Assembly (NCBI GenBank): GCA_963770895.1
Contig: CAVYRF010000002.1
Coordinates: forward strand, 4,768,001-4,832,000
DNA from: an uncultured Acidobacteriota bacterium
GTDB lineage: Bacteria; Acidobacteriota; Thermoanaerobaculia; Multivoradales; UBA5704
Length of the DNA: 64,000 nt
Reading direction: 5' to 3'
The notes under the pieces are model-generated. The model did not search any database, was not told the DNA's origin, and saw only the letters and a program-made list of their open reading frames with translations. The stretch's first letter is position 1, and each line of letters opens with the position of its first letter. The translations under genes were made by a program, and so were the position numbers. Below, piece after piece: positions 1-64,000 of the stretch.

Positions 1-2
1 CG

Positions 3-809
3 GCGGCCGCCGACCAGGGCGGCGCACGCCTGTCGCGCGTCATCCAGGGGATCAGCGCCTCGGGCAAGGACATCGGCAAGATCCTGCGCATCATCGAGGA
101 GATCGCCGACCAGACCAACCTGCTGGCGCTCAACGCCGCCATCGAAGCGGCGCGCGCCGGCGACGCCGGGCGCGGTTTCGCGGTGGTCGCCGAAGAGGTC
201 AAGCGGCTGGCGGAGCGTTCGATGCTGTCGACGCGCGAAATCTCGACGGTGGTCGACTCGGTGCAGCGGGACACCGACGAAGCGGTGCAGCTGTCGCAGA
301 ACGTGCTGCACCAGATCGTGGAAGCGGTGGGCCGCACCACCACGGTGGTCAGCGAGGTGCACACCGCCACCCGCGAGCAGACCAGCGGCGCGGCGCAGAT
401 CCTGTCCACCGTCAGCTCGATGCAGACCACCATGCAGCAGCTGGCTACCGCGGCGCGCGAGCAGGCGCAGGGGGCGCGCCAGATCCTCTCCGCGGTGGGC
501 GGCATGAACCGCATGACGCTGCAGGTGGCCGACGCCACCGGCGAGCAGATGCGCGCCGGCGACCAGGTGGTCAAGGCGGTCGACCAGATCGCGCAGGTGG
601 CGCAGCAGCATCGCTCCGCCACCGAGCAGCTGTCGCGCGCCACGCAGAGCCTGGCTTCCGAGGCCGAGCGCATGCGCCGCCTGACGGAAGTGTTCCAGTT
701 GAGCGGCGCGGCACCGCCGGCGCCGGCCCCGGCGGTGCGGCACGACCGCCACGACCGCGCCGGCGACCGGCCGGTGCGCTACGAGCGCGAGAGATCGGCG
801 CGGGCATGA
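3..809 (+). CDS. Methyl-accepting chemotaxis protein, C-terminal part (5' end outside window)
   Basis: Frame open from the window start; reads [43 protein letters not shown], the MCP signalling hairpin. Confidence 0.95.
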
Positions 810-2905
810 CGACCTTCTCACGCGGCGACGCCCAGGATCTCGGCCTGCCGAGCTGGGAAGAGTGCATGGAGCTGCTCGACCGCCTGCCGGCGCTGCCGGT
901 CGCGGCGCGCGCCGAAGCGCTGCAGCGCCTGTTGCGCAACGCCAGCCCCGGCATCCGCGAGCGGGCGCTGCGGCTGGGCGCCGCCATCCTGGCGGACGAC
1001 GCGCTGGTCGAGCTGCTGCGCGACGACGCCGACGCGGTGATGCGCAACGCCGGGCTGGAGATCCTCAAGATGCGCGGCGGCCGCAGCTATGCGGTCGCCA
1101 TCCGGCTGCTGCGCGACGCCGATTCCGATGTGGTGTTGCAGGCGGTGCTCATCCTGGACCACCTGCGCGATCCGCGGGCGCTGGCGCCGCTGCGCGCCGC
1201 GCTGGTCAACTCCGACCCCAACGTGGTGCAGGGGGTGATCCTGGCGATCGGCCGGCTGGGCAATGCCGGCTCGGTGCCCGACCTGCTGCCGTTTCTGGCC
1301 GCCGACCCGTGGTTGCAGATGGCGGCGGTGCAGGCGCTGGGGGACCTGCGCTCGGTGCGCGCCGTGCGGCCGCTCGCCAACCTGCTGACCGACCTGATCG
1401 TCGGCCCGATGGCGGCAGAAGCGGTGGCGCGCATCGGCGGGTCGCTGGCGCTGCGCACCCTGGCGGCGCACTGGCTGAGCTACGGCGAGCAGCTCGACGC
1501 CGCCTCCATGCTGGGGCTGCTGGCGCACGTCCTGGAAGGGTTGCGGCGGCCGCCGGCGGAGATGCCCGAAATGCTGCTGCCGTCGCTCGCCGCGCGGCTC
1601 GAAGACCCGGCGCACGAAGTGCGGGCGGCGGCGGCGCGCGCCCTGCTGGCACTGGGTCCGTCGGCCTGGGACGGCGACGCCGTAGGGGTGCTGGCGGCGC
1701 AGGCCGCGGAGGCGGCGGTGCCGCTCGGGGATGGCGCGCCGACGGCCGGCAGCGGCCGGGGCGATCGGCGATTTGCCGCGGCGGCCGCCGGCGGTGGGGC
1801 GTCCGAGGGGCGGGCCGGCGACACGGCGGGTGCGGCAGGCGGCGCGGGCACCGCGGCGGACGCGGCGCGCGCGCTGGCGGCGGGGGCCATCGCGTTTCCG
1901 CCGGCGCTCGAACGGCGCGGCGACCTGGCCGCGGCGCTGCTGGCGCAGCCCGGCTTTCCGCGGGCGTGGGGAGTGCTGTTGTGCGCGCGCCTGGGCGCGG
2001 CGGTGCCGGTGGCGGAGTTTCTGGCGGCGGCGGCCGACGCGGCGGCCACGCCCGAGCTGCTGCCGTCGTGCGTCAAGGTGCTGAGCCGGCTGCGCCATGC
2101 GCAGGCCGGCGCGGCGATCCTGGACGTCTACCTGGCGGTGCCGGCGGATGCCCGCGCCACCCTTGCGTCGCTTTTGGTGCGCCGGCGCGACGAGGTGCGC
2201 GCGGCGCTCGGCGCGCGCCCGGCGGGCGAGGACCTGGACCCGGTCGATCGGCTGGTCGTCCTGGCGCGCCTGGGCGAGCCGGCGGCGGCGGTGGTCGCGG
2301 CGATCCTCGACCTGGCCCCGGCGCAGCGGGTGGCGGCGGTGCTGCAGCTGGCCGGCCTGCGCGCCGTGGTGCGCGCGCTGCCGTGGCAGCAGTGGCTGCG
2401 CGAGGACCCCGCGGTGTATGCCGAGGCGGCGGCGGAGGCCGCCAGCCAGGCGCAGCTGCGCGAGCTGCTGCCGGCCCTGCGCGAGCTGCCGGCGGCGGTG
2501 GCGACGCCGACCCTGCTGCGCGCGTTTGGCGAGCTGGCCGACCGCGCCAGCGTGCCGGTGCTGCTGGAGCTTGCCGCCAGCCGCCCGGCGCTGCGCGCGC
2601 TGGCGCTCGAGAGCCTGGGGCGGATCGGCGGCCCGGAGGCGCGCGCGGCGCTGTCGGCGGCGGCCCGCGCCGGGCGTGGCGGCGAGGCGCGCGCCGCCTA
2701 TCGCGCCCTCACCCTGTGCGCGGCCGAAGAGGACGAAGGGCTGTTCCGCGCCACGGTCACCCATCCCGATTGGTACGTGCGGCTGCTCTGCGTCGAAGTG
2801 CTGGGACGCTTCGGGCGCCCCGAGAACCTGAACGCCTTGGCGCGCCTGGCGGGCGATCCGGTGCCCGCCGTGGCCAGCCGCGCTCTCGCCCTGCTCGAAG
2901 GTTGA
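806..2905 (+). CDS. HEAT-repeat protein of the chemosensory operon
   Basis: Repeated helical motifs ([42 protein letters not shown]); ATGA overlap with the MCP gene. Confidence 0.85.
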
Positions 2906-2943
2906 AGCGGGCGGGCGGCGGCGGAGCGGCGGAGGCGTAGGCG

Positions 2944-3858
2944 ATGCGGGTGCTCGGATCATCCATGCGCGCGGTGCCGGAGGCGATGACGCAGGAAGAG
3001 TACCTGCTGCTCAACGAGCTGATCTCCGGCGACATCGGGGTCGCGTTCCCCGAACACAAGCGCGACGTGCTGGAGGCGCGCCTGCGCCCGCATTTGCAGG
3101 CGCTGCGGCTGCGGCGCTACCTGGATTACTACTACCTGCTGCAGGGCGGCGACGAAGCCGAGCGGCGCCTCCTGGCGCAGCTGGTGACCAACAATGAAAC
3201 CTATTTTTTCCGCGAGACGCAGCAGTTCGACGTGCTGTTCGAGCACGCCTTTGACGATCTGAAGGCGGGCGCCGCCGTGCCCGGCGGCCTGCGCCTGCTG
3301 TCGGCGGGCTGCTCGTCGGGCGAAGAGGTGTACACGCTCAGCATCATCGCCCGGCAGAACTTCGTGCGCCTGGCCGGCACCTCGCTGACGATCGACGCCT
3401 TCGACGTGGATCTCACCCGCGTCGAGACGGCGCGCCGCGGCGAATACGCCGGCGCCTCGTTTCGCGCCACCAGCCGCGAGCAGCTGGAGCGCTACTTCGT
3501 GCCGGTCGGCGGCAACGGGGCGGCGGCCGCCGCCCCGGAGGTCATCGGGCTGCCGGGGGCCATCGGGCGCTATGCGGTCAAGACGTTTTTCCACGGCGGC
3601 CTGCGGTTCAACCACGGCAACATCCTGGAGCTGGACAGCTTCGCCGCTCCCGTCGCCTACGACGCGGTGTTCTGCCGCAACGTCTTCATCTACTTTTCCG
3701 AGCCGGCGCTGCACCGGGCGGTGGCCAACTTCGCCGCCGTGCTGCGGCGCGGCGGCCTGCTGTTCCTCGGCCACTCCGAATCGATCATCGGCCTGTCCGA
3801 CCGCTTCGAAACCGTCCGCCTGCGCAACCTGATCGCCTATCGCAAGGTGCGGGATTGA
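2944..3858 (+). CDS. cheR: Chemotaxis protein-glutamate O-methyltransferase
   Basis: TNNETYFFRE, SAGCSSGEE, FCRNVFIYF, LFLGHSESI motifs; true start may be a downstream ATG (2965 or 2986). Confidence 0.95.
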   Translation: MRVLGSSMRAVPEAMTQEEYLLLNELISGDIGVAFPEHKRDVLEARLRPHLQALRLRRYLDYYYLLQGGDEAERRLLAQLVTNNETYFFRETQQFDVLFEHAFDDLKAGAAVPGGLRLLSAGCSSGEEVYTLSIIARQNFVRLAGTSLTIDAFDVDLTRVETARRGEYAGASFRATSREQLERYFVPVGGNGAAAAAPEVIGLPGAIGRYAVKTFFHGGLRFNHGNILELDSFAAPVAYDAVFCRNVFIYFSEPALHRAVANFAAVLRRGGLLFLGHSESIIGLSDRFETVRLRNLIAYRKVRD

Positions 3859-4988
3859 GTCCCATCCGCGTGGCGGTCGCCGACGATTCGGCGTTCATCC
3901 GCCAGGCGGTCGCCCGCATGCTGCAAGGGGAGAGCGGCATCGCGCTGGCGGGCCAGGCGGGCTCCGGCGAAGAGCTGCTCGACCACCTGGACAGCTGGCG
4001 CCCCGACGTCATCATCCTGGATCTGTCCATGCCCGGCCTGGGCGGCCTGGCGACGCTCGACGCCATCATGGTGCGGCGCCCGACGCCGGTCCTCATCCTG
4101 TCCACCCATTCGCGGCAGGACGCGCCGCAGACCATCGAAGCGCTGCACCGCGGCGCGCTCGACTTCATCGACAAGCAGCAGTACTCGCTGGTCGATTTCG
4201 AGCGCCTGCGTGCGGTGCTGCTCGAAAAGATCCGCCACCTGACGCGCCGTTCCACGGTCGACCCGCCGGCCGGCGCGGCCATCGGTGCGGGAGCGGCCGC
4301 GGGTGCGGCGGCAGCGGTCGCGGACGGGGGTGGCGGCGGTGCCGGCGCCGAGCGCCGGGGCGGCAGCACCGGTGGGAGGGGGGATGCGGGCGGCAGTGCG
4401 GAACCCGAGGTCGTGCTGATCGGGGCGTCGACCGGCGGGCCGCCGGCCATCGAGGCGATCCTGCGCCAGCTGGGCGACAGCCTGCCGCTGCCGGTGGTCG
4501 TCGTGCAGCACATGCCGGCGGGGTTCACGCGCTCGTTCGCGGAGCGGCTCAATGCCGGCCTGCCCCTGCCGGTGCGCGAAGCGACCCACGAAGAGCCGCT
4601 GGTGTCCGGCACCGTCTACGTGGCGCCCGGCGGGGTCCACCTGCGGCTGCTGCGGGCGCGCGGCGGCCTGCGCGTCTCGCTGTCGTCGGCGCCCGAGGGG
4701 AGCACCCACCGGCCGTCCATCGACCACCTGTTCGCGTCCGCGGCGGCGGTGACCGGGGGCCGGGTCCTGGCCGTGGTGCTGACCGGCATGGGGCACGACG
4801 GTGCAGCGGGGGTGGCGGCGCTGGCGCACGCGGGCGCCTACGTCATCGCCCAGGACGAGGCGACCGCCGCGGTGCACGGCATGCCGCGGGCGGCCATCGC
4901 CACCGGCGGCGTGCGCGAAGTGCTGCCGCTCGCCCTGATCGGGCGGCGCCTGCTGGAGCTGCTGAGCGAATCGGACGACGACGCCTAG
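3855..4988 (+). CDS. cheB: Chemotaxis response regulator protein-glutamate methylesterase
   Basis: N-terminal receiver domain (VADDS, ILDLSMP) plus catalytic motifs GASTGGP, VQHMP, LTGMGHDG; TTG start overlaps the cheR stop. Confidence 0.95.
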   Translation: MSPIRVAVADDSAFIRQAVARMLQGESGIALAGQAGSGEELLDHLDSWRPDVIILDLSMPGLGGLATLDAIMVRRPTPVLILSTHSRQDAPQTIEALHRGALDFIDKQQYSLVDFERLRAVLLEKIRHLTRRSTVDPPAGAAIGAGAAAGAAAAVADGGGGGAGAERRGGSTGGRGDAGGSAEPEVVLIGASTGGPPAIEAILRQLGDSLPLPVVVVQHMPAGFTRSFAERLNAGLPLPVREATHEEPLVSGTVYVAPGGVHLRLLRARGGLRVSLSSAPEGSTHRPSIDHLFASAAAVTGGRVLAVVLTGMGHDGAAGVAALAHAGAYVIAQDEATAAVHGMPRAAIATGGVREVLPLALIGRRLLELLSESDDDA

Positions 4989-5395
4989 CGAACGATGGCC
5001 ACGTCGTCGTGCGGGGTGCGCGGGGCGCTGGGGGTCAGCACGCGGCGGGCCAGCTCCAGGATCGCTTCGTTGCGGAACGGCTTGCGGACGTAAGCGGCGG
5101 CGCCGGCCTGCAGGCCGCGGATGGTGTCGGCTTCCTTGCCTTCGGTGCTGATGATGATCACCGGGATCTGCGCCAGCGCCGCGTCCTTTTTGAGCTGGGC
5201 CAGCAGCTCAAGGCCGTTCATCGCCGGCATGTTGATGTCGAGGAACATGAGGTCGACGTCGGGGTGCTCGGCCAGCCGCGCCAGCGCTTCGCGGCCGTCC
5301 ATGGCATGCACCAGCGACGCCTTGGGGAAGATCACGGCGAAGAGCTTGTGGATCAGCTGCGAATCGTCGATGACGAGGATTTTCTGCGGCTGCAT
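4985..5395 (-). CDS. Single-domain response regulator (CheY-like)
   Basis: ILVIDDS, MFLDINMPAMNG, IIST, YVRKPF; convergent with cheB. Confidence 0.9.
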   Translation of the reverse strand: MQPQKILVIDDSQLIHKLFAVIFPKASLVHAMDGREALARLAEHPDVDLMFLDINMPAMNGLELLAQLKKDAALAQIPVIIISTEGKEADTIRGLQAGAAAYVRKPFRNEAILELARRVLTPSAPRTPHDDVAIVR

Positions 5396-5857
5396 GGTTC
5401 CTCTCGATCCTCTCCGGTATCTCGGGTGTCTCCGGGCTCCGGGGTCTCCGGGTTCCGGGACGCGGGTCGGCGGACCGACCCCTGTTGCTTACAGTGCGTC
5501 TGCAGGCCCCAGACGCGAAATCCAATTTGGGCAGCCCCAGCGTTGAAGTTTGAGCAGCCCTCGCGTTGATGAGCGAAAGATACCAGAACACAACCGACTC
5601 GTCTATCCCCGTGGGACGTTTGGGGTCATTTTAATCCCATTTCGCAAAAATTAGGGATGCCCGGTATCGTATCTGGCGTCAGTGGCCAGCCTGCCGCCGG
5701 GGGCTGGTGTCGCAGGCCGGGCGCTGATGGCGGCGGGCTGGCGTGGGGCGCCGGGGAATGTGGCGGCGGGCTGGCGTGGCCCGCCGGGGTGCGGCCCCCG
5801 CCCCCCTGGCTGCCTGGCCCCCTGGGCGCGGTCTTTGCTCTATGGGAGGATCCACCC

Positions 5858-8542
5858 ATGCGAGCGATGCGCTCTTGTACCCTGGCCGCCCTGGCTGTCT
5901 GCTGCCTGGTGGGGACGCCACCGTCGCTTCACGCGGACAGCGAGAAGGCGATGGTGGCCCGCCTGCAGCCGCAATACCGTGACTGGTGGCTGGAAGTGTC
6001 GCTGCTGATCGGCCGCGACGAGCGCAAGGAGTTCCTGGGGCTGACCAAGGACTACGAGCGCGACCTGTTCATCCGTCGCTTCTGGGAGGCGCGCAACCCG
6101 GATCCGGGCATTGCGCCCAACGCCTTCAAGATCGAGTGGGAGCGCCGCATCGAGGCCGCCCGCGACTACTTCGGCAACATCACCGAGGACCGCGCGGTGA
6201 CTCTGCTGTTGCATTCGGCGCCGCCGGACCGCATCCAGACCGATTGCCTGCAGGCCACCTGGCCGCTCGAGATCTGGCACTACCGGTTTGGCGAGCGGAT
6301 TCCCGACGACCTGTACCTGCTGTTCTACCAGACCGCCGGATCCGGTCCGTTCCGCCTCTGGCGACAGGGGGACGGCCTGGCGACGCTGATCGCCAGGCTC
6401 AGCAACCAGCGGTCGCCACAGCTGCCGTCGCAGGGTGGAGTCGGGCAGGGGTCGCGGCCGCCCGACATCAATTTCAGCGGCTTGGGTGCGATGTCCAACG
6501 ACCTGTCGACGTTCTGGACCTTCCTGCAAGCCAACTGCCCCGACGAAGCGCCGATGCTGATGAACGCGGTCACCACGGTGGAGCGGGAAGACAGCTTTCA
6601 CATCCTCGACAAGCTCCTGGTGCCGCCGCCGCCGCACGACGCGGAGTGGCTGGCCACGTTCCGCGGCTACTCGACCAACGTGCCGCCCGGATCGCTGGCG
6701 CTGCCGGCGACCCTCAAGGTGACCTTCCCCGCGCGGCAAAAGAGCCGCGCCGTGGTTTCGGGCACGGTGGCGGTGCCGCCGGGGGCGGCCCAGGCCGTCG
6801 AGCTGGAAGGGCATCGCGCCTACAACTTCCTGCTCACCGGCGAGGTGGTGCAGGGGACCGAGCTGGTCGAATCGTTCCGCTACCGCTTCGACATGCCGGC
6901 GCCGAGCGGCGCGCAGGATACGCCGCTGCCGCTGGTTTTCGAGCGCACGCTGGCGCCCGGCGACTACGTGCTGCTGCTGCGCGTCGAAGACCTGCATTCG
7001 CATCACAACTTTCACGCCCAGGAGCCGATCACCGTGCCGCCGCTGGACGGCCTGCCCGACGTGGCCACCGCGGCGCGGCCGCCCGAGGTCACCGCGGTCC
7101 TGGATGCCGCGCGCGCCGAGCTGAAGGCCGGCGACGCCGGCGCGGCACCGCCGGCCGCACCGGGTGCCGCCGGCGCGCCGGCCACGGCGGCGGGTGGTGG
7201 CGCCGGCGCCGCGATCCGGCTGGTGCCTCCCGAGGGCGAGCGCATCACCGGCGCCGTGCGGCTGGAGGCGCAGGCCAGCGGCGACGCGGTGCGCAAGGTG
7301 ACGTTCTACCTCGACGGCAAGGCGATGCTCAGCCGCGTGCGGCCGCCCTATTCCGTCGAGCTGAACCTGGGCGACGTGCCGCTCACCCACGAGGTGCGCG
7401 CCGTCGCCTATGCGCGCGACGGCGCCGAGCTGTCGGCCGACACCGTGATGCTGAACGTACCGCGCCAGCGCTTTGCCGTGCACCTGGTCGAGCCGCGCGC
7501 CGGCGGCACCTACAAGGGCCAGGTGCTGGCGCGCGCCGAAGTGCATCTGCCCGATGGCGGCAAGCTCGACCGGCTGGAAGTGTTCGTGGACGACCAGCGC
7601 GTCGCGACCCTCTACCAGCCCCCCTTTGCCCAGCAGGTGACGCTCAAGGCGGACAACGCCAGCTACGTGCGCGCCGTCGGCTACCTGACCGACGGCACCT
7701 CGGCCGAGGATCTGGCGGTGATCAACTCGCGCAACGCGGTGGAATCCCTGGACGTGCGCCTGGTGGAGCTGTACGCCGCGGTGGTGGACCGCGCCGGGCA
7801 TCCGGTCGATCGGCTGCAGCAGAGCGACTTCAAGGTCACCGACGGCGGTGAGGCGCAGACCCTGCTGCGCTGCGAGCGGGTGCGGGACCTGCCGCTGCAC
7901 GTGCTGTTCGCGCTGGACACCTCGGCTTCGATGACGGCGATCCTGCCGCAGGTGCAAAGGGCGGCGCTCGCCTTTTTGCAGCGCACCTTGACGCCCAAGG
8001 ATCGTGCCGCGCTGCTCACCTTCAGCGACAGCCCGATCCTGCGCGTGCCCTTCACCGCCAACGTCGATACCCTGGCGGGCGCGCTCGCCGGCCTGAGCGC
8101 CGAGCGCGGCACGGCGCTGTTCGACAGCCTGGTGTACGGCCTTTCCTACATGAAGGGCGCCCAACACACCCAGTCGGCCCTCGTCCTGTTCACCGACGGC
8201 GACGACCACCTGAGCCATCTGCGCTTCGAGGAGACGTTGGAGTATGCGCGGCGCAGCGGCATCGCGCTCTACACCATCGGGGCCGGCGTCTCCCGCCTCG
8301 ACCTGCAGTCGCGCGCCCACCTGAGCCGCCTCGCCGAAGAGACCGGCGGCCGCAGCTACTTCATCGACTCGGCGGCCCAGCTCGACAGCGTCTACGACGC
8401 CATCGGCACCGAGCTGCGCTCGCGCTACCTGCTGGCCTACCAGCCCAACAAGCCGCCGCACATCGGCGAGTTCCGCAGCGTCGACGTCCAGGTCCTGGGC
8501 GACGGCCTGCGCGTCAAGACCCAGCGCGGCTACTATCCCTAA
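5858..8542 (+). CDS. Secreted GWxTD-like / Ig-like / VWA domain protein
   Basis: GGAGG before ATG 5858; signal peptide; FIRRFWEARNPDP...NAFKIEWERRIEAA (GWxTD-type region); two Ig-like segments; VWA MIDAS DTSASM...GTAL...TDGDD; C-terminal KTQRGYYP. Confidence 0.85.
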   Translation: MRAMRSCTLAALAVCCLVGTPPSLHADSEKAMVARLQPQYRDWWLEVSLLIGRDERKEFLGLTKDYERDLFIRRFWEARNPDPGIAPNAFKIEWERRIEAARDYFGNITEDRAVTLLLHSAPPDRIQTDCLQATWPLEIWHYRFGERIPDDLYLLFYQTAGSGPFRLWRQGDGLATLIARLSNQRSPQLPSQGGVGQGSRPPDINFSGLGAMSNDLSTFWTFLQANCPDEAPMLMNAVTTVEREDSFHILDKLLVPPPPHDAEWLATFRGYSTNVPPGSLALPATLKVTFPARQKSRAVVSGTVAVPPGAAQAVELEGHRAYNFLLTGEVVQGTELVESFRYRFDMPAPSGAQDTPLPLVFERTLAPGDYVLLLRVEDLHSHHNFHAQEPITVPPLDGLPDVATAARPPEVTAVLDAARAELKAGDAGAAPPAAPGAAGAPATAAGGGAGAAIRLVPPEGERITGAVRLEAQASGDAVRKVTFYLDGKAMLSRVRPPYSVELNLGDVPLTHEVRAVAYARDGAELSADTVMLNVPRQRFAVHLVEPRAGGTYKGQVLARAEVHLPDGGKLDRLEVFVDDQRVATLYQPPFAQQVTLKADNASYVRAVGYLTDGTSAEDLAVINSRNAVESLDVRLVELYAAVVDRAGHPVDRLQQSDFKVTDGGEAQTLLRCERVRDLPLHVLFALDTSASMTAILPQVQRAALAFLQRTLTPKDRAALLTFSDSPILRVPFTANVDTLAGALAGLSAERGTALFDSLVYGLSYMKGAQHTQSALVLFTDGDDHLSHLRFEETLEYARRSGIALYTIGAGVSRLDLQSRAHLSRLAEETGGRSYFIDSAAQLDSVYDAIGTELRSRYLLAYQPNKPPHIGEFRSVDVQVLGDGLRVKTQRGYYP

Positions 8543-8593
8543 CCCGCGGCGGTTGGCGCGCGGGGGTTGAGGCGTGGAACCTGGGACGGCCTT

Positions 8594-8628
8594 GAGGGGC
8601 AACCGGGCCTTGGACCGGGCTGCCCCTC
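8594..8628. terminator. GC-rich hairpin between the convergent VWA gene and RiPP precursor gene
   Basis: GAGGGGCA (8594-8601) pairs with TGCCCCTC (8621-8628); no clear U-tract. Confidence 0.35.
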
Positions 8629-8668
8629 CTCGATTCCTTCCGGCCGACGCTCGGCAGCGCGCTGTTGC

Positions 8669-8824
8669 CTAAGGGCAAATCGTCGAAGTGCACGTCGGGC
8701 AGGTCGTCTGAGCATAGCTGGTCAGGCAGACGCCTCCATTGAGCTTCTTGAGCAGGGCGGGATTCAAGTGGTGCAGGGTTTCCCGCGAGAGCTTCAGGGT
8801 TTTCCTCGGTCCGCTCTTTTTCAT
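8669..8824 (-). CDS. RiPP (lanthipeptide-like) precursor peptide, 51 aa, double-glycine leader
   Basis: Manual translation MKKSGPRKTLKLSRETLHHLNPALLKKLNGG-VCLTSYAQTTCPTCTSTICP*; AAGGAGG RBS at 8838-8832; absent from the ORF track because it is under 60 aa. Confidence 0.85.
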   Translation of the reverse strand: MKKSGPRKTLKLSRETLHHLNPALLKKLNGGVCLTSYAQTTCPTCTSTICP

Positions 8825-8849
8825 TTCAGTTCCTCCTTAATTCGAAAAC

Positions 8850-8877
8850 ACTATGGTATTCAAGGAAGCTGTGTCAA
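8850..8877 (-). promoter_or_regulatory. Sigma70-type promoter of the RiPP precursor
   Basis: TTGACA-16 nt-CATAGT on the minus strand just upstream of the RBS. Confidence 0.6.
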
Positions 8878-9055
8878 CAGAGGAGCCGCTACAGAAGGTC
8901 GGGCGGGACGGGCACGGGGCGGCAGCGGCAACACACGAATGCACCAGTACTGGGCTCCAGACGCATTTGCGTTTGCTGCCGTATACACTGCAGACTGCAA
9001 ATGACACCGGTCGCGCCCCGGCCAGAGGGCGCGGGACCGGTCGACAGGGGGAGCT

Positions 9056-9664
9056 ATGAGCCAGCGGCGGCAGATGCGACGTGGATCCATGGGTGTGCAG
9101 TCGTTTGCCGGCGCGGTGATGCTGGCGTTGCTCGCGGCGGGGGCGGCGCGGGCGCAGCCGCAGACCAACAGCAGCTGGACCGTGCGCGGCTATCTGTCGG
9201 GCGTCGCCGCGACGGAGAACGACCTGAGCGGCCAGCTGGGCTTCGGGCTGGATCTTGAGTACCGGCCGCTGCCGCTGCTGGGCGTCGACCTGAGCTTCGC
9301 CGAGCTGCGGACGATCCAGACCACCACCGACTTCCCGGTGCCGCCGACGCTCCCTTCCACGGTGCGCTTCAACATCCGCATGATGCCGGTCATGGTCGGT
9401 GTGTACGTGCACCCGAACCTGGGAGTGCCGTTCGACTGGTACCTGGGGCCGACGGTCGGCGCCACCTTCTTTGGCGGCGATGACAACGGCGAGTTTACCA
9501 ATCCCAGCCACGCCATGGCGTTGGGCGCGGTGCTCGGCTTCGACGTGCCCCTGGCCGCCGGCTGGGGAGTCGGTGCCAATGCCCGCTACGCCCATATCAC
9601 CGGCAGCTTCACCATCCCTGTCGATTGGTTTCAATTGAGCGGCGGCGTTTCGTACACCTGGTGA
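9056..9664 (+). CDS. OmpW-like outer-membrane beta-barrel protein
   Basis: Signal peptide, alternating beta-strand pattern (GFGLDLEYR, WYLGPTVG, WGVGANARY), C-terminal aromatic GGVSYTW. Confidence 0.75.
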   Translation: MSQRRQMRRGSMGVQSFAGAVMLALLAAGAARAQPQTNSSWTVRGYLSGVAATENDLSGQLGFGLDLEYRPLPLLGVDLSFAELRTIQTTTDFPVPPTLPSTVRFNIRMMPVMVGVYVHPNLGVPFDWYLGPTVGATFFGGDDNGEFTNPSHAMALGAVLGFDVPLAAGWGVGANARYAHITGSFTIPVDWFQLSGGVSYTW

Positions 9665-9744
9665 GCCCGCGGGTAGCCGGCGGGTTGCAGGCCAGGCGCG
9701 GCGATCCTCGCGATCCTCGCCGGCAGCCGTGGTGACCGCCAGCC

Positions 9745-10587
9745 CTACGGGTGCAGCGCCTGCGCCTTCAGGAAATCGACGATCTTGGCGGCGGCGCCGG
9801 GCGGCACGGTGTGGCCGCCGGCATGGACGATCATCTCGACCGGAGCGCCTTTGGACGAAGGGTAGAGAGTGCAGCCCTGGCCGCAGGCCTGGCCGCCGGT
9901 CGTGGCGCCGTCGACCGCCTGCGCGGCGGCGACGGCTCGCATCTGGCTGGCAACAGGAACGATGGCGTCCTGCTGGCCGATGACCTGCAAAAGCGGCTTG
10001 GCAACGGTGAGCTGCATCCCCGTCCGCAGCGCTCCGGCAATCGACGCGAAACCGGCGAAGGTGCCGGCGCGCGCGGTCCACAGCAGGTAGCTGAAATAGC
10101 CGCCGTTGGAAAAGCCCGCGGCATAGATGCGCCGCGGGTCCAGCGGGTACTTGGCCTTGAGCGACGCCAGCGCCGCGTCGAAGAACTTGAGATCGCGGTC
10201 GCCCAGGTCGCCGGCGTTGCTCTGCCAGCCGGGATGGCGCCCCTGCGGGTCCACCGGGCTTGGCGTCGGCAGGCCCTGCATGTAGACCACCAGCGCTTCC
10301 GGCCACAGGCTTTGGAATCGCATCGCCAGGGCAGCCGTGCCCATCGTGCCGCCGTGGCCGTGGAATGCGAACAGCACCGGCGTCTTTGCATCCTTGAACG
10401 GCGAGGTCGGGGCAAAGACCAGCGCCTGACGGTCCACGCCCTCGATCGCCCAGTGCATGGTCAGCGGCTGGGCTGCGGCCGGGCGCCCCGCCGCCGCGGT
10501 CAGCAGCAGGCCGGCAAGGCCCAGCACGATGCCGGCCGTGCGGGCCGGCCATGATGTGCAAGGTTGGATCGATCTGTCTGGCTTCAT
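9745..10587 (-). CDS. Secreted alpha/beta-hydrolase, PHB depolymerase/LpqP-like esterase
   Basis: FAFHGHGG oxyanion motif, DPRRIYAAGFSNGG nucleophile elbow, GQQDAIVP, GGH; signal peptide. Confidence 0.85.
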   Translation of the reverse strand: MKPDRSIQPCTSWPARTAGIVLGLAGLLLTAAAGRPAAAQPLTMHWAIEGVDRQALVFAPTSPFKDAKTPVLFAFHGHGGTMGTAALAMRFQSLWPEALVVYMQGLPTPSPVDPQGRHPGWQSNAGDLGDRDLKFFDAALASLKAKYPLDPRRIYAAGFSNGGYFSYLLWTARAGTFAGFASIAGALRTGMQLTVAKPLLQVIGQQDAIVPVASQMRAVAAAQAVDGATTGGQACGQGCTLYPSSKGAPVEMIVHAGGHTVPPGAAAKIVDFLKAQALHP

Positions 10588-10610
10588 GGGGGGGCTGCAC
10601 TCCCGTCGGA

Positions 10611-11714
10611 TCAGTTGGCGTCTGCCTGGCCTGCGTCGACATCCAGGTCCGCCGGCGGCAGGAGGCGCTGTAGCCGCGCCAGCAGCAGACGGCCCTTGCC
10701 CACCGCGGCGGGGGTGGACAGCACCAGCACGAGCGCACCATGGCCGCCTTCGCGCCGCACCACGAGGGTGCCGGCATCCGCTTCCAGGACGGCCGATCCG
10801 AGCTGGCCGATCCCCAGACCGAAGGTTGCCACGTCCGCAGCGCCGAGGAGCCGTGCCAGCAGCTCGCTGCTGGCAGCAGCGGTGCCGGCGGCCGTGTCGC
10901 CCGCGAGCGCCAGTACGCTGGGGGTGGGAGCCAGCTGCAGCAGGAGGCGAAAGCCCACCAGCGCGCGCACCTCCATAACCACCTGGCGAGCCTCCATCGA
11001 CAGCGGCTGCGACACCCGCGACGGCGGCTCCGGCAGCGTTCGGTCTGCCTGCGGCGGCACTGTCAGGTGCGGGGGAGCCTGTGGCGTCGCGTCGGGCTCG
11101 AAGCCGGGACTGGAGTCGGGGTCGAGGCTGGGCCCGGAGCCGAGATCCAGCACCTGTTCGGCGGCCGAACCCGCGGCTGGCGACAGATCCAAAACCTGCT
11201 CGGCCGCCGGCGTGGCAGATCCGGAAGGCGCAAGGTCCAGGACGGCTTCGGCGGGAGCGTGGGAGTCCGCGTCAGGAGCCAGATCCAGCGCCACGCCAGC
11301 CGCCTGTCCGGCCGTCGACGTGGCGGGAAGGCCGAGCACCCGCTCGGCAACGGCCAGCAGCACGCCCGCGTCCAGCGGCTTCTTGAGCACCCCGACGACG
11401 CCCAGCTTTTCGACCTCGCGCTCGACCTCGTCGTCGACGATGCTGGAGATCAGCAGCACCCGCGTCGCCGCCAGCTGCGGCACCTGGCGCAGCCAACGGC
11501 AGATCTGGTAGCCGTCCACGTCCGGGAGCACCAGGTCGCAGATCAGCAGGTCGGGCACCGCGCCAGGCAACCGGGCAACCGCCTCGTAGCCCGAAGCACA
11601 GCTGGCGACCGAGATCCCGCGCGCCCCCAGCACCTGTCCGATCTCCGCCCGCACGGCGGAGCTGTTGTCGATGACCAGCACCCGCGCCGCCCCCCCGAGC
11701 GCCGTCATCGCCAA
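10611..11714 (-). CDS. Response regulator: receiver domain + repeat linker + Roadblock/LC7-like C-terminal domain
   Basis: VLVIDNS, PDLLICDLVLPDVDG, VLKKP; C-terminus LGSAVLEADAGTLVV...LVLVLSTPAAVGKGRL resembles MglB/Roadblock; start could be 11708. Confidence 0.7.
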   Translation of the reverse strand: MAMTALGGAARVLVIDNSSAVRAEIGQVLGARGISVASCASGYEAVARLPGAVPDLLICDLVLPDVDGYQICRWLRQVPQLAATRVLLISSIVDDEVEREVEKLGVVGVLKKPLDAGVLLAVAERVLGLPATSTAGQAAGVALDLAPDADSHAPAEAVLDLAPSGSATPAAEQVLDLSPAAGSAAEQVLDLGSGPSLDPDSSPGFEPDATPQAPPHLTVPPQADRTLPEPPSRVSQPLSMEARQVVMEVRALVGFRLLLQLAPTPSVLALAGDTAAGTAAASSELLARLLGAADVATFGLGIGQLGSAVLEADAGTLVVRREGGHGALVLVLSTPAAVGKGRLLLARLQRLLPPADLDVDAGQADAN

Positions 11715-11986
11715 GGCCGCAAGGAGCCACGCCGCGCCGTGCCGCCCGCGGTCACTCCAACCACCGATTGCCGAAGCATGTTGCGGTCAGTATACCGGCA
11801 GCCGCCCGCACCCCGCAACGAAACGGCCCCTCGCGCGACGGCGGCCGCCAAGCCAATGACGAGAATCCGTGCGGCATGTCCGTCCAAAGCGTCATGGCGT
11901 CCTGCCAGACCCGGTGGTAGATCGGAAACCGCTGGTCATCTGGATCGAGACATGCGGGTGAAGGGCCGACTCATAGGGAGAGCAGC

Positions 11987-14635
11987 ATGTTGCACGAAGG
12001 CAGCGGTGCCGGCCGTCACACGGCGGCGGAGCGGCAGGGTGTCGCGGACGCTCCGGCCGCAGGGCGGCTGCGGAAGATCGCCGTCGTGGTGGTGCACGGT
12101 GTCGGGGACCAGAAGCCGGGAGAGCCGGTGCGGGCGGTGGGCAACCTGCTGCTGAGCTCCCAGAAGCAGGACTGCGGCTCAGTTGGCGAGCTGGCGCCAC
12201 GGACGGTGCGCATCCCGCTGCGCAAGGTCGCGGTTGCCGGGAGGGTCGAGACGCCCCGCAAGCGCGGCATGTTCACGTTTGACGAGCGGTCGCCCTACGC
12301 CCGCTCCAAGCTGCACCAGGCGAGGGCCACCCCTGGCCCTGGTCCTGGTCTCCGGTCGCCGGAAGGGGATGCGCCGCCGCCGCAGGGGCAGAGCGCTGGC
12401 CGGGGCGCCCGCAACGACGCCGGCACCCAGGACGGCGGGGATGCGGGGTACGAGTTCATGCGGGCGCAGCTTGCGGGCTATAAGCCTGCGGCCGCGGGCG
12501 ACAAGGAGGAGCTGGCCTACGAGGTCGCGTGCCTGGAAGGCTACGTACGTGACGGGCAGGGCAAGCCGGTGGCGCGGCTCGACATGTACGAGATGTTCTG
12601 GGCCGACCTGGGGAAGATCGGCACCGGCATTCTTTCGGTCTTTGGGCACCTCTACCAGCTGTTGTTCCACCTGCCCAGCCTGGGGCGCCAGACGGCGGAC
12701 TTCACCGCGATCGAGCAGCCGGGAAAGTGGGCGTGGCAGGCGTTCATGCGTTCTCGCAATGCCGCCGTGCGCGTCCTGACCCTGGCGGTGCCGATCCTCA
12801 ATCTGATCCTGGTCATCGCGTCGCTGGTCGCTCTGTCGGGAGCGCCGCGGTTGCAGCGCTATCAGCCCTGGGCCGCCGCGGGCCTCGCCGTCCTGTTGTC
12901 GATCGGGGCGGTCCTGGCATGGCTGTGGAAGAAGCCGCCGCCGACGACCGTGTCCTGGTATCTGCGGCCGATCGCTGCCGGCGCCGTCCTGGTCGGCCTG
13001 AGCCTGACGGCTGCCTGCGCCTATCCCAATCATGCCTTGGCCATCGAAGCGTGGCTGGCGGGATGTGTCGCGGCGCTGGTCGTTTTGGGCCGGTACGACA
13101 AGTTCAGGCCGGGGGCGCTTGGCTGCGGCCTGGTCGGGATCGCGGCTGCTTCGGCGTGGTTTGGCTGCGAAAGCTGGACCGCTCACGGATCGGCGGCCGG
13201 CAACGCGACGATCGGGCTCCATGTCATCCAGCTCGGGCTGTGCGCGCTCAGGATTTCATGGGTGCTGGTGGCGCTCTGCTTTGCGGGGGCGCTGGCGGCG
13301 AGCGCGTGGGCACTGGTGAGCACACGCCCTGCTGACCGTCGCCGCTCAGCCCGCGGCGTGTGGACCGCCCACACCACGCTGGGTCTCTCGTCGGCGCTGG
13401 TGCTGATCCTCAACCTGTCGCTGTGGAGCGCGGTGATTCAGTTTGCCGCCAAGCCCCTGTTGCAGCCGGACCCGCAGGGCAACCCGGTGACCGTACAGCA
13501 GCTGTGCAACGGCCACCCTTGCGCCGACCTGACCTTGCAGCAGCCGTGCGCCAGGATCCAGCCGCTGCCGGTGGGGAAGTTTTGGCAGGAGCCCGATACG
13601 GCCTGCGCGGTCGATCTGGCCAATGAACTGATCACTGTCCACGCGGGTTGGGGTTTTGTGCTCTCCCTCTGCGGGCTGGCCGTGGTGCTGCTGGTGGCGG
13701 TGTGGGGGCTGGCGCCATCGATCGTGGCCGAGATCGATCCGCCGCAGCGCTCCAAAACGGAACGGGCGCGGCGCTTCGGCCGGTGGCTCACGTGCGGAAT
13801 GAGTGTCATCGGCAGGTGCGTCTTCCTGCTCGGGCCGCTGCTCGTCGGCGGCGTCCTGTGGTCTGCCGTCCTGGCCGGTCACGGCCATTCGCCGATCCTG
13901 TTCTGGATCTCGGACCTGGCGGTGTTCGCACTGGTCGGCGGCAGGCAGTGGTTGAGCTCGGTGGGCGTGATCCTGGGGATCATGCTGGAGATCGACAACT
14001 ACATCCGCGAGCACCCGACCGAATCGGCGCCGCGCGCCCGGATCGCCGAGCGCTTCGCATCCCTGCTGCGCCATATCGGGCAGGACCGGCGGCACGGCCT
14101 TGCAGGGTACGACGCGGTGATCTTCGTCGCGCACAGTCAGGGGACCGTGGTCACGGCGGACCTGCTGCGGTTCCTGGCGATGGAGCGCCGGCTGCCGGAG
14201 GCGCAGCACGAGCCTGCGCTGCGCTGGCTGGAATGGACTCCGATCTGTCTGTTCACCATGGGATGCCCGCTGCGTCAGCTCTACGGGTGGTGCTTTCCCA
14301 ACCTGTACGACTGGGCAATGCCACCGGCGACGGCCGCGGCCGGCAGCTGGCTTCCCGGCAACGTGCGCTGGCTGAACGCCTACCGCAGCGGCGACTACGT
14401 CGGCCGGTATCTATGGGCGCCGCCCGAGCATCCCGACGTGTGGACACGCTGGCCCGCCGGCGCCGCAGGACTGATGCACTTTGTGAACGGCGCGGGCACG
14501 CAGGCCGAGGGGTGCATCGGCGAGGGCGCCCACACCCACTACTGGGACGCGACGGCCGGCGACGTGGCCGCGCTGCTCCAGGGGCTGGTCGTTTCCAGCC
14601 TGGGTGAGCCGTTCTCTCCCTTCCCGCCGGGCTAG
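11987..14635 (+). CDS. Multi-pass membrane protein with a split alpha/beta-hydrolase (lipase-like) domain
   Basis: N-terminal VVVHGVGDQ; roughly 10-12 hydrophobic segments; C-terminal FVAHSQGT, LFTMGCPL, NAYRSGDYVG, AHTHYW; GGGAG RBS. Confidence 0.75.
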   Translation: MLHEGSGAGRHTAAERQGVADAPAAGRLRKIAVVVVHGVGDQKPGEPVRAVGNLLLSSQKQDCGSVGELAPRTVRIPLRKVAVAGRVETPRKRGMFTFDERSPYARSKLHQARATPGPGPGLRSPEGDAPPPQGQSAGRGARNDAGTQDGGDAGYEFMRAQLAGYKPAAAGDKEELAYEVACLEGYVRDGQGKPVARLDMYEMFWADLGKIGTGILSVFGHLYQLLFHLPSLGRQTADFTAIEQPGKWAWQAFMRSRNAAVRVLTLAVPILNLILVIASLVALSGAPRLQRYQPWAAAGLAVLLSIGAVLAWLWKKPPPTTVSWYLRPIAAGAVLVGLSLTAACAYPNHALAIEAWLAGCVAALVVLGRYDKFRPGALGCGLVGIAAASAWFGCESWTAHGSAAGNATIGLHVIQLGLCALRISWVLVALCFAGALAASAWALVSTRPADRRRSARGVWTAHTTLGLSSALVLILNLSLWSAVIQFAAKPLLQPDPQGNPVTVQQLCNGHPCADLTLQQPCARIQPLPVGKFWQEPDTACAVDLANELITVHAGWGFVLSLCGLAVVLLVAVWGLAPSIVAEIDPPQRSKTERARRFGRWLTCGMSVIGRCVFLLGPLLVGGVLWSAVLAGHGHSPILFWISDLAVFALVGGRQWLSSVGVILGIMLEIDNYIREHPTESAPRARIAERFASLLRHIGQDRRHGLAGYDAVIFVAHSQGTVVTADLLRFLAMERRLPEAQHEPALRWLEWTPICLFTMGCPLRQLYGWCFPNLYDWAMPPATAAAGSWLPGNVRWLNAYRSGDYVGRYLWAPPEHPDVWTRWPAGAAGLMHFVNGAGTQAEGCIGEGAHTHYWDATAGDVAALLQGLVVSSLGEPFSPFPPG

Positions 14636-14711
14636 GGACAGGGCGGTGCAGCGGCGGCGCCGGGTCGGTCCGGCGCTCTCCAGGCTGCCCGGATTGGTGT
14701 AGTGTGCGGGC

Positions 14712-16232
14712 GTGGTGGTGGAGGAGCCGGCTGCTGCGGCGGCGCGTCCGCTCCGCCTGGAGCGGTGGTTTGGGCGGTGGTGCCCGCCCGGGGTGGCGAC
14801 GTTTTTCTGGTCGCGGTGGATCTTCCTGCGGGCGCTCGGGCTGATCTTCTTTTCGGCTTTCTATTCGCTGGCGTTTCAGATCCATGGGCTGATCGGTCCG
14901 CAGGGCATCCTGCCGGCGGCGGACTATCTGCGGCTGGTGGCGCGGTCGTATGCGGGCAACCGGTTCTGGCTGGCGCCGACGCTGCTGTGGCTGGGGGCGG
15001 GCGACGGGGCGTTGACGGCGCTGGTGGCGGTGGGCCTGGCGGCGTCGGTGTTGCTGGTGCTCAACCTGTGGCCGCGCGGGGCGCTGGTGGCGGCGATCCT
15101 GGCGTTCCTGTCGTTCATCGCCGCGGCGCAGGATTTTGCGTCGTACCAATCCGACGGCATGCTGCTGGAGGCGGGATTGCTGTCCTGCCTGCTGGCGCCG
15201 CCGGGGCTGCGGCCGCGGCTGGGAGCGGCGCACCCGCCTTCGTGGGCATCGCTCTGGCTGCTGCGCTGGGAATGGTTCCGCATCTATTTCGAATCGGGCA
15301 TCGTCAAGCTGGCGAGCGGCGATCCGCAGTGGCGCCACCTGACGGCGATGGATCACTATTACGAGAACGGGCCGCTGCCGACGTGGCTGGGCTGGTACGC
15401 GCACCAGCTGCCGCATGGGTTCCACGCCGCGACCGCGCTGCTGACGCTGGTGGTGGAGCTGGGGGTGGTGTGGCTGGTTTTCCTGCCGCGCCCGTTCCGC
15501 GTCGCGCTGGCGCTGCTGGTGACGCCGCTGCAGATCGGCATCATCGCCACCGCCAACTATGCCTTCCTCAACTACCTGGTGCTGTTCCTGGGCGTGCTGC
15601 TGCTCGACGACGCCTGCTGGCGGCGCTGCGGACTGCCGCCGGTCGCCGCGTGTCCGCCGGCGCGGTCGCGGCAGTGGCGGCTGCTTGCCGCGGCGGCGGT
15701 GTCGGCGTGGGTGTTCTACGCCACGGTCGTGGCCTTCGTGCCGCAGCTGGTGCCGCGAGCGCTGGTCGCGCCGGCCGTGGCGCTGGAACCGTTCCGCGTC
15801 GCCAACCGCTATGGACTGTTCGCGGTGATGACCCGCGCCCGCTACGAGATCGAGTTCCAAGGCACCCTGGACGGGCATTCCTGGATCGCCTATCCCTTCC
15901 GCTACAAGCCCCAGGACGTGCTGCAGGCGCCGGGCATCTACGCGCCGTACCAGCCGCGCTTCGAATGGAACCTGTGGTTCGCCTCGCTCGCCAGCTGGGA
16001 ATCCTACCCCTGGGTGGTGACCACCGAAGAGCGGCTGCTGGCCGCTCAGCCGGCCGTGCTGCACCTGTTCGCCCGCGATCCCTTCCACGGCCGCCGGCCC
16101 GTCCAGGTGCGCGCCGTGCTGTGGCAGTACTGGTTTACCGACCGCGCCACCCGCGCCGCCACCGGCGCCTGGTGGCGACGAGAGCTGCTCGGCCCGTACG
16201 CCCCCGCCGTCGACGCCGGGTCGGAGCCGTGA
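14712..16232 (+). CDS. Lipase maturation factor (LMF1) family membrane protein
   Basis: GLIGPQGILP, QSDGMLLEAG, YFESGIVK, HYYENGPLP, NRYGLFAVMT, PYQPRFEWNLWFA. Confidence 0.9.
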   Translation: MVVEEPAAAAARPLRLERWFGRWCPPGVATFFWSRWIFLRALGLIFFSAFYSLAFQIHGLIGPQGILPAADYLRLVARSYAGNRFWLAPTLLWLGAGDGALTALVAVGLAASVLLVLNLWPRGALVAAILAFLSFIAAAQDFASYQSDGMLLEAGLLSCLLAPPGLRPRLGAAHPPSWASLWLLRWEWFRIYFESGIVKLASGDPQWRHLTAMDHYYENGPLPTWLGWYAHQLPHGFHAATALLTLVVELGVVWLVFLPRPFRVALALLVTPLQIGIIATANYAFLNYLVLFLGVLLLDDACWRRCGLPPVAACPPARSRQWRLLAAAAVSAWVFYATVVAFVPQLVPRALVAPAVALEPFRVANRYGLFAVMTRARYEIEFQGTLDGHSWIAYPFRYKPQDVLQAPGIYAPYQPRFEWNLWFASLASWESYPWVVTTEERLLAAQPAVLHLFARDPFHGRRPVQVRAVLWQYWFTDRATRAATGAWWRRELLGPYAPAVDAGSEP

Positions 16233-16289
16233 AGGTTTGTCGAGCCCCGGGCGCAGTACGGTGGCCGCTGTGCTTAGCCAAGTGCGATC

Positions 16290-16508
16290 TCAGCGAACCT
16301 GGCGAAGGAAATCGCTCAGCTCGATCTCGGCATCCCTCAGGGCTCCGCGGAGCGTATAGCGGTCGATCTCGTCATGGTAAGGAAACACGATCACTCGGCC
16401 ATCAAGGTGACGCATTTTTACGTGGCTGCCCTTGCGATGGGTTTCCGCGAAGGCGAGTCGTTCGAGCGCTCTGAGAACCTGGCCCCCAGAGAGCAGTGGT
16501 ACCTTCAT
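16290..16508 (-). CDS. hicA: HicA family toxin (mRNA interferase)
   Basis: 72 aa, basic, RKGSHVKM motif, TLRGALRDA. Confidence 0.9.
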   Translation of the reverse strand: MKVPLLSGGQVLRALERLAFAETHRKGSHVKMRHLDGRVIVFPYHDEIDRYTLRGALRDAEIELSDFLRQVR

Positions 16509-16708
16509 ATTGCGATCTTGACGACTTCGTGCTGTCCGTCGGCGGGTAGCTCGCCTGGATCTGCCTCCAGGTATAGCTCGATTGCCTCTCGCACGTTGTG
16601 GAGTGCTTCCTCACGGTTTCGCCCTTGCGACCAACAGCTCTTTAGCGCTGGGCAGTGCGCAACCACCATCCCGTCCTCTCCTGGTTCCAGGACAATGCTC
16701 AGGTCCAT
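16505..16708 (-). CDS. hicB: HicB family antitoxin (short, no DNA-binding domain)
   Basis: VAHCPALKSCWSQGRNREEALHNVREAIELYL; AAGGAGGAG RBS; ATGA overlap with hicA. Confidence 0.9.
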   Translation of the reverse strand: MDLSIVLEPGEDGMVVAHCPALKSCWSQGRNREEALHNVREAIELYLEADPGELPADGQHEVVKIAI

Positions 16709-17057
16709 GACTCCTCCTTTGTCGGTCGGGGCTCACAACGCCGAGCCCCGACCGGCGCCTTTGCGTCGCCATCAATGGTAGCAGGGCTAGCAAGCCGAGA
16801 GCCGATCACGGCGCTTCCAGTTTTTTGGAGCTCGCCAAACTTTTTTCAGCTGACCAGCCGGTGCCGGCGCCGGCCGGGTGGTGCCGCGGCGAGGTGCTGC
16901 CGCGGGCCGGCGATGCGCACCGCAGCGGCGGCCGGCAGGATCGGGCGCGCCGGGAAGGCGTATGTGCACAGATACTTTTGAAGCGCCTGCCGCGGCGCGG
17001 CGCTTGACAGGGGTGGGCGGCGCTGGTCTGATGCGGGGACTTTCGCGGAGGTGGTCC

Positions 17058-18497
17058 ATGGGCTCAAGTCGCCGTCGTCTGCTGGTCGGGATTGTCGCGG
17101 TGTGTGCGCTGGCGCTCGGTTTGGTCGTCGCGCTGCCGCGGCTGGGCGCGGCCGCGATCGCGGCACCTGCTGCGGCGGGCGGCTCAGCCGCTTCGGCGGC
17201 CATGCCCGCGGCCACGGCGGGCTCGCCGGCCCCTGGGGCCGGCGCGGTGCCTCAGGGGGCAGCCGCGGCGGATGCCGCCGTGGACCCTGACCTGGTGGCG
17301 CTCTACATCGATCTGCACCAGCATCCCGAGCTGTCGCTGCATGAGGAGAAGACGGCGGCGAAGCTGGCCGAGCGGCTGCGGCGGCTGGGTTTCGAGGTGA
17401 CGACGGGAGTGGGCGGCACCGGCGTCGTGGGGGTGCTGCGCAACGGCCAGGGGCCGACGGTGATGTTGCGCACCGAGCTGGACGCGCTGCCGGTCGAAGA
17501 GAAGACCGGCCTGCCTTACGCCAGCACGGTCAAGACCAAGAATGACGCGGGGCTGGAGGTGCCGGTGATGCACGCGTGCGGCCACGACGTGCATATGACC
17601 GTCTGGGCTGGCACGGCGGCGCGCATGGTGGCGGCGCGCGCCAGCTGGCACGGCACGCTGGTGCTGATCGCGCAGCCCGCCGAAGAGGTGGTGCGCGGCG
17701 CCAAGGCGATGCTGGCGGACGGGCTCTTCACCCGCTTCCCCAAGCCTGATTATGCGATCGCGCTGCACGACTCACCGCGCGTGCCGGCGGGCAAGATCGG
17801 CTTCACGTCCGGCTTCACCCTGGCGGCATCCGACTCGGTGGACGTGGTGATCCACGGCAAGGGGGGGCATGGGGCGGCGCCGCAGACGACGATCGACCCG
17901 GTGGTGATCGCGGCGCGGACCGTGCTCGCCCTGCAGACCATCGTGTCGCGCGAGGACGATCCGCTCGACCCGGCGGTGGTGACGGTCGGTTCGATCCACG
18001 GCGGCACGAAGCACAACATCATCCCCGACGAAGTGAAGCTGCAGCTGTCGGTGCGCACCTACCGCAAGGAGGTCCGCCGCCACGTGCTGGACGCCATCGC
18101 GCGCATCGCCCGCGCCGAAGCGGCGGCGGCCGGCGCGACGCAGGAGCCCGACGTAAAGGTGGTGGACAGCGTGTCCGCGACCTACAACGACCCCAAGCTG
18201 ACGGCGCGGATGGCGGCGGCCCTGCGGCAGCGCCTGGGCGACGCCAACGTGGTCGAGGGCGCGCCCGAAATGGCCTCCGAAGACTTCAGCGAGTTCGGCA
18301 ACGCCGGCGTGCCGGCGGTATTGTTCAGGCTGGGGGCCGCGGACCCCGCGGCGCTCGCCAAGGCGCAGGCCGCGGGCGTCGAGCTGCCCTCGCTGCACTC
18401 CTCGCTCTTCGCGCCCGACCGCGACCCCACCCTGCGCACCGGCGTCGAAGCCGAGGTGGCGATGCTGCTCGACCTGTTCAACCGCCGCGCCAGCTGA
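17058..18497 (+). CDS. Secreted M20 family amidohydrolase
   Basis: LHQHPELS, RTELDALP, MHACGHD, QPAEE, SEDF; GGAGG before ATG 17058; signal peptide. Confidence 0.92.
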   Translation: MGSSRRRLLVGIVAVCALALGLVVALPRLGAAAIAAPAAAGGSAASAAMPAATAGSPAPGAGAVPQGAAAADAAVDPDLVALYIDLHQHPELSLHEEKTAAKLAERLRRLGFEVTTGVGGTGVVGVLRNGQGPTVMLRTELDALPVEEKTGLPYASTVKTKNDAGLEVPVMHACGHDVHMTVWAGTAARMVAARASWHGTLVLIAQPAEEVVRGAKAMLADGLFTRFPKPDYAIALHDSPRVPAGKIGFTSGFTLAASDSVDVVIHGKGGHGAAPQTTIDPVVIAARTVLALQTIVSREDDPLDPAVVTVGSIHGGTKHNIIPDEVKLQLSVRTYRKEVRRHVLDAIARIARAEAAAAGATQEPDVKVVDSVSATYNDPKLTARMAAALRQRLGDANVVEGAPEMASEDFSEFGNAGVPAVLFRLGAADPAALAKAQAAGVELPSLHSSLFAPDRDPTLRTGVEAEVAMLLDLFNRRAS

Positions 18498-18540
18498 GGG
18501 AGGGCTTGGCGTCGAGAGGGGGATAGGACGCGGCGCTTTG

Positions 18541-21228
18541 CTAGTGTCCCGGCGCCGAGGGGATGGGGCTGGGGGGGCGCTCGGCGCGGTAGGGGGCGGA
18601 GCGCCGAGGTGATGGGGACGGGCTCCTGACGCGCGGCGGCGGACGCACCCACCAGGCGGCGCCGGCGGCTAGCGCGAGGGCGGCGAGGATGCATCCGCAG
18701 GAGTGCGCCGGCGGGCGGTAGAGCAGATCGACGCTGCCCTGGCCGGCGGGCAGCCAGGCGCCGACGAAGGCGCCGTTGACGCGTATCGGCGCGAGCGGTC
18801 GGCCAGCGGCCAGCACCTGCCAGCCGCCGTCCTGGTAGATCCCGGCGGCCAGCAGGCGCGGCTCGGCGCAGACGCCGGTGGCGTGCACCCAGCTGGCGCC
18901 GATGAGGATGGGATCTTCGAGGTGCGACGCGTCGGGGTCGGCGGCGCGCCAATGCCGTGCGGAGACATTGGCGGACGATCCCGGTTCGAGCAGGACGCGG
19001 AAGCCGAAATCGGGATTTGCATCCAGCCAGCTCTCCCAGCTTTCTTCGCCGGTGGCGATGGCGCGCTCGGGTAGGAAGAGGCGGTCGAGCGGGTGCGGCC
19101 GCTCCCAGATCCAGGCGGTCTTGTCCGTGTAGACGCGGGTCAGCGGGAGGCGCGCGCCGGGGCGCGAGATGACGTAGCGCACGCCCAGGAAGTCGTAGAG
19201 CGGGTGACCGAAGCGCCCGAACCGCGGCTCCAGGATGCCGTGGTCCAGGAAGCTGGTGGCGCGCTGGTAGGCGAACGGGCCGGAGGGATCGTCGACGCGC
19301 ACGTCGGAGAGCCCATAGACGCTGGCAAAGTTGGCGGGCAGCACCGTCGGCGTGCCGACGATGCGGTCGTCGCCGGCATGGGTTTGCAGAAAGCGCACCG
19401 CCGGCAGGCGCGGGAACGCCAGCCGCGCGTCGTTCGGCGGGTTGGCCGGCACGTAGAACGCCAGCAGCTCGCCGGCGAGGATGAAGATCAAGGCCCACGG
19501 CGCCCGGCGCGCGATCGCCGCAGCCCAGGGCGGCACGCGGCGCTGGCGGTCAGCGGAGGCGGCGGCCGCCGCCGTTGCGGCCAGGGCGACGCATCCGATG
19601 CCGGCAAGGAGCGTCGCCAGCTGTACGCCCAACCAGCCGGTGCGGAAGTCCGACCTGGCCCAGGCACCCGCCCAGAGACCCGAAGCGTCGTGCTCCAGGG
19701 CGTGAGGGTTGGGATTGGCGAGGTAGGCCGCGGCGACCAACGCCATCACCGTGGCGCCTGCCAGGAGGAGCGCGGGGGGCCGCACTTGGGCTTGCCGCCA
19801 GCGGTCGATTTGACAGGCTGCCAGGTAGCTGAGGCAGAAGGCGGCCCAGACCTGGAGGCGCTGGTGCCGGTGGATGGCGGTCATGCCGATGAGCGGCAGT
19901 CTGGCGGCCAGGTGGTCGAAGCCTGGCGGCTGCGCCAGGAGCGCCAGGGTGCCGGCCAGCATGGCGCCGGCCCAGCGCTCCTGGGGGAAGCGGCGGCGGC
20001 CTGCCCCGAAGAGACCCCAGCAGGCGGGGAGGGCGAACAGCAGGGTGATGCTGCCGGCGAAGGCGCTGGTGTCCTGGATGTAGTTGTTTTCTCCCCAATA
20101 GGTGGTGAACTGGTCGCCCAGGGCGTCGGGAGCCGCCAGGGGCATCAGGCGCTGGACGGCGAAGCGCCGCCATTGGGCGAGTCCCGCGGGCTGGGCGAGG
20201 CCGTGCCAGAGCTGCTGGAACGGCACGGGCTGCAGGTGAAACCGCACGATGGCGGAGCGCTGGGTGGTGGGGAGATAGGCGAGCGTCGGCAGCAGCACGG
20301 GCGCGGTCAGGGCCACCGCCAGCAGCATCGACGTCCCGCCGCGGAGGGCGAGCGCCAGGCCGGCCCGGTTCGCGCCGCGCTGCCGGCAGCGATCGAGCAG
20401 GAAGAGCGACGCGCCGATCAGGACGTAGGTCAAGGTTTCGGGATGGCCTCCCAGGACCAGTGCGGCGGTGGTCAGCGCGAGCAGCAGCGTGTCGCGCCTG
20501 CCGCCGTTCTGGTCGCAGCGGACGATTGCGTAGAGCATTGCCGGCAGCAGGGCGCCGCAGGTGGCGAGGGGCCATCCCAGCCAGAGCAGGATGAAGCCGC
20601 TCAGCCCGAAGGCGGTGGCGCCGGCGGTGGCGGCGGCTTCGCCCAGACCCTGGCGGCGCAGCAGGAGGAACGAAAAGACCAGCGCGGTGAGGATGCGGAG
20701 CGCGGCGGTGACTGCCGCGGCGGTCCAGATGGTGAAGGGGTAGGCGAGCGCCGCGAGGGGCTGGAAGGCCTGCGCCTGCGGGTCGGCCAGCAGCGGCATG
20801 CCGGCACCCTGGTGGGCGTTCCACAGCGGCCAGCGGCCGTCGAGCAGGGCGCGCTTCACCTCCAGCTGCCAGGGGACGACCTGGTGCACCAGGTCGCGTT
20901 GCAACGGGATCCCCGGCGGCACGGACGCCGGCAGCTCCTGATAGGGCGCATGCAGCGGCAGGAGGTCGAGCGGCAGCAGCACGCCGTCGCCCACCAGGAC
21001 CGGCGCCAGCAGCACCGCCACATAGATGCCGAACAGCAGCAGCACCTTGGCCGGCACCGGATCGAACCACCGGCGCAGCGCCGCGGCGCCGGCCAGGGTC
21101 AGCGTCGCGACATAGAGGGCGGGCAGCGGCTGCATGGCGTGCACCGCGCTCCATCCGGTCACCATGGTTTTGCTCGCCACCGCCGCGGCCCGCGGCGTCG
21201 ATCTGCCATTTGCATACACGTCCCCCAT
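18541..21228 (-). CDS. YfhO-family (GT-C-like) membrane protein
   Basis: WPLWNAHQGAGMPLLADPQ, LGGHPE, FLGVRYV, YQDGGWQ...VNGAFVG...VDLLYRP; true start possibly ~21135-21165. Confidence 0.8.
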   Translation of the reverse strand: MGDVYANGRSTPRAAAVASKTMVTGWSAVHAMQPLPALYVATLTLAGAAALRRWFDPVPAKVLLLFGIYVAVLLAPVLVGDGVLLPLDLLPLHAPYQELPASVPPGIPLQRDLVHQVVPWQLEVKRALLDGRWPLWNAHQGAGMPLLADPQAQAFQPLAALAYPFTIWTAAAVTAALRILTALVFSFLLLRRQGLGEAAATAGATAFGLSGFILLWLGWPLATCGALLPAMLYAIVRCDQNGGRRDTLLLALTTAALVLGGHPETLTYVLIGASLFLLDRCRQRGANRAGLALALRGGTSMLLAVALTAPVLLPTLAYLPTTQRSAIVRFHLQPVPFQQLWHGLAQPAGLAQWRRFAVQRLMPLAAPDALGDQFTTYWGENNYIQDTSAFAGSITLLFALPACWGLFGAGRRRFPQERWAGAMLAGTLALLAQPPGFDHLAARLPLIGMTAIHRHQRLQVWAAFCLSYLAACQIDRWRQAQVRPPALLLAGATVMALVAAAYLANPNPHALEHDASGLWAGAWARSDFRTGWLGVQLATLLAGIGCVALAATAAAAASADRQRRVPPWAAAIARRAPWALIFILAGELLAFYVPANPPNDARLAFPRLPAVRFLQTHAGDDRIVGTPTVLPANFASVYGLSDVRVDDPSGPFAYQRATSFLDHGILEPRFGRFGHPLYDFLGVRYVISRPGARLPLTRVYTDKTAWIWERPHPLDRLFLPERAIATGEESWESWLDANPDFGFRVLLEPGSSANVSARHWRAADPDASHLEDPILIGASWVHATGVCAEPRLLAAGIYQDGGWQVLAAGRPLAPIRVNGAFVGAWLPAGQGSVDLLYRPPAHSCGCILAALALAAGAAWWVRPPPRVRSPSPSPRRSAPYRAERPPSPIPSAPGH

Positions 21229-21335
21229 GGCGCCAGCACCCTGGCGTCGCGGTAAATTCGTCAGTCCGCCGAATCTGCAAGGTATACGGAGCGACTTGCG
21301 AAGCCGCCGCCCGCGGTGCTGTCGTGCGCGACCGC

Positions 21336-21389
21336 TTGACAGGCGTTGGAGGGCTGTGTAACCTTGTGGTTACGTAACCGAATGGTTCA
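21336..21389 (+). promoter_or_regulatory. Sigma70 promoter with tandem ArsR-type operators
   Basis: TTGACA(21336)-17-TAACCT(21359); palindrome GTAACC-N4-GGTTAC (21358-21373) then GTAACC-N4-GGTTCA (21374-21389). Confidence 0.75.
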
Positions 21390-21395
21390 GCGCAA

Positions 21396-21761
21396 ATGAC
21401 GACATCGACCGACCCACTAACCGCAACGTTCTCTGCTCTGGCCGATCCGACGCGCCGCGCCATCCTGGCCCGGCTGGCGGCGGGGGAGGCTTCGGTGACC
21501 GAGCTGGCGGCGCCGTTCGCCATGAGCATGCCGGCCATCTCGAAGCATCTGAAGGTGTTGCAGCGGGCGGGCCTGATCGCCCGCGGGCGCAAGGCGCAGT
21601 GGCGGCCGTGTTCGTTGCAGGCTGGGCCGCTCAAGGACGTCGCGGATTGGGTACACCACTACAAGCGTTTCTGGGAGGAGAGCTTCGACCGCCTGGACGA
21701 CTACCTGCGCGAGATCCACGGCGACGGTGGCGGCCGCGATCGCGGTCGCGACGCCGGTTGA
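21396..21761 (+). CDS. ArsR/SmtB family transcriptional regulator
   Basis: FSALADPTRRAIL, ISKHLKVLQRAGLI, WEESFDRLDDYL. Confidence 0.92.
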   Translation: MTTSTDPLTATFSALADPTRRAILARLAAGEASVTELAAPFAMSMPAISKHLKVLQRAGLIARGRKAQWRPCSLQAGPLKDVADWVHHYKRFWEESFDRLDDYLREIHGDGGGRDRGRDAG

Positions 21762-21859
21762 GATGGGGTGGCCGCCAGCCGCGCTTTGTTCGCGCGGCCG
21801 GCCCTCCCGCCGGCCGGTTTCAGCAACTCGACACCCAGCCAACCTCATGGAGAAACATC

Positions 21860-22441
21860 ATGCCCTTGGACAAACCAGCAGCCGCACCATCGTCCGTCGC
21901 CCCGACGACCGCCCCCGCCGCGGCCGGCGCTGCAGCGGGCGCGACAGGCGGGCCAGACGCGGCCCGCGTCGCGTCAAACCTTGCCGCCGGCGGCTCGCCG
22001 GCGGGCGACGCCCCGGCCGAGCTGTTTCTGACCCGGCTGTTCAAGGCGCCGCGCCGCCTGGTGTTCGAGACGTGGGCAAAACCCGAGCACCTGGTGCGCT
22101 GGTGGGGACCTAAGGATTTCACCTTGCCGACGTGCGAGGTGGATTTCCGGCCGGGCGGCGTGCTGCGCTTCTGCATGCGCTCGCCGTGGGGCGACGACCA
22201 CTGGATGGAGGGGACCTTCGACGAAATCGTCGAGCCGGAGCGGATCGTCTTTTCGGTGACCATCGAGGGCGAGCCGCCGGGCCGTCAGCTCCTGACCACC
22301 GCGGTGTTCACCGAAGAGGAGGGTGGGACGCGGCTCACCCTGCGCCAGATGGCGCCGACCGATCCCAACAAGGCGCGCGGCCAGAAACAGGGCTGGACCG
22401 AATCCCTGGATCGCCTGGACGACCACCTGGCCGGGTTGTAA
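21860..22441 (+). CDS. SRPBCC (AHSA1-like) domain protein
   Basis: TRLFKAPRRLVFETW...WWGP...DFRPGG...PERIVF...GWTESLDRL; GGAG RBS. Confidence 0.88.
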   Translation: MPLDKPAAAPSSVAPTTAPAAAGAAAGATGGPDAARVASNLAAGGSPAGDAPAELFLTRLFKAPRRLVFETWAKPEHLVRWWGPKDFTLPTCEVDFRPGGVLRFCMRSPWGDDHWMEGTFDEIVEPERIVFSVTIEGEPPGRQLLTTAVFTEEEGGTRLTLRQMAPTDPNKARGQKQGWTESLDRLDDHLAGL

Positions 22442-22536
22442 AAGCGGTGCTGGTGATGCCGGAGGTGGCGGCCGTGGTGGCCGCCGCCCGCGGGCCGCGC
22501 TGCCTGAAAACCTTTTCATTCACACCTGGAGGCGAT

Positions 22537-23007
22537 ATGAGCACACGTTCCACGGAACATGCCACGTTCGTCATCGAGCGCACCTTTGATGCCACGCCGG
22601 CGCAGGTCTTCGCCGCCTGGGCGGACCCGGTTGCCAAGGCCCGCTGGTTTGTCGGTCCCGACGGCTGGAAGCAGCTGCGGCGCGAGCTGGACTTTCGCGT
22701 CGGCGGCAGCGAGCACGTGAGCGGCAGCCGGCAGGACATGGTGACCCACTTCGACAGCACCTACCACGAGATCGTGCAGGACCAGCGGATCATCTACTCC
22801 TACCGCATGCACCTGAACGAAACTCCCATTTCGGTGTCCCTGGCGACGATCGAATTCGAGCCGGCGGGCGCCGGCACGCGCATGGTGCTGACCGAGCAGG
22901 GTGCCTTCCTGGACGGCTACAAGGACGGCGGCGGCCGCGAGCAAGGCACCGGCATGTTGATGGACCAGCTGGCGGCGGCGTTGCGCCACCAGCCGGCCGC
23001 TGTCTGA
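22537..23007 (+). CDS. SRPBCC (AHSA1-like) domain protein
   Basis: HATFVIERTFDATPAQVFAAW, DFRVGG, LTEQGAFLDG; GGAGG RBS. Confidence 0.9.
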   Translation: MSTRSTEHATFVIERTFDATPAQVFAAWADPVAKARWFVGPDGWKQLRRELDFRVGGSEHVSGSRQDMVTHFDSTYHEIVQDQRIIYSYRMHLNETPISVSLATIEFEPAGAGTRMVLTEQGAFLDGYKDGGGREQGTGMLMDQLAAALRHQPAAV

Positions 23008-23035
23008 GCGCGGCGGGCGGCGCGGGCGCGGGCGC

Positions 23036-23716
<681 letters not shown>

Positions 23717-23791
23717 GCCGCTATTGTGTGGCGGCGGTGGTGGCCGCGCAAGGGAGCGGCTGGACGGCCGCGCGGCGCGCCGGACGTGTCG

Positions 23792-23818
23792 TGTCGATCT
23801 GCCCGGCTGCCGTTCGTC
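23792..23818 (+). promoter_or_regulatory. ECF42-type promoter upstream of the YciI/DGPF gene
   Basis: TGTCGA(23792-23797)-17 nt-CGTC(23815-23818), matching the TGTCGA / CG(A/T)C consensus reported for ECF42. Confidence 0.7.
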
Positions 23819-23910
23819 GTCCTGATAGATGCGGGGCGCGTGGGCGCCCGGCCGCCACCGTCCGGGAGCGCTCTGGCACACCGGACCCAGACCGACAAGG
23901 AGACACGGCA

Positions 23911-24339
23911 ATGCGATTCATGATCCTGGTGAAGGCCAACGCAGACAGCGAGGCGGGGATCCCGCCGGGGACCGAGCTGCTGGCCGAGATGGGGAAGTAC
24001 AACGAAGAGCTGGTCAAGGCGGGGATCCTGCTGGCCGCCGAAGGGCTGCAGCCCAGCGCGAAGGGCGCGCGGGTCAAGTTCTCGGGCAGCCAGCGCATCG
24101 TCACCGACGGGCCGTTTGCCGAGACCAAGGAGCTGATCGCCGGCTTCTGGTTGATCGAGGTGAGCTCCAAGGCGGAGGCGATCGAATGGGTCAAGCGCTG
24201 CCCCAAACCGATGGCGGGCGAGCCCGAGATCGAGATCCGCCAGGTGTTCGAGGCCGCCGACTTCGGTCCCGCGCTCACCCCCGCGCTGCAGCAAGCCGAA
24301 GAGCAGCTGCGGGCGCAGATGGCGGCGCGCAAGCAGTGA
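23911..24339 (+). CDS. YciI / DGPF-family protein
   Basis: [42 protein letters not shown]; AAGGAG RBS. Confidence 0.93.
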
Positions 24340-24586
24340 CCGCGCCGTGGCGCTGGGCATGGCGCGCGGCCCGGCGGCCGCCCTGGAGCTGGTGGACGCC
24401 CTGGCCGACGAACCGGCGCTGCGCGGCTACCACCTGCTGCCCAGCGTGCGCGGCGACCTGCTTGCCAAGCTGGGCCGCGGCGCCGAAGCGAGCGCCGAAT
24501 TCGAGCGCGCCGCCCGGCTCACCCGCAACGGCCGCGAACGCCAGCTGCTGCTGGCCCGCGCCGCCGCCTGCGCCGCGGCCGGCTGA
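24336..24586 (+). pseudogene. Remnant of an ECF42 (TPR-containing) sigma factor: start codon plus C-terminal ~80 codons
   Basis: GTG overlapping the YciI stop, then out of frame RAVALGMARGPAAALELVDAL...YHLLPSVRGDLLAKLGR...EFERAARLTRNGRERQLL; sigma2 and sigma4 missing. Confidence 0.8.
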
Positions 24587-24824
24587 CGCGGGCGGCGACG
24601 GCGTGACCGAGCTGCGCGTCATGCTGGAGCCGGGAGACATGCAGCACAGCGAGTGATCGACCTCTCCGCGCCGTCTTCCGGTGGGCGATCGCGGGAAGAT
24701 CTGCAAAGGAGCCGCGGTGCATTGAGGGCGCCGGGCTCCTCCCCCGATCATGGCGACATCGCGGCGCGCCGGGCTGCCGGCGCGGCCGTTCCAACGATCG
24801 CCACGATTCGATCAGGAGGAGACC

Positions 24825-25406
24825 ATGAGCTTGCTTCGCCGCTTCGCCGTCTGCTGTCTGTTGTGCGCGCTGGTCTGCATCGGGCGCCCCTTGCCGGCGG
24901 CGCCGGCGACCTCCGGGGCCGCGGCCGTGGCGCCGCACGATGGCAGCCACGACTTCGACTTCACCCTGGGCACCTGGCACACGCACATCAAGCGCCTGGA
25001 GCACCCGCTGACCGGCTCCGCCAGCTGGTACGACGTCGACGGCACGGTGACGATCCGGCCGATCTTGAAGGGCCGCGGCGACCTTGAGGAGCTGGACGTG
25101 GACGACCCGCACGGACGCCTGGAAGGCTTGACCCTGCGTCTGTACAACCCGCAGGCGCACCAGTGGAACGTGCTGTGGGCCAGCGCCAGCGACGGCACGG
25201 TCGGCCAGCCGATGATCGGCGAGTTCAAGGGCGGGCGCGGCGAATTCATCGACCAGGAGGCGTACAACGGCAGGACGATCCTGGTGCGGCAGGCCTTTTC
25301 GGACATCACGCCCACCACTCACCACTTCGAGCAGGCGTTTTCGGACGACGGCGGCAAGACCTGGGAGCCCAACTGGGTCGCCAACCTGACCAAGATCGGG
25401 CAGTGA
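24825..25406 (+). CDS. Secreted DUF1579-like protein
   Basis: AGGAGGAG RBS, signal peptide, HDFDFTLGTW...HPLTGS...GLTLRLYNP...EQAFSDDGGKTWEPNW. Confidence 0.75.
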   Translation: MSLLRRFAVCCLLCALVCIGRPLPAAPATSGAAAVAPHDGSHDFDFTLGTWHTHIKRLEHPLTGSASWYDVDGTVTIRPILKGRGDLEELDVDDPHGRLEGLTLRLYNPQAHQWNVLWASASDGTVGQPMIGEFKGGRGEFIDQEAYNGRTILVRQAFSDITPTTHHFEQAFSDDGGKTWEPNWVANLTKIGQ

Positions 25407-25418
25407 GCCGCGGCGGGA

Positions 25419-27674
25419 TCAGGATCTGTCGGCGGCGCCGGCCGGCGCCGCCGCGTCGGGTTGCAGCCCCTTGACCAGGTACAGCTCGGAGAGCAGGCGG
25501 GTGTAGCCGTAGGCGTAGACCTGGCCGTCGGCGCTGAACAGGACGTGCGCGATGTCGCCCGGCCCGGTTCCTTCGGGCGGGCTGAGCACGCGAAAGAGCT
25601 GGCGCTGGCCGTTGGCGACGTCGAGGCGATAGACCTTCACCGGCGTCTGGCGGGCGCGGTACGCATACAGGAAGTGCGAATCGGCGGTCCACAGGATCTC
25701 TTCGCCGGGCTGCAGGCCGGGGATTGGGCGCCGCTCGCTGCCGTCGAGCGCAAACAGCCATGCGACACCGCCGGCGGGGTCGTCGCCGGCGACCGTCCGG
25801 CCGTCGGGGGACACCTGACAGCGGGCGAAGCCTTCGGGCGTCACGGGGTGCGGCGGCCCGCCGTCGACGCTCTGCACGAAACAGCGCGTGGCGTGGCCGG
25901 GCTGGTTGGCCGAAAAGACGATCCGCCTGCCGTCCGGCAGCCAGCGGGCGCCGTGCCAGTAGTGCTGGACGTCGCCTTTGACCAGCTGCCGGGCGGCGCC
26001 GGCGCCGGTCGGCAGCAGCAGGATCTGGGAGTTGGCGCGGATGCTGGTGGCCCACCGGCCGTCGGGCGACAGCGCGCCGGCCAGCCCTTCGCCCAGCGGC
26101 GTCGGCGGCGACCCCTGCAGGTCGCGCACCGCGGCGGTGTAGGTCGGCCCCGCCTCGGCGCCCTGCTCGTCGAACAGCAGCGTGGCGCCGTCCGGCGACA
26201 GGTCGGCGGGGATCGACCAGTCCTTCCACGACAGGTCGCGCTCGGCGCTGGCGCCGCGCGGGAGCGCCTGGATGCCGACGCGCTGGTCGTCGCGGGTCAG
26301 CAGCAGCCGGCCGTCGGCGGCGATGTCCTGGAGCGTGATGCCGCCCGGCGCGCGCAGCTGCAGGCTTTCCCGGCCGGTTGCCAGGTCCACCGCGTAGATG
26401 CGGCGCTCCAGGCCGCTGTGGGTGGCGGAAAACCAGACCTTGCGGCCGTCCGGCGCCCACGCCACTCCCTGGACGCTTTCCCAGCCGGTCGAAAGCGCCT
26501 GTTTGTGGCCGGCCAGATCGACCAGTTGCAGGCTGCCGCCGTCGTCCGGGTAGGCGGGGTGGTCGAGGAACGCCACCTGGTCGCCGCGCGGTGAGATCCG
26601 CGGATGGCTGAGCCAGCCGGACGACTCGTACAGCACGTGGCCGAGCGGGAATTCCAGCCGCTGCCGGCCCGCCGCCTCCCGCACCACGGCCAGGGCGGTG
26701 CCCTGCGGCGCCCAATCCGCCCAGTCCACCCGCTCGGCGATCTGGCGCGGCGAGCCGCCGCTCTGCGGCACCTGGCCCAGCGTCCCCCGCACGGTGAACA
26801 TGAAGCGCCGTTCGGCCGGTTGCAGCACCGCCATCACCCCCGCCGGCGACACCGCCAGCAGGTCGGTCGCCGGCAGGCCGAGGCTCTGCGTGCCCATGAA
26901 CGCGGGGTCGGTCGAAAAGATCTCGATCGGCGCGCCGCCCCACGCCGCGGCGTAGATGACGTTGCGCCCGTCCGGCGCGAACCGGGCGGCGTACACCGTG
27001 CCGCGGCGCGAGGTCAGCCGCTGAAAGTCCGGCGGCCGCCATGGCGCGGCGGTGCGCCGCCCGAGCATGGCGCCCAGGCCCACCAGGACGACGGCGGCGC
27101 CGATCGCCACCGTCGCCTGGAGCGCGCGCCGGTGGCCGCGGGTGGCCGCTGCCGGCCGGGCACCGCCGGCCGCGGCCGATGCGCTGGGGGTCGCGGTGGC
27201 GCCGACGGCGATGGCGCCGGATGCGGCGGTCGGGCTGGTTGCCCCGGTGGCGCCGGTGGCGCCGTTGGCGGCGGCGGTTGGCGCGCCCGGCGGCGCGGCG
27301 TCGTGCAGCGCGGCCGGTGCGCCGGCATCGGGCGCCGGCGGCGGCGGCTTGTCCAGGGCGGCCACGAAGCGGTAGCCGCGGCGCGGCACCGTCTCGATAT
27401 AGGAAGGATTGTCGGCGGCATCGCCCAGCGCGGTGCGCAGCTTGGCGACCGCAACGTTGACCGCGTGGTCGAAGTCGCCGAAGCTTTCGCTGGCCCAGAT
27501 GCGAGACTTCAGCTGCTCGCGGGTGACCAGCTGGCCGGCGTTTTCGAGCAGCACCTGCAGCACCTTGAACGGCTGCTCCTGGAGCTTGAGGCGGCTGCCG
27601 CCCTTGTGCACCTCGCCGGTATAGAAATCGACTTCGAAGGCTCCGAAGCGAATCCGCGCCTTGCCATTGTCCAC
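25419..27674 (-). CDS. Membrane-anchored transcriptional regulator: OmpR/CadC-type wHTH + TM + WD40/TolB-like beta-propeller
   Basis: IRFGAFEVD...LQEQPFKVL...VAKLRTALGD...IETVPRRGYRF, one TM segment, repeated (W/F/L)(S/A)PDG blades; GTG start 27674 after GGGAG. Confidence 0.88.
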   Translation of the reverse strand: MDNGKARIRFGAFEVDFYTGEVHKGGSRLKLQEQPFKVLQVLLENAGQLVTREQLKSRIWASESFGDFDHAVNVAVAKLRTALGDAADNPSYIETVPRRGYRFVAALDKPPPPAPDAGAPAALHDAAPPGAPTAAANGATGATGATSPTAASGAIAVGATATPSASAAAGGARPAAATRGHRRALQATVAIGAAVVLVGLGAMLGRRTAAPWRPPDFQRLTSRRGTVYAARFAPDGRNVIYAAAWGGAPIEIFSTDPAFMGTQSLGLPATDLLAVSPAGVMAVLQPAERRFMFTVRGTLGQVPQSGGSPRQIAERVDWADWAPQGTALAVVREAAGRQRLEFPLGHVLYESSGWLSHPRISPRGDQVAFLDHPAYPDDGGSLQLVDLAGHKQALSTGWESVQGVAWAPDGRKVWFSATHSGLERRIYAVDLATGRESLQLRAPGGITLQDIAADGRLLLTRDDQRVGIQALPRGASAERDLSWKDWSIPADLSPDGATLLFDEQGAEAGPTYTAAVRDLQGSPPTPLGEGLAGALSPDGRWATSIRANSQILLLPTGAGAARQLVKGDVQHYWHGARWLPDGRRIVFSANQPGHATRCFVQSVDGGPPHPVTPEGFARCQVSPDGRTVAGDDPAGGVAWLFALDGSERRPIPGLQPGEEILWTADSHFLYAYRARQTPVKVYRLDVANGQRQLFRVLSPPEGTGPGDIAHVLFSADGQVYAYGYTRLLSELYLVKGLQPDAAAPAGAADRS

Positions 27675-27837
27675 CTTGGGCTCCCTCTGCTTGCCAGCGA
27701 GCAAGGCCGGAGCGCGTGATGCCACAGCCCTTCGATCCATGCTACCGGACCCTGAATCCTGCCGGCAAGGCGCTGCTCCCCCCGCGGCGTGCCAGCTGTG
27801 GACACTGCCGCCGGGAGCGGGCTGCGGAAGGGGAATC

Positions 27838-28911
27838 TCAGTGGACGTAGTTGATCGCCAGGGCGGGGGTGATGGTGGCCGCGGTGTTGTGGCCGGCGGC
27901 GAGGATGCGGGCGCCGAGCAGGACGCCCAGGTTGGGTTTCCAGCTGTATTCGAGGGCTGGCGCGATGCCGAAGGAGTCGGTGGCGCCGAGGTTGGTCTGG
28001 ATGCTGGGCGGCAGCGGCACCCCGTCGGCGGCCGTCATGGTGCTGCCCAGGACGCGGGTGTTGGCGCCGTGGCGGAAGAGCAGGTCCGATGCCAGGACCC
28101 AGCTGCGCGTCAGGCTGTATTCGCCGGACACGTCGAGGGTCGAGGTGCTGCCGGGTCTGGCGGTGCCGTGGAATCCGGGCGCGGTGCCGTAGACGCTCAC
28201 GCCGTCGACGGTGGCGTCGCTGGACAGGGCCTGTGACAGGTTGAGGCGCAGGCGCAGGATGCGGCCGTTGGGGAGCCACAGGTAGGTCTGGGCGTAGTAG
28301 GCCAGAGTGGTGGTGTAGGCGCCGCCGCCGAAGCCGTCGCTCGGCCGATCGCCCAGGCGGTCGTAGCGGCCGGTCGGGAAGGTCTCCTGCAGGTTGACGG
28401 CGGTGGTCGGCAGCCAGCTGCCGGGGTGGAACTGCGTCAGCTGGTATTGCGCCATCAGGCTCCAGTCGCCGACTCCGGGTGCGGAGCTGCGGGGGCCGCC
28501 CTGGATCGTGTCGTAGCCGACGTTGGGGATCAGCCCGATGCCCAGGTGCTCGGCCACGCCGTAGACCAGGTAGCTCTGCGAACCGAAGCCGTTGGCGCGC
28601 GGCGCGGGGTGGCGGGTGCCGCCGGCGTCGAAGCGGCCGTCGGTGATCACGTCGTAGAAATAGGGCTCGAACAGGAAGTGCCCCGGCGCGGCCGAGGCCG
28701 GCGTGTTGGCCAGCATGGGGCCGGTCCACCAGGCGTCGTCCAGGGCCTGGCGGGCCGCGGGGGGCGGCGGGAGGTTGTTGGCGCGGGCGGCGCGGGCGCC
28801 GGTGGCGGCCATCATCGTCATTGCCGCCAGCGCCGCCGTCGCCGTCATTGCCGTTATCGCCGCCCTCGCCACTGCCGCCGGCATCGCCCGGCTGGTCTGC
28901 CGCCGCGCCAT
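27838..28911 (-). CDS. Putative outer-membrane beta-barrel ('transporter', MetA-pathway-like)
   Basis: Signal peptide, DDAWWTGPMLA, FLFEPYFY, GVGD, PTGRYD, amphipathic strands to the C-terminus. Confidence 0.6.
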   Translation of the reverse strand: MARRQTSRAMPAAVARAAITAMTATAALAAMTMMAATGARAARANNLPPPPAARQALDDAWWTGPMLANTPASAAPGHFLFEPYFYDVITDGRFDAGGTRHPAPRANGFGSQSYLVYGVAEHLGIGLIPNVGYDTIQGGPRSSAPGVGDWSLMAQYQLTQFHPGSWLPTTAVNLQETFPTGRYDRLGDRPSDGFGGGAYTTTLAYYAQTYLWLPNGRILRLRLNLSQALSSDATVDGVSVYGTAPGFHGTARPGSTSTLDVSGEYSLTRSWVLASDLLFRHGANTRVLGSTMTAADGVPLPPSIQTNLGATDSFGIAPALEYSWKPNLGVLLGARILAAGHNTAATITPALAINYVH

Positions 28912-28914
28912 GGA

Positions 28915-30081
28915 TCAGTTCACCTGCACGTAGTCGTTGATCCAGTTGGTCTCCCAGGTTTTGCCGCCGTCGCCCGAAAAGGCCTGCTCGGAATGGGCCG
29001 ATCTGGCGTCCCGAGGGCCGATGTCGAAGCGGATGAAGATCGACCGGTCTTCGGCGAAGGGCTCCGAGTCCAGGAACTCGCCCTGGCCGTTCTGGAACAC
29101 GCCGACCGTCGGGACGTCGTTGAGCGTGCCGCTGCCGCTGCTGGCGAAGCGGATGCTCCATTGGTGGGAGCGCGGGTTGTAGAGGCGCAAGGCCAGGATC
29201 TCCAGGTGGGGCTCGCCGGGCGCGTCGCCTTCGACTTCGGCGATGTTGGCGCGGCCGCCCCAGATCGGCTGGGTGACGGTTGAGCCGTCCATCTCGAACC
29301 ACTCGCTGGAACCGGTCAGCGGGTGGCGCAGGCGGCGCATGTGAATCTTCCAGCTGCCCATGTCGAAGTCGAAGTCGTGCTGCCCGTCGCGGGGCGTCGC
29401 CACGCCGGCTTGCAGGCCCTGCGGCGCCGGCGGCTGCGGCCGCGCCGGTGCGCGCGCCGGCTGGGCGTCGTCGGGCAGGCGGGTGTCGACCGCGATCCAG
29501 TTCACCTCCCAGGTCCTGCCGCCGTCGGCGGAAAAGGCTTGCTCCGACCGGCAGGAGGTGGGGGTGATGTCCGACCAGACGTTGCGCACCAGGATGTTGC
29601 GGCCGTTGAAGTCTTCCTGGTCGACGAAATAGCCGCGTCCGCCCTGGAAGCTGCCCACCAGGGGCATGCCGTCCATGGTGCCGTTGCCGCTGTTGGCGAA
29701 GTAGACGTTCCACTGGTGCGAATGCGGGTTGTACAGGCGCAGCGCCAGCCCCTCGATGTGGCCCGCCGGGCCGTCCACCTCCAGCTCGCCGAGGTTGGCG
29801 CGGCCGTTCCAGAGCTTGCGCACGATGTGCGTGCCCTCGTAGTCGACCCAGGTCGAGGAGCCGGTCAGGGGGTGCTGGAGCCGCGACACGTGGGTCTTCC
29901 AGGCGCCGAGGTTGAAGTCGAAATCGTGCTGCCCGTCCGGCGGCAGGGCCGTGGCGGCGGCCGGCACCGCGGCCGGCGGCGCCGCAGCCGGCGGCGTTTG
30001 CGCCGCAAGCGGCGGAGGGTGGCACAGGAGCGTCGGTAAGCAGAGCACAAGGGCGGATAGCAAGCGGTGTGGCGCGGTCAT
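28915..30081 (-). CDS. Secreted protein with two tandem DUF1579-like domains
   Basis: GGAG RBS and signal peptide from ATG 30081; two copies of DGQHDFDFxxGxW...HPLTGS...LRLYNP...EQAFSxDGGxTWExNW. Confidence 0.78.
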   Translation of the reverse strand: MTAPHRLLSALVLCLPTLLCHPPPLAAQTPPAAAPPAAVPAAATALPPDGQHDFDFNLGAWKTHVSRLQHPLTGSSTWVDYEGTHIVRKLWNGRANLGELEVDGPAGHIEGLALRLYNPHSHQWNVYFANSGNGTMDGMPLVGSFQGGRGYFVDQEDFNGRNILVRNVWSDITPTSCRSEQAFSADGGRTWEVNWIAVDTRLPDDAQPARAPARPQPPAPQGLQAGVATPRDGQHDFDFDMGSWKIHMRRLRHPLTGSSEWFEMDGSTVTQPIWGGRANIAEVEGDAPGEPHLEILALRLYNPRSHQWSIRFASSGSGTLNDVPTVGVFQNGQGEFLDSEPFAEDRSIFIRFDIGPRDARSAHSEQAFSGDGGKTWETNWINDYVQVN

Positions 30082-30275
30082 GGTCGTCTCCAGGTGCGAG
30101 CTGGGCGGGTGGTTGGGGTAGCCATTGCCGCCATGCTCGTCCAGGTCGCCGGCCGGCTCAATGCACCGCACCTCGCTGGTGGGTCCACCGGCGATTCCCT
30201 GCCGGGAGAGGGGGCGGAGAGGAGCGGGAGACCTGTGTCGCCGCGGGTGCAGCGGCTGGGGGCGGTGGCGCCGGG

Positions 30276-31235
30276 TCAGGAGCGGGTGGCGAGCCAGACC
30301 GCGACGGCCAGCGCGGCGACCAGCAGGGCGGCGGCGGCGAGCAGGACGCGGCGGCGGGGGGAGCCGGCGGGGCCGAGCAGGCGGCTGATGCCGCGCAGGT
30401 GGGAGAGCAGGCGGACGCGCAGCGATTCTTCCAGCTGGTCGAGAGCGGCGAGCAGCGCCGCGGCGTTGGCAAAGCGGGCGTCGGGATCGCGGGCCAGGCA
30501 CTTGAGGACCAGCAGGTCGGTTTCGGGGGGCAGCTCGGCGTTGGCCTGGCTGGGCAGCGAGAACTTGCCTCCCGGCGGCCGGCCGGTGAGCATCTCGAAG
30601 AAGATCACCCCGGCGGCGTACAGGTCGGAGCGCGGATCGGGCGCCGCGCCCTGGCCGCCCTGCTTCTGCATCTGCTCGGGCGCCAGGTAGTGGAAGGAGC
30701 CCAGGGCGTAGGCGCCGGTGCGCAGGGTGGAGTCGAGCTCGGAGATCACGTCCAGCTCGCCGGGACCGAAGTCGGCGACCTTGACCGTCTCCAGGTCGGG
30801 GGTGACCAGCACGTGGCGGGGCGACAGGTGGCCGTGCACGAAGCCGCGTTCATGGGCGAAGGCCAGGCCGCGGCACAGGCCGCGCAGGACCGCGATCGCC
30901 TGCGGCGCGTCGAGGCGCCGTTCGGCGATGAGCCGTTCGAGCGAAACGCCGCTGAACAGCTCGGTCGCGAGCCATAGCTGGTCGTCCTGCTGGCCGGTCG
31001 CCAGAACGCGCAGGATGTTGGGGTGGTCGAGCGGGATGACGGCCCGCACCTCCTGGTGAAAGCGGGCGATCAGGGCGGCGGTGTCGCGGCCCTCCGATGC
31101 GGCGAGCACCTGTGGCGAGAAGATCTTGATGGCGACGGCGGCGCCGTCCGGGCCGGTGGCCCGGTACACGTTCGACAGGCCGCCTTCGCGCAGCGGCTCG
31201 CGGATGCGGTAGGGTCCGATGGTCTCAGGGTTCAT
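30276..31235 (-). CDS. Membrane-anchored Ser/Thr kinase-like protein, probable pseudokinase
   Basis: Starts MNPETIGPYRI at ATG 31235; VAIK, LDHPNI, ADFG, YLAPE, SDLYAAG present; catalytic loop is HGHLSPRH instead of HRDLKPEN; C-terminal TM. Confidence 0.85.
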   Translation of the reverse strand: MNPETIGPYRIREPLREGGLSNVYRATGPDGAAVAIKIFSPQVLAASEGRDTAALIARFHQEVRAVIPLDHPNILRVLATGQQDDQLWLATELFSGVSLERLIAERRLDAPQAIAVLRGLCRGLAFAHERGFVHGHLSPRHVLVTPDLETVKVADFGPGELDVISELDSTLRTGAYALGSFHYLAPEQMQKQGGQGAAPDPRSDLYAAGVIFFEMLTGRPPGGKFSLPSQANAELPPETDLLVLKCLARDPDARFANAAALLAALDQLEESLRVRLLSHLRGISRLLGPAGSPRRRVLLAAAALLVAALAVAVWLATRS

Positions 31236-32590
31236 CAGGGTTCGTCGCGCTCGAAGATCATAACGGTGTCGCCGATGGCGACGCGATCGAGCGGCGCCAG
31301 CACCGCCTGGCTGACCGCCTGGCCGTTGACGCGGGTGCCGAAGCTGCTCCCCAGGTCGGTCAGCACAAAGGCGCCGTCCTGCCAGACGATCTTCAGGTGC
31401 TCCTTGCTGGCGTTGGGGTCCGACAGCGCCAGGGTGCAGCCGCGCGAGCGGCCGATGACGGCGGGCGCCGCCGTCAGCTCGAGCGACCGGCCGCGTTCCG
31501 GCCCCTCCAGCACGTACAGGCGGGCCGCGGCCGGCAGGGCGTCGGCGGGCGGCGCGGGCGGGCTGGCGTCGGCAGGCGCGGCAGGGCTGGCGTCGGCAGG
31601 CGCGGCAGGGCCGGCGGGGCGGGTAGGGCGGGCGCGGCGGCGCGGCGCCAGCTCGACGGTGCGGGTGGGGTAGGGGATGGTCATCCCCGCCTTGCGCAGC
31701 TCCTCCCAGGCGCGGCAGCGCAGCTCGCTCGCCACGCGCGGCGCGTCGGCCACGTCGTCGATCCAGACGCGCAGCTCGTAGACGACGGCGCTGTCGTCGA
31801 AGGCGATGACGTAGACGTCCGCCGACGGTTTGTCCAGGATGCCCGCGACGCCGGCGGCGCATTCGGTCAGCACCCGCCGGACGCGGTAGGGGGGCGCCTG
31901 GTAGTGCACCGGCACGCGCACCCGTTCCAGGTGCAGCGGGTGCGGATAGTAAAAGTTGTGGACCCGCTCGTCGGCGAGCTTGCCGTTGGGAATGACGATG
32001 TTGTCGTTGTCGCGCGTGCGCAGGTGGGTGGTGCGCCAGGTGATCGCCACGACGCGCCCCTCCTGGTCGCCGACGCGAATCCAGTCGTTGATGCGAAAGG
32101 GGCGCTCCAGGCTGATCACCAGGCCGGCGAAGAAGTTGGCCAGGATGGGTTGCAGCGCCAGGCCCAGGACCAGCGAGGTCACCGCGCTGGTGGCGAGGAG
32201 CGGTCCGACGTCGAAGGCCGGAAAACTCAGCCGCAGGGTCACCAGGGCGGCCAGCAGGTAGACCAGCGCCATGGCCACCGCCGGCAGCAGCGGCGGCAGC
32301 CGCATGCCCCGCCTGCCGCGCAGGAGGACATCGAACAGAAACAGCGCCAGCAGGCGCAGGATGACGGCGATGCCCAGGAACAGCACCACCCACGAGCGCG
32401 CCGCCGGCAGCCAGGGCCAGGCGGGCCGCAGCCAGCGGGAGCACAGCTCCACCGCCGCGGCCAGCGCCGCCACGGTCAGCGGGAACGCCAGCTGCCGCGC
32501 CCAGAAGGTGCGGCGCGCTGCATAGGCGATGGCGGCAAGCAGCAGGGCCAGGCAGGCGACGCCGCCGACGAGCGCCAGGGCGCCGGTCAT
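31235..32590 (-). CDS. MscS-family mechanosensitive channel with a C-terminal FHA domain
   Basis: GLALQPILANFFAG...PFRINDWI...EGRVVAITWRTT...IPNG (MscS); VIGRS...DPNASKEH...TDLGSSFGTRVNG...DRVAIGDT (FHA); GGGAGG RBS before ATG 32590. Confidence 0.9.
   Translation of the reverse strand: MTGALALVGGVACLALLLAAIAYAARRTFWARQLAFPLTVAALAAAVELCSRWLRPAWPWLPAARSWVVLFLGIAVILRLLALFLFDVLLRGRRGMRLPPLLPAVAMALVYLLAALVTLRLSFPAFDVGPLLATSAVTSLVLGLALQPILANFFAGLVISLERPFRINDWIRVGDQEGRVVAITWRTTHLRTRDNDNIVIPNGKLADERVHNFYYPHPLHLERVRVPVHYQAPPYRVRRVLTECAAGVAGILDKPSADVYVIAFDDSAVVYELRVWIDDVADAPRVASELRCRAWEELRKAGMTIPYPTRTVELAPRRRARPTRPAGPAAPADASPAAPADASPPAPPADALPAAARLYVLEGPERGRSLELTAAPAVIGRSRGCTLALSDPNASKEHLKIVWQDGAFVLTDLGSSFGTRVNGQAVSQAVLAPLDRVAIGDTVMIFERDEP
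31560..31607. repeat. 24-bp tandem repeat (x2) in the MscS-FHA linker
   Basis: GGGCTGGCGTCGGCAGGCGCGGCA twice; encodes repeated PAAPADAS. Confidence 0.85.
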
Positions 32591-32772
32591 CGCGTTGCCT
32601 CCCCCAGCTCTGTAAGTGCCTGTCGTGTCATGCGCGCTGGTCCCTCGCCCGGGCGGGCGCGGGCGCATTGTAGCCCGCAATACCCGCGGCTCAACGCGGG
32701 GCGCGCTATGATGCCGCGACGATTGCTGTCACGAATGAGATGTCTATCAAACCCAGGAAGAGGAGGCAGCAC

Positions 32773-33396
32773 ATGCCGATGCGCAAAGGGTTGGCCGGAA
32801 TCTGTTGTACCGCGGTACTGATGGTGGGCGCGCTGGGCCTGCGGGCGGCGGGCGCGCAGATGGGCCAGTCGGGCAGCACGCAGGGGATGGCGGCCAAGCC
32901 GATGGCGGCGGCCGCGGCGGCCCCGACCGTGCGCGGGCTGATGCAGCACCAGATCGCCGACGCCCAGAAGAAGCTCATTCAGCTGGCCGAGGCGACGCCG
33001 GCCGACAAGTACGGCTGGCGGCCGGCGCCGGGGGTGCGTTCGACCGGCGAAGTGTTCATGCACGTCGCCAGCGCCAACTACGGGCTGCCCCCGTTCTGGG
33101 GCGCCACGGCGCCGGCGGGCGCGCCGCACGACCTCGAAAAGATGGGTGGCGACAAGGCGCAGGTGGTGGCGGCGCTCAAGGACTCCTTCACCTATGCCAG
33201 AGCCGCGATCGACGCCGAGTCGGACAGCGACCTGGGGCGGCCGATCAAGGTCTTCGGCCACGATGCCACGGTGGGGGATGCGATGATGATCATCGTCTCG
33301 CATGCCCACGAGCACCTGGGCCAGTCGATCGCCTACGCGCGCGTCAACGGCATCGTGCCGCCGTGGTCGGCGCCCGACGCCAAGGGCGGGCACTGA
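32773..33396 (+). CDS. Secreted DinB-family protein
   Basis: AGGAGG RBS, signal peptide, WRPAPGVRSTGEVFMH...HAHEHLGQ...YARVNGIVPPW. Confidence 0.85.
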   Translation: MPMRKGLAGICCTAVLMVGALGLRAAGAQMGQSGSTQGMAAKPMAAAAAAPTVRGLMQHQIADAQKKLIQLAEATPADKYGWRPAPGVRSTGEVFMHVASANYGLPPFWGATAPAGAPHDLEKMGGDKAQVVAALKDSFTYARAAIDAESDSDLGRPIKVFGHDATVGDAMMIIVSHAHEHLGQSIAYARVNGIVPPWSAPDAKGGH

Positions 33397-33397
33397 T

Positions 33398-34006
33398 ATG
33401 AGCCGCACCAGCAAAATGATCTGTCGCGGGGCCGTCGCCGCCCTGGCGCTCGGGGTGACCGCGGCCTGGTCTGCCGCGGCCGCCGCCCCCGCCGCAATGC
33501 CGGCGGCCAAGGCGATGTCCGGTGAGCGCGCCTCCTTGCAGCACGGCCTGGACGGCGCGGAAAAGCAGCTGATCTCGCTGGCGAGCGCGATTCCGGCGGA
33601 CAAGTTCACCTGGCGCCCCGGCGCGGGCGTGCGTTCCATCGGCGAGGTGTGCCTGCACGTGGCGGGCGGCAACTACGAGATCGGCGCCCTGTGGGGCATG
33701 AAGCCGCCGCCCAACCTGGACCTCAACAAGATCGAGCAGCAGGGGGCGGACAAGGGCAACGCCGTGGCTGCGATGCGGGTCTCGTTCGCCAAGGTGCGCG
33801 AATCGATCGCCGCCATGTCGGATGCCGACATGGACCGTTCCATCGACTTCTTCGGCCGTCCGGGCACCGTGCGGCAGGCCGTGCTGGCGGCGGTGACCCA
33901 CGCCCACGAGCATCTCGGCCAGCTCATCGCCTACGCGCGCATGAACAACATCGTGCCGCCGTGGACCGCACAGCAGCAGCAGGCGCCTCCGCCGGCGCAT
34001 CACTGA
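33398..34006 (+). CDS. Secreted DinB-family protein (tandem paralog)
   Basis: Signal peptide, WRPGAGVRSIGEVCLH...HAHEHLGQ...YARMNNIVPPW. Confidence 0.85.
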   Translation: MSRTSKMICRGAVAALALGVTAAWSAAAAAPAAMPAAKAMSGERASLQHGLDGAEKQLISLASAIPADKFTWRPGAGVRSIGEVCLHVAGGNYEIGALWGMKPPPNLDLNKIEQQGADKGNAVAAMRVSFAKVRESIAAMSDADMDRSIDFFGRPGTVRQAVLAAVTHAHEHLGQLIAYARMNNIVPPWTAQQQQAPPPAHH

Positions 34007-34073
34007 GGTGGGGCGACCGCGCGCGCCGGCCCGCAGCACGGCCGGCGCGGCGGCTCGCTGTCGTTCGTACTAC

Positions 34074-34361
34074 CTAGCCGAGCCGTTCGCGGTAGAGCTT
34101 GTCCATGGCCAGGCGCAGGGCTTCCAGGCGGCCGCCCTGGCCCAGCTTGGCGGCGTCGTCGGCCTTGACGACCAGCGGCCAGTCGAAATCGACGTTGTCG
34201 ATGACGCGGATGCGCCAGACCCGTTTGCCGCCGTCCCAGCGGCCGGTCAGCGCCGGCGCCATCTCGTCCAGTGCGTCGTCGGCGCCCTGCAGGTGCCAGC
34301 CGCTCGGCAGGAAGCTGCGCACCTCGTCTTCGGTATATCCCAGCGGTTCGTTGGCTGTCAT
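34074..34361 (-). CDS. Hypothetical protein (~95 aa)
   Basis: MTANEPLGYTEDEVRSFLPSGW...; GC-rich third codon positions and globular composition; fills the gap between genes. Confidence 0.6.
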   Translation of the reverse strand: MTANEPLGYTEDEVRSFLPSGWHLQGADDALDEMAPALTGRWDGGKRVWRIRVIDNVDFDWPLVVKADDAAKLGQGGRLEALRLAMDKLYRERLG

Positions 34362-34465
34362 GGCGTCGGCAATTCTGCCGCAAACCGGGCCGGTAAGCGA
34401 GCGGCGCGGCAAAGTCGCGCCGCCGCTGGCTTGGCGAAGGCCGCCGCTGCCGGCGGAAACCTTCC

Positions 34466-34494
34466 TTGACCCCCCACAGGGGGGTTGTTACGAT
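34466..34494 (+). promoter_or_regulatory. Sigma70-type promoter of the acyl-CoA dehydrogenase genes
   Basis: TTGACC-17-TACGAT; the spacer holds the inverted repeat ACCCCCC-ACA-GGGGGGT. Confidence 0.55.
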
Positions 34495-34550
34495 CCGGCG
34501 AGCGGCGCCCACCCCCACTACCCGCGCTCGGACAAGGTGAGAGGATCATC

Positions 34551-35696
34551 ATGGAGACCCAGCTCAACGAGGAGCAGACGCTGCTGCGCGCAACGGTGCG
34601 GCGCTTTGCCGATGAAGTGGTCCGCCCGCGGGCCAAGGAGATCGATCGCACCGGTGAGTTCCCGCGCGCCTTCTTCACCCAGGCCGGCGAGCTTGGGCTG
34701 GCCGGGGTCGCGGTGCCGGAGGAGCACGGCGGCGGCGGCATGGACACGGTGTCGTACTGCCTGGTGATCGAAGAGATCAGCCGCGCCTGCGCCAACTCCG
34801 GCGTCATCCTGTCGGTCAACAACTCCCTGGTCTGCGAGCCGCTGCTCAAGTTCGGCAGCGACGAGCAGAAGCGCCAGTACCTGACGCCGCTCGCCGCCGG
34901 CAGGCTCCTGGGCTGCTTCGCGCTCACCGAGCCCGACGCCGGCAGCGACCCGGCGGCCCTGCGGACGTCGGCGCGGCGCGACGGCGACGACTACGTGCTC
35001 AACGGCAACAAGGTGTTCATCACCAACGGCACGCACGCCGACGTCGCCCTGGTGTTCGCCACCGTCGACCCCGGCAGGAAGCACCACGGCATCACCGCCT
35101 TCATCGTGCCGACCACGACGCCGGGCTTCCGCCATGGCGAGCACGAGGTCAAGCTGGGCGTCAACGCCTCGGGCACGACCGAGCTGTCGCTCACGGACGT
35201 GCGCGTGCCGGTCGCCCAGCGCCTGGGCGAAGAAGGCGAAGGGTTCAAGATCGCCATGGCGACGCTCGACGGCGGCCGCGTCGGCATCGCCGCGCAGGCG
35301 GTGGGGATCGCCCAGGCGGCGCTCGACGACGCGCTCACCTACGCCCAGCAGCGCAAGCAGTTCGGCCAGGCGCTGTCGGAGTTCCAGGCGATCCAGTTCT
35401 ACCTGGCCGACATGTCGACCGAAATCGACGCCGCCCGCCTGCTGACCTGGAAGGCGGCCTGGGCCAAGGATCTCAAGAAGCGGTACACGCTGGAGGCGGC
35501 GCAGGCCAAGCTGTTCGCCTCCGAGATGGCCCAGCGCGTCACCAACAAGGCGCTGCAGATCCACGGCGGCTACGGCTATTCGCGCGAATACAACGTCGAG
35601 CGCTACTTCCGCGACGCGCGCATCACCGAGATCTACGAGGGCACGAGCGAGATCCAGAAGATGGTGATCGCCGATTGGGTGCTCAACAAGGGATGA
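34551..35696 (+). CDS. Acyl-CoA dehydrogenase (short/branched-chain type)
   Basis: CFALTEPDAGSD, NGNKVFITN, LDGGRVGIA, QIHGGYGY, IYEGTSEIQ. Confidence 0.95.
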   Translation: METQLNEEQTLLRATVRRFADEVVRPRAKEIDRTGEFPRAFFTQAGELGLAGVAVPEEHGGGGMDTVSYCLVIEEISRACANSGVILSVNNSLVCEPLLKFGSDEQKRQYLTPLAAGRLLGCFALTEPDAGSDPAALRTSARRDGDDYVLNGNKVFITNGTHADVALVFATVDPGRKHHGITAFIVPTTTPGFRHGEHEVKLGVNASGTTELSLTDVRVPVAQRLGEEGEGFKIAMATLDGGRVGIAAQAVGIAQAALDDALTYAQQRKQFGQALSEFQAIQFYLADMSTEIDAARLLTWKAAWAKDLKKRYTLEAAQAKLFASEMAQRVTNKALQIHGGYGYSREYNVERYFRDARITEIYEGTSEIQKMVIADWVLNKG

Positions 35697-36901
35697 CCGT
35701 GACGCTTTCGGCCGGCCCCGCCGCCGCCGCCGCCCAACCCGGCGCTGCCGGCGGCGGACCCGACTTCGCGTTGAGCGAGGAGCAGGAGATGGTGCGCGAC
35801 CAGGTGCGCCGCTTCGCGGAGGAGCGCGTCCGCCCCGGCGCGCAGCAGCGGGACCGCGACCACCAATTCCCGAGCGAGATCGTGCGCGAGATGGGGGAGC
35901 TGGGCCTGCTCGGCATGATGGTCGACGAACAGTACGGCGGCGGCGGCGTGGACGTCCTCACCTACGCCCTGGCGGTCGAGGAGCTGGCCCGCGCCTGCCC
36001 GGCGACGGCGGTGACGATGAGCGTCAGCAACTCGGTCTGCTGCTGGCCGATCGCGCAGTTCGGCGGCGAGGCGCTCAAGCGGCGGGCGCTGACCGAGCTG
36101 GCCGGCGGCGCCCTGGGCGGCTTCGGTCTCACCGAGCCGGGCTCGGGCAGCGACGCCGCCAGCCTGCGCACCGCGGCGCGGCGCGACGGCGACGACTGGG
36201 TGCTGTCGGGCGAAAAGGCCTGGATCAGCAACGCGGGGTTCGCGCGCTGGTACGTGGTGGTCGCCCGCACCGACCCGGCGGCGGGCAAGCGGGGGCTGTC
36301 CGCCTTTGCGCTCCCCGCCGACACGCCCGGCTTCAGCGTCGGCCAGACCGAAGAGAAGCTGGGGCTGCGCGCCTCGCGCACGGCGGCCATCCACTTCGAC
36401 AACTGCCGCGTGCCGGGCGAATACCTGCTGGGCGTCCCCGGCCAGGGGCTGAAGATCGCCCTGGCGACCCTGGATCATTCGCGGGTGGGCATCGGCGCGC
36501 AGGCGGTCGGTATCCACCAGCGGGCGCTCGATCTGGCGATCGACTACGCGCGCCAGCGGGTGCAGTTCGGCGTGCCGATCGCGCAGCACCAGGCGATCCG
36601 CTTCCTCATCGCGCAGATGGCGACCGAGCTGGCGGCGGCCCGCATGCTCACCTACAGCGCCGCGCTCGCCGCCTCGGCCCATGCCCCCGACGCCGGGCGG
36701 CTGGCCGCCCAGGCCAAGGTTTTCGCCTCGGAAGCCGCCAACCGCGCCTGCCAGGACAGCCTGCAGATCCACGGCGGCAACGGCTTCCACGACGACTACG
36801 AGATCTCCCGGCTGTACCGCGACGTGCGGGTGACCACCATCTACGAGGGCACCAGCGAGATGCAGCGCCTGGTGATCGCCCGCCACCTCCTACAGGGATA
36901 G
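35693..36901 (+). CDS. Acyl-CoA dehydrogenase (second paralog)
   Basis: [36 protein letters not shown]; ATGA overlap. Confidence 0.95.
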
Positions 36902-36944
36902 CCGTGGGCGCCGCGGCACCCCAGGCACGCCCGGGACCGCTAGC

Positions 36945-38540
36945 ATGATCGGCTGGGGCATGCTGGCCGTGGTGGCGGGCGGCGCGGCGGCGGCGGGAGC
37001 GGCGATCGCCTGGCTGCTGGCTGCCGGGCGCGGCGCGGCGGCGCGCGCCGTGCTGGAGGAGCGCCAGCGCGCGCAGGCGGCCGACGCGGCGCGCGTGGCG
37101 ACGGCGGCGTCGCTGGCCGCGGCGGAGCTGGGCCGCCTGCGCGAGGAGCTGCGGGCGGAAAGCCAGCGGCGCGGCGCCGCCGAAGAGCGCGTGTCGCGCA
37201 TCCCGGACCTCGAGGCGCGCCTGGCGGCGCGCGAGGGCGACCTGGAAGCGTTGCGGCGCGATCGCGCGGCGCTGGGCGAACGCGCGGCGGCGCTGGCCAC
37301 GACGCTCACCAAGGAGCGCGAGGAGAACGACGGCAAGCTGCGCCTGGTGGCCGATGCGCAGTCGCAGCTGGGCAACGCCTTTCGCGCCCTGTCGGCGGAG
37401 GCGCTGCGGCAGAACAACGAATCGTTCCTGGACCTGGCCCGGACCAAGCTGTCGGCATTCCAGGACGGCGCGCGCGGCGACCTGGAGGTGCGCCAGCAGG
37501 CGATCGGCGACCTGGTGCGGCCGCTGTCCGAATCGCTGTCCAAGGTCGACCAGAAGCTGCAGGAGCTGGAAAAGGAGCGCGCCGTCGCCTGGTCGGGCCT
37601 GGACGAGCACCTGCGCAGCCTGACCGCCACCCAGACCAACCTGGAGCGCGAAACCGCCCGCCTGGTCAACGCGCTGCGCACCCCCGCGACGCGCGGCCGC
37701 TGGGGGGAGATCCAGCTGCGGCGGGTGGTCGAGATGGCCGGGATGGTCGAATACTGCGACTTCGCCCTGCAGCTGGACATCGCTTCCGAAGCCGGCCGCC
37801 TGCGCCCCGACATGGTGGTGCGCCTGCCGAGCGGGCGGCAGGTGGTGGTCGACGCCAAGGCGCCGCTGGAAGCCTACCTGGACGCCCTGGACATCGTCGA
37901 CGAGCCGGCGCGCCGCTCGCGCCTGGCCGACCACGCCGGGCAGATCCGCAGCCACCTGATGAAGCTGGGCGAAAAAAGCTACTGGAGCCAGCTGGAGGCC
38001 ACTCCCGAGTTCGTGGTGCTGTTCCTGCCCGGCGAGGTCTTCTTCAGCGCCGCCCTGGAGCAGGACCCGCGCCTGATCGAGTTCGGCGTCGAGCACGACG
38101 TGATCGTCGCCACGCCCACCACCTTGATCGCGCTGCTGCGCGCCGTCCACTACGGCTGGCGCCAGGAGCGCGTGGCCGAGAACGCCCGCGCCATCAGCGA
38201 CCTGGGCCGCCAGCTTCACGACCGCCTGCGCACTTTTTCCCAGCACCTGGAGGGTCTGCGCCGCGGCCTCGACAACAGCGTCAAGGCCTACAACGAAGTC
38301 GTCGGCTCGCTGGAGGGCCGCATCCTGCCGCAAGCCCGCCGCTTCCAGGAGCTGGGAGCCGCCACCGGCGACGGCATCCCCACCCTGCACCCCGTCCTGC
38401 GCGGCACCCGTGCCGTCGACGTCCTGGCGCCCGAGGAGGCCGGCGACGGTGCTGCCGCGGCGGCCGACGCCGGGGTCGCCGCGCCCACCAATGGCGGCGG
38501 CGCGGACGTGGCGCCGGGCGCCGCGCCGCGCGACCGGTGA
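36945..38540 (+). CDS. rmuC: DNA recombination protein RmuC
   Basis: N-terminal TM and coiled coil; [43 protein letters not shown]. Confidence 0.93.
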
Positions 38541-39421
38541 CGGGGGCGAGGCGCGCCCTGGATCGCGCCGGGATCGCGGCGTTTTTTGCCGCCGACGGCG
38601 GCGGCGCTGCCGGCGACCGCAGGTCGCTGCTGGTGTGCGGCGACAGCGCGCGGGTGTTGACAACCTTTCCGCCGGATACGTTTCAGACGTGCGTCACGTC
38701 GCCGCCCTACTGGTCGCTGCGGGACTATCAGATCGCCGGCCAGATCGGCCTGGAGCGCTCGGTCGGCGCCTACCTGGACCGCCTTGGAAAGGTTTTTTCC
38801 GAGGTGCGGCGGACGTTGCGCGACGATGGGACGCTGTGGGTGAACCTGGGCGATTCCTACACGTCGGGCGGCCGCACCTGGCGGGCGGCCGACAGGAAGA
38901 ACCCGGTGCGGGCGATGCGGACGCGTCCGCCCACGCCTGACGGCTTGAAGCCCAAGGACCTGATCGGCCTGCCCTGGCAGCTCGCCTTTGCGCTCCAGCG
39001 GCAGGGCTGGTACCTGCGCGCGGACATCATCTGGCACAAGCCCAACTGCCAGCCGGAGAGCGTCAAGGACCGGCCGACCCGCTGCCACGAATACCTCTTT
39101 CTGTTCAGCAAGAGCGAGCGCTACCGCTACGACCCGCAGGCGCGCCGCGGGCCGCACGGGCGCAACTTGCGCACGGTCTGGGAGATCCCCACCGAGGCGT
39201 ACCCGGCGGCGCATTTTGCCACCTTCCCGCCGGCGCTCGCGGCGCCCTGCGTGGCCTTGAGCACGGCGCCGGGCGACCTGGTGCTGGACCCGTTCCTGGG
39301 CTCCGGCACCACCGGCCAGGTGGCGCTCCAGACAGGGCGCCGCTTCGTGGGGGTCGAGCTGAATCCCGACTATCTGCAGCTGGCCCAGGAGCGGATGAGC
39401 CAGGCGAACCCGCGCGGCTAG
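38537..39421 (+). CDS. Site-specific DNA methyltransferase (beta class, SPPY type, likely N4-cytosine)
   Basis: Motif IV VTSPPY precedes motif [12 protein letters not shown]; AHFATFP; GTGA overlap with rmuC. Confidence 0.92.
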
Positions 39422-39461
39422 TGCCGGAACGCTTGCGCGGCGCGGGTCAGGCCGTCCGGGC

Positions 39462-41021
<1,560 letters not shown>

Positions 41022-41048
41022 CCGGGACCACCTTTCCTTGTCCGCCGC

Positions 41049-43766
<2,718 letters not shown>

Positions 43767-43930
43767 CAGGCTCTCATGAACGGGGAAAAGCGTGGGTGTA
43801 CGTCCCGCAGTGCGCCGCGGTCAGCGGTTCCAACGCCGAGTCTAGCAGAAAGATTCCGCCCTCCCCGCGGCTGGCCTGCAGCTCCGCGGCAAGGCGCGAG
43901 CGGCGGCCGCGCGCGCCTCATCCGGCCGGT

Positions 43931-44197
43931 TCAGCGGTCGTAGTGGCCGCCGATCGCCATGACGTAGATGGCCTCGCCGTCGAAGCGGTAGATCAGCCGA
44001 TCTTTGAGCGAGAGCCGGCGCGACCACAGGCCGGCGAGCGCGTGCTTGAGCGGCTCGGGCTTGCCGGTGCCCTGAGCCGGATCGCCGCGCTGCAGCTCCT
44101 TGAGTTGCCGGCACAGTCCGCGATGGAGCGCCGGATCGCGTCGGCGGAGGTCTTCGTAGCGCTCCCAGGTGTCGCCTTCAAACACGATCGAGCGCAT
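43931..44197 (-). CDS. yoeB: Txe/YoeB family toxin
   Basis: GTGKPEPLKHALAGLWSRRL...RLIY...GHY. Confidence 0.92.
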   Translation of the reverse strand: MRSIVFEGDTWERYEDLRRRDPALHRGLCRQLKELQRGDPAQGTGKPEPLKHALAGLWSRRLSLKDRLIYRFDGEAIYVMAIGGHYDR

Positions 44198-44450
44198 CCA
44201 GTTCCTTGCCGGACGGCCGGTACCCCGCGGCCGCCTGGTGCGTCTGCAAGGAGCGTTCGATCTGCTTCATCAAGGACGGGTTCTGCAAGACGTACAGCGT
44301 CTCTTGCTCACGCTCCCAGTCCTCGGCGCTGACGACGACGAAGTCCTGGCCGCCGCGCCGCCGGACGCGCAGGGGGGTGTGATCGCCCACGACCTTTTCG
44401 ACTGCGTCCCGCAGACGGCTGCGGAATTCAGCGACCGAGATCTCACGCAT
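44178..44450 (-). CDS. yefM: Phd/YefM family antitoxin
   Basis: EFRSRLRDAVEKV...VVVSAEDWEREQETLYVLQNP; overlaps yoeB. Confidence 0.92.
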   Translation of the reverse strand: MREISVAEFRSRLRDAVEKVVGDHTPLRVRRRGGQDFVVVSAEDWEREQETLYVLQNPSLMKQIERSLQTHQAAAGYRPSGKELDALDRV

Positions 44451-44457
44451 GCTGCGA

Positions 44458-44477
44458 ATTGTACCAGCTTCCGGTAC
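44458..44477 (-). promoter_or_regulatory. yefM-yoeB -10 box with an overlapping palindromic operator
   Basis: TACAAT 7 nt before the yefM ATG, overlapped by the inverted repeat GTACC-N7-GGTAC (44461-44477). Confidence 0.6.
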
Positions 44478-44504
44478 GCCGTGCGGCGCCCGCGCTGGGA
44501 AGGG

Positions 44505-45392
44505 CTAGGAGGGGCCGGCGGAGTCGTTGAGGATGTAGGCGACGGGGTTGACGGGGACGCCGTCGACGCGGACTTCGTAGTGGAGGTGGGCGCCGGTGGA
44601 GTGGCCGGTGGAGCCGATGCGGCCGATGAGATCGCCGCGGTGGACGCGCTGGCCGGGGCGGACGTCGATTTCAGAGAGGTGGCCGTAGCGGGTGCTGAGG
44701 CCGTAGCCGTGCGCCAGGTAGATGGCCTCGCCGTAGCCGTTGGCGGTGCCGGCCAACATGACCAGGCCGTCGGCGGCGGCGTAGACGGGCTGGCCGGCGG
44801 CGGCGGCGATGTCGACGCCCTGGTGGACGCCGGGCTCATGCGACATGGGGTCGTTGCGGGCGCCGAAGCCGCTGGTGAAGATGCCGCGGGCGGGGGCGAT
44901 CGTGGGCGTCGAGGAGATCCAGCGGACGCGCTCTTCGAGCTTGGCTTCGATGGCGTCGAGCAGGCCGCCGACCTGGGCGGCACGGCTGTGCAGGTGCGGC
45001 AGATCGCCGGCGGCGGTGCTGGCGTCGGCGTCGGTGGGGGGAGTGCCGCCGATGCCGACTTCAGCGCCGCTGCCCAGGCTTTCGAGGCCGGCCATGATCG
45101 CGAGCTGGCGGGTGCGGTCCTCGGACGAGGCGAGCTTGGTCTGCAGGCTCTTGAGGCTGGATTCGAAGCCCTGATTGACCTGGCGCAGGCGCGAGTTCTC
45201 GCTGCGCAGGCGGGTCATCTCGGCGGGGCTGACGGACGTATTGAAGTGAGACCAGGCGAGCCAGCCGGCAACCAGGGTGAGGGCGATGAAGCCGCCGGAG
45301 GCCAGGGCGATCTGGACGTTGCTGACCTGCCACTTGCGCAGCTTGGCCTGGGCGTGTGGAACGAAGATGACGGTATGGCGCTGTCGTGGCAT
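44505..45392 (-). CDS. M23 family metallopeptidase
   Basis: N-terminal TM, coiled coil, HQGVD (HxxxD), YGHL, TGAHLHYEV (HxH); start uncertain (45392 or 45440). Confidence 0.92.
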   Translation of the reverse strand: MPRQRHTVIFVPHAQAKLRKWQVSNVQIALASGGFIALTLVAGWLAWSHFNTSVSPAEMTRLRSENSRLRQVNQGFESSLKSLQTKLASSEDRTRQLAIMAGLESLGSGAEVGIGGTPPTDADASTAAGDLPHLHSRAAQVGGLLDAIEAKLEERVRWISSTPTIAPARGIFTSGFGARNDPMSHEPGVHQGVDIAAAAGQPVYAAADGLVMLAGTANGYGEAIYLAHGYGLSTRYGHLSEIDVRPGQRVHRGDLIGRIGSTGHSTGAHLHYEVRVDGVPVNPVAYILNDSAGPS

Positions 45393-45469
45393 AAGGGCAG
45401 CTTCCGGAAGCGGCGCGGTTCCGGCCTTCAACGAAGCCAAGTTGCAACGATCCAGGTGTGGCGGGGTGT

Positions 45470-45498
45470 ATTCTGGGTAGAGCGAACCTGCCTGTCAA
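45470..45498 (-). promoter_or_regulatory. Sigma70-type promoter upstream of the M23 gene
   Basis: TTGACA-17-CAGAAT on the minus strand. Confidence 0.6.
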
Positions 45499-45636
45499 CC
45501 TTACAGGAAAATATGGTGCAGTGGCATTCGAAAGTGCTGCTTAGGCGCTATCGCAGCAGCTATTCGCGCGGTTGCTTGCGATGCGGTTCGCCCATACTAC
45601 TTCAGTCCGGCACCGCGTTGACGCCTGGCTGCCGCT

Positions 45637-47013
45637 TCAGGCGGCGGCCGCCGGCAGCTCCTTGACCATGGCGCCGACGAAGGCCTTGGCGTCGCCGAAC
45701 AGCATCATCGTCTTGTCCATGTAGTACAGCTCGTTGTCGATGCCGGCAAAGCCGGGGCTCATGCCGCGCTTGATGACCATCACCGTGCGCGCGCGGTCGA
45801 CTTCGATGATCGGCATGCCGTAGATCGGGCTGGTGCGGTCGTGGCGGGCGGCGGGGTTGGTGACGTCGTTGGCGCCGATGACCAGGGCCACGTCGGCCTG
45901 CGGCATGTCGGAGTTGCTGTCTTCCATTTCAAGCAGCTTGTCGTAAGGGACGTCGGCTTCGGCCAGCAGCACGTTCATGTGGCCGGGCATGCGGCCGGCC
46001 ACCGGGTGGATGGCGAAGCGGACGTCGACGCCGCGCCGGGTCAGGGCGTCGTACAGCTCGCGCACCTTGTGCTGCGCCTGCGCCACCGCCATGCCGTAGC
46101 CCGGCACCACGTAGACCAGGCGGGCGCCGTCCAGGATCGCCGCCGCCTCTTCGGGCGTGGCGCTGCGCGCGGTGCGCTGCTCGGTGGCGCCGGCTGCCAC
46201 CGTCTGCACCTGGCCGAAGGCGCCGAACAGGACGTTGGTGAAGGAGCGGTTCATGGCGCGGCACATGATGATGGAGAGGATGAAGCCGGAGGAACCGTCG
46301 AGCGCGCCGGCGATCATCAGCAGCTTGTTGTTGAGCACGAACCCCATGGCGACCGCCGACATGCCGGCGTAGGAGTTGAGCAGCGAGATCACCGTCGGCA
46401 TGTCGGCGCCGCCGATCGGCACGATGAGCAGCACGCCGAAGGTCAGCGCCAGGGCGATGAACACCGGGAACAGCCAGCTGGTTTCGGGCGACACCATCAG
46501 CACGATGCCGCAGGCGATGGCGACCGCGAGCAGCGCCAGGTTGACCAGGTTCTGATTGCGGTAGGTGATGGGGCGCGTCGGCAGGATCTCCTGGAGCTTG
46601 CCGAAGGCCATCAGGCTGCCGGTGAAGGTGAGCGCGCCCAGCAGCACTTCCAGGATCAGCGCCACCATGGCAAAGCCGTGCGGTGTTTCGCGGTAGTACT
46701 CGGCGGTGCCCACCAGGGCGGCGGCCAGGGCGCCGAAGGCGTGCGACAGCGCGGTCCGCTGCGGCACCGCCGTCATCGGCATCAGGTACGCGAGCGGCAC
46801 GCCGATGGCGGTGCCCAGGAAGAGCGCGGCGATGATCCACTGGTATTCGACGACTTCCTGGCGCAGCAGGGTGCCGACCACGGCGAGCAGCATGCCGACT
46901 TCGCCGGCGACGACGCCGCGGCGGGCGGTGGCAGGGGTGTTGAGCCACTTGAGCGCCAGGATGAACAGCGCTGCCGCGGCGATGTAGACCGGAGCCAGGA
47001 CCTGGGCGCTCAT
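45637..47013 (-). CDS. pntB: NAD(P) transhydrogenase subunit beta
   Basis: PIGGADMP, CRAMNRS, VPGYGMAVAQAQH, HPVAGRMPGHMNVLLAE; ATG 47013 overlaps the upstream stop. Confidence 0.97.
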   Translation of the reverse strand: MSAQVLAPVYIAAAALFILALKWLNTPATARRGVVAGEVGMLLAVVGTLLRQEVVEYQWIIAALFLGTAIGVPLAYLMPMTAVPQRTALSHAFGALAAALVGTAEYYRETPHGFAMVALILEVLLGALTFTGSLMAFGKLQEILPTRPITYRNQNLVNLALLAVAIACGIVLMVSPETSWLFPVFIALALTFGVLLIVPIGGADMPTVISLLNSYAGMSAVAMGFVLNNKLLMIAGALDGSSGFILSIIMCRAMNRSFTNVLFGAFGQVQTVAAGATEQRTARSATPEEAAAILDGARLVYVVPGYGMAVAQAQHKVRELYDALTRRGVDVRFAIHPVAGRMPGHMNVLLAEADVPYDKLLEMEDSNSDMPQADVALVIGANDVTNPAARHDRTSPIYGMPIIEVDRARTVMVIKRGMSPGFAGIDNELYYMDKTMMLFGDAKAFVGAMVKELPAAAA

Positions 47014-47309
47014 GACTTTGCGGCTCCGCGGCGCCGGAACATCTTGAGCATCCGGTCGGTGATCAGAAAGCCGCTGACGATGTTGCAGGTCGAGGCGGTG
47101 ACGGCGATGAAGCCCAGCCACTTGCTCAGCGGCGAAGCGTCCTTGGCGCCGGCGACGAGGATCGCGCCCACCACGGCGATGGCCGAGATGGCGTTGGTCA
47201 GCGACATCAGCGGTGTGTGCAGCAGCGGCGACACCCGCTTGATGACCTCCAGACCGAGGAAGGTCGCCAGCATGAAGACGTAGAGGCCAAGCTCCAGGTC
47301 GCTGTTCAT
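47010..47309 (-). CDS. pntAb: NAD(P) transhydrogenase subunit alpha part 2 (membrane)
   Basis: LHTPLMSLTNAISA, GFLITDRMLKMF; AAGGAGGAG RBS. Confidence 0.95.
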   Translation of the reverse strand: MNSDLELGLYVFMLATFLGLEVIKRVSPLLHTPLMSLTNAISAIAVVGAILVAGAKDASPLSKWLGFIAVTASTCNIVSGFLITDRMLKMFRRRGAAKS

Positions 47310-47383
47310 GACAATGCGCTCCTCCTTTGGGAGATGCGGGGCGGTCGCTGTCGGTGTCGCTGGCGGTGGTCGGCGGCGGGGCG

Positions 47384-48688
47384 TCAGCTGGGCGGCGAGG
47401 CGGGGCCGGGGGCCGCCGTGGCTGCGGTGGTCGCCGGCGGTGCCTGCGGCGGCGGCGCGGCCGGAGCGTCGTGCGGTGCCGGCTGGGCCGCGGTGGCCGG
47501 AGCGGTTGGTGCGGCCGGAGCGGCCGGAGCGGCAAGCGGCTCCAGGCCGAGCAGCGGGCGGACGCGTTGGTGGACGACCTGGCTGTCGCGAGTGACCAGC
47601 GTTTCGCGGGTGATTTCGTCGCCGGCGTCGAGCGGGAGCTTGCCTTCGTGCAGCAGGTGGCTCAGAAAGGTGACGACGTTTTTGGCGTACAGCTGGCTGG
47701 CGTGGTACGGGACGGTCGAGGCCAGGTTGAGCGGTCCCAGGATGGTCACGCCATGGTCGACGACGGTCTCTCCCGGCCGCGTCAGCTCGCAATTGCCGCC
47801 GCGCTCGGCTGCCAGGTCCACGATCACCGACCCCGGCGCCATCCCTGCCACCATCTGCGCGGTGACCAGGACGGGCGCGCGCTTGCCGGGCACCGCCGCG
47901 GTCGAGATCACCACGTCGTGGTCGCGCACCGCGCCGGTCATCAGCTCGCGCTGGCGGCGGTAGAAGTCCGCGTCCATCTCCTTGGCGTAGCCGCCGCGGT
48001 CTTCGGCGCCGCCGCTGTCGAGCGCCAGGGAGAGGAACTTGGCGCCGACGCTTTCCACCTGTTCGCGGGAGGCGGGGCGCACATCGTAAGCGGTGACCAC
48101 GGCGCCCAGACGCCGTGCCGTCGCGGCCGCGAACAGCCCGGCGACGCCGGCGCCGATCACCAGCACGCGGGCCGGCGTCACCGTCCCCGCCGCTGTCATC
48201 AGCAGCGGAAACAGCCGCGGCAGCGCGTCGGCGGCGAGCAGCACCGCCTTGTACCCCGCGATCGTCGCCATCGACGACAGCGCATCCATGCTTTGCGCGC
48301 GGGTGATGCGCGGCATCAGCTCAAGCGCCAGCAGGGTGACGCCGCGCTCCGCCAGCGCCGCCGCCGCCTGCGGCTGGCCCAACGGGTCGGCAAAGCCGAT
48401 GACGATCTGTCCGGCGCGCAACCCGGACAGGTCCGGCACGTCGGCGCTGCCCGGCACGCGCACCTGCACCACCACGTCGGCCGCGGCGAGCAGTTCCGCC
48501 CGCGTCGCCGCCAGCCGCGCCCCCTTGTCCGTGTAGGCGGCGTCGGGATAGCCGGCAGCGCTCCCCGCCCCCGCCTCCACCAGCACCTGGGCCCCGGCCT
48601 TGAGCAGCGGCGCCAACACTCCCGGCACCATGGCGACGCGCCGCTCGCCCGCCGCCGTCTCCTTCGGCACTCCGATGATCAGGCTCAC
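47384..48688 (-). CDS. pntAa: NAD(P) transhydrogenase subunit alpha part 1
   Basis: IGVPKE...ERRVA, RAQSMDALSSM, GAGVAG, GGYAK, DLAAERGGNC; GTG 48688 lies 7 nt after TACAAT. Confidence 0.95.
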   Translation of the reverse strand: MSLIIGVPKETAAGERRVAMVPGVLAPLLKAGAQVLVEAGAGSAAGYPDAAYTDKGARLAATRAELLAAADVVVQVRVPGSADVPDLSGLRAGQIVIGFADPLGQPQAAAALAERGVTLLALELMPRITRAQSMDALSSMATIAGYKAVLLAADALPRLFPLLMTAAGTVTPARVLVIGAGVAGLFAAATARRLGAVVTAYDVRPASREQVESVGAKFLSLALDSGGAEDRGGYAKEMDADFYRRQRELMTGAVRDHDVVISTAAVPGKRAPVLVTAQMVAGMAPGSVIVDLAAERGGNCELTRPGETVVDHGVTILGPLNLASTVPYHASQLYAKNVVTFLSHLLHEGKLPLDAGDEITRETLVTRDSQVVHQRVRPLLGLEPLAAPAAPAAPTAPATAAQPAPHDAPAAPPPQAPPATTAATAAPGPASPPS

Positions 48689-48850
48689 GGCACGCATTGT
48701 ACGACTAAGTTGCTGCCGCGTGAGAAGGGGTTTGCACGGCGGCCGGCGGGCGCGATCGGGGTCGTCGATGGCGGCGCCGGCGCAAGGTCGAAGGCGAGAA
48801 GCCGCGCCCGTCCGCCGGCCGCCCGGCACGTCCGGCGCTTGCCGGATGGC

Positions 48851-50797
48851 TCAGGGGGTGGGGAAGGCGAGGCGGAGGAGGGCGATGCCCAGGGCGCGCG
48901 CGGCGCCGACCATGGCCTGGGGCTTGCGGTCGGTGGTGTTTTCGGGGGTGTCGCCCGAGGCGTGGTAGTAGCGCGAGTAGTCGATCGTCAGGTTGGCGGG
49001 GTCCGGGGTGCCGGGCGACTCCCAGCCGGGGGTCTGGCGCAGATGGCCGGCCTGGTCCCAGGCGGCGGTGTAGACCGTCGTCGCCGGGATGTGGGGGGCG
49101 TCGTCCGGGAGCTCGCCCTGGAAGGCCTGGGGCAGGAAGGCGTACGAATCGGTGCCGCCCTGCGAGGGGTTGGTGGTGTATTCGGGCCAGTAGCCGGGGC
49201 GCCCCACGTAGTCGGCGCCCACCTGGTTGAGCGTGCCCAGGAGGGTGCGGTTCCACGGAATCTCGTTGGATTCGAAGTAGAGCGCGTTGCGCTCCGCGCC
49301 GGTGCCCACCTCGTCGAGGTTGAGCACGCCCAGGCAGTTGCCCAGGCGCTTGCCCTCCCGCGCGACGTAGGCCTCGGACGAGGCGTACTCCGACCCCCAG
49401 ATCGCGAACCGCAGCGCCACGCGCGGCGGCGCCAGGCGGCCTTCGCGGATCAGCAGCGTGTAGGCGCGCGCCAGCTCCAGCACCACCGCATCGCCCGAGC
49501 CGTTGTCGTCGGCGCCGGGCCCGCCGGAGTCCGAGTCGCCGTGGGCGCAGATCAGGTAGTAGTGATCGTTGTCGCGGCCGGGAACGGTCGCGATGACGGT
49601 GCGCGGCTGCCCGCGCCGCACGGTCGAGCGCAACGCCAGGTGCACGCGCGCCCCGTTGCCGGCCGCGGTCAGGCGCTCCCCGTCCTGCCAGGAGACGGCG
49701 AACACCGGAATCGGCCGCTGGGCGACGCCGTTGACGACCTGGGCCCCCGGCGGCGCCGGCAGCGATTCCAGCCGCGCCGAGTCGAGATACCGCCGCCGGT
49801 CGCCGGGAGCGCTGGTCAGGATCGCCAGCGGCCGGTCGGCGCCGGTGGCCAGAGCCGCATAGGCGCCCAGCATGTTGCCGGGCACGAACAGCACCTTGCC
49901 GCGCCATTCGGGGTGCGGCACCATCACCTGGTCCTTGCTGTTGGCCGGTTCGCCGCGCCCGTTGTCGTCGGCAGCGGCGGCGTCGGTCCCCGCGGCGGCG
50001 CCGGCGCCGCCAGCACCGCCGGCACTTGTGCCTCCAGAGCTACCGGCGCTTCCTGCATTGCCGGGACTGCCGGCGCTGCCGGCGCTGGCGGGCGGCGCCG
50101 CGGCCGCGCTCTTGCGTGGCGCCTTGAGGCCGCCGGGCAGCACGACCAGCTGCGCGGTCACCGGTTCCAGCGAGGGAGAAAAGCCGTATGGATAGGCGGT
50201 TGCCAGCTTGCCTCCGGGTTCCAGCTGGACGCTCCAGCTGTCTTCCCAATGCACCGCGTGCGGCGGGTCCTCCACGACCTCGACCGCGACGCCCGCCGTC
50301 TTGAAGGCGGCGGCCAGGTATGCCGCCGCGCGGTCCCCGGAGGGCGTGCCCCCCATGCGCGGGCCGATCTGCACCAGGTCGTGGACGGTCTGCGCCATCC
50401 GCTTGACGTCGATCGCGCCGGCCATCAGCGCCTCCTGCGCCGGGGGAACGAAAGGCTTGGCAGCGGACCGCACGACGAGCGCCGGCGCGGTCGGCGCCGC
50501 GGTCGCAGGAGACGGCGGAGCGGCCGCCGGCGCTGCCGCGGCGGGGGATGCCGGAGCCGCGGATGCCTTGGCAACCGGCGCGGCGGGTGCGGATGCCGAT
50601 GGCGGCGCCGGTTGGGTCGGAGCCGCCGCGGTTGCCAGGACCACCTGCGCGGTGGCGAGCGCCGGTGTCACCAGGGCGGCCCCGGCGCCGGCCAGGAGCG
50701 TGGCGACTGCGCTCCACACGCCGATCAAGACGGAGGTGGAACGGCCCGCGCGGCCGCGCGGTGAACCCTGCACCATGTTGCCTTGGCACTCGATCAT
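48851..50797 (-). CDS. Secreted M28 family peptidase
   Basis: CAHGDS, GADDNGSG, WGSEY, LNLDEVG, YHASGDT; signal-like segment; start may be 50776. Confidence 0.82.
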   Translation of the reverse strand: MIECQGNMVQGSPRGRAGRSTSVLIGVWSAVATLLAGAGAALVTPALATAQVVLATAAAPTQPAPPSASAPAAPVAKASAAPASPAAAAPAAAPPSPATAAPTAPALVVRSAAKPFVPPAQEALMAGAIDVKRMAQTVHDLVQIGPRMGGTPSGDRAAAYLAAAFKTAGVAVEVVEDPPHAVHWEDSWSVQLEPGGKLATAYPYGFSPSLEPVTAQLVVLPGGLKAPRKSAAAAPPASAGSAGSPGNAGSAGSSGGTSAGGAGGAGAAAGTDAAAADDNGRGEPANSKDQVMVPHPEWRGKVLFVPGNMLGAYAALATGADRPLAILTSAPGDRRRYLDSARLESLPAPPGAQVVNGVAQRPIPVFAVSWQDGERLTAAGNGARVHLALRSTVRRGQPRTVIATVPGRDNDHYYLICAHGDSDSGGPGADDNGSGDAVVLELARAYTLLIREGRLAPPRVALRFAIWGSEYASSEAYVAREGKRLGNCLGVLNLDEVGTGAERNALYFESNEIPWNRTLLGTLNQVGADYVGRPGYWPEYTTNPSQGGTDSYAFLPQAFQGELPDDAPHIPATTVYTAAWDQAGHLRQTPGWESPGTPDPANLTIDYSRYYHASGDTPENTTDRKPQAMVGAARALGIALLRLAFPTP

Positions 50798-50893
50798 TGC
50801 AGTGGTCCCCTGGCGGCGACGACCTGGCCGGAACGTGATCTGACGGCGTGAACGGCGCGCGCACAGGCAGCGGCGCGCGCCGGGGTGCGTGCT

Positions 50894-51085
50894 CTAGCGG
50901 TGGTGGTGGCGCCGATGGTGGCGCGGGTGATGGTGGCGCCGCGGATGATGATGGCGCCGGTGGTGGACGCCGATCGAGCGCTCTCCCGGGAAGTGGTGGT
51001 TGACCAGCGACTGGGCTGAGGCGCGGGAGGCCGCGGGAAGCATGCAGATCGCGGCGAGCAGGACGGCAAACAGGACTTTCTTCAC
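50894..51085 (-). CDS. Small secreted His/Arg-rich peptide (63 aa)
   Basis: GGAAGGAG RBS, GTG start, signal KKVLFAVLLAAICMLPAASRASA, tail HHRRHHHPRRHHHPRHHRRHHHR. Confidence 0.75.
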   Translation of the reverse strand: MKKVLFAVLLAAICMLPAASRASAQSLVNHHFPGERSIGVHHRRHHHPRRHHHPRHHRRHHHR

Positions 51086-51176
51086 AAACGCTCCTTCCAA
51101 GGCAGATCCCTGACGAACGACGACGAATCGATGCAAACCCCCAAGCGGGCGTGCCTCCCGTTGAGTCGCGACGGGC

Positions 51177-51431
51177 TCATTGTAATGCTTTGGCAGCATC
51201 CGCTTCAACGAGCGCCGGGAAGCTGAGCGCGGCCGCGGCGCCCGGCGGCGGCCGCGCGGTGTCGCGTTCGGCGTTCTGCTTGATCTGGTCCAGGACCCGG
51301 CGGTGGATGCGGTGAAGGATCATGTCGGACCACAGCCGCCAGTAGGCGGCGGGCACCCGCGTCCCCCAGGCGGCAAGGCCGATCGCCACGACCGCGACGA
51401 CCAGCCATCCAACGATCCCCATGACAGCCAT
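51177..51431 (-). pseudogene. Probable deletion remnant: N-terminal TM joined to the C-terminal helix of a larger protein
   Basis: GGGAGG RBS; MAVMGIVGWLVVAVVAIGLAAWG directly followed by PAAYWRLWSDMILHRIHRRVLDQIK, which I recall as the end of longer SRPBCC-type membrane proteins (unverified). Confidence 0.5.
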
Positions 51432-51442
51432 GGTGGCCTCCC

Positions 51443-51480
51443 AAATTTGAACGAGCTCAATATTGAACGCGTTCAAATTT
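51443..51480. promoter_or_regulatory. Double TetR-type operator
   Basis: 38-bp near-palindrome AAATTTGAACGAGCTCAATATTGAACGCGTTCAAATTT holding two TTGAAC-N2-G(T/C)TCAA boxes, between the divergent TetR and 51431 genes. Confidence 0.75.
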
Positions 51481-51625
51481 AGGATAGGCTGCCGCCGCGG
51501 AGGTGTCAAGAGGAGACTTCTGCTAGCCTCGTTCTGCGCCGGCCCGCCGCGTCCGCGCCCTGGTGGCAGGGTTCCCGGCGACCGGTGCGATGACGGCGCG
51601 GTCAAGGTAGAGGGCGAGAGGTTCG

Positions 51626-52366
51626 ATGGAGCCGAACGAGGGCGCCGGGGAGGTTGCGATCCCGGCGGAGGCAGAGGGCGGCAAGTCCTGGACGCGCAAG
51701 GGGGTGCAGACCCGCGCGCAGATCCTGGACGCGGCGCTGACTCTGTTTCGCGATCGGGGCTTCGAGGCGACGACGATGCGCGCCATCGCCGACAGCGCCG
51801 GCGTGGCGATGGGCAACGCCTATTACTACTTCCGCTCCAAGGAGTACCTGGTCCAGGAGCTGTATCGCCGTACGCACGAGGAACACCAGGCGGCCTTTGC
51901 GCCGCTGCTGGCCGGCGAGGGGAATTTCAAGCGGCGGCTGCTGATCGTGATGCGCGCCAAGGTGGACACGCTGATGCCGTACCACCGGTTTGCCGGCGTC
52001 CTTTTCAAGACCGCGGCCGACCCGGCGAGCCCGCTCAATCCATTCAGCGGCGCGTCCGATGCGCTGCGGCGCGATGCCGTGGCGGTGTTTGCCGAGGTCG
52101 TGGCGGGGTCGCGCCTGCGGATGGCAAAAGAGCTGCGGCAGGAGCTGCCGCGCCTGCTCTGGCTCTACCACATGGGCGTGATCCTGTACTGGATCCACGA
52201 CTCGTCGCCGGGCTGCCGGGCTACCTACCGGCTGGTCGGCGGCAGCGTCGACCTGATCGATCGCCTGATCAGCCTGTCGCGCCTGCCCATCGCCCGCGGG
52301 TTGGTGTTGTCCGCCCTGCGGCTGGCCGCCGAGCTGCGGCCGGATCCCGCCGGAGGCGCGGAGTGA
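51626..52366 (+). CDS. TetR/AcrR family transcriptional regulator
   Basis: TRAQILDAALTLFRDRGFEATTMRAIADSAGVAMGNAYYYFRSKE; SPLNPFS; YWIHDSS. Confidence 0.93.
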   Translation: MEPNEGAGEVAIPAEAEGGKSWTRKGVQTRAQILDAALTLFRDRGFEATTMRAIADSAGVAMGNAYYYFRSKEYLVQELYRRTHEEHQAAFAPLLAGEGNFKRRLLIVMRAKVDTLMPYHRFAGVLFKTAADPASPLNPFSGASDALRRDAVAVFAEVVAGSRLRMAKELRQELPRLLWLYHMGVILYWIHDSSPGCRATYRLVGGSVDLIDRLISLSRLPIARGLVLSALRLAAELRPDPAGGAE

Positions 52367-52540
52367 GCACCGGGCGGGGGAGGGAGCAGTGCGCGCTGGT
52401 GGCTGGGTTCAGGTGGGCGGGCGCCCCTGGGAGCGACGCGGCGAACCAGCCGATTGCCGCGGCTCCCAGGGGCGCCCGCCGATGGTGGGGCGGTGGGGTG
52501 GGTCGATGCAGGCGAGGGCGTCGATCCGTGGATCAGGCGA

Positions 52541-52873
52541 TCAGACGTTGCCCTGGAAGTAGACGACGAAGTTGCTGCCGGCGTTGTTCGGCGAGGCGAT
52601 GTAGTAGTTGTTGTCGCCGGTCGCCACCTTGCTGGCGTCGAAGGTCCCCGCCTGGGTGAGCGCGGCGACGATCTCGTCGTTGGCGCCGCCCTTGTCGTGG
52701 ACCAGGGTGGCGGTGATGCCGGGCGCGCCGGAGGTGCCGGTGAAATACGAGGTGATGACTCCCGACGAAGGCACCGCCAGGAACACAAAGTCGGTGCCCG
52801 CGCGATTCTTCTGTCCGGACAGCGGCTGGGCTTCGGCGGCGGTGGCGGCGATCGATTGGACGCTCATGGTCAT
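52541..52873 (-). CDS. Small uncharacterised protein (110 aa), paralog of the adjacent gene
   Basis: AAGGAG RBS; SGQKNRAG..F.FL.VPSSG...DASK...YYIASP...FVVYF. Confidence 0.75.
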   Translation of the reverse strand: MTMSVQSIAATAAEAQPLSGQKNRAGTDFVFLAVPSSGVITSYFTGTSGAPGITATLVHDKGGANDEIVAALTQAGTFDASKVATGDNNYYIASPNNAGSNFVVYFQGNV

Positions 52874-52898
52874 GGTCTCCTTGTGGTTTGGCGCGGCA

Positions 52899-53216
52899 TC
52901 AGGCGCTGAAGTAGACGACGAAGTCTTCGCTCGCCCCCGACGGGTCGGCGAGGTAGTAGGTGTTGCTGGCGTCAATCTTCGACGCGTCGATGACGCCGCC
53001 CGTCGCGAAGCCGCCGATGAGCTTGTCGGAGCCGAGGCTGACGTCCTGATAGAGGTTGGCGTTGATCGCGCCGGCGTTGGGCGTGCCGTCGATGGTGGCG
53101 GTCAGATCGCCGCTCGACGGCACTCCCGGCAGGAACTGGAAGTTGGGACCCGAGCGGTGCTTCTGCCCGGACTCCGTGGAACTGCCCGAGATCGCGGCTC
53201 CCCAGGGCTGACTCAT
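52899..53216 (-). CDS. Small uncharacterised protein (105 aa), paralog of the adjacent gene
   Basis: AAAGGAG RBS before ATG 53216; SGQKHRSG..F.FL..VPSSG...DASK...YYLADP...FVVYF. Confidence 0.78.
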   Translation of the reverse strand: MSQPWGAAISGSSTESGQKHRSGPNFQFLPGVPSSGDLTATIDGTPNAGAINANLYQDVSLGSDKLIGGFATGGVIDASKIDASNTYYLADPSGASEDFVVYFSA

Positions 53217-53491
53217 GGTGGCTTCTCCTTTTTCTGGTCGTGGACGACCGGTTTGTCGGCGGCCGGTCCGGCGATCCTGTTCGCGGCGCCGGCGCGCCTC
53301 CGTCGCACCGTTAGTGGGACGACCCGGCCGTCTATCGCACCCCACCTGGCACGCCGGCGGATTCGCCGGTCCGTCGCCCGCGGGGCGGAGGGCCGCGGTG
53401 GGCTGCCGGGGGCGGCAGGGTCTCTGGCAGGGCCGCGAGACGCCCACGGCGGAAGGCGCGATCCGACCGGGGCGCTGGCAGGCGTGCGGCG

Positions 53492-55294
53492 ATGACCCCC
53501 TTGGCCGCGTTGGGTCCCGAGGTGCGCAGCCTCGACGAGGTGCTGGCGCTGCGCGCCGCCGCGGCGCCCGATACGCTGGCCTTCGGCGCCGGCGACGAGC
53601 GGCTGACGTTCGGCGGCTTGGACAGTGCGGCGACAGCGCTGGCCGCCGCCATCGCGCGGTGCGGCGTGGGCGCCGGCGACCGGGTGGTGCTGCTGCTCCC
53701 CGCCGGGCTCGGTTTCGTGCGGGTGTTCTTCGCCCTGCAAAGGCTGGCCGCGGTGCCGCATGCGCTGTCGCCGGCGCTGCCGGCGGCGACGGCGGCGCGG
53801 AGCGCCGCCCGGGTGCGCCCACGGCTGGTGATCGCCAGCACGGCCGGCGGCGCCGCCGGCCGAGAGCTGCTGGCCGCCGCCGCCGCGGCAGGGTTGGCGG
53901 CGGTCGATCTCGCCACGCTCGCCGGCGCCGATTCCGTTGATGGCGCTGGTGGCGCTGGTGGTGGTGGCGCCGGTAGCGCTGATGGCCCTGGCGGCGGTGG
54001 TGGCGCCGCGCCGGTGCCCGCGACGGCGGCCGGGCCGGACGCGCCGGCATTCCTCCAGGCCACCTCGGGAACGGCGGGGGAGCCGCGCGCGGCGATCATC
54101 CTGCAGCGCAACGTGCTGGCATCGCTGGCGGCGGCGCGCGACCGACTGGCCTTCGGGCCGGCCGACGTGTTGGTCGGCTGGGTGCCGCCGTGGCACGACC
54201 TGGGGCTGCTGCGCTTCATTCTGGGACCGGTCTACTTCGGAGCGCCCTGCCACCTGGTGCCGCCCGCCATCAGCACCATCCCGCTCTGGCTGCGCACGGC
54301 GGCCGCGGTGCGCGCCACGATCCTGGGCGCGCCGGACTTCGCCTATCGCCTGGCTGTCCGGCTGGTGGACCCGGCGGGGCTCGACCTTTCGGCCCTCCGC
54401 TATGCCACCAACGGCGGCGAGCCCGTGCGCCGGAGCACCATCGAGGCCTTCGAAAGCCGCTTCGGCCTGTCGCGCGTCGTGCGGCCGGGCTACGGCCTGG
54501 CGGAGGCGACCCTCGGCGTCACCTGTCTGGCTCCCGGCGAGCCGCTGCGCGTGGATGCCCGCGGCAACGTCTCCTGCGGCCGGCCCCTCCCCGGCGTCGA
54601 GATCCGCATCGCCCCGCCGGCGCTGCCAGAGGAGCCGGCCGGCGGCGCCGGCGGCGGCGGGAGTGGCGGCGGCGACGGCAGCGACGGCAGGGACGGGAGG
54701 GCGGCCACTGCCGGCAGGGGTGGGAGCGACCGGGGGGCGCGGGGGGAGACCGCGGACTGGCAGGCCAGCGGTGTGGCCGGCGAGATCCTGGTGCGCGGCC
54801 CCGGCGTGTTCGCCGGGTATTTCGACGGCGGCGATGCGAGCCGCGAGGTGCTGCGGGAGGGCTGGCTGCACACCGGTGACCTGGGGCTGCTCGATCGGGA
54901 CGGGCATCTCTACGTGCTCGGCCGCCAGCGCGCCATGCTCAAGCGCGGCGGGGCGCCCCTGGCGCCGCGCGAGGTCGAAGAAGCGGCGGAGCGAGTGGCC
55001 GGGGTGCGCGGCGCGGCAGCCGTCGCCCTGCCCGCCGGCGACGTCGCCGTCACCGAGGAGATCGTGCTGGTGGTCGAAGCCCATGCCTCTGGCGCCGCGG
55101 CGGCCCTGGCGGCGCAAGTCGCCGCGGCGGTGGAGACGGCGCTCGGCTTTGCGCCCACCCGCGTGCTGGTCGTGGCGCCGCGCGGCATTGCGCGCACCGC
55201 CAACGGCAAGCTCCGCTACGACGAGATCCGCCGCGCCCTCCTTACCGGCGAGCTGCTGCACAGCGGCGCCGTGCTCTTCGGCCGCCCCACCTGA
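53492..55294 (+). CDS. Fatty acyl-AMP ligase-like adenylating enzyme
   Basis: AFLQATSGTAGEPR, WVPPWHDLGL, APDFAY, GYGLAEAT, VSCGRP, WLHTGDLG, RTANGKL. Confidence 0.85.
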   Translation: MTPLAALGPEVRSLDEVLALRAAAAPDTLAFGAGDERLTFGGLDSAATALAAAIARCGVGAGDRVVLLLPAGLGFVRVFFALQRLAAVPHALSPALPAATAARSAARVRPRLVIASTAGGAAGRELLAAAAAAGLAAVDLATLAGADSVDGAGGAGGGGAGSADGPGGGGGAAPVPATAAGPDAPAFLQATSGTAGEPRAAIILQRNVLASLAAARDRLAFGPADVLVGWVPPWHDLGLLRFILGPVYFGAPCHLVPPAISTIPLWLRTAAAVRATILGAPDFAYRLAVRLVDPAGLDLSALRYATNGGEPVRRSTIEAFESRFGLSRVVRPGYGLAEATLGVTCLAPGEPLRVDARGNVSCGRPLPGVEIRIAPPALPEEPAGGAGGGGSGGGDGSDGRDGRAATAGRGGSDRGARGETADWQASGVAGEILVRGPGVFAGYFDGGDASREVLREGWLHTGDLGLLDRDGHLYVLGRQRAMLKRGGAPLAPREVEEAAERVAGVRGAAAVALPAGDVAVTEEIVLVVEAHASGAAAALAAQVAAAVETALGFAPTRVLVVAPRGIARTANGKLRYDEIRRALLTGELLHSGAVLFGRPT

Positions 55295-55351
55295 GCAACG
55301 GCCGCCCGCCGCCTGCGGACTGCAGCCTGAAGGCCGGCCGGCGCGGCGTGG

Positions 55352-56335
55352 TCAGGCGGTACCGAGCAGCGCGCGCAGCAGGCCGAGACTCAGGTCGCCG
55401 GGGGCGGCCAGCAGATGGCGCTCCAGCCAGGCGGCCGCGGCGCCGGCGAGAGCGGCGTCGCGCTCGCGATCGGCAGGGGGCGAGTCCGGCGGGCCGTCAT
55501 GGTTCGGGCTGCGGTGGCTCGGGCCGCCGGCGCGCGGGAGGTTATCGAGCGGGTCAAGGTGGTAAAGCGGGTCAAGGGAGTCGAGCGGCGCGAGCGGCGG
55601 GCCGACGATCGTGTCGAGACCGTGGGCGGACCAGCGCACCACGATGGGTTGGAGCGGTGCGGCGGCGAGCCGCGCCAGGGCGAAGGGGCCGCGCGCCAGG
55701 TGCATGGGGCGACCCAGGCAGCTGGTTGCGATGGTGGCGGTGGGACCGTCGGCGAGGTCGGCCGCCAGGGCGACGAGTCCGCCCTGGCGCAGGTGGTCGA
55801 GGCCGCGGAGGAACGCCTTGGCGCGCGCCTGCTCGCCGCCCGCGGTCGAGACGACGGCCAGCGGTGGACGGGGCTCGTGCAGCAGGCCGTGGCGGAAACG
55901 CAGCGCGGGCGCGGGCAGGCGTTCGAGGGCCGCGCCCAGCGCCTGCACGGCGCCGACGTGGAAGGTGCAGAGGACCAGGGGCGGGCGCAGCTCGGCAAGG
56001 GCCGGCGCGCTCCGCACCAGGGCGGCGACCGCCGCCAGGCCGCGGTGCCGGATCAGCTCGACCACCAGGCGGTTGCGCGCCTCGGCGGCGCCGATCGTGC
56101 GGGCGACGCGGGCCGCGGCCGCGCGGTCCAGGTGGGGGAAGAGCTGGGCGACCTGCTCCACGCTCGGCCAGGCGCCGGAGAGCCGGTTGCGCATCCTGCC
56201 CACGGCTGCCGCGGCGCCCAGAGCCGGCAGCGCCCGGCGCGGCGAGCCGGCCGCCGCGAACACCGTCAGGCCGCGCTCCAGGGCGTCGAAGGCGTGCCGT
56301 GCGGCGCTGCGGCCGGCTCCGCGGCGCTCGCTCAA
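55352..56335 (-). CDS. LpxL/LPLAT-like acyltransferase
   Basis: LVLCTFHVG, LRQGGLVALAAD, CLGRPMHLARGPFALARLAAAPL; TTG start overlaps the ACP stop (TTGA). Confidence 0.65.
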   Translation of the reverse strand: MSERRGAGRSAARHAFDALERGLTVFAAAGSPRRALPALGAAAAVGRMRNRLSGAWPSVEQVAQLFPHLDRAAAARVARTIGAAEARNRLVVELIRHRGLAAVAALVRSAPALAELRPPLVLCTFHVGAVQALGAALERLPAPALRFRHGLLHEPRPPLAVVSTAGGEQARAKAFLRGLDHLRQGGLVALAADLADGPTATIATSCLGRPMHLARGPFALARLAAAPLQPIVVRWSAHGLDTIVGPPLAPLDSLDPLYHLDPLDNLPRAGGPSHRSPNHDGPPDSPPADRERDAALAGAAAAWLERHLLAAPGDLSLGLLRALLGTA

Positions 56336-56607
56336 GCGTGCGCTCGCGACACTGCCGCCCGCACCGCGGCGACCAGGCGGCCGACGGTCAGCGGCGCGGG
56401 CGCGTCGTCGAGCAGCTCGGCCGGCAGCGGGATGGCGAAGCGCTCGCTGCATTCGAGCAGCAACTCGACCAGCGCGATCGAATCGAGCCCGGCGCCGCCG
56501 GCGCCCAGCCGCACCTCTCCGCCCAGCTCCATCGCCACGCTGCCCAGCGAGGCGCGGGCGCGGACCAGCTGACGCACCGCCGCCTCGATCTCGGGTTCCG
56601 TCCACAC
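56332..56607 (-). CDS. Acyl carrier protein
   Basis: GLDSIALVELL phosphopantetheine-attachment motif, ERFAIPLP, LTVGRL; GTG 56607 lies 7 nt after TACACT. Confidence 0.85.
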   Translation of the reverse strand: MWTEPEIEAAVRQLVRARASLGSVAMELGGEVRLGAGGAGLDSIALVELLLECSERFAIPLPAELLDDAPAPLTVGRLVAAVRAAVSRAHA

Positions 56608-56665
56608 GCCAGCGAGTGTAGGCATTCGCCCCCGCAAACGCGAGGGACCGGAGCGGTAGTGCGCT

Positions 56666-56694
56666 TTGACATCGCCCGCTGCGGCGCATAGGAT
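56666..56694 (+). promoter_or_regulatory. Sigma70-type promoter of the metalloprotease gene
   Basis: TTGACA-17-TAGGAT. Confidence 0.65.
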
Positions 56695-56739
56695 GGTTTG
56701 CTAGTATTGCGAGACATTCTAAAAACGGGGGGCGTCGGC

Positions 56740-58173
56740 ATGCTACGGGGCATCCAACGGCTGTCGGTCGGGTTGCTGATGGTTTCGCTGTGCGCCTTCA
56801 GCGGCGACCAGAAGAGCGGCCAGGGCGCCCCCACCGCTCAACCGTCGCCGGCCGAACGCGTCGCGGCGCAGGCGCTCGCCAAGCTGGAGCCCTATCACTT
56901 GGTGCAGATCGACACCGTGGCGGTTTCTCGCGCGGTGCGCGCCGGAGCGCAGGTCCGCCTGCCCTACGTCAGCGTCGGCAACCACCTGGGCTGGGTCGAC
57001 GTGCAGCTCAGGCCGCGCAACCTGCGCAGCTCGACTCTCACCGTCGCCGATGTGAAGAACGGCGTCGACAAGAGCTGGCGCCCCATCTCGCTGCCGCCGC
57101 CGGCAACCTATCAGGGCAGGGCGAAGGGCGAGCGGGCGGAGGAGCTCGGCGCGGCCGTCTTCACCATCAACCCGCAGGTGGTCGAAGGCAACGTCCTGCT
57201 GGCGCCGGGAACGAACGGCTGGTCGATCATCGAGCCGCTCGAACCGCAGCTGCGGCTGCAAGGCGTCGACCCACAGCAGCGGGCGGCGCTGCTCAAGCAG
57301 TTCAATCACATCGTCTACAATGCCAAGGACCAGCACCGGAGCTTCAAGGTGGACGCTGACCTGTACCCCCACCCGACGACGGTGCGACGGGCGGCGGTCG
57401 CGCCGCCGCCCCCTCAGCTGGTCGTCTCCACCGTCGTCGACGGCGACGATGCCTTCTATCGCGCCTATCCGCAGAATTCGGTGATGCCGTTCTGGCTGAA
57501 GGAAGAGTCGCTGTTCAACACCCTCGACTGGCTGTTCAACTGCATCGAGCCCGAGGCCAACGCCGCCAACGCCTACACCTTCTGCGCCAACCACGAGTTC
57601 GACGGCGGCCACGACGGCTTCCGCGCCAGCGTGCGGCTCGAGCGGCTGGAGGTCTGGGAAGCCGGCGGCCCTAACGCCACCGTGCGCGAAACGCTGCTGC
57701 GCCAATCGGCGCGCGACACGCACCAGGCGACGCCGCCCTGCTGCGGCCCACCGCACACCGCCGGCCGTGCGGCCCTGGTCTTCTTCTTCAGCGGCCGCAC
57801 GCTCACCATCGGCGCCGGCGTGGCCAGCGTCGACGGCCTCAACGTCTACGGCCCCAGCTGTTTCGCCGACGACAACAGCTACCTGTGCCACCACGCCCTC
57901 ACCCAGGCCACCCCAGGTGGCGAGTTCCCCGGCAGCGTCTACTACCAGGAGCTGCTGGTCGCCCACGAGGTCGGCCACATCATCGGCGGCCCCGAGAACG
58001 TCATAGGCCTTCCCATCTGCTGGCTGGGCGGCACCCAGTGTGGCCCTGACCTGATGAGCTCCCTGGCCTTCGGAACAGGCCCCATTTACGTCTTCACCGA
58101 AGAAGACACCCATGGTCTGATGGGCCCCCTGATGAAAGCGCGCCTGGGCGGCGTGCAGCCTGGCGGTAAGTAA
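56740..58173 (+). CDS. Secreted zinc metalloprotease-like protein (metzincin/reprolysin-like)
   Basis: Signal peptide, prodomain-like N-terminus, AHEVGHIIG followed by Met-turn-like PDLMS, several Cys. Confidence 0.7.
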   Translation: MLRGIQRLSVGLLMVSLCAFSGDQKSGQGAPTAQPSPAERVAAQALAKLEPYHLVQIDTVAVSRAVRAGAQVRLPYVSVGNHLGWVDVQLRPRNLRSSTLTVADVKNGVDKSWRPISLPPPATYQGRAKGERAEELGAAVFTINPQVVEGNVLLAPGTNGWSIIEPLEPQLRLQGVDPQQRAALLKQFNHIVYNAKDQHRSFKVDADLYPHPTTVRRAAVAPPPPQLVVSTVVDGDDAFYRAYPQNSVMPFWLKEESLFNTLDWLFNCIEPEANAANAYTFCANHEFDGGHDGFRASVRLERLEVWEAGGPNATVRETLLRQSARDTHQATPPCCGPPHTAGRAALVFFFSGRTLTIGAGVASVDGLNVYGPSCFADDNSYLCHHALTQATPGGEFPGSVYYQELLVAHEVGHIIGGPENVIGLPICWLGGTQCGPDLMSSLAFGTGPIYVFTEEDTHGLMGPLMKARLGGVQPGGK

Positions 58174-58288
58174 GGCCGGCGAGCCGCCAGGCGAGAGCAA
58201 CTGCCGCGGCGGTGTGCTCCGCCGGTTTGACCGCTGGCGACGGCCCTGACATCATCGCGGCGCCTCGCTTGGCGGGGTGAGGGGGGCC

Positions 58289-58708
58289 ATGTTCCGACAC
58301 CTGCTGGTACCGGTCGATTTCACCGACAAGAACGAGGCGGCGATCGGCATTGCCATCGAGACCGCGCGTCGCGACGGCGCCGAAGTGGTGTTGCTGCACG
58401 TGATCGAAACCATCGATCACATGGAGTTCGACGAGATGGCCGACTTCTACCGCAAGCTGGAGACGCGCGCCGCGGCCAAGCTGGCGGTGCTGGCCGAGCG
58501 CTTCACCAGCGCCGGGGTGCGGGCGCGCTACGAGATCCTGTTCGGCAAACGCGCCGAATCCATCCTGCGCAGCGCCGCCGGCACGCCGACCGACCTGATC
58601 GTGCTGTCGTCGCATCGCGTCGATCGCGAGCATCCGGCGCTGGGCCTGGGCGCCATCAGCTACCAGGTCGCGATCGTCGCCCGCTGTCCCGTCCTGCTGG
58701 TCAAGTAG
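58289..58708 (+). CDS. Universal stress protein
   Basis: FRHLLVPVDF, LLHV, DLIVLSSH, LGAISYQV...ARCPVLLVK. Confidence 0.9.
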   Translation: MFRHLLVPVDFTDKNEAAIGIAIETARRDGAEVVLLHVIETIDHMEFDEMADFYRKLETRAAAKLAVLAERFTSAGVRARYEILFGKRAESILRSAAGTPTDLIVLSSHRVDREHPALGLGAISYQVAIVARCPVLLVK

Positions 58709-58831
58709 CGGCGGCGTGATCCGCACCCTCGCCCGCACCTATCGGCGGGCCTTTCCCGGCCTCAGCCGCGACGCGGGCTTTCTGGCGTTGGTGGGCCAGG
58801 CCGCCGCCGGCAGCGCCGCGGCGCGCCGCCG

Positions 58832-59383
58832 CTAGTCCTTGGGCGGCTCGGGGTCGTCCAGGTGGCGGTAGGTGCGGTTCCAGTAGACCAGCGGCTGCTG
58901 CTCCGGCTCCGGCACGCCGCTGGCCATCACCATGCCGACGTAGATGCTGTGGGTGCCGGCGGGGTAGCGGGCGTGGATGCGGCAGTCGAGCCAGGCCAGG
59001 CAGTCGGTCAGGATGGGGGCGCCGGTGACCGCGGTGTCCCAGCGGCCTTCGTTGAAGCGGTCGCCCTCCTTGAGCCAGGCGAAGCGGTCCGACAGCGCGG
59101 TCTGGTCGTGGCGCAGGATGTTGACCGCGAAGACCGTGTCGTCCTGCTCCAGCATCTGGTAGGCCTTGTGGCGGTGGTCGATGACCGTCACGATCAGCGG
59201 CGGCTCGGCGGAGACCGAGGCGAAGGCCGACACCGTCAGGCCGTGCACTTCGTCCCCCTGGCGGATGGTGACGATGGTCACGCCGGCGGGAAAATGGCGC
59301 AGGGCGTCCCTGAAGTCGACGGACGAGATCACAGAGCGGGTCTCCAATTGGTATGGCGCCGTCTGGCTCGCTGATTCTCCCAT
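58832..59383 (-). CDS. Flavin reductase family protein
   Basis: FRDALRHFPAGVTIVT, GLTVSAFASVSAEPP, FAVNIL, GTHSIYVG; GGAGGT RBS before ATG 59383. Confidence 0.92.
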   Translation of the reverse strand: MGESASQTAPYQLETRSVISSVDFRDALRHFPAGVTIVTIRQGDEVHGLTVSAFASVSAEPPLIVTVIDHRHKAYQMLEQDDTVFAVNILRHDQTALSDRFAWLKEGDRFNEGRWDTAVTGAPILTDCLAWLDCRIHARYPAGTHSIYVGMVMASGVPEPEQQPLVYWNRTYRHLDDPEPPKD

Positions 59384-59493
59384 AACCCACCTCCGGCTCC
59401 GGCTGTGTCGGGACATCCTTTACTGATAATGGTGTTCCATCTAAGCTAGACGCGTCTCGGAGTCAAAAGATGCCACCCAGGAGGACGTGCGCA

Positions 59494-60282
59494 ATGCCTG
59501 TAGGTCCGTCGACCGTACAACTGCCGCCTGCAGCGCCGCCCAGGGGCGCCGCCGGGCGTGGCGCCGTCTCCAGGCTGGCCCCTTCCCTCCTGGCCCTGAC
59601 CCTGGCGGCCTGCGCCGCCGCCGCCCTGGCGCCGGGGGGCGGCAGGCTCCAGGCCGACGACCTGAGCGGCCGTATCGAGCTGCTGGCCAAGGACGGCAAG
59701 GCGGTCGCGCGGGGCAGCAGCGATCCGCACCAGGCGGTGGTCTACTTCGAGCCCGCCAACCCCGGCCACGCGGTCAAGGCGCCCGAAGCGCCCTTCCAGC
59801 TGATCACCCGCCGCAAGGAGTTCATCCCCCGCGTCCTTGCCGTGCCGGTCGGCAGCCTGGTGCGGTTCCCCAACGAAGATCCGATCCTGCACAACGTGTT
59901 TTCGGTGTCGCCGGGCAACTCCTTCGACCTGGGGATCTACCGCAACGGTCCCCCCAAGGAGAAGCGCTTCGACCAGCCGGGGCTGGTGCGGGTGTTCTGC
60001 AACGTCCACCAGACGATGGTGGCGTACATCCTGGTGCTCAACACGCCGTTTTACTCCCAGCCGGGTGACGACGGCGCCTTCCGGTTGAGCGGCCTGCCCA
60101 AGGGGCCCGGCAAGCTCACCGTCTGGCACGAGCAGGCGGATCCCTGGACCACCCAGCTGACCCTGCCGCTGGCGGAAGGAACGCCGCCGCTGCTGGCGAA
60201 GCTGGTGGTGGCGCGGCCGAAGCTACCCCCCCACACCAACAAGACCGGCGGCTCCTACAACCGCAGTGAAGACTACCGATAG
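59494..60282 (+). CDS. Secreted cupredoxin-like / carboxypeptidase-regulatory-like domain protein
   Basis: FIPRVLAVPVGSLVRFPNEDPILHNVFS...VRVFCNVHQTM (His/Cys/His/Met), then GAFRLSGLPKG..LTVWH; AGGAGG before ATG 59494. Confidence 0.8.
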   Translation: MPVGPSTVQLPPAAPPRGAAGRGAVSRLAPSLLALTLAACAAAALAPGGGRLQADDLSGRIELLAKDGKAVARGSSDPHQAVVYFEPANPGHAVKAPEAPFQLITRRKEFIPRVLAVPVGSLVRFPNEDPILHNVFSVSPGNSFDLGIYRNGPPKEKRFDQPGLVRVFCNVHQTMVAYILVLNTPFYSQPGDDGAFRLSGLPKGPGKLTVWHEQADPWTTQLTLPLAEGTPPLLAKLVVARPKLPPHTNKTGGSYNRSEDYR

Positions 60283-62929
60283 CCCGGACCGGCGCCTCAA
60301 CCTGTCGCTGGGGACCCGGATCGTCCTGGTCACCTCGCTGCTGATCGCCCTGTCGGTGGGCGCGGCGGTGGCGGTCACCTCGTTTGTCCTGCACGACATC
60401 GCGCGCAAGGCGGCGCACGATGCGCTCTTGGGCAGCGCCGCGGCGCAGGATACCTTGCAGGCGCAGTATTACGAACAGCTGAAATTGATGTCGCGCCTGT
60501 TCGTCAGCGATCCGGCGCTCACCGCCTATATCGCGCAGGCGGCGGAAGACAAGGATACGGCTTCGATCCTGGACCAGCTGTCCAGCCGCCAGCAGGACCT
60601 CAAGTTCACCTTCGCCATCGTCGTCGATCCGGCCGGGCGGGTCATCGCGCGCACCGACAATCCGGCGTCGCACCAGGACCTGTCGCAGCAGGCGCTGATC
60701 CGCGAGGCGGTCAACGGTCCCAAGGAGACGGCCGGCGTCTGGCGGGAAGGCGATCGCCTGTACTACGCGGTGGCGGTGCCGATGACCAAGAACTTCGAGC
60801 TGCTCGGCTTCATGGTCACCGCCTTCGAGATCACCAACGCCACGGCCAGCCGCGTCAACGCCGCCACCGCCACCGACGTGGCCTTTGTGGCGATGGACGC
60901 CAACGGCGTGCGGGTGGTGGCAAGCACGCTGGGCGCCTCGATGCGCCAGCCGCTGGCACTCGCCCTCAACGCGCTGGCCGACCACCCGCTGATCGTGGGC
61001 CGCAGCGCCGGCGCCGGCGCCGAGCCGCGCGACCTGGGAATTTCGCTGCTCGACGAGCCGTGGCTTGCCCTGGCGTCGCCGCTGATGGACGCCGCCGGCC
61101 GCCAGGTGGGGGCCAGCGTGGCGCTGGCGTCGGTGCGCAAGGAAGAGGCGGCCTTCGGCAAGATCCAGCAGGTGGTGCTGCTGTCGGGCCTGGCGGCGGT
61201 GCTGATCGCGCCGCTCCTGGCCCTGGTGGTGACGCGGCGCACGCTGGCGCCGGTGCACCGGCTGGTGGCGGCGGCCGAAGCGGCGCGCCAGGGCGACTAC
61301 AACCAGCAGATCGTCGTCGGCGGCGCCGACGAGGTGGGCAAGCTGGCGCGCGCCTTCGACGTGCTGCTGCGCGACCTGCGCGAAAAACGCGACATGGAAG
61401 CCTACGTCACCGAGCTGTCGCGCAACCTGCCCGAGCCGGGCGGGGCGACGTCGCGGGTGGTTCTGGGCGGTGCCCAGATGCGCGATTCGGTGGTCATGGG
61501 CCTGGAGCTCTTCGGTTTCAGCAGGTCGCGCGTCGAGGGCGGTCCCGAGCGGGCGCTGGATCGGCTCGGCAAGGCGATGACCTGGATCGCCTCGACGGTC
61601 GAAAGCGCCGGCGGCGAGATCGAGGCCGTTGCCGGCCATCGCGTGCTGGCGCGCTTCACCCGTGGGCGGCAGCCGCTGGGGGCGCTGGCGGCGGCGGCGC
61701 AGATCCTGCAGCCCAACGCGGTGTGGGGGGAAGAGGGCAACGGCGAGCCGCCGAGCATCGCCCTGGCCTCCGGCACGGTGATCACCGGCCTGGTCAGCTG
61801 GGCCGACCAGTCCGAGCGCGGCCTGATCGGCCAGCCGGTGCAGCAGATCGAAAGCCTGCTGCGCGAGGCGACGCCGGGCGACATGGTCCTGGCGCGCGAC
61901 GTCTACATGCAGCTGCGCGACACCTTCGTGCGCGCCGGCTACGATCTGGCGCCGCGGCGCGGGCTGGTCAGCCCGCAGCCCATCTACGCCCTGACCGCCG
62001 ACCTGGCTGCCCGCCTGGTGAGCAGCCCGGTGCTGCGCAGCGGCTCGGGCGAGCTGGCGGCCGGCACGACCCAGGAGACCAGCGCCGTCGTCACCCTGTC
62101 GGGGGTGGCGCCGGGGACGCTCATGGGGCAGCGGTTCCAGGTGCTGTCGGTGCTCGGCAGCGGCGGCATGGGGGTGGTGTACAAGGCGCGCGACCGCGAG
62201 CTGGACGACCTGGTGGCGCTCAAGGTGCTGCGCCAGGAGCAGTGGGGCGACGCGGCGCAGCTGGAGCGGCTCAAGAGCGAGCTCAAGCTGGCGCGCAAGA
62301 TCACCCACCCCAACGTGCTGCGCACCTACGATTTCGGCGAGATCGACCGGGTGGCGTTCATCTCCATGGAGTACGTGCGCGGCGTCACCCTGCGCTTCAT
62401 GCTCGATCAGTCGCACCGCCTGCCCTATTCCGCCGCGCTGCGGCTCGGCAAGCAGCTGTGCGCCGGCCTGGCGGCGGCGCACGCGGTGGGCGTGATCCAT
62501 CGCGACATCAAGCCCGAAAACCTCATCCTGGAGCCGACCGGCAACGCCAAGCTGATGGACTTCGGCATCGCCCGGCCGGTGCAGCGCCTGCAGCCGGGCC
62601 AGACCCAGGCCGGCTTCATCATCGGCACGCCGCAGTACCTGGCGCCCGAGCAGGTGCAGGGAGGGGAGATCGACACCCGCGCCGACATCTATTCGTGCGG
62701 CGTGGTGCTGTTCGAGATCTTCAGCGGCGAGGTGCCGTTCAAGGCGCCGACGGCGATGGAAGTGGTGCTCAAGCACCTGCAGACCGAGCCGCCCTCGCCG
62801 CGCGAGTACTGGAGCGAGATGCCGCCGCGGCTGGAAGCGGCGATCCTGCGCTGCCTGCGCAAGTCTCCGGACGAGCGCTTCCAGCGGGTGGAAGAGCTGC
62901 AGAGCGAGCTGGAAGCGCTGAGCGCCTGA
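60266..62929 (+). CDS. Membrane receptor Ser/Thr kinase: TM-Cache-like sensor-TM-HAMP-degenerate class III cyclase-kinase
   Basis: Two TMs, HAMP (DEVGKLARAFD), cyclase-like segment, intact kinase (GSGGMGVVY, VALK, HRDIKPEN, DFG, APE). Confidence 0.88.
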   Translation: MKTTDSPDRRLNLSLGTRIVLVTSLLIALSVGAAVAVTSFVLHDIARKAAHDALLGSAAAQDTLQAQYYEQLKLMSRLFVSDPALTAYIAQAAEDKDTASILDQLSSRQQDLKFTFAIVVDPAGRVIARTDNPASHQDLSQQALIREAVNGPKETAGVWREGDRLYYAVAVPMTKNFELLGFMVTAFEITNATASRVNAATATDVAFVAMDANGVRVVASTLGASMRQPLALALNALADHPLIVGRSAGAGAEPRDLGISLLDEPWLALASPLMDAAGRQVGASVALASVRKEEAAFGKIQQVVLLSGLAAVLIAPLLALVVTRRTLAPVHRLVAAAEAARQGDYNQQIVVGGADEVGKLARAFDVLLRDLREKRDMEAYVTELSRNLPEPGGATSRVVLGGAQMRDSVVMGLELFGFSRSRVEGGPERALDRLGKAMTWIASTVESAGGEIEAVAGHRVLARFTRGRQPLGALAAAAQILQPNAVWGEEGNGEPPSIALASGTVITGLVSWADQSERGLIGQPVQQIESLLREATPGDMVLARDVYMQLRDTFVRAGYDLAPRRGLVSPQPIYALTADLAARLVSSPVLRSGSGELAAGTTQETSAVVTLSGVAPGTLMGQRFQVLSVLGSGGMGVVYKARDRELDDLVALKVLRQEQWGDAAQLERLKSELKLARKITHPNVLRTYDFGEIDRVAFISMEYVRGVTLRFMLDQSHRLPYSAALRLGKQLCAGLAAAHAVGVIHRDIKPENLILEPTGNAKLMDFGIARPVQRLQPGQTQAGFIIGTPQYLAPEQVQGGEIDTRADIYSCGVVLFEIFSGEVPFKAPTAMEVVLKHLQTEPPSPREYWSEMPPRLEAAILRCLRKSPDERFQRVEELQSELEALSA

Positions 62930-63038
62930 CGGCGCGCAAGCACCGCTGCGCCAGGGCGCGGCAGCGGAATTTGTGCGCTTGCGGCACAATGTATCGTATT
63001 GTTGCTATATGTTTCGGTCACTTCCGGGAGACGGACCG

Positions 63039-64000
63039 ATGACCCAGGCAGGAGCCGGAGTCGAAGCCGCCGCCGCGCCCACGACCACTGCCGATGCCGC
63101 AGCCGGCGCCGCATCCGCCGCCGCGGCCCCAGGCGGCGACCCCGCCGACCTGGCGGGCCGGCTGCTGGAATACGAAACGCTGCTGGAGATCGGTTCCAAG
63201 CTGGCGTCCTCCCTGGACCTGGCGACCGTGCTGGAGCTGGCCCTGTCCGCCGCCGAGCGCTTGTGCCGCGCCGAAACCAGCTCTATCTGGGAGCTGGACG
63301 AAGAGCGCCAGGAGCTTTTCTTCCGCCTGGTGCGCGGCCGGGCGGCGGGCGAGATCCGCGGCCTGCGCGTGCCGTTGGGGCAGGGCATCGTCGGCAGCGT
63401 GGCGCAATCCGGGGTTGCAGAAGCGGTCAAGGACGTCAATGCCGACCCGCGCTGGCACGGCGACCCCCAGGACGTGTTCCAGACGCGCGCCATCCTGGCC
63501 GTGCCGCTGCTCGCCAACGGCCAGGTGGTAGGCGTGCTGCAGCTGCTCAACCCGCTGGGCCGGGATCATTTCACCGGCGAAGACGTGCGGCGCATGCAGC
63601 GCTTTGCCGACATCCTGGCGCACCCGCTGCAGAACGCCCGCCTGTACGCCGCCCAGCGGCGCCAGTTCCTGAACATGGTCACGGCGCTCGCCGAAACCCT
63701 GGAAAAGAAGGACCCCTACACCGGCGGCCACGTCCGCCGCGTGGTCAGCTATTCGATGCTGCTGGGCGCCGAGCTGGGCCTGGACCACGCCGATCTCAAG
63801 GATCTGTGGCTGGCCGCGACCCTGCACGACATCGGCAAGATCGGCGTGCCCGACCGCATTCTGGGCAAACCCGCGCCGCTCGACAGCGACGAGGCGGCGG
63901 TGATGCGGCGCCACACCACCGACGGCGCGGAGATCGTCTCCCACCTGTCCAATCCCCACGTCCTGCCGGGGGTGCGCAGTCACCACGAGCGCCTGGACGG
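63039..64000 (+). CDS. GAF + HD-GYP domain protein (putative cyclic-dinucleotide phosphodiesterase), 3' end outside window
   Basis: Manual translation from ATG 63039 (GGGAG RBS): GAF (GQGIVGSVA...ILAVPL...VGVLQLLN...F) then KDPYTGGHVRRV...LHDIGKIGVPD...HHERLD. Confidence 0.9.
   Translation, partial: MTQAGAGVEAAAAPTTTADAAAGAASAAAAPGGDPADLAGRLLEYETLLEIGSKLASSLDLATVLELALSAAERLCRAETSSIWELDEERQELFFRLVRGRAAGEIRGLRVPLGQGIVGSVAQSGVAEAVKDVNADPRWHGDPQDVFQTRAILAVPLLANGQVVGVLQLLNPLGRDHFTGEDVRRMQRFADILAHPLQNARLYAAQRRQFLNMVTALAETLEKKDPYTGGHVRRVVSYSMLLGAELGLDHADLKDLWLAATLHDIGKIGVPDRILGKPAPLDSDEAAVMRRHTTDGAEIVSHLSNPHVLPGVRSHHERLD

Follow-up and report, generated by a model that had tools for sequence, protein, structure and literature searches.

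The precursor gene and its surroundings

The window analysed here is a 64-kb stretch (C2:4768001-4832000) of an 8.16-Mb assembly in three contigs, a soil metagenome-assembled genome of the Thermoanaerobaculia (Acidobacteriota). Its minus strand carries at 8669..8824 (stop codon included) an ORF of 51 codons with an ATG start, which we annotate from the ORF call and its translation as a LanA-type precursor gene. The leader (residues 1-31; 8732..8824) was delimited by a match to the model NF038153 and by alignment A1, and the 20-residue core (residues 32-51; 8672..8731) contains four Cys as against eight Ser/Thr (six Thr and two Ser). A Shine-Dalgarno sequence, AAGGAGG (8832..8838, minus strand), ends 7 nt 5' of the ATG, and a sigma-70-like promoter, TTGACA-16-CATAGT (8850..8877, minus strand; 10 of 12 positions matching), is the sole promoter-like site between 8400 and 9200, with 0.1 expected from shuffled sequences. 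The original prediction had described this ORF with an identical peptide, together with the ribosome-binding site, the promoter and the make-up of the core, and all of these were found as described. The downstream hairpin that it also described held up in part: a GC-rich stem of 15 pairs does lie on the minus strand at about 8594..8628, 41 nt past the precursor stop, and is retained in the centroid fold, but no T-run follows it, terminator-like sites numbered zero and the 106-nt stretch bearing it does not fold above the level of shuffles (z -0.92). This hairpin could be shared by both convergent genes.

The gene occupies a 513-bp gap between a convergent gene for a VWA-domain protein (961 aa; 5657-8542) and a divergent gene for an outer-membrane beta-barrel protein (202 aa; 9056-9664). 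Neither of these neighbours codes for an enzyme that modifies peptides. As had been claimed, RiPP enzyme genes were not found in the 64 kb, into which none of the genome's matches to LANC_like, Lant_dehydr_N/C, DUF4135, Peptidase_C39, SPASM and YcaO falls (radical SAM enzymes being covered through SPASM). Elsewhere in the window, a plus-strand ORF of 882 aa (11987-14635) displays many predicted hydrophobic stretches and matches none of the Pfam families at E ≤ 0.001.

As short open frames are common in a genome of 70.7% GC, independent signs of coding were sought for the ORF, which proved to be a real gene. Its GC content at codon positions 1, 2 and 3 (0.42, 0.52 and 0.77 respectively) follows the coding pattern typical of the host, and a leader HMM built from its paralogues scores it at E 1.1e-8. 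A search of 5.8 billion proteins returned three metagenome homologues (P0004-P0006) of 51-52 aa, sharing 94, 82 and 71% identity with the target, all of which retain the frame, the entire LKLSRETL...LLKKLNGG leader, the Gly-Gly and Cys33, Cys42 and Cys45. These three Cys are invariant across the four aligned homologues, while the C-terminal third of the core is the variable part among the metagenome proteins. The DNA itself is present in soil metagenome runs: four DNA runs of one study, probably the source samples, are identical wherever the ORF is covered, and the six differences seen in the low-depth run X3 all fall outside it (8634; 8901-8950), a coverage too thin to build on. No RNA run was found to contain positions 8300-9300 of the window.

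Leader and core of the predicted peptide

NF038153 (lant_leader_L1a; NCBIfam), a model of class I lanthipeptide leaders, aligns end to end with residues 1-31, scoring 18 bits (E 0.0023) and so missing its curated cut-off of 22. Pfam gave no meaningful match to the peptide, and neither a Nif11 nor an NHLP-type leader was found in it among NCBIfam and Pfam models at E ≤ 10. The leader starts with MKK, contains the box L10-x-L12-x-R14-x5-L20 and ends in G30-G31, with Leu at -4, -7, -12 and -15 counted from the Gly-Gly. Such a spacing of Leu or other hydrophobic residues is typical of double-glycine leaders. PMC7268733 describes class I LanAs of Bacteroidetes with LxLxKx5L leaders, a GG end and a C39 protease often in the cluster, and calls GG leaders classic for class II lanthipeptides; the C39 domain LahT150 cleaves PedA15.2, a class I peptide with a GG leader, according to PMC12328550. 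The proposal that an LxLxxETL...GG leader is of lanthipeptide type is thus borne out by the NF038153 match and the class I LanA motif; neither this sort of leader nor its association with class I is new.

A dispersed family of paralogues

NF038153 matches 43 places in the host genome, three of which exceed the cut-off (27.5-28.5 bits); in translation these matches share the leader pattern MKK..LxLxRETLxxL..(A/G)G, after which come tails rich in Cys, Thr and Ser. A leader HMM of 29 positions, built on 81 leaders picked by regular expression and run over every stop-to-stop frame, picked out 98 short ORFs with E < 0.05, most of which (91) also fall below 1e-3, with a clean gap to the noise; a second profile (A1, 20 members) detected 93 ORFs at E ≤ 0.001. 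A genome-wide search for such paralogous leaders had been proposed with the original prediction, and such leaders do exist across the genome. The third codon position has the highest GC in all 98 ORFs, and an SD-like motif is found between -20 and -3 in 79 of the 88 paralogues with an ATG start (as against 745 of 5000 random ATGs). No common upstream motif was found besides the SD, a TTGACN-type pattern occurring in just three of the 88 upstream regions.

Cores are 12-48 residues in length (median 25) and consist of 16.4% Cys, 15.2% Thr and 8.4% Ser, with Lys and Arg together making up 3.4%, a composition that is not fully independent of the search since the HMM seeds, although the HMM itself is leader-only, were picked partly by Cys content. 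Ser plus Thr equals or exceeds Cys in 97 of the 98 members, and the Cys count is odd in 42 cores, even in 54 and zero in two. The cores are hypervariable (median pairwise similarity 0.05; one near-duplicate pair), while the leaders end in GG (54), AG (25), AA (8) or GA (8).

The family is scattered over all three contigs at 11-14 members per Mb on each, i.e. one precursor per 83 kb, and is arranged as 80 singletons, six pairs and two triplets. A LanB, LanC, LanM or C39 match is found within 5 kb of only seven members, and the median distance to the nearest such match is 131 kb. Three further precursors sit 2.8-7.9 kb beyond the window end (L068, C2:4834755-4839915) beside a duplicated MacB/FtsX permease of 871 aa. 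Duplicated permeases of this type were detected at 12 precursor loci, five of them within 200 bp, where about three would be expected from a rough estimate of intergenic placement; with 124 MacB_PCD matches in the genome, we find this link unconvincing. NRPS-type proteins with AMP-binding, condensation and thioesterase domains, one of them also with a sulfotransferase domain, were found within 4 kb of 10 precursors (five within 560 bp; e.g. C1:1826504-1830617 and C1:2007277-2011429), likely a coincidence in a genome this rich in NRPS. No uncharacterised enzyme family recurs in the 4 kb around the 98 precursors.

Modifying enzymes and exporters in the host genome

Family searches across the host genome, followed by a Pfam scan of the loci found, yielded the lanthipeptide enzymes and C39-ABC genes that the window does not contain. 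The genome encodes a single full-length LanB (1177 aa; C2:5180050-5183583), in which both domains are complete (Lant_dehydr_N 2-645/649; Lant_dehydr_C 1-253/255), and a LanC of 536 aa convergent with it (joint locus C2:5178405-5183583). This LanB lies 403 kb from the target gene, no lanthipeptide enzyme was found within 260 kb of the target, and no family precursor lies beside the host's own LanB, the nearest being 16 kb off. Immediately upstream of LanB, an ORF of 366 aa (L059:12790-13890, equivalent to C2:5183790-5184890, minus strand) has no Pfam match and a repetitive, Gly/Asn-rich C-terminal half. A protein of 925 aa gave a weak match to Lant_dehydr_N only.

The CCG zinc-ligand motif marks ProcM. 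Both of the two LanMs encoded in the host genome show CHG instead (read by eye), on which ground a ProcM-like LanM was rejected as the shared synthetase. The inventory further contains a RamC_N-kinase-LanC protein (1034 aa), a kinase-LanC protein (963 aa) and about seven stand-alone LanC-like genes, as well as five SPASM matches and one YcaO match, none of them near the target. At five loci (L052-L056; C1:1579906-1581435, C2:2707677-2709301, C2:3320488-3323265, C1:1567036-1568463 and C1:1011293-1012990) less than 350 bp separate a precursor from a co-oriented stand-alone LanC-like gene, with no LanB nearby, which indicates that other routes exist in this genome. Two of the LanC-paired precursors, whose leaders are of an 'ETLLPL' subtype, lack Cys in the core altogether, and one pair comprises two LanC genes in tandem, with an integrase and the reverse transcriptase of a group II intron as neighbours.

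On a contig other than that of the target, a canonical C39-ABC exporter of 737 aa (C1:1782768-1784981) is encoded together with one more ABC protein and an outer-membrane factor. Its N-terminus carries Q..ECG and H-F-V-V motifs, of which the ECG and HF we take to hold the catalytic Cys and His, and from its sequence the exporter looks active. Two more strong C39 matches bring the C39-ABC genes to three in all.

The precursor family tracks LanB across genomes

Co-occurrence was examined in 41 genomes, i.e. the host and 40 relatives from its genus, family and order, counting a LanB as strong when its best match reached E ≤ 1e-100 and profiling enzymes of classes I and II. The precursor family was detected in 25 of the 41 genomes, including nine of nine congeners, at 1 to 93 copies each. 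A strong LanB was present in 23, of which 22 carry the family. The remaining three family-positive genomes (G005, G020 and G024, with 65, 55 and 26 precursors respectively) have a split or fragmentary LanB, which may be an assembly artefact, while a single one of the 16 family-negative genomes (G029) has a strong LanB. In G024 (C3:1392860-1394854) the LanB orthologue lies in five adjoining pieces in different frames, either through gene decay or through assembly errors. LanM was detected in 18 of the 25 family-positive and three of the 16 family-negative genomes, and was not found in seven family-positive relatives, including G018 (100% complete; 34 precursors), G022 (36 precursors) and G008 (29 precursors). 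The family thus tracks LanB and tracks LanM less well, a co-occurrence that overstates the case, since related genomes are not independent, and that is to be read as a pattern and not as a test.

Adjacency points to the same enzyme. The host LanB, searched against GTDB species genomes, gave 77 loci, the nearest of them in soil metagenome-assembled genomes of Thermoanaerobaculia and other Acidobacteriota; the full set comprises Thermoanaerobaculia, Holophagales, Acidobacteriaceae, Bryobacteraceae, Myxococcota (Archangium, Cystobacter, Myxococcus, Kofleriaceae and Haliangiales), a few Actinomycetota and others. When flanks of up to 8 kb were scanned for family leaders, an ORF with such a leader was found at 27 of the 77 loci, often immediately beside LanB. 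The corresponding figure was two of 20 for the LanM loci of relatives (19.5-kb stretches), which is about the level set by precursor density, and none of 11 for control loci.

A complex prediction for the peptide and residues 1-800 of LanB, each supplied as an alignment, gave a score of 0.53 where the best of three controls reached 0.02, with a contact agreement of at least 47% and a partner pLDDT of at least 42 across runs. Of 157 solved complexes 116 attain the mark applied, as do two of 215 mismatches; the band up to 0.60, a weak one in which our score falls, holds 18 of the 157 solved complexes and both of the passing mismatches. The structure of a LanB-leader complex has already been solved, so this pass may reflect likeness or fold memory only, and the prediction lends weak support to a docking of the peptide on LanB.

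Distribution and local history of the family

Big expansions are concentrated in the host's own family, where 20 of 24 other genomes are positive with up to 65 copies, while in a thin phylum-wide sample at least six of 150 other Acidobacteriota genomes contain a family match; at most 44 candidates were scored per genome there, so that these counts cannot be set against the others. One of the six genomes, G182, is unpublished and bears no part of the argument. Of 1.84 billion cluster representatives worldwide, 10,347 match the leader profile at E ≤ 0.001, and among the 150 matches listed nearly all are 45-90 aa in length. Four longer proteins (P0007, P0008, P0026 and P0094; 130-170 aa) each match the leader profile twice, either because gene callers have joined two neighbouring precursors or because the proteins are genuine tandem fusions.

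The copy studied here has no counterpart at its own locus: no family ORF was found within 1.5 kb of the orthologous VWA gene in nine congeneric species, in which the VWA locus also lacks both a sequence resembling the 513-bp intergenic region and an outer-membrane protein gene downstream. The lack of a family ORF beside the VWA orthologues suggests that the target copy is young or mobile.

A probable class I precursor matured in trans, and the alternatives

We consider it rather likely, from the leader and the genomic pattern described above, that the gene encodes a class I lanthipeptide-type precursor that is matured in trans and belongs to a prochlorosin-like dispersed library. The 31-residue leader (LxLxRx5L ... 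Gly-Gly) would serve as a docking handle on the LanB at C2:5180050-5183583, which would glutamylate Ser/Thr of the core and then eliminate the glutamate. Glutamylation of Ser/Thr followed by elimination is established class I chemistry. A LanC, either the one beside LanB or a stand-alone one, would next join the four Cys to dehydro residues, so that up to four thioether rings could form, and the C39-ABC exporter (C1:1782768-1784981) would cut after Gly31 and export a 20-residue polycyclic peptide, which may have some activity. The five precursor-LanC pairs that have no LanB nearby invite the speculation that one dehydratase feeds several cyclases. An extension of this scheme to a glutamyl-tRNA-dependent class I library, in which one LanB serves about 100 fast-evolving precursors and the stand-alone LanCs share in ring formation, is put forward tentatively, as somewhat less likely than not.

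The peptide might be a lanthipeptide precursor that is processed by another synthetase of the host, be it a LanM, the RamC-like class III protein, the kinase-LanC protein or a stand-alone LanC with an unrecognised dehydratase. The recognised enzymes among these are all encoded in the genome, the GG leader is of the sort called classic for class II in PMC7268733, five precursors adjoin stand-alone LanCs in the same orientation and one family member lies 3.5 kb from a LanM. At one precursor per 83 kb, however, a single one within 5 kb of two LanMs is not surprising, just as the two family ORFs at 20 LanM loci of relatives are about what precursor density alone would give; LanM was moreover not found in seven family-positive relatives and is present in three family-negative ones, and neither host LanM has the CCG of ProcM. 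We regard this reading as unlikely, and the shared enzyme as most likely a LanB/LanC pair of class I rather than a LanM resembling ProcM. A similarly low probability attaches to an unmodified or disulfide-only double-glycine peptide, i.e. a bacteriocin or signal that a C39 ABC protein would cut and export and that would contain no lanthionine. The Leu residues at -4, -7, -12 and -15 before the GG, the three strongly matching C39-ABC genes, the even number of Cys (four) in the target and the remoteness of the modifying enzymes would all suit such a peptide, whereas the odd Cys counts of 42 of the 98 cores fit a pairing with Ser/Thr better than one of Cys with Cys, Ser plus Thr is at least as frequent as Cys in 97 of 98, and Lys and Arg are scarce (3.4% of the cores). 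The match to a lanthipeptide-specific leader model and the tie of the family to LanB, both across genomes and by adjacency to LanB orthologues elsewhere, likewise argue against it.

Leaders resembling KLxLxKETL...GG also occur in radical-SAM-linked peptides of Bacteroidota, and a gene for a SPASM-domain protein is located about 5 kb from one of the family members, so that the same leader type might precede a different RiPP chemistry, e.g. radical-SAM thioethers. With just five SPASM matches and one YcaO match genome-wide, none near the target, and with MacB/FtsX and NRPS-type proteins, but no new enzyme family, recurring within 4 kb of the precursors, we hold this to be quite improbable. That the gene is a decaying or silent relic with no present function is very improbable indeed: the missing orthologue at the matching site in nine congeneric species would agree with it, yet the frame, the SD and the promoter-like site are intact, GC by codon position is coding-like, and homologues down to 71% identity keep the frame, the leader and the Cys. 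Class I maturation by LanB/LanC remains the reading that we prefer.

Comparison with known systems

The closest known relatives are the L1a class I precursors of Bacteroidetes (NF038153; e.g. pinensin and the PedA of Pedobacter), which display the same leader architecture, GG end and Cys/Ser/Thr-rich core and whose LanB, LanC and C39 exporter are likewise encoded in the host genome. These have Lys in the box, whereas the target has Arg and scores under the curated cut-off; their hosts are Bacteroidetes and not Thermoanaerobaculia; and they occur as a few genes inside a cluster, while the target stands alone, 403 kb from LanB, in a genome with about 98 copies.

In genomic arrangement the family instead resembles the prochlorosins and synechococsins, which are also scattered, with conserved GG-ending leaders and hypervariable Cys-rich cores, many of them standing alone. 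PMC10783134 puts the substrates of ProcM at 29 and the putative ones of SyncM at 79, both class II, and the count of about 98 in the present family is higher than the 79 quoted there for SyncM. Those systems differ in having Nif11-type leaders, of which the target has none, and a LanM, with CCG in ProcM, whereas here LanB/LanC is likely and the LanMs show CHG; they also belong to marine cyanobacteria and not to a soil acidobacterium. Double-glycine class II bacteriocins have in common with the target the GG site, the hydrophobic residues at -4, -7, -12 and -15 and a C39-ABC exporter in the genome, but the cores of the present family contain 16% Cys, 24% Ser plus Thr and few charged residues, and its leaders match a lanthipeptide model and are linked to LanB.

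All predictions open to a computational check were borne out, subject to two corrections. The idea of a prochlorosin-like library with a shared synthetase stands as regards the roughly 98 dispersed paralogues, but the enzyme is most likely LanB/LanC and not a ProcM-like LanM. Similarly, the supposed orphan precursor of a new peptide is indeed a new member, but one with a leader of a kind already known; what is unusual is the scale and the dispersal.

Significance of a possible scattered class I library

What is new is the scale and architecture, with about 98 precursors dispersed over a genome that has one LanB/LanC pair, and we found no description of such an expansion in Acidobacteriota in the open full-text literature. 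Cluster-based genome mining overlooks nearly all such genes, 91 of the 98 being located more than 5 kb from lanthipeptide enzyme matches. Substrate-tolerant lanthipeptide enzymes are prized for the making of cyclic-peptide libraries, and the sole natural many-substrate example cited in the available portions of PMC10783134 and PMC12328550 is class II, namely ProcM/SyncM. If one LanB/LanC handles about 100 unrelated cores, it would be a class I enzyme of proven breadth, and there would be about 100 new ring scaffolds per genome within a family of 10,347 cluster representatives. The one-enzyme, many-substrates strategy would then have arisen independently on a different enzyme class, and the soil acidobacterium would add an independent second instance in which to ask why such libraries are maintained.
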